From assembly GCA_964014485.1 (NCBI GenBank), contig CAXHAT010000093.1:1-28713 (forward strand): 28,713 nucleotides of DNA. The letters are read 5' to 3'. A program made the position numbers and the translations under genes. The stretch's first letter is position 1. Each line of letters opens with the position of its first letter. Below, piece by piece: positions 1 to 28,713 of this stretch. This DNA is from an uncultured Deferribacteres bacterium (GTDB lineage Bacteria; Zhuqueibacterota; Zhuqueibacteria; Zhuqueibacterales; Geothermadaptataceae). A model generated the notes under the pieces. The model saw nothing but the letters and a program-made list of their open reading frames with translations, had not been told where the DNA came from and made no database searches.

Positions 1-561
<561 letters not shown>

Positions 562-572
562 TCTCGTCAATA

Positions 573-832
573 GGAGTGCAAAGCTTGTTTTGCCAAGTAA
601 CGAGCCGAGAATTGTTACCACAATGTTAGGTCCGCTTCAAAACGCCTGGCATAAACAAGCTAAAGCTTGAACTACAAACGACATTGCGTTCCGCAATTCT
701 GAACGTAAAAAAAGCACAGTCGTTTGTAGTTCAGCCTTCAGGCTGCCTTGTAAGCGCTGAAGTATAGCGACAGAGTAGTATTTTGAGGCTAACTTAACAT
801 TGCAATATCATGCAAAGCAAGCTTTGCATTCC
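573..832. repeat. Three nested inverted-repeat pairs (REP-doublet/MITE-like mosaic) between convergent genes
   Basis: Outer pair 573-593 / 812-832 (19/21 match); middle pair 621-642 / 781-802 (18/22); inner pair 656-682 / 719-745 sharing TGAACTACAAACGAC, each carrying GTAGTT plus a short hairpin. Confidence 0.8.
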
Positions 833-840
833 TTCTATTT

Positions 841-870
841 GCCGGATTCGCTGCGCTCAATCCAGACTGT
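841..870 (-). repeat. Degenerate REP-like hairpin just after the WYL gene stop
   Basis: Reverse strand reads ACAGTCTGGATTGAGCGCAGCGAATCCGGC: a GGATT...AATCC stem around GCGCAGCG, resembling GTAG-type REP units. Confidence 0.45.
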
Positions 871-873
871 GGA

Positions 874-1833
874 TTAAGAGCGCGCTGAATATTTTTCGAG
901 GATATTTTTCGCTTCAAAACGGAGTATATCTTTGAGCGATTCGGGGGAAACGACGGTCACGTAGCGGCCATATGAGAGCAGCCAAAAGGCGATCCAACTC
1001 AAGCTTGGCGTTAAGAACGTCATCAAGACGTTTTTGCCGCAGAGGGTTTCTTCAACCAGACCGTGGTAGTGCTTGTCTTTGACGTGCGCGGCCACTCTTT
1101 TGTCAAACAACGCCTTCACTTCCAAAGCGCCGTCGACGCGCATAAAATTCTTCAAATATTCTTTCAGCGAAAATCCGGGACGAGCGAAATAAGTTTCTTC
1201 ACGCAATCGGATGGTTTTGATGCGGTCAGTGCGGAAATCGCGGTAATTTTTTCGCAGTCTGCAGTAGGCAATCAAGTGCCAATGGTCGGCGTAATAGACC
1301 AATCCCAGCGGTTCGACGCGCCGCTCGCTGAATGCGTCGCTCTTTGCCGTGTAATATTCCAAAAAAAGAACGCGAGACCCGACAATCGCTTCCTGGATAG
1401 TTTGCAAAACGTCGTCACGAAACGCAGAGTCTGGTTGGCTTGGGTGGCGCAAGTAGAGCGCGGTGGAATGATCCAGGCGTTCAAGATAACGCTTGGTTTT
1501 TTCAGGCAAGACGGACTTGATTTTCAACAAGGCGGATTCCGCGTGGCAACGCATGGAAGCGTCGGTCATCTTTTCGACGAATTTTCCGCCTAAAAAGAGC
1601 GCGCCCGCTTCTTCGTGCGTGAACATCACCGGCGGCAAGTGATAGCCTTGCACCAGACTGTAACCCTCGCCCGCTTCCGCCGCGATTGGCACGCCCGCCT
1701 CGTCGAGCGCCCCCATGTCGCGATAGACGGTGCGAATGCTTATGCTGAAATGTTCGGCGATGTCTCTTGCTCGAATAATTCGATGGCTTTGCAGCAGCAG
1801 AATAATCGCAACGAGCCGGTCAACGCGATTCAT
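874..1833 (-). CDS. YafY-family transcriptional regulator (HTH-WYL-WCX)
   Basis: N-terminal HTH (MNRVDRLVAII...SIRTVYRDMGAL), GYSLVQGYHLPPVMFT linker, WYL core RRVEPLGLVYYADHWHLIAYCRLRKNYRDFRTDRI and C-terminal WLLSYG..V.VVSPESL. The ATG directly abuts the upstream stop (TAAATG on the minus strand). Confidence 0.92.
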   Translation of the reverse strand: MNRVDRLVAIILLLQSHRIIRARDIAEHFSISIRTVYRDMGALDEAGVPIAAEAGEGYSLVQGYHLPPVMFTHEEAGALFLGGKFVEKMTDASMRCHAESALLKIKSVLPEKTKRYLERLDHSTALYLRHPSQPDSAFRDDVLQTIQEAIVGSRVLFLEYYTAKSDAFSERRVEPLGLVYYADHWHLIAYCRLRKNYRDFRTDRIKTIRLREETYFARPGFSLKEYLKNFMRVDGALEVKALFDKRVAAHVKDKHYHGLVEETLCGKNVLMTFLTPSLSWIAFWLLSYGRYVTVVSPESLKDILRFEAKNILEKYSARS

Positions 1834-2532
1834 TTAGGCGGCCTGAGTCGCTTCGGCGAATGATTTTAAGTCAGGAAATTCCCAATCCGGTTTGGCCTCG
1901 GCTGGCGGCGTGGCGCCTGCGCCGGACTTGCCTGCGCGACGGTCAATCCAGACCGTCGAAAACCCAAGCTCTTTGGCTGGTACATGGTCGTGAAAAAGAC
2001 TTTGCGCCACGTGGAGAATTTGCGTTTTCGGAAAGCCAATTTTCTGCAGCGCAAATTCAAAATTCTGGTGGGAAGGCTTGTAGGCGCTGACTTGCTGCGC
2101 CGTGATGATCCAGTCGAAATTGACCTTCAGCCTTTTTTGTGAAAGGGCGAAAAGATCGTCATCAACATTTGAAATGATCGCCAGTTTGAAGTTCTCCGAC
2201 AGCGCTCGCAAAGCTTCCACCGTGTCTGGAAAAGCGGGCCAGTCGCCCAAAGAATTCGGGAAACCCGCTATTTCTTCGGGCGCAGCGTCAAACTCAAAGT
2301 GTTCCGCGAACCTGCGCAGAACATCCTGTAATATCAGGCGATAATTTCTGAACGGCCCATGCTCCGCCGCCGACTCAAATTTGCCGTAGAGTTGGAGGAT
2401 TTCGTCATCGGCGGCTTGGATGGAACGCTTGGCAAGAACAGGCTTCAACGCATTGACTATACCGCGTTCCCAGTCGATCAGCGTGCCGTAACAGTCAAAG
2501 GTTAAAACCTGAAAATCGTTAAATTGCTTCAT
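1834..2532 (-). CDS. Haloacid dehalogenase type II-like HAD hydrolase
   Basis: HAD motif I TFDCYGTLIDW, motif II IISNVD, YKP lysine and ILHVAQSLFHDHVPAK; AGGAG RBS upstream. Confidence 0.9.
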   Translation of the reverse strand: MKQFNDFQVLTFDCYGTLIDWERGIVNALKPVLAKRSIQAADDEILQLYGKFESAAEHGPFRNYRLILQDVLRRFAEHFEFDAAPEEIAGFPNSLGDWPAFPDTVEALRALSENFKLAIISNVDDDLFALSQKRLKVNFDWIITAQQVSAYKPSHQNFEFALQKIGFPKTQILHVAQSLFHDHVPAKELGFSTVWIDRRAGKSGAGATPPAEAKPDWEFPDLKSFAEATQAA

Positions 2533-2549
2533 AGCTCCTGCCGCAGGAT

Positions 2550-5507
2550 TTATTGATTCGCCGCACTGTCAATTGCATTGGGCGCGGCTTGCGCTTCCAG
2601 CGTGCGTAAGCGGCTTTGCGCTGTTGTGTTCGTCGGGTCAAGCTCAAGCCACTTTCGCGTCAACTCCAGCCCTTCGTCGGCTTTGCCTTGAATCACATAG
2701 TGGCTGACGAGGTAATTGTAAATGTCAGACTTCGTCTTCAAGTCAATATTCTCATCATCTAAAACGGATTGCGCCAAAGATTTTGCACCTTCGAGGTCTT
2801 TGAGCTGATTTAGGTAAACGTCGAGAAATTGCAAGCGCTGCTCGAGCGGGAAAGCATCGACAAGTTTATCGACGCGTTTTTTGTACTCTTCCGGGCGCCC
2901 AAGCTGATTGTAGATTTGGCCGATGAACATGCTGATCTGCCAGTTCGTCGGCGGGATCACTTCTTCCGGCATCACTTCTTCCATGTGGTCAAGCGCCGCC
3001 AACGCATTTTCCTTTTGGTTGTTCGAGCGATAGTGTTCGACCAGCGAAAGATAGGCCGAACGATAATTGCCGAGCAGCGCCAGGATGTTGTCGTTGTAGT
3101 AAACCTCGGCATTGTCGAGGTTACGATAGTCGTAGCGTTCGGTCAGGTTTTTCTCGATCACTTCGGGGTCAATAAACCGCCGGTCAACCTTGACTGGCAA
3201 CACCTTGAAAGCAAGGCCGTCCATCTGCAAAAAGTCCTGTAAACCCACTTTGTTGTTATCCGCGACGGTCACCGCAAAGTAGATCGGACGTTTGAATTGA
3301 TTTTCGATGAGCAGACGCAGAATCATGATGTCTTGCACGCGAATCCCCTGGCCAAACAGGGTCGGCTGTATGGTTAGCTCGATAAAATCTTGATCCGGAG
3401 CCGCGAACGTCGAATCAACGGATTGAATTTTTTGGATCCATTGCCGTCGAACGTCCCGAGGCACGGGAATTTTCCGGGTGGTCGTTTTCCAGGCTTGCGG
3501 CGCAAGCTCATCGATTTGGCGATCCGTCAAACTTATCGGAACCTTCGGCTCCTCGTCGCGCAATTGCTTGATGTACCAGTTCGTGTTCAACAGGCTCAGG
3601 TTGACGATGCGGACGTCCGTGCGAATGCCGTAGACCGTTTGCAAAAACCAGAGCGGGAAGGTGTCGTTGTCGCCGTTGGTGAAAATAATGGCATTGGGTT
3701 CGCAAGTTTCGAGAATATTTTTGGAGTAATCATAAGCGACGAAATTACCCTGACGCGAATGATCGTGATAATTAAAAGCCAGCATTCTGCCCGGCACGGC
3801 CAGCAGTACGACAAGGGACACCACGCCCATCGCCAGCCGCTTGGTTTGCTCGACTTCCTTGAAGGCGTCCCGCACCAATTCGAGCACAAACGACATGCCG
3901 ATTCCGATCCAGAGCGCAAATGCGAAAAACGCCCCGGTGTAAGCGTAGTCTCGTTCCCGCGGCTGCGGGTCCTCCTGATTGAGATAGACGACAATCGCAA
4001 TTCCTGTGGCAATAAATAAAATCAGGATACTCAACGCCCGTCGCCAATCCTTGATAAAATGGTGCGCAAATCCAAATAACCCTAGCAAAAACGGCAAGCC
4101 CCACAAGCCGTTAAATGAAATCGTGTCGAGAATCGTGCCGTCAGCGGCTTTGTCCGTACCTTTGCCGATAAATTGCCAGCCGAAGTAGCGGATAAACATT
4201 TTCTTGATTTGATATTCCCAAACCGGCGCGCGACGGTTGGTGATCTCCCAATCGCCGTATTGCTCGCGATTCAAATAGCTGACGAATTTTTCCGGCGTGT
4301 CCGGCGCATTCTCATCGATGACGGGGTTGAGACCGGAGCGAACATAAATGACCGAATAAGTGGAATAGCCGACGAAAATCATTAAAATGCACATCAACGC
4401 CAGACCAAGCTCACGCTTCTGTTTTTTGACGGCGTTCCAGATTCCGGCGACGAGACCAAGAAGCACCAGGCCGACGAGATAGAAAGAAATTTCAATCATT
4501 TGCGGCACGCCTTTCACGATGCCCGGATAAACGATTCCAACGCTCAAAAGTGCGCCGAGGGTAAAACTCACTGAAGCGTGCAAACGTTCACTCTTCTCAT
4601 TCGCAGCGGATTTGTACATTGTGTAATGCAGATAAAGAAAGCCCGCCGTTAGAATTCCCGGCACCACCGGCAATTCGCCAAAAATCGGGACTCCTTCAAA
4701 CAAAGGTTGAAAAAGCCCGCCAATCAGCGCCGCCAAGCCAAGCTCTCCAAGCCCGAGCAAACCGCCGACAACCAAGCCGCCGAATTCGCCGAACTCATTG
4801 CCTTCACCCAACCCGAGAGAGCCGGTGCTTCGTTTTCTCAAATACATGATGAGAAAAACGGTGGGCAGTGCGAGCAGATTGAGCAAATGGACGCCCAGCG
4901 CCAGGCCAATCAGGTAAAAAATAATGACCAGCCACTTGTCGGAATCCATACGTTCGCTTTCCTCCGACCAGCGTAAAACCAGCCAAACCACAATCGCGGT
5001 GAAAAAGAGCGCGGCGGAGTAAACTTCCGATTCGACGGAATTGAACCACTGGCTATCGGAAAATGCGAAAGCCAGAGCGCCGATCGCGCCGCTGGCGTAT
5101 TGCATGATTTTCTTTTCAAAGTTGTCCGCCTTGCCCTGCCACATTTCGATCAAACGCACGATAATCAGAAAAGCGAACATGGCTGAAAACGCGCTCATCA
5201 GCGGTGACATAAGATTCACGCGCCAGGCGATCTCCACGCCTTCGGGCATGATAAAATTGAGTTCTTCCTTTGACATGAACATCGTGCCGAGGAATTCGGT
5301 CGGCAGTAGGGAAAAGATGCGCCCGGCAAGAATGTACAACGGCGACCCCGGAGGATGCGGCACGCCCAGCGTGTAAGAACAAGCGATAAACTCGCCGCAA
5401 TCCCAAAACGAGGTGGTTTGCGCCATCGTTAAAAAATAGATTAAAAAAGATACAAAAAACACCAGCGCCGCTGTCAAATTTCGCGGCGTTTTCAGCGCTT
5501 GAAACAT
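2550..5507 (-). CDS. DUF2723 / TMEM260-like (GT117-type) polytopic membrane glycosyltransferase with TPR-like C-terminus
   Basis: SFWDCGEF..CSYTLGVPHPPGSPLY, ESEVY, GVHLLNLL, YLNREQYG, PRERDYAY and FTNGDNDTFPLW motifs; many hydrophobic helices; helical TPR-like tail. ATG 5507 chosen because GGAGGG lies at 5514-5519. Confidence 0.85.
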   Translation of the reverse strand: MFQALKTPRNLTAALVFFVSFLIYFLTMAQTTSFWDCGEFIACSYTLGVPHPPGSPLYILAGRIFSLLPTEFLGTMFMSKEELNFIMPEGVEIAWRVNLMSPLMSAFSAMFAFLIIVRLIEMWQGKADNFEKKIMQYASGAIGALAFAFSDSQWFNSVESEVYSAALFFTAIVVWLVLRWSEESERMDSDKWLVIIFYLIGLALGVHLLNLLALPTVFLIMYLRKRSTGSLGLGEGNEFGEFGGLVVGGLLGLGELGLAALIGGLFQPLFEGVPIFGELPVVPGILTAGFLYLHYTMYKSAANEKSERLHASVSFTLGALLSVGIVYPGIVKGVPQMIEISFYLVGLVLLGLVAGIWNAVKKQKRELGLALMCILMIFVGYSTYSVIYVRSGLNPVIDENAPDTPEKFVSYLNREQYGDWEITNRRAPVWEYQIKKMFIRYFGWQFIGKGTDKAADGTILDTISFNGLWGLPFLLGLFGFAHHFIKDWRRALSILILFIATGIAIVVYLNQEDPQPRERDYAYTGAFFAFALWIGIGMSFVLELVRDAFKEVEQTKRLAMGVVSLVVLLAVPGRMLAFNYHDHSRQGNFVAYDYSKNILETCEPNAIIFTNGDNDTFPLWFLQTVYGIRTDVRIVNLSLLNTNWYIKQLRDEEPKVPISLTDRQIDELAPQAWKTTTRKIPVPRDVRRQWIQKIQSVDSTFAAPDQDFIELTIQPTLFGQGIRVQDIMILRLLIENQFKRPIYFAVTVADNNKVGLQDFLQMDGLAFKVLPVKVDRRFIDPEVIEKNLTERYDYRNLDNAEVYYNDNILALLGNYRSAYLSLVEHYRSNNQKENALAALDHMEEVMPEEVIPPTNWQISMFIGQIYNQLGRPEEYKKRVDKLVDAFPLEQRLQFLDVYLNQLKDLEGAKSLAQSVLDDENIDLKTKSDIYNYLVSHYVIQGKADEGLELTRKWLELDPTNTTAQSRLRTLEAQAAPNAIDSAANQ

Positions 5508-5552
5508 CAAAAACCCTCCGGTAGAATGCGGTTTATTTTCATGCTAAATAAA

Positions 5553-5606
5553 TGGATGATTGATAGTTAAATAGTGGATTGTTGAAGTCCATCGAATATG
5601 GACTAA
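5553..5606 (+). repeat. Degenerate TGGA-type 8-mer array (left flank of the lipoprotein gene)
   Basis: TGGATGAT at 5553, then TGGATTGT / TGAAGTCC / ATCGAATA / TGGACTAA at 8-bp period from 5575; heavily decayed. Confidence 0.4.
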
Positions 5607-5629
5607 ATTCTCAGAGATCTACATATTTC

Positions 5630-6502
5630 TCATTTCAAGATATAGTCCTTTAAAATCATTTCCATGTCTATGCGCTGACATCGATCGCAAGTTCCTCCCC
5701 AATCATAACTTTTGTAAAATTCAACAAGACCGACCTCCTTGAGAAAACGAACATCTACTTGAGGCGGAGATGACAATGGCCCTCCAGTATCGCCCTCTGA
5801 AATATAACTTCTTTGTAACGTGTCTATTTCACTCGAAATGGCATAATAACGGTAGAGCCTATCTGGATCGCCTATAAAGGGTTCAAATCGTATAGCTCGT
5901 CGGGCAGTTCCAATAGTTCTCAAGATGTGAGTATTCGATTCTTCGATAAAAAAATAGATCGTGTCGACATCTTTTATGCCATTCTTCGTGAAGTCGTAAA
6001 TATCCCGAATACCATATAAATCTTTTTCCTTTTGTGGTATATGCTTAACAACCTCCCACACTCGCGTCCCTTCAGACCAAATTCTATCTATTTCTCCAGT
6101 ATGGAAATCAGAAAAAAGTTCTTTGTAAGAATATGTCCACTGGTTGCCTTCTCTCAATGGGAAAAAATCTGATAGTCGCCGAATTAAAAAATCGATTGTT
6201 ACATTTTCGGAGACTCTCAAAACCGTGTCGATTTGGGTAAACATGGTTTTAGAGACAATAATCCGATGGCTTCCACGAGCGATCTCGCCCGCTCGGAAGA
6301 ATCCTGTAGAATCCGAATAAACCGTCACATCAGAAATTTGAATGACGGCTTCACTTACCGGGAGTCTGCTTGCATGGTCAAGCTCAAAGATATAACCGCT
6401 TACTTCTCGCCTCCCCGATCTGGGAGAGATTGAAAACTCCGAACATGAATAAAGGAATAGACAGGTGATGATTATCGCCGGTTTGAGAAATGCTGTCATC
6501 AT
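5630..6502 (-). CDS. Hypothetical lipoprotein with carboxypeptidase-regulatory-like (Cna-B type) domain and an FFPLxxGNxWxY domain
   Basis: Lipobox LYS-C after a hydrophobic stretch; VSGYIF...SDSTGFF...GSHRIIVSK beta-sandwich pattern; DFFPLREGNQWTY; GGAG RBS at 6508-6511; visibly more AT-rich than flanking genes. Confidence 0.75.
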   Translation of the reverse strand: MMTAFLKPAIIITCLFLYSCSEFSISPRSGRREVSGYIFELDHASRLPVSEAVIQISDVTVYSDSTGFFRAGEIARGSHRIIVSKTMFTQIDTVLRVSENVTIDFLIRRLSDFFPLREGNQWTYSYKELFSDFHTGEIDRIWSEGTRVWEVVKHIPQKEKDLYGIRDIYDFTKNGIKDVDTIYFFIEESNTHILRTIGTARRAIRFEPFIGDPDRLYRYYAISSEIDTLQRSYISEGDTGGPLSSPPQVDVRFLKEVGLVEFYKSYDWGGTCDRCQRIDMEMILKDYILK

Positions 6503-6558
6503 GCAAACTCCAAGATGTGATCTTTGAATTTATAAACACCCAAATCCCGCTTTTTTTT

Positions 6559-6590
6559 GCTGGTTCCCAAACTTCTGTTTGGAAACCAGC
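6559..6590. repeat. Solo palindromic unit of the composite REP-like element
   Basis: GCTGGTTCCCAAAC-TTCT-GTTTGGAAACCAGC matches the terminal hairpin of the elements at 8819-8943 and 12757-12875. Confidence 0.85.
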
Positions 6591-6592
6591 CC

Positions 6593-6631
6593 AAATTCCA
6601 ACAATCCATTATTCCAATACTCCAATCTCCA
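6593..6631 (-). repeat. Tandem 8-mer array nnAnTCCA (5 units)
   Basis: AAATTCCA ACAATCCA TTATTCCA ATACTCCA ATCTCCA, ending 8 bp from the recG stop codon. Confidence 0.85.
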
Positions 6632-6639
6632 CTTCTCTC

Positions 6640-8742
6640 TCACCCCACCTTCGCCAACTCCATCTTTTCCTGATACTTCTGAAAAAACTTGTACCGCTGC
6701 GCGCAGCTAATCACGATTTTCAGCATCGTGTTCGATTCGACGACACTGAACGCCGCATCGCGCGCTTTTTCCAGAATTTCCTGATCGGAAACCAGATTGG
6801 CGATTTTCAAATCAGGCAAGCCGTGCTGCTTTGTGCCGAAAAACTCGCCCGGCCCGCGAATCTCAAGATCAACCTCGGCAATGCGAAAACCGTCGTTGGT
6901 TTCGCACATCGTCTCAATGCGCCGCCGCGCCTCCGGCCCCATCGGCGTATCGACGATAAAAATGCAAATGCTCTCCTTCTCGCCGCGCCCGACGCGCCCG
7001 CGCAACTGGTGCAATTGCGTCAGCCCAAAACGTTCGGCGTGCTCGATCACCATGATCGTCGCGTTCGGCACATCCACGCCAACTTCGATGACGGTGGTCG
7101 AAATCAGTAATTGCAATTCATTGCTTTTGAAGCGGCGCATCACCTCTTCTTTTTCGTCGGCCTTCATGCGCCCGTGCAGCAAACCGACCTCGAACTCATC
7201 GAAAAAGCCGGTTTTTACGCGATCATAAGTTTCCTGCGCCGCGCGCAAATCGACCTTCTCCGATTCTTCGACCAAAGGGAAGACAATATAAGCCTGAGCG
7301 CCAAAGCGCAATTCATCGCGGACGTATGAATAAACATCTTTGCGTTTATGGCTTGCGCGCCAGACCGAGCGGATCGGCTTGCGACCGGCGGGCAATTCGT
7401 CAATGATCGAAACGTCCAGGTCGCCGTAAAGCGTCATCGAAAGCGTGCGCGGAATCGGCGTGGCCGTCATCACCAAAACGTCGGGCTGCCCGCCTTTTTG
7501 CCGCAAAGCCGCGCGCTGCATTACGCCAAAACGGTGCTGCTCGTCCACAATCGCCATGCCGAGATTTTGGAATTTTACTTCTGGCTGAATCAGCGCATGC
7601 GTGCCGACCGCAACGCGCGCATTGCCGTTCGCGATTTCGCCGTAAACTTTTTCGCGCTGCTTTTTGCGGAGGCTGCCGGTCAAAAGCGTTACCGGCACGT
7701 CAATGTCTTCGAGCATTTTGTGGATGCTCAAATAATGCTGCTCGGCCAAAATTTCCGTCGGCGCCATCATCGCCGCCTGGTAGCCGTTTTCCACCGCCAT
7801 CAACATCGCGGTCAGCGCGACAATTGTTTTCCCGGAACCGACGTCGCCCTGCACAAGCCGGTTCATCGGTGCGCTGCTTTTCATGTCCGTCCAGATTTCA
7901 CGCAGCACGCGTTTTTGCGCGTCAGTAAGCTCAAAACCAAGATTTTCGATGAGCCGTCGCGTTTTGTCTCCGGTCTCCTTAAAAGAAATTCCCTGCTCAT
8001 GAAATTTCACATTTTTCTTGCGCAGGGCGAGAATCAATTCAAGGTAAAAAAGCTCGTCGAATTTCAGGCGCGTTTGCGCGGCGGCCAGCGTTTCCAGATT
8101 TTCAGGAAAATGAATATCGTTGAGCGCTTCTTTCAGCGGGATCACATCATTCTCACGCACGAGCTTTTCCGGCAGCGACTCTCGAATCAATTCTGAATAC
8201 TTTTGCAGCGCCTCATGGATGATTTTGCGAAAGCCTTTGCTGTGAAAACCGAATTTGGTGAGCGCTTCGCTGGAAGGATAGAGCGGCACAATCGCGCCGG
8301 TGTTCAAGCTCTGCCAATCGCCGGTCAAGCCGAGCTTGTCGAACTCCGGGTGCGTCATTTGATAGCCGCGAAAGTGCGTCACTTTGCCGGAAAACGATAC
8401 GCTTTCACCGGGTTGAAAAAATTTGCGCCAATAACGCGCGCGTTGAAACCAAACGCATTGCAAAACCCCGGTGCCGTCGCCGACCAGCGCCACGCAACGC
8501 TCCCGCCGCCCTGGAACAATCTCGTTCGAAATAATCTTGCCGACAATCGTCGTTTCCTCGCCCTCGTGTAAGTCACGGATCGGCGTGACGGAAGTGCGAT
8601 CCAGATATCGGCGCGGAAAAAGATAGATCAGTTCTTCGACGGTTTTCACGCCGTGCTCCGCCAAAACCTGCCCGCGCTTCTCGCCCACGCCCTTGACGAA
8701 TTGAACCTGAATCGATCCCAGACTGCGCTTCTCCAAACTCAT
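6640..8742 (-). CDS. recG: ATP-dependent DNA helicase RecG
   Basis: N-terminal wedge (KGVGEKR...FPRRYLDR), RLKFDEL, NRLVQGDVGSGKT (Walker A), APTEILAEQH, VDEQHRFGV, MTATPIPRTL, HQLRGRVGRG and DLEIRGPGEFFGTKQHG. Confidence 0.98.
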   Translation of the reverse strand: MSLEKRSLGSIQVQFVKGVGEKRGQVLAEHGVKTVEELIYLFPRRYLDRTSVTPIRDLHEGEETTIVGKIISNEIVPGRRERCVALVGDGTGVLQCVWFQRARYWRKFFQPGESVSFSGKVTHFRGYQMTHPEFDKLGLTGDWQSLNTGAIVPLYPSSEALTKFGFHSKGFRKIIHEALQKYSELIRESLPEKLVRENDVIPLKEALNDIHFPENLETLAAAQTRLKFDELFYLELILALRKKNVKFHEQGISFKETGDKTRRLIENLGFELTDAQKRVLREIWTDMKSSAPMNRLVQGDVGSGKTIVALTAMLMAVENGYQAAMMAPTEILAEQHYLSIHKMLEDIDVPVTLLTGSLRKKQREKVYGEIANGNARVAVGTHALIQPEVKFQNLGMAIVDEQHRFGVMQRAALRQKGGQPDVLVMTATPIPRTLSMTLYGDLDVSIIDELPAGRKPIRSVWRASHKRKDVYSYVRDELRFGAQAYIVFPLVEESEKVDLRAAQETYDRVKTGFFDEFEVGLLHGRMKADEKEEVMRRFKSNELQLLISTTVIEVGVDVPNATIMVIEHAERFGLTQLHQLRGRVGRGEKESICIFIVDTPMGPEARRRIETMCETNDGFRIAEVDLEIRGPGEFFGTKQHGLPDLKIANLVSDQEILEKARDAAFSVVESNTMLKIVISCAQRYKFFQKYQEKMELAKVG

Positions 8743-8818
8743 TTCCCCATCGCTTTTTCAAAGAACACGAACCGGTGCGCAGCATCCCAGTCTCCCCCCT
8801 TCGAATGGGATATCGCCG

Positions 8819-8943
8819 GCTCGTTACCAAGCTTCGGCTTGGTAACGCAAATGTTCACGAAACTCCAGTTTCGCGAACGCTTCTGGTTCGAAACATGAGT
8901 TTCGCGAGCATCAGGGTTCCCAAACAGGAGCTTGGGAACCAGC
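8819..8943. repeat. Composite four-hairpin palindromic element (REPIN/MITE-like), copy 1
   Basis: CGTTACCAAGC-TTCG-GCTTGGTAACG, CGAAAC-TCCA-GTTTCG, CGAAAC-ATGA-GTTTCG and GGTTCCCAAAC-AGGA-GCTTGGGAACC; colinear with 12757-12875. Confidence 0.88.
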
Positions 8944-9014
8944 CTCGTCACTTCTCCCGTCAAAGGCGGGTTCAAATTCCCAACCCTGTACACTGCACCA
9001 ACCAATCCGTTCAC

Positions 9015-10376
9015 CTACCACCGATTCGCAATCGTAAACGTCAATTTTGCTTCGCCGTCAGCGGGGACGTTGATTTCCCATTCCGCAACTTGCGCGGTTT
9101 TCTTTTTCACGGGCGTTGAAGAATTGCGCACGTCCCACTCACCGTAAGAGCGCTCAACCACGGTGACTTTGATCGCTTCGTTCTTGTGATTTCTGAGCGT
9201 AATTTGAATGTCCTGCTCGCGGGCGCGCTTTCCCAAGCGACGCTCCGTCAGAATTTCTCGCTCGCCGATAATGTCGAACGCCTTGCCGATAGTCAGACGA
9301 ATTTCCTCGTCTTTCGGCGTGTGCTTAATTTGATCTTCGCCGAGAAACAGCAAGGACTCGTCCGAGTCGGCCTTGTAAACGCGCACTTTCCCGGCGGGCA
9401 GCGCCATGCCGAGACCGTTGGATTTTTCGTTCTTAAACTCAACCAAAACCGAAGCGTTGCGCGGGTCGCGCTGACCTTCGTAAACATAACGTTTGGTCAC
9501 GGCAGGCTTCGATTCCGGGATGAAAGTGATTTGCTTGACCTGATTGTCTCGCACCGTTGCAGGACGCTGCAGGGTGTAGAGATGGTACTCAAAAAATTCC
9601 TTCTCCTGAAACCCCGCATCGGCGGCTCGCGCAAGCTGCATCTCTGCTTGCACTCTTGTTCGTCGAATTTGTTTTTGCACCAAATTCACATCGCCCGCAA
9701 CAACTTTCAATTTGGCTTCCTTGTACGTCGCGCCGCTCTTGTTGTCGATGGAAACCCAGCCGGTGAGATTCATGTTGGCATCGTTTTCGTCCAGCACGCC
9801 GACGTATTCCGCGTGCCAGCTAATGCCGCGCGTCAGGTAGCTAACCTCGATCTCGCGATTGGTCGCGCCAGTGTTGTTCACCTCCCAGACGAGCGTCGGG
9901 CGGGCGATCAGGCCGTCGGGGAGTTTGGGGAAATCGCAGGACAAAATTTCCTGCGCATTGATGATTTGCAGATTGCCGTCTTCTTCCTGCAAGACAACGT
10001 CCTTGCTGCCGGCGTTGAGCAATTTGCCGGTTACTTCGTTGCCGTTTTTGACCACCAGCTTGACTTCCTTCTCCAAATACTTCTCAAAAATCTTGCTGCT
10101 GTTGACGAGATCATACTCGTAATTCTGCTCCAAAATCTGCATCGACGCCGGTGAATTCACCACTTTAATTTGCACCGAAGTCGGATCGATCTGCGCCGCC
10201 ACGTCTGCGAAATTCACCGGGTTCACGCCGCGCGGAATTTCCACCGAGCGCGTCTCATGCACCAGCGCCAAATTCTCATTATAAATCGTAATCGCCACTT
10301 TCTGTTGCGCGATTGACGAAGCTGCGAGCAATGCCGTAAAAAGTAAGCTTTTTGAAACTATTGAAGATTTCATCAT
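9015..10376 (-). CDS. DUF4139/DUF4140 domain secreted protein
   Basis: Signal peptide ending SSIA-QQ; AITIYNENLALVHETR, IDPTSV, LEQNYEYDL, SYLTRGISWHAEY, EYHLYTL and LGMALPAGKVRVY are typical DUF4139 segments. Start moved to ATG 10376 (or 10373) because GAAGG lies just upstream. Confidence 0.85.
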   Translation of the reverse strand: MMKSSIVSKSLLFTALLAASSIAQQKVAITIYNENLALVHETRSVEIPRGVNPVNFADVAAQIDPTSVQIKVVNSPASMQILEQNYEYDLVNSSKIFEKYLEKEVKLVVKNGNEVTGKLLNAGSKDVVLQEEDGNLQIINAQEILSCDFPKLPDGLIARPTLVWEVNNTGATNREIEVSYLTRGISWHAEYVGVLDENDANMNLTGWVSIDNKSGATYKEAKLKVVAGDVNLVQKQIRRTRVQAEMQLARAADAGFQEKEFFEYHLYTLQRPATVRDNQVKQITFIPESKPAVTKRYVYEGQRDPRNASVLVEFKNEKSNGLGMALPAGKVRVYKADSDESLLFLGEDQIKHTPKDEEIRLTIGKAFDIIGEREILTERRLGKRAREQDIQITLRNHKNEAIKVTVVERSYGEWDVRNSSTPVKKKTAQVAEWEINVPADGEAKLTFTIANRW

Positions 10377-10539
10377 TCGTCCTTCTGATTTTAACAGTTC
10401 GCGTGAATTGTCGGGTTGCCAGTTCTCAATCAAAGCAACCCAGATTCATTACAGACACACAACTGTTTTATTCCCGCTAAATAGTTATCACTTTCAGTTC
10501 AAAAGGTATTTTTTGAGACAAATTATGAGTTATTTCATT

Positions 10540-11142
10540 TTAAGATATTCTTGTTGCTTCTTCGATGCCTCGATCAATACGCGCGGGCAACACAAACAAA
10601 AATTCTCCTAATGCAACTACAAATTCAATACATCTCTGAGCATCTGTATTATTGGGTAAAGGCGCTTCTTCATCAGCATGCCTTTGCTCGTTTGCTTCGA
10701 GCCTTACTTCATGCGCCCAGTTCGCCATTTCTTCAGTAATCAAATGAGCTTCTACCGCTTGATTAATTCTCGAATAAAGGTTCCCTTGCAAATAGCCTTT
10801 TTCTTTCAACATCGCGTCTACTGAGCTTGCCGCGAGCATCATTGCACCAGCTGGGGCGTGTAAGCTGTTCATTGCCTGCTTCAAATACTCCCTAGCACGG
10901 CTGGGTATACTTTCATTTACTTCTACTCCCGGCGGGTACACCTCAGATACAATCTTATCAGGAGACTCGCTTGCGGCGGTTACCACTCCCCCACATCTTG
11001 CGCAACTATAGAAATGCCAAGTCCTTGGTCGACTTCCATCAAACGCTGTGGTTTTATATTCGGCTAAGTTTTTTAGTGTCGGTCTATCTACATTACAATG
11101 TGGGCATCTTTCTAGTTTAAGTTGAGATCCAAGTTGAGCCAT
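10540..11142 (-). CDS. DUF4145 domain protein with N-terminal Zn-ribbon (HEPN-like)
   Basis: CPHC...CARC cysteine pairs; AMMLAASSVDAML, NLYSRINQAV..HLIT and WAHEVRLEANEQRH (R..N..H) pattern; GGAG RBS; AT-richer than neighbours. Confidence 0.82.
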   Translation of the reverse strand: MAQLGSQLKLERCPHCNVDRPTLKNLAEYKTTAFDGSRPRTWHFYSCARCGGVVTAASESPDKIVSEVYPPGVEVNESIPSRAREYLKQAMNSLHAPAGAMMLAASSVDAMLKEKGYLQGNLYSRINQAVEAHLITEEMANWAHEVRLEANEQRHADEEAPLPNNTDAQRCIEFVVALGEFLFVLPARIDRGIEEATRIS

Positions 11143-11205
11143 TTATAACTCCAGTACCTTGCTAAACATTACTTTTCTTTTTCGGTTCATCAATAAATAG
11201 AAGCC

Positions 11206-11418
11206 TCAAAAATGCATTAATTTCGCGCATTCTCTTTCGACGACCCGTTCCAGTTCGATGAAAGTCCGCATGTTTTTCAAGAATTGGCTTTCAAAATCTG
11301 TTTTTCGTCCGTCGTAAAACGCCGCCAATTCTCCGCGCACATCGTTAAAATGCCGCAGAAGTGCATCTGCCAATTTGAGCGCTTCAGCGTGTCTTTTTCT
11401 GAAGCCACCCAAAAGCAT
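11206..11418 (-). CDS. Small hypothetical helical protein (70 aa), possibly a remnant
   Basis: ATG with GGAG 13 nt upstream, starting 25 nt after the stop of the duplicated valS tail; amphipathic-helix composition; no family recognised. Confidence 0.45.
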   Translation of the reverse strand: MLLGGFRKRHAEALKLADALLRHFNDVRGELAAFYDGRKTDFESQFLKNMRTFIELERVVERECAKLMHF

Positions 11419-11443
11419 GCAAAAAAGAGAACTCCGTACAAAA

Positions 11444-11585
11444 TCAACTCTCCAACTGCGTCAAACCGGTTTCAATCTTCTCCAAACTCAACTCAAAATC
11501 CTGCAATTTCGCGCGTTCTTTTTCGACGACTTATTCCGGGGCACGAGAGGTGAAGTTTTCGTTCGCCAGTTTGCAGCGCAGACCG
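11444..11585 (-). pseudogene. Duplicated 3' end of valS (last 47 codons) with an internal stop
   Basis: Ungapped match to 12898-13039 with 17 mismatches in 141 nt by manual alignment; translates GLRCKLANENFTSRAPE*VVEKERAKLQDFELSLEKIETGLTQLES*; CAA>TAA at 11531-11533. Confidence 0.93.
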
Positions 11586-11688
11586 CAAGCTCTCTTACTC
11601 TAGGCACGCATTTCTATGATTAAATAGCATTGTTAATAGGAATGATATTTTGAGCGTAGCAAGGGTTGGAAATAGTATTCGACTTTTA

Positions 11689-12051
11689 TCAATTCAATAG
11701 TTCAATTCCCCCAATATTCAAAAACGGAATGTAAAAATCGCCATACCCAGGCGAGTTGGGCAGGCCGACCAAAACGCCGGTAAAATCCGTATCTTTCACC
11801 AGAAAAATATTATCGGCGGTATTCGAAAAAAGCTGGTGCAAAGGATTTGCGTCCTTGAAAGCGATACGAACTTGTTTGTTTTTCAGCAAAGCAAGCTGCG
11901 GGGCGTCAGCACGAACGAACAACGGCGTGGTAACGGAGTCGGCCAATCCTGCGTCGAGCAAATCGTAACCGTCGTATTGCTCCATAAATTCCGCGATTTC
12001 TTCGTCACTCCCGAATTCCGGGAGTTTGTCGGACGGGGATTTTTTCATCAT
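11689..12051 (-). CDS. Hypothetical 120-aa protein: CopG/BrnA-antitoxin-like N-terminus plus beta-rich C-terminal domain
   Basis: AAGGAA RBS and ATGATG 10 nt after the hicB stop; KLPEFGSDEEIAEFMEQYD resembles the N-terminal motif of CopG-type antitoxins. Confidence 0.7.
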   Translation of the reverse strand: MMKKSPSDKLPEFGSDEEIAEFMEQYDGYDLLDAGLADSVTTPLFVRADAPQLALLKNKQVRIAFKDANPLHQLFSNTADNIFLVKDTDFTGVLVGLPNSPGYGDFYIPFLNIGGIELLN

Positions 12052-12061
12052 AGTTTCCTTT

Positions 12062-12394
12062 TCAGTAACTTGCAGCGTCCGCGAGAACATCAGCCGCCCA
12101 TCGATTGATGCTTTTTCCTTTAACTTGCGCTGCATTGGCAACAGCGGCATGGACTTCCGGGGGAACGCGCAGCATAATTTTACCGGAATACGGCTTTTGG
12201 GGAGAGCGCCCCAGCTTTGCACATGTGTCGAGATAGTCGTCGACCGCTTCGATGAAAGCTTCGCGCAGTTCCGTAACGGTTGTCCCATGAAATCCCACAA
12301 TATCCTTGATCCCGGCGATATGCCCCACAAAGCAGCCGTCTTCATCGCTGTACTCGATTCTAGCAGCATAGCCTTTGTGCGTCATTGTTTTCAT
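12062..12394 (-). CDS. hicB: Type II toxin-antitoxin antitoxin, HicB family (RHH C-terminus)
   Basis: MTHKGYAARIEYSDEDGCFVGHIAGIKDIVGFHG..V.EL..AF.EAVDDYL..C...GRSPQKPYSGKIMLRVPPEVH...KSINRW; ATGA overlap with the hicA stop. Confidence 0.95.
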   Translation of the reverse strand: MKTMTHKGYAARIEYSDEDGCFVGHIAGIKDIVGFHGTTVTELREAFIEAVDDYLDTCAKLGRSPQKPYSGKIMLRVPPEVHAAVANAAQVKGKSINRWAADVLADAASY

Positions 12395-12645
12395 GGTTTA
12401 ACTCCCAGTTGTTCTAAAAAACGCCTGGCGTCTCGGACTTGGTAGGGCTTGGCTTCTTTGCGAGGGTGAGGACGATGAAAAGTTGCAACAACGTTTTGTA
12501 ACTCAAATCGCACCCTCGAACCTTTTCCTTCAACGACTCGCGCACCAAGTGAAATCAGTAGATTTTCTATCCGCCGCCATTCCAAATTTGACGGAACGGG
12601 CGTTTTGAAAATCGCTTCAAGCGTTTTTTGCTGCTGTTTATTCAT
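12391..12645 (-). CDS. hicA: Type II toxin-antitoxin mRNA interferase, HicA family
   Basis: KTLEAIF..PV..NLEW..IE.LL..LGA.V.EGKGSRVRF.L......FHRPHP.KEAKPYQV; ATG 12645 gives 84 aa. Confidence 0.95.
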   Translation of the reverse strand: MNKQQQKTLEAIFKTPVPSNLEWRRIENLLISLGARVVEGKGSRVRFELQNVVATFHRPHPRKEAKPYQVRDARRFLEQLGVKP

Positions 12646-12653
12646 CAACGATG

Positions 12654-12675
12654 ATGATAGCAAAATATGCCATCA
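12654..12675 (-). promoter_or_regulatory. hicAB extended -10 promoter overlapped by an inverted repeat (putative HicB operator)
   Basis: Minus strand TG-C-TATCAT lies 8 nt before the hicA ATG; IR TGATAGCA-N5-TGCCATCA (12655-12675, 7/8 match) covers it. Confidence 0.65.
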
Positions 12676-12756
12676 AAACCAATGGCCTTTTATACTGAAT
12701 TTGGTAAAATAATTTCCGCTTCTTCCAGCCGTGAGTTCATCGTAGCGGGTTTTCCG

Positions 12757-12875
12757 GCTCGTTACCAAGTTCCGACTTGGTAACGCATTTGTTCTCGAAG
12801 TTCTACTTCGCGCCATTGAATCGAAGTAGAACTTCGAGAACAATTGGGTTCCCAAACTCCAGTTTGGGAACCAGC
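12757..12875. repeat. Composite four-hairpin palindromic element, copy 2
   Basis: CGTTACCAAGT-TCCG-ACTTGGTAACG, CGAAGT-TCT-ACTTCG, CGAAGT-AGA-ACTTCG and GGTTCCCAAAC-TCCA-GTTTGGGAACC; the two halves are also inverted copies of each other; 22 bp from the valS stop. Confidence 0.9.
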
Positions 12876-12897
12876 ACAACCGCGAACTCCATGTATC

Positions 12898-15603
12898 TCA
12901 ATCTCTCAACTGCGCCAAACTGCTTTCAATCTTCTCAAGGCTCAACTCAAAATCCCGCAATTTCGCGCGTTCTTTTTCGACGACTTGTTCCGGGGCGCGG
13001 GAGGTGAAGTTTTCGTTCGCCAGTTTGCCGCGCAGGCCGTTGACTTGCTTTTCCAGACGCGATTTTTCTTTTTGCAATCGCTGCATTTCCAGGTCAACGT
13101 CGATCAAACCTTCCAGCGGCAGAAAAAGCTCGAGGTTTTTGACCACGCCGGTGGCGGCGAGGCGCGGTTTTTCGAGTTTCGCGTCAGCTTGCAATTCAGA
13201 AACGCGCGCCAGTTGGGCGAAATAGGGCTGGTTGCTTTGCAGCAGCAAGGCCGTCGTTTCATCCGCGCCGGAAACCATAAGCAGTGCGTCTTTTTGCGGG
13301 GGCACGTTCATTTCGCCGCGAATATTGCGCACCGCCATAATCGCCGCTTGCAGCAAGTCCATCTCCGTCTCAGCGTTTTTGCCCGCGAAAACCGCCTCGT
13401 TCGAGGGCCATTCGGCGATCATGATGCTCTCGTTCATTTCCGTCCCGATGTGGCTCCAGATTTCCTCGGTGACGAACGGGATGAAAGGCTGGAGCATGCG
13501 AATCACGCCGCGCATGACGAACGTGGCGGTGCTGAGGGTGGCGTTTTTCTGCGCTTCGTTGTCGCCGCGCAATCTTGGTTTGATGAGTTCCAGGTACCAA
13601 TCGCAGTACTCGCGCCAAAAGAAAGCGTGCAGCGCGCCGGTCGCCTCGTGGAAACGGAATTTTTCCAACGCGTTGGTGACGACTTCAACCGTCTCGGAAT
13701 AACGGCTCAAAATCCAGCGATCCGCCAAATCGAGCTGGCCGTCGTCGTTGGCTTTTTGAATGTCTGCCAGCGTCGCATTTTCGGTGTGCTGTTTTTCCAG
13801 CGACATGGACAAGAAACGAAACGCATTCCACAATTTGTTGGTGAAATTGCGCCCGATCTCGAAGTCCTTTTCGCCGAGATTGATGTCGTTGCCTTCGGAG
13901 GAAAGGTGCATCAGCGTATAGCGCACGGCATCGGCGCTGTACTGCTCGATCATCGCGAGCGGATCGATACCGTTGCCGAGGGATTTGCTCATTTTCCGCC
14001 CTTGAACGTCGCGGATGATGCCGTGCAAGTAGACGTTTTCGAATGGCACGTCCTTCATAAACTCCAGCCCGGACATGATCATGCGCGCGACCCAGAAAAA
14101 GATGATTTCATAGCCGGTGACGAGCGTGCTGGTCGGATAGAAATAATCCAGATCTTCGTTCTTTTCCGGCCAGCCGAGCGTGGAGAAAGGCCAGAGTTGA
14201 CTGGAAAACCAGGTGTCGAGCACGTCCGGGTCTTGCCGCCATTTTTCGGTCGGCGTGGAAGGGTCGGTGCGCGCGGCTTTGGCTTCGCCTTTTTCGTTGT
14301 ACCAGATCGGAATGCGGTGGCCCCACCAGAGTTGGCGCGAAATGCACCAGTCGCGAATGCTGGTCATCCAATGCTCGTAGGTTTTGTCCCAGCGACCTTC
14401 GGGCAGGAGCTTGATTCTGCCGTCTTTGACCGCCGCCAGCGCCATTTCCGCCAATGGACGCATTTTCACGAACCACTGCTCGGAAAGGTACGGCTCAATC
14501 GGCACGTGCGAGCGATAGCTGTGACCGACGCTGTTGGTATAATCTTCGATTTTTTCCAACATGCCGTCCTTTTTCAGCGCTTCGATGATTTTTTTGCGCG
14601 CTTCGAAGCGATCCAGTCCTGCGAGAAAGTCCGGGATCTGCAATTCGTCGCGATATTCTCCGCCCCTCGCTTCGGAACACATCGGCAGCACCTTGCCGTC
14701 GCGGTCGAGAACAATGATCATTTTCAAATTGTGGCGCTGGCCGATCTCAAAATCGTTCGGATCGTGCGCCGGAGTGACCTTGACAAAGCCGGAGCCGAAT
14801 TCCTTGTCAACGTGCTCGTCTACAACAAAATCTACTTCGCGATTGACGAACGGAATGATCGCTTTTTTGCCGACAAGATGTTGCTTTTCTTCATCATCCA
14901 GCGCAATCGCCACCGCCGTATCGCCGAGCAAAGTTTCCGGGCGCGTGGTCGCGACAACGATGTAATCGTCGGAGTCTTTGATGCGGTAGCGGATATGGTA
15001 GAGCCTGCCCTGAACTTCGCGGTGCTCCACTTCATCGTCGGAGAGCGCGGTTCCGGAGGCCGGGTCCCAGTTGACGATGCGCTGGCCTTTGTAGATCATG
15101 CCTTTTTCATAAAGGGCGATAAAAACTTCCTTCACAGCTTCGGAGAGCGTCTCGCTCATGGTGAAACCTTCGCGCTCCCAATCGCAGGCGAATCCAAGCT
15201 TTTTGAGTTGCTCGATAATGATGGCGCCGTGTTCTTCTTTCCACTCCCAAACGCGCTCTACGAATTTTTCCCGTCCCAGATCATGGCGCGTCAACCCCTG
15301 CTTTTTCAAATGCCGCTCAACCACCGCCTGTGTCGCAATACCGGCGTGATCGGTGCCGGGCATCCACATGGTTTCGAAGCCCTGCATTTTTTTGTAGCGG
15401 ATGAGAATGTCTTGAATGGTGTTGTTGTAAGCATGCCCAATATGGAGACGGTCGGTCACGTTCGGCGGCGGGATGACGATGGAATAGGGCTTTTTGTCCT
15501 TGTTCGGAACGCCGTGAAAATATTTATTTTTGAGCCAAAACGCATAGATGCGGTCTTCAACTTGTTTGGGGTCGTAATTCTTGGCAATTTCGCGCTGTGA
15601 CAT
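12898..15603 (-). CDS. valS: Valine--tRNA ligase
   Basis: PPPNVTxxLHIGH (HIGH), PGTDHAGIATQ, ATTRPET and VKVTPAHD editing-domain motifs, DWCISRQLWWGHRIP, DVLDTWFSS, KMSKSLGN and the C-terminal coiled coil KLANENF..RAPEQVVEKER. Confidence 0.99.
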   Translation of the reverse strand: MSQREIAKNYDPKQVEDRIYAFWLKNKYFHGVPNKDKKPYSIVIPPPNVTDRLHIGHAYNNTIQDILIRYKKMQGFETMWMPGTDHAGIATQAVVERHLKKQGLTRHDLGREKFVERVWEWKEEHGAIIIEQLKKLGFACDWEREGFTMSETLSEAVKEVFIALYEKGMIYKGQRIVNWDPASGTALSDDEVEHREVQGRLYHIRYRIKDSDDYIVVATTRPETLLGDTAVAIALDDEEKQHLVGKKAIIPFVNREVDFVVDEHVDKEFGSGFVKVTPAHDPNDFEIGQRHNLKMIIVLDRDGKVLPMCSEARGGEYRDELQIPDFLAGLDRFEARKKIIEALKKDGMLEKIEDYTNSVGHSYRSHVPIEPYLSEQWFVKMRPLAEMALAAVKDGRIKLLPEGRWDKTYEHWMTSIRDWCISRQLWWGHRIPIWYNEKGEAKAARTDPSTPTEKWRQDPDVLDTWFSSQLWPFSTLGWPEKNEDLDYFYPTSTLVTGYEIIFFWVARMIMSGLEFMKDVPFENVYLHGIIRDVQGRKMSKSLGNGIDPLAMIEQYSADAVRYTLMHLSSEGNDINLGEKDFEIGRNFTNKLWNAFRFLSMSLEKQHTENATLADIQKANDDGQLDLADRWILSRYSETVEVVTNALEKFRFHEATGALHAFFWREYCDWYLELIKPRLRGDNEAQKNATLSTATFVMRGVIRMLQPFIPFVTEEIWSHIGTEMNESIMIAEWPSNEAVFAGKNAETEMDLLQAAIMAVRNIRGEMNVPPQKDALLMVSGADETTALLLQSNQPYFAQLARVSELQADAKLEKPRLAATGVVKNLELFLPLEGLIDVDLEMQRLQKEKSRLEKQVNGLRGKLANENFTSRAPEQVVEKERAKLRDFELSLEKIESSLAQLRD

Positions 15604-15683
15604 ATCCGTGCCTTTTCCAACGTTAAAAAATTGTATTTTCAGTGATTTATGGCCGAACGGCGTTTGGAGAAAAGAGAGCCGCG

Positions 15684-15712
15684 AATATACAACTAGATTC
15701 GGGAAATGTCAA
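15684..15712 (-). promoter_or_regulatory. Sigma70-type promoter for valS
   Basis: Minus strand TTGACA-17 nt-TATATT, 80 nt upstream of the start codon. Confidence 0.8.
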
Positions 15713-15723
15713 CGGGAGGAAAT

Positions 15724-16120
15724 TAGGCTTTAGGCTGTTAGACTGTAGACTATCAGGCTAAAAAAACGCCCGCTGATTCACCTTTTTCTGTAAATATAGC
15801 GACCATACAATTTCGAGTGACGCAACGCATTTAAAACCTAACCTGACGCGCCAGAGCCAGGCAAGCTAAGTTTTCGACGCTGCGGCTAAACGCAGAGCCG
15901 CGGAGTTCGGAGAGCTTCGCAGAGTTTTTTTAATACAATTTTTTGAAGTTCTGTTTTTGAATTCTCGCAGTTGCGATTTGTCCAAAATGCATCCAAAATT
16001 AAGTTTTTTCTGCGCTTCTCAGCGTCCTTTGCGTCTCTGCGTTTTGAAAAGTCTTGCCAAAAATGACAGAAAATAAAATGTCAGTAACTAACAGTCTTCA
16101 GCCTAAACAGCTAAAATCCT
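15724..16120. repeat. Two nested inverted pairs of short tandem arrays with no gene inside
   Basis: Outer: TAGRCT(G)-type 7/8-mers at 15724-15760 and reversed at about 16086-16120. Inner: CGCAGAG-type units at 15888-15924 and reversed (CTCTGCG-type) at 16008-16045. Confidence 0.75.
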
Positions 16121-16138
16121 TAAATAAGGAGTGGAGAA

Positions 16139-16591
16139 ATGAAACGAGTTATCGCATTTTTGGCGCTAGCGCTGACAGGCGTCACAATTTACGGTTTTGT
16201 GTCACAAACGAATCTCTCAAAGGAGGAAAATGTGCAGCCGTCTTTGACGACAATTGCCGTTCGCGTGCATAATATGGACGCGATGGTCGCATTTTACACC
16301 GAGGCTTTTGGCGCGAAATTTCGCGAGGTCGATACGTTTGGGATTAAGTCGCAGTTTGGCGAAATGGCCGGGATTACGCTCAAACTTGTTCCTTTGCGCG
16401 ACAGCGCCGATTTTGAAGGGTACGGATCGCACCAGCCGGGATTTGTCGTGGAGAATGTCGAAGCCGTGATTGAAATCGCCAAAAAACACGGCGGACGCCA
16501 GGAAGGTGAGTTGATTCAAGAAAATGGCCGCGTTCACGGCGCGGTTCGCGATCCGGACGGAAATACGATTGAGCTTTATCAATCGGAGTGA
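16139..16591 (+). CDS. VOC (glyoxalase/bleomycin-resistance) family protein with N-terminal signal or anchor
   Basis: IAVRVHNMDAMVAFYTEAFG, GFVVENVEAV and VRDPDGNTIELYQ; AAGGAG/GGAG RBS; hydrophobic N-terminus. Confidence 0.88.
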   Translation: MKRVIAFLALALTGVTIYGFVSQTNLSKEENVQPSLTTIAVRVHNMDAMVAFYTEAFGAKFREVDTFGIKSQFGEMAGITLKLVPLRDSADFEGYGSHQPGFVVENVEAVIEIAKKHGGRQEGELIQENGRVHGAVRDPDGNTIELYQSE

Positions 16592-16639
16592 TGGAATCAT
16601 GGATTTGTGGATTGTTGGAATATCGGAATGATGGAAATT
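16584..16639 (+). repeat. Tandem 8-mer array YGGAnTnn (7 units)
   Basis: CGGAGTGA TGGAATCA TGGATTTG TGGATTGT TGGAATAT CGGAATGA TGGAAATT at exact 8-bp period. Confidence 0.9.
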
Positions 16640-17119
16640 TATCGACATTATTTGGCGGCGCTGGCTTATCGTTTTCAAAGCGCTGTTCGCGACGCTCCGG
16701 AAGATTTTGGCGATTTCCAGGCTGGGAACGGCGTGAGAACGCCGAAGGAAATCGTCCGGCACATGATTCAATTGATCCGGTTCGTCCGTCATTCATTGAA
16801 GCCGCCAATCGAAGTTGAATCAACCGAACCAAAAACTTTCGATGAAGCTATCGAAGGTTTTCACGGCGCCTTACTGCTGCTCGACAAGCTTTTTGCCGAT
16901 TCTGAAAAGCAATTTGACGGCGATAATCTTTTAAAACTGCTTCAAGGGCCGCTGGCCGACGCTATAACGCATATTGGCCAGCTTGCCACATTGCGGCGGA
17001 TAGCGGGCGCTCCAATTCCCGGCGAAAATTTCGTGGCTGTGCGTGTTGAGATTGGAAATGTCGGCGCCGATCAAAAGCTCGCCCGAAACGACAAAAACCA
17101 AGGTTCATCAAAAAGATGA
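16628..17119 (+). CDS. DinB/YfiT-family four-helix-bundle protein
   Basis: RHYLAALAYR, VRTPKEIVRHM and LLQGPLADAITHIGQLATLRRIAGAPIPGENF pattern; start ATG at 16628 or 16631. Confidence 0.8.
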   Translation: MMEIYRHYLAALAYRFQSAVRDAPEDFGDFQAGNGVRTPKEIVRHMIQLIRFVRHSLKPPIEVESTEPKTFDEAIEGFHGALLLLDKLFADSEKQFDGDNLLKLLQGPLADAITHIGQLATLRRIAGAPIPGENFVAVRVEIGNVGADQKLARNDKNQGSSKR

Positions 17120-17126
17120 CTGAGCA

Positions 17127-17158
17127 CAAATCCAATAATCCACAAATCCAGCATTCCA
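17127..17158 (-). repeat. Tandem 8-mer array nnAnTCCA (4 units), inverse of 16584-16639
   Basis: CAAATCCA ATAATCCA CAAATCCA GCATTCCA, 7 bp after the DinB-family stop. Confidence 0.88.
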
Positions 17159-17183
17159 TTAGAGCCTGGTCGGCGGAAAGCGT

Positions 17184-17212
17184 TTGAAGTCTTTCCGCCT
17201 CCCTCCTATCTT
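17184..17212 (+). promoter_or_regulatory. Candidate sigma70 promoter for the M28 peptidase pair
   Basis: TTGAAG-17 nt-TATCTT; the -35 lies in the loop of a GGCGGAAAG/CTTTCCGCC inverted repeat (17172-17199). Confidence 0.45.
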
Positions 17213-17276
17213 CTCCACGCTTTTTGACACGTCCTGCCCAAGCTAACCCTATTCTCTTACCTGAAGGAGAAAAGTC

Positions 17277-19556
17277 ATGCTCTCGCGTTTTCGATTTGCA
17301 TTCATTTTGCTTTCAGCACTTTTTCTGCTGGCCATGGCTGGCTCTGGCGAAAACGGTAAGCCAATTCTTGGATTAACTGAGAAACAAGCGGCTTCTCAAC
17401 ACGAGCTGGAACGGCAATTCGACAGTCATCTCAATCGTGAAAACCTGTCGCAGTGGATGAAATTTCTGACTTCGCAGCCGCAGCCGGTCGGATCGCCGAA
17501 AAGCAAGGAGAACGCGGAATGGGTGGCGGAAAAATTCAGGTCGTGGGGCTACGAGGCGGAAATTGAAGTTTTTCATGTGATGTTTCCCACGCCCAAAATG
17601 CGTTTACTCGAATTGATCGAGCCAACCAAATTCACAGCAAAGTTGATGGAGAAACCAGTTGAAGGCGACGCTTCCTCCGCTCAAACCGATCAAATGCTGC
17701 CGCCTTACAACGCCTACTCCGCCGACGGCGACGTCACGGCTGAATTGGTTTATGTCAATCAAGGGATTCCCCGCGATTACGAAGAATTGGCGAGGCGGGG
17801 CATTGATGTGAAAGGCAAAATTGTAATCGCGCGCTACGGCGGCTCGTGGCGCGGCATCAAGGCCAAAGTTGCGCACGAAAAAGGCGCGATTGGCTGCATT
17901 CTTTATTCCGACCCGAAAGACGACGGCTACATGCAAGGCGACGTTTACCCCAAGGGCGCCTATCGCAATGAAACGGGCGTGCAGCGCGGCTCCGTGCTCG
18001 ATATGCCGCAATACCCCGGCGACCCGTTAACGCCTGGCGTCGGCGCGAAGGAAAATACCGAGCGCATGTCGATCGAAGAGTCCCCGACGATCATGAAAAT
18101 TCCCGTTCTGCCAATTTCCTACAGCGACGCCTTACCGCTTTTGAAAGCGTTAGAAGGCCCGGTCGCTCCGGCTTCCTGGCGCGGCGCTTTGCCGATCACG
18201 TACCACATTGGCCCCGGCCCGGCGAAGGTTCATCTCAAAGTGGAATTTAGCTGGGATTTGACCCCGGCGTACAACGTGATCGCCAAAATGAAAGGCGCAA
18301 AATATCCGGATCAATGGCTGATTCGCGGCAACCATCGCGACGCCTGGGTGCACGGTGCGGCGGATCCAATCAGCGGCACGGTTTCAATGATGGAAGAAGC
18401 GCGTGCTATCGGCGAGTTGGCAAAAGCTGGCTGGAAGCCGAAAAGAACTTTGATCTACTGCTCGTGGGACGCGGAAGAACCGGCGCTGCTCGGTTCTACG
18501 GAATGGGCGGAATTTCACGGCAAGGAATTGAAAGAAAAGGCTGTCATTTACATCAACACTGACGGCAGCGGGCGAGGATACTTGGGCATGGGCGGTTCCC
18601 ATTCTTTGGAAAAATTTATCAATCAAGTCGCGCGTGATGTGGCTGATCCGCAAAAAGACATGAGCGTGGCGGAGCGGACAAGAGCGGCTCGCATCGTCTG
18701 GGGCGGCCCGACGCAACGGCGCGAGGCGCAAAATCGCGGGGATTTACGAATCGGCGCACTTGGCTCCGGATCGGATTACACGCCTTTCATTCAGCACTTG
18801 GGAATCGCTTCGCTGAATCTCGGATTTGGCGGTGAAAGCGGCGGCGGTTCTTACCACTCCGCTTACGACACTTTCGAACATTACACGCGATTCGGCGACC
18901 CGGGATTTCATTACGGCGTGACTCTGGCCAAAACCACCGGCTACAGCATGATGCGGCTCGCGAACGCGGAAATTCCGCCGTTTGAGTTCGGCAATTTCGC
19001 CGAGACGGTTGGTACTTATCTCGAAGAAGTCACTCAAGTTGCCGATAAAATGCGCAAGGATACCGAGCAGGAGAATAAGATCATCCGCGAAGGGTTTTAT
19101 GACGCAGTGAATGACCCGAAAAGGCCGCTCGTTACGCCGAAGCCCAAAGACCCCGTGCCGTTTTTGAATTTCGCGCCGCTGCAAAACGCGCTGGCCAATT
19201 TGAAAGAAAGCGCATCGAAATACTCGTCTGCCTCGAAAAAACTTGCCGCCTCGGAAAATTCGCTCTCAGCTTCAGAAAGCCGGAATCTTGCCAGGCTCGT
19301 TTATTCTGCTGAGCGCGTTTTAACCCGCGAAAAGGGCTTGCCGCGCCGTCCATGGTTCAAACATCATATTTACGCGCCCGGATTTTACACAGGTTACGGC
19401 GTGAAAACGCTGCCCGGCGTTCGAGAAGCATTGGAGCAGCGCGACTGGCAGGAAGCGGAAGAATATATCGACATTACTGCAAAGGTTATCGCGGAATATG
19501 CCGCACACATTGACAAAGCGACCGACACATTAGAATCGATTCTTGACAAAAACTGA
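17277..19556 (+). CDS. M28 family peptidase, glutamate carboxypeptidase II / folate hydrolase-like (PA and transferrin-receptor-like dimerisation domains), secreted
   Basis: Signal peptide; PPYNAYS..GDVTAELVYVN.G, KIVIARYG...RG.K, VQRGSV, PGDPLTPG; metal and catalytic motifs GNHRDAW, ADPISG, WDAEE, YINTD, GSGSD and YHSAYD; RPWFKH.IYAPG..TGY. Confidence 0.93.
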   Translation: MLSRFRFAFILLSALFLLAMAGSGENGKPILGLTEKQAASQHELERQFDSHLNRENLSQWMKFLTSQPQPVGSPKSKENAEWVAEKFRSWGYEAEIEVFHVMFPTPKMRLLELIEPTKFTAKLMEKPVEGDASSAQTDQMLPPYNAYSADGDVTAELVYVNQGIPRDYEELARRGIDVKGKIVIARYGGSWRGIKAKVAHEKGAIGCILYSDPKDDGYMQGDVYPKGAYRNETGVQRGSVLDMPQYPGDPLTPGVGAKENTERMSIEESPTIMKIPVLPISYSDALPLLKALEGPVAPASWRGALPITYHIGPGPAKVHLKVEFSWDLTPAYNVIAKMKGAKYPDQWLIRGNHRDAWVHGAADPISGTVSMMEEARAIGELAKAGWKPKRTLIYCSWDAEEPALLGSTEWAEFHGKELKEKAVIYINTDGSGRGYLGMGGSHSLEKFINQVARDVADPQKDMSVAERTRAARIVWGGPTQRREAQNRGDLRIGALGSGSDYTPFIQHLGIASLNLGFGGESGGGSYHSAYDTFEHYTRFGDPGFHYGVTLAKTTGYSMMRLANAEIPPFEFGNFAETVGTYLEEVTQVADKMRKDTEQENKIIREGFYDAVNDPKRPLVTPKPKDPVPFLNFAPLQNALANLKESASKYSSASKKLAASENSLSASESRNLARLVYSAERVLTREKGLPRRPWFKHHIYAPGFYTGYGVKTLPGVREALEQRDWQEAEEYIDITAKVIAEYAAHIDKATDTLESILDKN

Positions 19557-19578
19557 CTATCCGGATTCGACCACAGAA

Positions 19579-21753
19579 ATGACAAACAGAATTCACCGAT
19601 TCATCGTTCTTTTTACCATTTTTCTATTCATTTGGGGCTGTCAGCAATCGCCGCAACCTGAAGCTCAAAAAAGCGCGCCGTCGCTTGTTGGTTTTACAGC
19701 AGAAAACGCCGAAAGGCAGCGTGAGATTGAAGCGAAACTTATGGAGTTGCCGCAGCCCGCAACTTTCCGCAAGCACCTGGAAACAATTACACGCGAACCG
19801 CACGTTGCCGGAAGCGCGGCCAACAATCGCGTCGCCGATTATCTGGCTGTAACGATGGCGCGCGCTGGCTTCGAGGTCGAGCATTTCCCGTATGAAGTTT
19901 ATCTGCCGCCGCGTCCCGGTGAGATTGCGGTCGAAATCGTTTCGCCGGTGCGCGAGTCTCTAAAAATCAAGGAAGACGCAGTTGACGGCGATTCCTTCTC
20001 ATCGCATGAAGCGCTTCGGCCCGGATGGAACGCTTTCTCCGGCTCCGGCGATGTGACCGCTGAAATTGTTTACGTCAATTACGGTCGTAAAGAAGATTTT
20101 GAGGCGCTGCCGGAGCTCGGCGTCGATCTGAAAGGAAAAATCGCGCTCGCACGTTACGGCGGCAATTTTCGCGGTTACAAAGCGAAATATGCGGAGATGC
20201 ACGGCGCTGCGGGCCTGCTTATTTTCAGCGATCCCGTCGAGGAAGATTTAGAATCGGGCAATGCCTACCCCGATCAAAACTACATCAATTCTTCAACGAT
20301 CCAGCGCGGCTCCGTGCTGACGCTCGACTATATCGGCGATCCGCTGACGCCATTTGAACCCGCCCTGCTCTCGGAAAGCGAACAGTCTGTAAAACGTCTC
20401 GACCCGGCGGACGTGCCTTTCCACAAAATCCCGGTCACGCCGATTCCTTACGAAAGCGCGTTGAAAATCCTGCAAAAAATGGACGGCGACGAAGCGCCGG
20501 AAGACTGGTGCGGCGGGCTGAAGACAACCTACCGTCTCACCGGCGGCGGCAATCTTCGCGTACGCGTCAAAGTAGAACAAACTTTCGAGTTGACCCCGGT
20601 TCAAAACGTTGTCGGCACGCTTACGGGCAGCGAATTTCCTGACGAGTGGATTATTTTGGGCAGTCACTACGACGCATGGGGATTCGGCGCCATCGATCCC
20701 AACGGCGGCACAGCCATGCTGCTGACTTTGGCTGAAGCGCTTGGGGAACTTGCGCAGGCGGGATTTCGTCCGCGGCGGACAATCAAAATTGCGCATTGGG
20801 ACGCTGAAGAGTACGGCATCATTGGGTCAGTGGAATGGGTCGAGCAATTCGTGGAGGAGCTTTCCGAAAAAGCCGTGGCCTACATTAATGCCGATGCGGC
20901 GGTCTTTGGGGCGAATTTTGGTTCATCGTCTTCCCCGTCGCTGAAGGAACTGATTATTTCCGCTACGAAGGCCGCACCTTTGCCTGACGGGCGAACGACG
21001 GTTTTCAAAGACTGGGCAAAAAACACGGCGTCATCGAAATCGCCGCCAATCGGCAATCTCGGCGGCGGGTCGGATCACGTTGGTTTTTATAGCTTTATCG
21101 GCGTGCCGTCCGCTTCGCTTGGATTTACCGGCAAGGGGTCGATGTATCACTCAAATTACGATACTTTTGCCTGGTTTTCGCGCTTCGGCGATCATGAATT
21201 TGTTTACGGCCCCGCCCTCGCCCGTCTTGACGGAATCGTTGCTCTGCGCTTAGCCAACGCCGACATTCTACCCTATTCCGCGAGCCGATACGCCGCTGAT
21301 TTGGAAGGTCACATCACCGGTCTCGAACAGGTTGCGGAATCCAAAAATCGAGGTTATGGGCGTTTTAAAAGCTTTCGAGAACAATTGAAAAAAGTGAAGG
21401 CGGCGGCGGAAAATTACGGCCATGTGCGAGAACAGATATTATCGTCAGCCTTCCACAACAACGATGATTTGCGCCTGCTCAACGCGTCATTAATTGCCTT
21501 GGAAAAATCTTTCGTTCATCAAGACGGCCTGCCTTTCAGCCGTTGGAACAAATCGCTCTACGCTTCGCCTGACCCGTGGAGCGGCTACGCTTCCTGGATG
21601 CTGCCGTCGTTGCGTTATTTGATCGAAATTGACGCTCCGGAAAGCGAGCTAAGACGCTGGGAGGCAATAAACGCCGAAGCGTTGGCGGCATTGAATGCGC
21701 GTCTTGAAAAAACCATCTCTCTTGGCGAACAGATTTTGCAAAAGTCTCGATAG
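19579..21753 (+). CDS. Second M28 GCPII-like peptidase, predicted lipoprotein
   Basis: Lipobox IWG-C; EPHVAGS, NAFSGSGDVTAEIVYVNYG, IQRGSV, GSHYDAW, IDPNGG, WDAEE, YINAD, GGGSDH and YHSNYD. ATG 19579 preferred over TTG 19543, which overlaps the upstream gene. Confidence 0.92.
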   Translation: MTNRIHRFIVLFTIFLFIWGCQQSPQPEAQKSAPSLVGFTAENAERQREIEAKLMELPQPATFRKHLETITREPHVAGSAANNRVADYLAVTMARAGFEVEHFPYEVYLPPRPGEIAVEIVSPVRESLKIKEDAVDGDSFSSHEALRPGWNAFSGSGDVTAEIVYVNYGRKEDFEALPELGVDLKGKIALARYGGNFRGYKAKYAEMHGAAGLLIFSDPVEEDLESGNAYPDQNYINSSTIQRGSVLTLDYIGDPLTPFEPALLSESEQSVKRLDPADVPFHKIPVTPIPYESALKILQKMDGDEAPEDWCGGLKTTYRLTGGGNLRVRVKVEQTFELTPVQNVVGTLTGSEFPDEWIILGSHYDAWGFGAIDPNGGTAMLLTLAEALGELAQAGFRPRRTIKIAHWDAEEYGIIGSVEWVEQFVEELSEKAVAYINADAAVFGANFGSSSSPSLKELIISATKAAPLPDGRTTVFKDWAKNTASSKSPPIGNLGGGSDHVGFYSFIGVPSASLGFTGKGSMYHSNYDTFAWFSRFGDHEFVYGPALARLDGIVALRLANADILPYSASRYAADLEGHITGLEQVAESKNRGYGRFKSFREQLKKVKAAAENYGHVREQILSSAFHNNDDLRLLNASLIALEKSFVHQDGLPFSRWNKSLYASPDPWSGYASWMLPSLRYLIEIDAPESELRRWEAINAEALAALNARLEKTISLGEQILQKSR

Positions 21754-21911
21754 CGTTCCTTCGCCCCGTATTTTCGCCTAAAATACCCGTCATTTTCGGC
21801 TGTTCCATAAGAACGAAAGATGCGTGCCAGCAATTTGTTTTTTCCCTTGTTTTGTCCGCAAAGCCCTGCTTTCAAACGTAAGAAATATGCGTTACAATTC
21901 ACTAACAACTC

Positions 21912-21940
21912 TTGCAAGTCTAAATAATTTTTAATATTGT
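21912..21940 (+). promoter_or_regulatory. Candidate sigma70 promoter far upstream of the S8 protease gene
   Basis: TTGCAA-17 nt-TATTGT in an AT-rich patch. Confidence 0.45.
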
Positions 21941-22643
21941 TCCGCGTTCTCAGAACCACATGAAACCCTGATGGTTTCATTGTGAAAGCTTCAAGCCCAA
22001 ATGACGCTTTCACGACAGAACTCCCCGGATGATTTATCCACTGCAAGTGTAAGTCCCACTAAGGAAGGCGGAGACGTCGTCTTGCGGTAATTCATATAAA
22101 TTATTGCGTGACGCTCATTCATATTCGCTATGAATGCCTTGACGACGAATAAAAATACCTTACCGCTTTTTTTGACGTTGTCCCACGGCATGTCGGCTTC
22201 TGAAACCGTTTCCCAAGCACTGCCTCGAGAAGCCCGTCCCGCATAAAAGCCGCCTTTTTACTTCTCCTTTCTTCTCACGGATGCGAAGAATTGCGATGAC
22301 TTGCTGAGGCAATTCACCTGTAATACAAGCAAATTTCGAGACAACCGTTTTCCGGTTCTCGAAAGATTTCCGTTCCAAAAATCCACATCACCCTCTAACC
22401 AAAAGAGAAAAAGGGAGAACGTATGCCCAAACTTCTATGCCTGTTCGGTGTTGGCGGCTCATTTGTGCGTCAGCGTCTGAACGGGCCGGCCCCAAGGTCA
22501 GGAAAATCTGGAGCCTTTGACAATTCATCCTGACTCGAAATCCCAATCGTGCTGAACAAGCTTGAAATTCAGTTTAAAAATGACAATATGCAGGTACATT
22601 TTGAAGCTGCAGAATATGTAACCAAAAACCAGGAGAAGGATTT

Positions 22644-25600
22644 ATGCAACGACGATGGATGAGTGTTTTTGCCGGGATTTGCGTCATGCTCGCATTCGCG
22701 GCGCCGCCAGTTTTTTCACAGCAAGCAGACGTTCGCCCGGATCACTTGCGGCGGCCGCAAGAGCAGAACAATGCGACGTTCGTGAACTATGCTTCAGATC
22801 GTTTTGTCATCAAAGTGAAGGAGAACCTGCGGGAATCGTTGAAATCATTTCTCGGTCAAGAAATGGGTGCGATCGGGCGGAGCGATTTTGACGCTCTCTG
22901 CGAACTGTACAATATTCGCAAAATCCGCCGCCAATTTCCCTGGCGTAACAATGTGGTTCGTTACAAGGGCCGGGAAATCGATCTGCAAGGTTGGCACATT
23001 TTTAACTTTGAATCCGACGTTGACGTGCTTGAAGTCGTCAATGCATTCCAAGGCTTGCAGGACGTGATTGAAGTTCAGCCGATTGGTTTGCACGCCATCG
23101 ACATTCAGACGCCGAATGATCCTAAATACACGGACGGCAGTCAGTGGCACATCGATAAGATCCAATTGCGGGAAGCGTGGGATATTCACACCGGTTCTAG
23201 CAGCATTATTCTCGCTGTGCTCGATACCGGCGTGCGTTACTATCACGATGATCTCGGCGGCTCAGGAGCAGTTCAAGACGATCTTTTTTCGACCGGCGGC
23301 AATATGTGGAAAAACCCCGGCGAATCCGATAATGGCTCCGACGATGACGGCAACGGGCTCATTGATGATGAGATCGGGTACGACTTCATCGAATCTGGCG
23401 CCATTGCCTTTTGTACTGACGCCGATTGCGGGACGATAGATAATAACCCAAAAGATGATCATGGTCACGGCACGCACGTCTCCGGCATCGCGGCGGCGAT
23501 TACCGATAACGGTATTCATGGCGCGGGCGCCGCGGGCGGCGGTTTTGGCAACGGCAACGGCATTCGCATTATGGCGCTGCGTAACGGCGGCAACTCTTTT
23601 CTCGGCGGGCTCGTTGATATGGCCGCTTCTGCTCAAGGGATAGATTACGCAGCATCGAAAGGCGCAAAATTGGCCAACGGCTCTTGGGGCTCTTCTGATA
23701 CAGGCGGCTTAGGCGACGCGCTTGCAGCTTACCTGGCAGGTGATCGTTTGTTCTTTAAAGCGGCTGGAAACGACAATGCAAGCGCTGGTGATTTCATCAT
23801 CGATTATCCGGACGCTCGCGTTGTTGTTATTGGCTCCACCGATGAAAATGACAACCGTTCTTCCTTCTCCAGTTTTGGCGGAGCAGTGGATGTTGCGGCG
23901 CCCGGCACGAATATCAATTCAACCTGGAGCGCAGGCTACGGCGGTTCCGACGCAACGGCGACAATCAGCGGCACCTCGATGGCTACGCCGTTGGCCGCAG
24001 GCGTTGCCGGATTAATTTGGTCGCAAAACCCGGGCTGGAGCGCACACCAGGTGCGCGACCAATTGGTGAACACCGCTGATCCGATCACGTTTGATCAGCC
24101 GATGGGTTCCGGGCGAATCAACGCTTTTCAGGCGCTCGGCGGCACGCCGGTTATGGAGCCGGACATTGACGTTTCACCATCTTCACTCACTTTTGGCAAT
24201 GTGAACACTGGCAGTTCGAGCGACCTGGTCGTTTCTATCGACAACACCGGGACAGATGATCTTGAAGTCACCAGCCTCAGTTTTTCCGACGGCTCGGCTG
24301 GTTTCTCGCTCGTCTCACCGCCTTCCACGCCGTTCACGATTGGGCCCAGCGATCCTGCGGTTGACGTGACCGTGCGTTTTGCACCAACTGCAGACGGCGC
24401 AGCCAGCGACGATCTTGTGATCGCCAGCGACGACCCCGATGAAAATCCAGTCAACGTCGGGCTTTCCGGCACGGGCGTCACGCCGGTTCCAGATATTGAC
24501 GTTTCCCCTTCTTCGCTCACTTTTGGCAATGTAAACACCGGAAGTTCGAGCGACATGGTTGTTTCCATCGAAAACACCGGAGACGCTGATCTTGAAATAA
24601 CCAGCCTATCTCTTTCCGACGGCTCGGCAGGCTTCTCGCTGGTTTCTCCGCCATCCACGCCGTTCACGATTGGCCCCAGCGATCCCGCGGTTGACGTGAC
24701 CGTGCGTTTTGCGCCCACAGTTGACGGTGCGGCAAACGATGATCTTGTGATTGCCAGCGACGATCCTGATGAAAATCCCGTTAACGTCGCGCTTTCCGGC
24801 ACGGGCGTTACAGCAACGCCGAACATAGACGTTTCGCCGAACTCCCTCGATTTCGGTCTCGTCAACACCGGCGCAACGAGCGATATGACCGTTTCTATTG
24901 AAAATACCGGCGACGCTGATCTTGAAATCACCGGGTTCTCTTTCGCAGACGGTTCGGTCGGCTTCTCGCTGGTTTCTCCGCCTTCAACGCCTTTCACAAT
25001 CGGCCCGAGCGATCCTGCGGTTGACGTAACCGTGCGTTTTGCTCCGACGGTCGTTGGCGTTGCTGACGACGATCTCGAAATCGCCAGCGACGATCCCGAT
25101 GAAAATCCGTTTGTCGTCAGCCTGACCGGCGAAGGCCAAACTCCGCCGCCGATGGAGCCGGATATTGACGTCACGCCAACATCGTTGAGCTTTGGTACGG
25201 TCAATACCGGCAGTTCCAGCGACATGGTTGTTTCCATCGAGAACACCGGAAATGACGATCTGGAAGTCACCGGCCTGAGCCTTTCCGACGGTTCCGCCGG
25301 TTTCTCTCTGGTATCTCCGCCTTCCACGCCTTTCACGATTGGCCCAAGCGATCCGGCTGTGGACGTAACCGTCCGCTTTGCACCGACGGCGGTCGGCGCA
25401 GCGAACGACGTTCTGGTGATTGCCAGTGACGACCCGGATGAAAATCCTGTTAACGTTAATCTTGACGGAACCGGACAAGACACGCCCGCCTATGCTGCAC
25501 GAATCAATGTTGCCGGCCCGGATTTTACCACTGGTGGCGGCGACCTTTTCGTTGCGGACAAAGCCCACACCAGCGGCGATTTCGGCAACGACGGCAATGG

Positions 25601-27446
25601 ACGCGAGCGCAGCTTCTCCGATCCAATCGACGGAACGACCGACGATGATCTCTACCAAACGCTCAGTAGCGGGGGCAGCTTCGAATACTTGTTCGACGTG
25701 GCCAACGGCGATTACAACGTCACACTGCACTTTATGGAGCCGCAGTTCAGCTCGGGCGGCGAACGCACTTTCGACGTCACGGTTGAAGGCACGATTGTTT
25801 TGGACGATCTGGACGTCGCAGCGGAATCCGGCGGCCAATTTACGGCCCACACTGAAAGCTTCAGTGCGAACGTTTCTGACGGCCAGCTAAACATCCAGTT
25901 TGACCGCGAAAGCCGCGTCGCCGTCGTTTCCGCCATTGAAGTCACAGGCGGCACGCCCCCGACTCCGGAACCGGACATCGACGTTTCACCGGCTTCGCTT
26001 GCTTTTGGCACGGTCAACACCGGCGCAACGAACGACATGGTCGTTTCTATCGACAACACCGGCGATGACGATCTTGAAGTCACCAGCCTCAGTTTCTCCG
26101 ACGGCTCGGTCGGCTTCTCTCTGGTTTCACCGCCGTCCACGCCGTTCACCATCGGGCCCAGCGATCCCGCCGTTGACGTAACCGTACGATTTGCGCCTTC
26201 AGTCGCCGGCGCGGTCAACGACGATCTCGTCATCGCCAGTAATGATCCCGATGAAAACCCCGTCAACGTCGGACTTTCCGGCACGGGTCAGACCCCGCCG
26301 CCGATGGAGCCGGACATTGACGTGACGCCAACTTCGCTGGATTTTGGCACGGTAACAACTGGCGCCGACAGCGATATGACCGTTTCCATTGACAACACCG
26401 GCACGGACGATCTCGAAGTGACGGGAATCAGTCTCTCGGACGGTTCGGCTGGATTCACCCTCGTCTCGCCGCCTTCCACACCGTTTACGCTCACACCGAG
26501 TGATCCTGCGGTGGAAGTGACTGTTCGGTTCGCACCGACGGTTGCAGGCGCAGCAACGGACGATCTCGAAATCACCAGCGACGATCCCGACGAAGGCACA
26601 GTGACCGTATCGCTTGACGGCGACGGTCAGGATCCGCCTTCCGGCGACGCTTTCCGCATCAATGTTGCCGGCGATGATTTCACCACCGGCAGTGGCGACC
26701 TTTTTGTCGCGGATAAAGCACACACTAGCGGCGATTTCGGCAATGACGGCGAAGGCAGGGAGCGCAGCTTTTCCGACCCGATTTCCGGAACTGACGACGA
26801 TGAACTTTACCAAACCCTGCGCAGCGGCGGCAGCTTCGAGTATCTGTTCGACGTGGCCAACGGCGATTACACTGTGACGCTTTACTTCATAGAGCCGCAA
26901 TTCAGTTCCGGCGGCAACCGCACATTTGACGTCACGGTGGAAGACGTACTCGAAATAGATGATCTGGATATTGCAGCTCAGGTCGGACAATGGGCGGCCT
27001 ATACTGAAACTTTGAATGTGACAGTATCGGACGGTCAATTGAATATCTTATTTGAGCGCGAAGCCCGTGTAGCCGTAGTTTCGGCCATCGAAGTGGTTGG
27101 CCCGGAGGGATTGGCCAAGCGCGGTATTGCTGAAGAGCATCTTCCGCTCCAAAGCGAAATTGTGCCGGATGAGTTCAAATTGTTCCAGAACCATCCCAAC
27201 CCGTTCAATCCGGAAACGCAAATTCGCTATGCCTTGAACAAGGACGGCCAGATTACGCTGCGCATTTACAACATGCTCGGCAAAGCGGTCAGAACTTTGG
27301 TCAACGAGCATAAAAACGCCGGCGCCTACCAGGTCATGTGGGACGCCCGCAATGACAACGGCGTGCGCGTGCCTTCAGGCGTGTATATCTACAAGCTCGA
27401 AGCGCCAGGCGTGTTCCAGGTTAGAAAGATGATTCTGTTGCAGTAA
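22644..27446 (+). CDS. Secreted S8 (subtilisin-family) serine peptidase with 6 choice-of-anchor-D/ASH-type Ig-like repeats, 2 malectin-like domains and a FlgD-Ig/T9SS-type C-terminal domain
   Basis: Signal peptide and propeptide; catalytic triad AVLDTG, HGHGTHVSG and SGTSMATP; oxyanion AAGND; repeats PDIDVSP..L.FG.V...SDDPDENP.V.L.G.G; RINVAG...DD.LYQT...Y.V.L.F.EP....G.R.FDV; tail QNHPNPFNPET.I.Y...SGVYIYKL...RKMILLQ; AGGAG RBS. Confidence 0.95.
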   Translation: MQRRWMSVFAGICVMLAFAAPPVFSQQADVRPDHLRRPQEQNNATFVNYASDRFVIKVKENLRESLKSFLGQEMGAIGRSDFDALCELYNIRKIRRQFPWRNNVVRYKGREIDLQGWHIFNFESDVDVLEVVNAFQGLQDVIEVQPIGLHAIDIQTPNDPKYTDGSQWHIDKIQLREAWDIHTGSSSIILAVLDTGVRYYHDDLGGSGAVQDDLFSTGGNMWKNPGESDNGSDDDGNGLIDDEIGYDFIESGAIAFCTDADCGTIDNNPKDDHGHGTHVSGIAAAITDNGIHGAGAAGGGFGNGNGIRIMALRNGGNSFLGGLVDMAASAQGIDYAASKGAKLANGSWGSSDTGGLGDALAAYLAGDRLFFKAAGNDNASAGDFIIDYPDARVVVIGSTDENDNRSSFSSFGGAVDVAAPGTNINSTWSAGYGGSDATATISGTSMATPLAAGVAGLIWSQNPGWSAHQVRDQLVNTADPITFDQPMGSGRINAFQALGGTPVMEPDIDVSPSSLTFGNVNTGSSSDLVVSIDNTGTDDLEVTSLSFSDGSAGFSLVSPPSTPFTIGPSDPAVDVTVRFAPTADGAASDDLVIASDDPDENPVNVGLSGTGVTPVPDIDVSPSSLTFGNVNTGSSSDMVVSIENTGDADLEITSLSLSDGSAGFSLVSPPSTPFTIGPSDPAVDVTVRFAPTVDGAANDDLVIASDDPDENPVNVALSGTGVTATPNIDVSPNSLDFGLVNTGATSDMTVSIENTGDADLEITGFSFADGSVGFSLVSPPSTPFTIGPSDPAVDVTVRFAPTVVGVADDDLEIASDDPDENPFVVSLTGEGQTPPPMEPDIDVTPTSLSFGTVNTGSSSDMVVSIENTGNDDLEVTGLSLSDGSAGFSLVSPPSTPFTIGPSDPAVDVTVRFAPTAVGAANDVLVIASDDPDENPVNVNLDGTGQDTPAYAARINVAGPDFTTGGGDLFVADKAHTSGDFGNDGNGRERSFSDPIDGTTDDDLYQTLSSGGSFEYLFDVANGDYNVTLHFMEPQFSSGGERTFDVTVEGTIVLDDLDVAAESGGQFTAHTESFSANVSDGQLNIQFDRESRVAVVSAIEVTGGTPPTPEPDIDVSPASLAFGTVNTGATNDMVVSIDNTGDDDLEVTSLSFSDGSVGFSLVSPPSTPFTIGPSDPAVDVTVRFAPSVAGAVNDDLVIASNDPDENPVNVGLSGTGQTPPPMEPDIDVTPTSLDFGTVTTGADSDMTVSIDNTGTDDLEVTGISLSDGSAGFTLVSPPSTPFTLTPSDPAVEVTVRFAPTVAGAATDDLEITSDDPDEGTVTVSLDGDGQDPPSGDAFRINVAGDDFTTGSGDLFVADKAHTSGDFGNDGEGRERSFSDPISGTDDDELYQTLRSGGSFEYLFDVANGDYTVTLYFIEPQFSSGGNRTFDVTVEDVLEIDDLDIAAQVGQWAAYTETLNVTVSDGQLNILFEREARVAVVSAIEVVGPEGLAKRGIAEEHLPLQSEIVPDEFKLFQNHPNPFNPETQIRYALNKDGQITLRIYNMLGKAVRTLVNEHKNAGAYQVMWDARNDNGVRVPSGVYIYKLEAPGVFQVRKMILLQ
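24159..27100 (+). repeat. Intragenic tandem domain repeats of the S8 protease
   Basis: Ig-like units start at about 24159, 24489, 24819, 25158, 25971 and 26310 (330/339-bp spacing); malectin units at about 25491-25945 and 26650-27100. Confidence 0.92.
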
Positions 27447-27502
27447 AAGTTGGCGGTAGGGAGTTGTCCCAAAAGATGGTCTTTGAATGACAGACAGACC
27501 GC

Positions 27503-27530
27503 GTAGGGGTTCAAGATTTTGAACCCCTAC
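27503..27530. repeat. GTAG-type REP palindrome inside a short outer inverted repeat
   Basis: GTAGGGGTTCAA-GATT-TTGAACCCCTAC is a perfect 12-bp IR; flanked by TGTCCCAAAAGA (27465-27476) and TCTTTTGGGTCA (27540-27551). Confidence 0.8.
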
Positions 27531-27585
27531 AACATGTAGTCTTTTGGGTCAGTATTCTGTAAGTCTTCGGATGAAGCGTTTCAAC

Positions 27586-27618
27586 AAAAAAAGCCGGTTC
27601 TTATAACCGGCTTTTTTT
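27586..27618. terminator. Bidirectional intrinsic terminator between convergent genes
   Basis: A7-GCCGGTT-CTTAT-AACCGGC-T7. Confidence 0.92.
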
Positions 27619-27649
27619 ATTTCTCAAAAATTTTCAATGGGATCCGGGG

Positions 27650-28297
27650 TCATTTCGGGAAGGCGTTCGGCATGTAACCGTTGTTGTGGATGATCTTGTT
27701 GATGTCTTTGTTGATTTTGACCCGCTCGATGATCTTTTGGATAACGCGCACACCTTTTTCCAAGCGTTCGCCGAGATAACGCGTTTCCAAAAATCGCTGT
27801 TTTTCCTGAGGAGAAAATGCGTCGTGAAAAGCGGTTAGAAAAGAGAGCGACCTTGCATCGAGAAGCTCGATACGGCGAAAGTCGGGATTCTGGCTGTGCA
27901 TTTTGAACAGCTTCTTCAACAACGTCTTAAGTTCCTGAGCCAATTCAGCGATGCGTTCGTTATCCGCTTCAAATTCATCATCAAAATAAGTGATCGTAGC
28001 TTCAAAGTACGCTTTTTGATCGTGCAGTTTTTCCACTTCGAATCGTCTTTGCCCGAGGGTAATAATATCCAGGCGTCCGTCGCCATATTCTTTGGCGATC
28101 TTCGTGATCCGCACAGTGCACCCCGCCGCCGCCATATTTGAACCGTCATAGTAGATGACGCCGAAATCTTCTTCGTTTTTACGACAGCGAGCGATCATCT
28201 GCTTGTAGCGTTCTTCAAAAATATGTAGCGGCGCCGCCATGCCGGGGAGCACGACAATGCCAAGCGGGAAAAGCGGGATTCGGTCGGTTTCAATCAC
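27650..28297 (-). CDS. Stand-alone LON peptidase substrate-binding (N-terminal) domain protein
   Basis: IPLFPLGIVVLPG..APLHIFEERYKQMI, GCTVRI, YGDGRLDIITLGQRRF and EKQRFLE....ERL; GTG start at 28297 with GAGGAGG RBS at 28304-28310. Confidence 0.9.
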   Translation of the reverse strand: MIETDRIPLFPLGIVVLPGMAAPLHIFEERYKQMIARCRKNEEDFGVIYYDGSNMAAAGCTVRITKIAKEYGDGRLDIITLGQRRFEVEKLHDQKAYFEATITYFDDEFEADNERIAELAQELKTLLKKLFKMHSQNPDFRRIELLDARSLSFLTAFHDAFSPQEKQRFLETRYLGERLEKGVRVIQKIIERVKINKDINKIIHNNGYMPNAFPK

Positions 28298-28352
28298 AAA
28301 GAGCCTCCTCAACCTTATTGGGCGAAAGGAATTTGAAAAAAATTTGTTAATA

Positions 28353-28579
28353 ACTGATGTTACGTGCGCGATCAAAGCCCGCGGGCAATTTTTGATTCTC
28401 ATTAGCTCCGCTCTTCAGAGCGGAGATTTTTGAAGACGGCCATCTCCTCCCTTCCGCCGCGCTGGCGCGGCGGAAGGGAGGAAAATGGGCGCTTTGCGCG
28501 TCACCGGGCTGAAGCCCGGCGCTAATGAGATGAGATTTACTCCAAGCTCAGGATCTGCGTTGCCGTGCATAACATCAGT
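28353..28579. mobile_element. MITE-like element with nested palindromes and an apparent target-site duplication
   Basis: Ends ACTGATGTTA / TAACATCAGT; TAATA on both sides (28348-28352 and 28580-28584); internal inverted 30-mers at 28397-28426 / 28501-28530; central perfect 18-bp IR at 28445-28482. Confidence 0.72.
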
Positions 28580-28584
28580 TAATA

Positions 28585-28713
28585 GCTGATGTTACGCATT
28601 CTCGAAAATTTTCCAAGAAGCACCTGGGAAATGTCACTTTTACGTCATTCCCGCGCAGCAGGCTGTTGCAGAATAGCGTTTTCGTGCTGGCGGCGCAGGC
28701 TTGATTTTCTAAT
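28585..28713. mobile_element. Possible left end of a second element of the same family, running off the window
   Basis: GCTGATGTTACG at 28585 repeats the left end seen at 28353; followed by a half REP CGTCATTCCCGCGCAG (28643-28658) and CAGGCTGTTGCAGAA (28659-28673). Confidence 0.45.

Follow-up and report, generated by a model that had tools for sequence, protein, structure and literature searches.

The window analysed here, positions 1 to 28,713 of contig CAXHAT010000093.1 from an uncultured Deferribacteres bacterium, contains a VOC/glyoxalase-family gene (16139–16591, + strand; PF00903, E = 3e-11), a gene predicted to encode a protein of DinB/YfiT fold (16628–17119, +; 163 aa from ATG16628) and, as downstream context outside the element described below, an M28 peptidase gene (17277–19556, +; PF04389, PF04253 and PF02225). 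The DinB gene is enclosed by two inward-facing arrays of a degenerate octamer, TGGAnTnn. The left arm (16584–16639, +), which reads CGGAGTGA TGGAATCA TGGATTTG TGGATTGT TGGAATAT CGGAATGA TGGAAATT, occupies the entire gap between the VOC and DinB genes; its first unit supplies the last codons and the stop (TGA, 16589–16591) of the VOC gene, and the ATGATG at the DinB start (16628–16633) also lies within its units. The initial annotation had described this layout correctly but had counted seven YGGAnTnn units; six are full, and the seventh is imperfect, with A at position 6. As that annotation also stated, four reverse-complement units (right arm, 17127–17158, −) begin 7 bp (CTGAGCA) past the DinB stop codon (17117–17119). 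Runs of at least four units occur three times in the window compared with none in 200 shuffles. The third, a single arm at 6593–6624 (−) that begins 15 bp past the recG stop codon, had been missed; a palindromic repeat of a different kind, belonging to the multi-copy family GTTCCCAAAC...TTTGGGAAC, lies on its inner side.

The window contains several other repeats. The GTTCCCAAAC...TTTGGGAAC family, which we take to be linked to RAYT genes, is also present at 8816–8943 and 12754–12897, and a CGCAGAG-rich palindromic repeat with dozens of matches in the genome, presumably linked to GxxExxY-family genes, lies upstream of the VOC gene (15888–16044). A 133-bp direct repeat (11453–11585 and 12907–13039; 91% identity) is a duplication of the valS 3' end. 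Between its two copies lie a HicA/HicB toxin-antitoxin pair (12062–12663) and one ORF of no recognized family, likely a mini-island that integrated at the end of valS. In the immediate surroundings of the DinB gene, we found no attC boxes (RYYYAAC...GTTRRRY) between 16501 and 17300, in keeping with the earlier statement that the arrays are not attC sites, and no Rfam matches between 15600 and 17400. There is no target-site duplication at the outer ends of the arrays (the longest word common to the 20-bp flanks is GAGC, located off the ends), and inspection of the window's ORFs revealed no integrase.

The enclosed ORF itself matched no Pfam or NCBIfam model. Its designation as DinB holds at the level of the fold, because DinB_2 (PF12867) is matched by eight of 52 aligned homologues and because its AlphaFold model (pLDDT 92) ranks DinB/YfiT structures first in Foldseek (TM 0.54–0.63; best E 0.006, none at E ≤ 0.001); by its predicted structure, therefore, the product is a DinB four-helix fold. 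Members of the DinB/YfiT superfamily carry a metal-binding histidine triad. H44, D110 and H114 are conserved in this protein (numbering from ATG16631), with Asp where the middle His is expected. Unless translation starts at the in-frame GTG located within the array at 16607, its N-terminus is the shortest of the 52 proteins, with five or six residues ahead of the conserved His compared with at least seven in all 51 homologues. The closest DinB protein in the phylum (genome G109, 53% identity) is encoded in a different, array-free context.

The two DinB arms belong to a large family. In the whole genome (8.4 Mb in 465 contigs), runs of at least three units number 181 at period 8 and zero or one at each of periods 7 and 9 to 13; a looser definition yields 198 arrays at approximately 140 sites, of which the DinB arms are two. 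TGGA and the T at position 6 are almost fixed, a core that the search pattern partly imposes, while positions 5, 7 and 8 vary, with C the rarest base at all three and nearly absent from position 5. The initial annotation had suggested testing whether plus and minus arrays pair at gene-sized distances. Inverted pairing was borne out genome-wide, but the distance was not: 79 of the 92 neighbouring inward (plus-then-minus) pairs are short intergenic hairpins with loops of at most 68 bp. Seven pairs have loops of 111–495 bp and six are spaced by at least 3193 bp; the 495 bp at DinB therefore falls in the tail of long loops. Gene boundaries from our own ORF caller place no array element inside a called gene and give a median of 11 bp from a stop codon to the TGGA arm behind it. 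Nine of 101 arms supply the upstream stop codon exactly as at VOC. Elements avoid divergent gaps, which make up 11% of gaps overall yet hold three of 109 elements (P = 0.0016). The unit length of 8 is not divisible by 3, and a stop codon is present at positions 6–8 in 247 of 772 units; an arm therefore closes the reading frames that enter it, and so the insertion of an array would be tolerable. Arrays are located at contig ends in 26 of 198 cases, often as perfect tandem runs, which indicates that assemblies break at these elements; the perfect runs at contig ends may be artefacts.

The variable positions show how little of these elements is preserved. Adjacent units agree at variable positions in 33% of comparisons, the same as the random value of 33%, consistent with the earlier assertion that the arrays are not slippage microsatellites, and, within an element, the two arms complement each other imperfectly. 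Among 172 arms compared, shared runs of at least three units occurred only among near-perfect tandem arms and in one additional pair; no two mixed-unit arms are copies of one another, and their units behave as independent draws. Propagation by exact copying, as in REPs or MITEs, therefore does not apply to this family, which keeps no more than the TGGA-T core and the period of 8 bases. Template switching was rejected as the source of the second arm, as arms agree at variable positions at 0.457 versus 0.462 after shuffling. Among 21 loops of at least 20 bp in short hairpins, none had a convincing match elsewhere in the genome except two that hold other repeats. No paralogous empty site was found within the genome. 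The presence of rare units in both arms did not prove diagnostic of a single element, and neither is pairing: the DinB arms are predicted to pair across the ORF in both MFE and centroid structures (z −3.8, 20 shuffles) and to outperform swapped arms in 49 of 50 and 36 of 37 comparisons, but the genome's true short hairpins pair no better than swapped arms (mean rank 0.51).

The gene that the arrays accompany is a different one. Eight genes in the genome match TIGR02436, a family of four-helix-bundle (4HB) proteins. One of them, at C111:5091–5582, is a PF05635 gene with TGGAnTnn arrays on both sides. By eye, each of six others (on contigs C58, C39, C250, C205, C9 and C67) lies beside a different short tandem repeat, for which a period of 7–8 is clear on at least one side in five of the six cases. 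This pattern suggests that, within a single genome, each 4HB protein clade has one repeat code. The eighth match is weak and lies beside a reverse transcriptase on contig C135; partly on the basis of this match, we take Avd, the accessory protein of diversity-generating retroelements, to be kin to PF05635. In addition to the Avd-like gene and the reverse transcriptase, the locus in question (L539, G000:C135:6200–9800, where G000 denotes the genome containing the window) has an AAC-rich stretch that is repeated and, upstream, a gene whose 3' end matches; it is likely a diversity-generating retroelement.

The association between this clade and the arrays extends beyond one genome. The initial annotation had mentioned similar arrays next to four-helix-bundle genes in other genomes, and the C111 clade indeed forms an arm-gene-arm unit at 10 of its 14 loci in a set of 61 genomes. 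It had also suggested looking for a gene family co-distributed with the arrays: the C111 clade is present in 12 of the 61 genomes, all 12 of them array-positive, and in none of the 36 array-free genomes (related genomes in this count are not independent). Thirteen array-positive genomes have no C111-clade match, including the array-rich G014, G027 and G051; G014 is 99% complete and has 362 array matches. In GTDB genomes of several phyla, strong hits to the clade were bracketed in 19 of 66 cases by the strict motif and weak hits in none of 10; under a looser test for GGA at period 8, used without a shuffle control, the values were 44 of 66 and 0 of 10. The 4HB units span 477–530 bp between arms, similar to the 495 bp at DinB, and lie between different neighbouring genes in different genomes. 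Where G011 has a 4HB unit, the corresponding gap in G014 and G027 is without a gene and contains a hairpin of a different kind, made of 7-mers. Around the cognate 4HB gene in the genome studied here (L021/L516, G000:C111:1049–5659), four consecutive gaps are filled by array elements, a hint that elements spread preferentially near this gene. Judged from these sequence comparisons, the TGGAnTnn arrays appear to be a genome-wide family of inverted octamers that tracks one PF05635 clade. Our literature search, which reached few subscription journals and covered main articles, found no paper tying PF05635 genes to tandem arrays.

Comparison of loops and orthologous sites indicates what these hairpins can hold and how they change. 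Five of the seven long loops (111–495 bp) contain other repeats, and two of the inserts are elements of 200–300 bp that are 92–94% identical to copies elsewhere; the DinB loop is the longest of the seven, and DinB is the only intact non-4HB gene in them. One orthologous hairpin is approximately 110 bp longer in G027 than in G014. Hairpin loops accept inserts. In a related genus, a given gap is often occupied by an element in each of the four species compared, and these elements are sometimes inherited with substitutions and sometimes consist of wholly different units and loop. A sister genus shows the empty state at one site, with a gap of about a dozen bases, indicating that whole hairpins are gained or lost. 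Single arms at orthologous sites arose through decay (G024) or replacement by another repeat (G011); counts of the repeats found inward of single arms were discarded, as several such arms proved to be full hairpins. By inspection, T seems to predominate at position 5 in G014 and G in G027, orthologous units included, which looks like a genome-specific shift of the code. In G014, small antitoxin-like genes lie directly inside a plus arm at L417:9011–9600 (weak UPF0150-like match) and L431:7473–8512 (RHH_1), the former being missing from the orthologous gap in G024.

Since the arrays track a different gene, DinB is likely a passenger rather than a mobile cassette of its own. The explanation we favour, with a confidence somewhat above even, is that DinB occupies the loop of a single array element as a passenger, lodged where a few bases, another repeat or a 4HB gene would normally be. 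It would have entered by a rare insertion or by bracketing in one step, and its entry would have removed the native leader and first codons, such that the array now provides the start. The 4HB protein, as an oligomer, would recognize the repeated cores, its likeliest substrate being single-stranded RNA or DNA, and may help a nuclease or reverse transcriptase to place new elements. A multimeric reader of repeated sites is suggested by the conserved core, the fixed period and the free spacer bases, together with the pentameric ring formed by a solved relative in PF05635, a family whose function is given as unknown in the portion of PMC4990558 available to us. A single-stranded substrate is suggested by the position of elements in transcribed gaps behind stop codons. 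Neither DinB arm retains a residual inner partner, and DinB is the only gene in the genome with a pure inward-facing arm on each side, an arrangement with a chance expectation of 0.05 under uniform shuffling and 0.03–0.2 given local clustering.

Alternatively, VOC and DinB could have arrived as a pair, with separate elements settling in the two gaps that flank DinB and then both losing the inner arm, and the bracket would then be coincidental; the deletion of the upstream inner arm would also have taken the first DinB codons. Genes flanked by arrays on both sides are more frequent than expected (seven versus 1.7, P = 0.0014), an unpaired or weakly paired arm is present in 37 of 105 occupied gaps, and arms have been lost at the orthologous sites in G024 and G011. 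Moreover, in one metagenome contig (L072), a VOC gene whose product is 54% identical immediately precedes a DinB homologue, and arrays are absent, so the VOC-DinB pair may predate the arrays. This scenario nevertheless requires two clean losses without residue, whereas a pure single arm is found in only 17 of 105 occupied gaps. In addition, a quick, unfinished tree places the L072 DinB well inside a clade remote from the window protein, L072 is the only one of 95 tested loci at which the VOC query was found upstream, and no DinB adjoins any of four VOC homologues that are closer, although one of these has just 90 bp of downstream sequence; the L072 adjacency may therefore be convergent. More distant VOC-type neighbours were seen by inspection at several DinB loci, and the VOC searches yielded 0/401 and 3/401 genomes in two other phyla and none among plasmids. 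We regard separate colonization of the two gaps as somewhat unlikely.

The initial annotation had proposed a one-gene DinB cassette moved in trans, and a working, non-autonomous arm-DinB-arm cassette, excised and reinserted by the 4HB system, would agree with several observations: its layout and size match those of the 4HB units, those units lie between different genes in different genomes and are missing from the orthologous gap in G014 and G027, and DinB has a GC3 of 0.48, near the 10th percentile of similar-sized genes. The comparative data argue against it. None of 96 DinB loci (95 homologues plus the closest in the phylum; 85 of the 95 with at least 100 bp on both flanks) has arrays, including five in array-rich genomes, although many of the 95 probably come from array-free genomes, and none of the 95 has even two in-phase cores on either side. 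The unit is present as a single copy and lacks a target duplication, and array-centred stretches of relatives' DNA totalling 1.04 Mb contained no second bracketed non-4HB gene. The empty VOC-M28 allele that the initial annotation had suggested looking for did not appear at 16 M28 loci of relatives, all from other genera, where neither VOC nor DinB was found within 1.5 kb. Nor was excision, likewise a suggested check, detected in low-depth contigs of three DNA runs from one study. Two apparent joints were rejected: that at 16622–17137, where one side is just 22 bases long, is compatible with several other hairpins, and that at 4653–5292 on L516, with 21–22 bases on its shorter side, contains the loop sequence of a hairpin on C57. 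Viral contigs contained no gene-sized array pair at 131 loci (full flanks in 80) and short hairpins at three. With no empty allele, target duplication or excision found, a mobile DinB cassette is unproven, and we consider an active one improbable.

A further possibility concerns the origin of the units rather than the position of DinB. A reverse transcriptase with adenine-specific errors could rewrite the units, as in diversity-generating retroelements, with the 4HB protein acting as Avd, which the accessible part of PMC7826257 describes as a pentameric cofactor of adenine mutagenesis. The behaviour of units as independent draws fits such a writer, as does the scarcity of C at the three variable positions, which resembles the spectrum in that part of PMC7826257. 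However, position 4 is fixed as A (in 756 of 771 units, a value partly imposed by the search pattern), no reverse transcriptase was evident by inspection in the flanks of C111-clade genes, and some orthologous sites (G014/G011 and G027/G011) inherit their units with ordinary substitutions. The genome's six reverse transcriptase matches include none on C111 or C93. We therefore consider a writer of this kind very improbable.

In a more general form of the passenger interpretation, PF05635 proteins would be the specificity factors of a new class of dispersed elements, each clade having its own code of 7–9 bases and placing inverted arrays behind stop codons, and any gene that came to lie between two arms would be carried, the DinB unit being a captured example without a transposase or integrase of its own. 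We hold this broader proposal to be unlikely as a whole. The TGGAnTnn arrays are apparently an undescribed repeat system, and the link between one PF05635 clade and one degenerate octamer code at approximately 140 sites makes both binding and mobility directly testable. PF05635 is widespread and includes a solved pentamer, and has no known function according to the same portion of PMC4990558; for short tandem repeats in intergenic DNA that jump from phylum to phylum, the available sections of PMC4679880 offer no mechanism. The DinB locus shows that a loop can house an intact, unrelated gene and that a stop and a start codon can come from the same arm. Should loop cargo move, this would be a new route of gene transfer; otherwise, the locus is a rare accident of an unexplained repeat family.

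An integron cassette consists of a single small, promoterless accessory gene next to an imperfect hairpin. The DinB unit resembles one in being a single small accessory gene that lacks its own promoter and adjoins an imperfect hairpin, but it has no attC core boxes, has arms on both sides and is not accompanied by an integrase among the window's ORFs. It differs from MITEs and composite transposons in lacking a target-site duplication at its outer ends, and the family differs from diversity-generating retroelements in its fixed A at position 4 and in the lack of a reverse transcriptase match on C111 or C93. Another parallel is provided by the TAACTGA heptamers of Beggiatoaceae, Cyanobacteria and Bacteroidetes, described in the accessible text of PMC4679880 as approximately 170 intergenic sets of two to six tandem units with no evident mechanism. 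Like the arrays, they are short, intergenic and tandem, sometimes overlie the upstream stop codon and are patchily distributed across phyla, but they are exact 7-mers in direct repeat rather than degenerate 8-mers in inverted pairs (PMC4679880, in part). A term search of the same text gave no mention of helix bundle, S23 or PF05635. Intervening sequences of 23S rRNA are excised by RNase III. As outlined in the portion of PMC4990558 at hand, they likewise place a gene, S23p of the PF05635 family to which the C111 gene belongs, in the loop of a long stem; the arrays differ from these in lying between protein genes (as the DinB pair does, outside rRNA), in having a stem built of octamers, in occurring at approximately 140 sites that lack the PF05635 gene and, at one locus, in enclosing a DinB fold. 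Our data suggest a further similarity to REPINs, which in the consulted part of PMC3116915 are short, inverted extragenic doublets with a RAYT gene, reduced to singlets by decay or insertion. Both families comprise many extragenic inverted doublets that are predicted to form hairpins, have a variable spacer and a cognate gene nearby, and give rise to singlets by the same two routes. REPIN arms, however, are near-identical palindromes (PMC3116915, same part), whereas the arms described here are tandem, degenerate octamers of which those with mixed units are never copies; their cognate gene belongs to PF05635 and is not a RAYT transposase, and one of their loops holds an intact enzyme gene.
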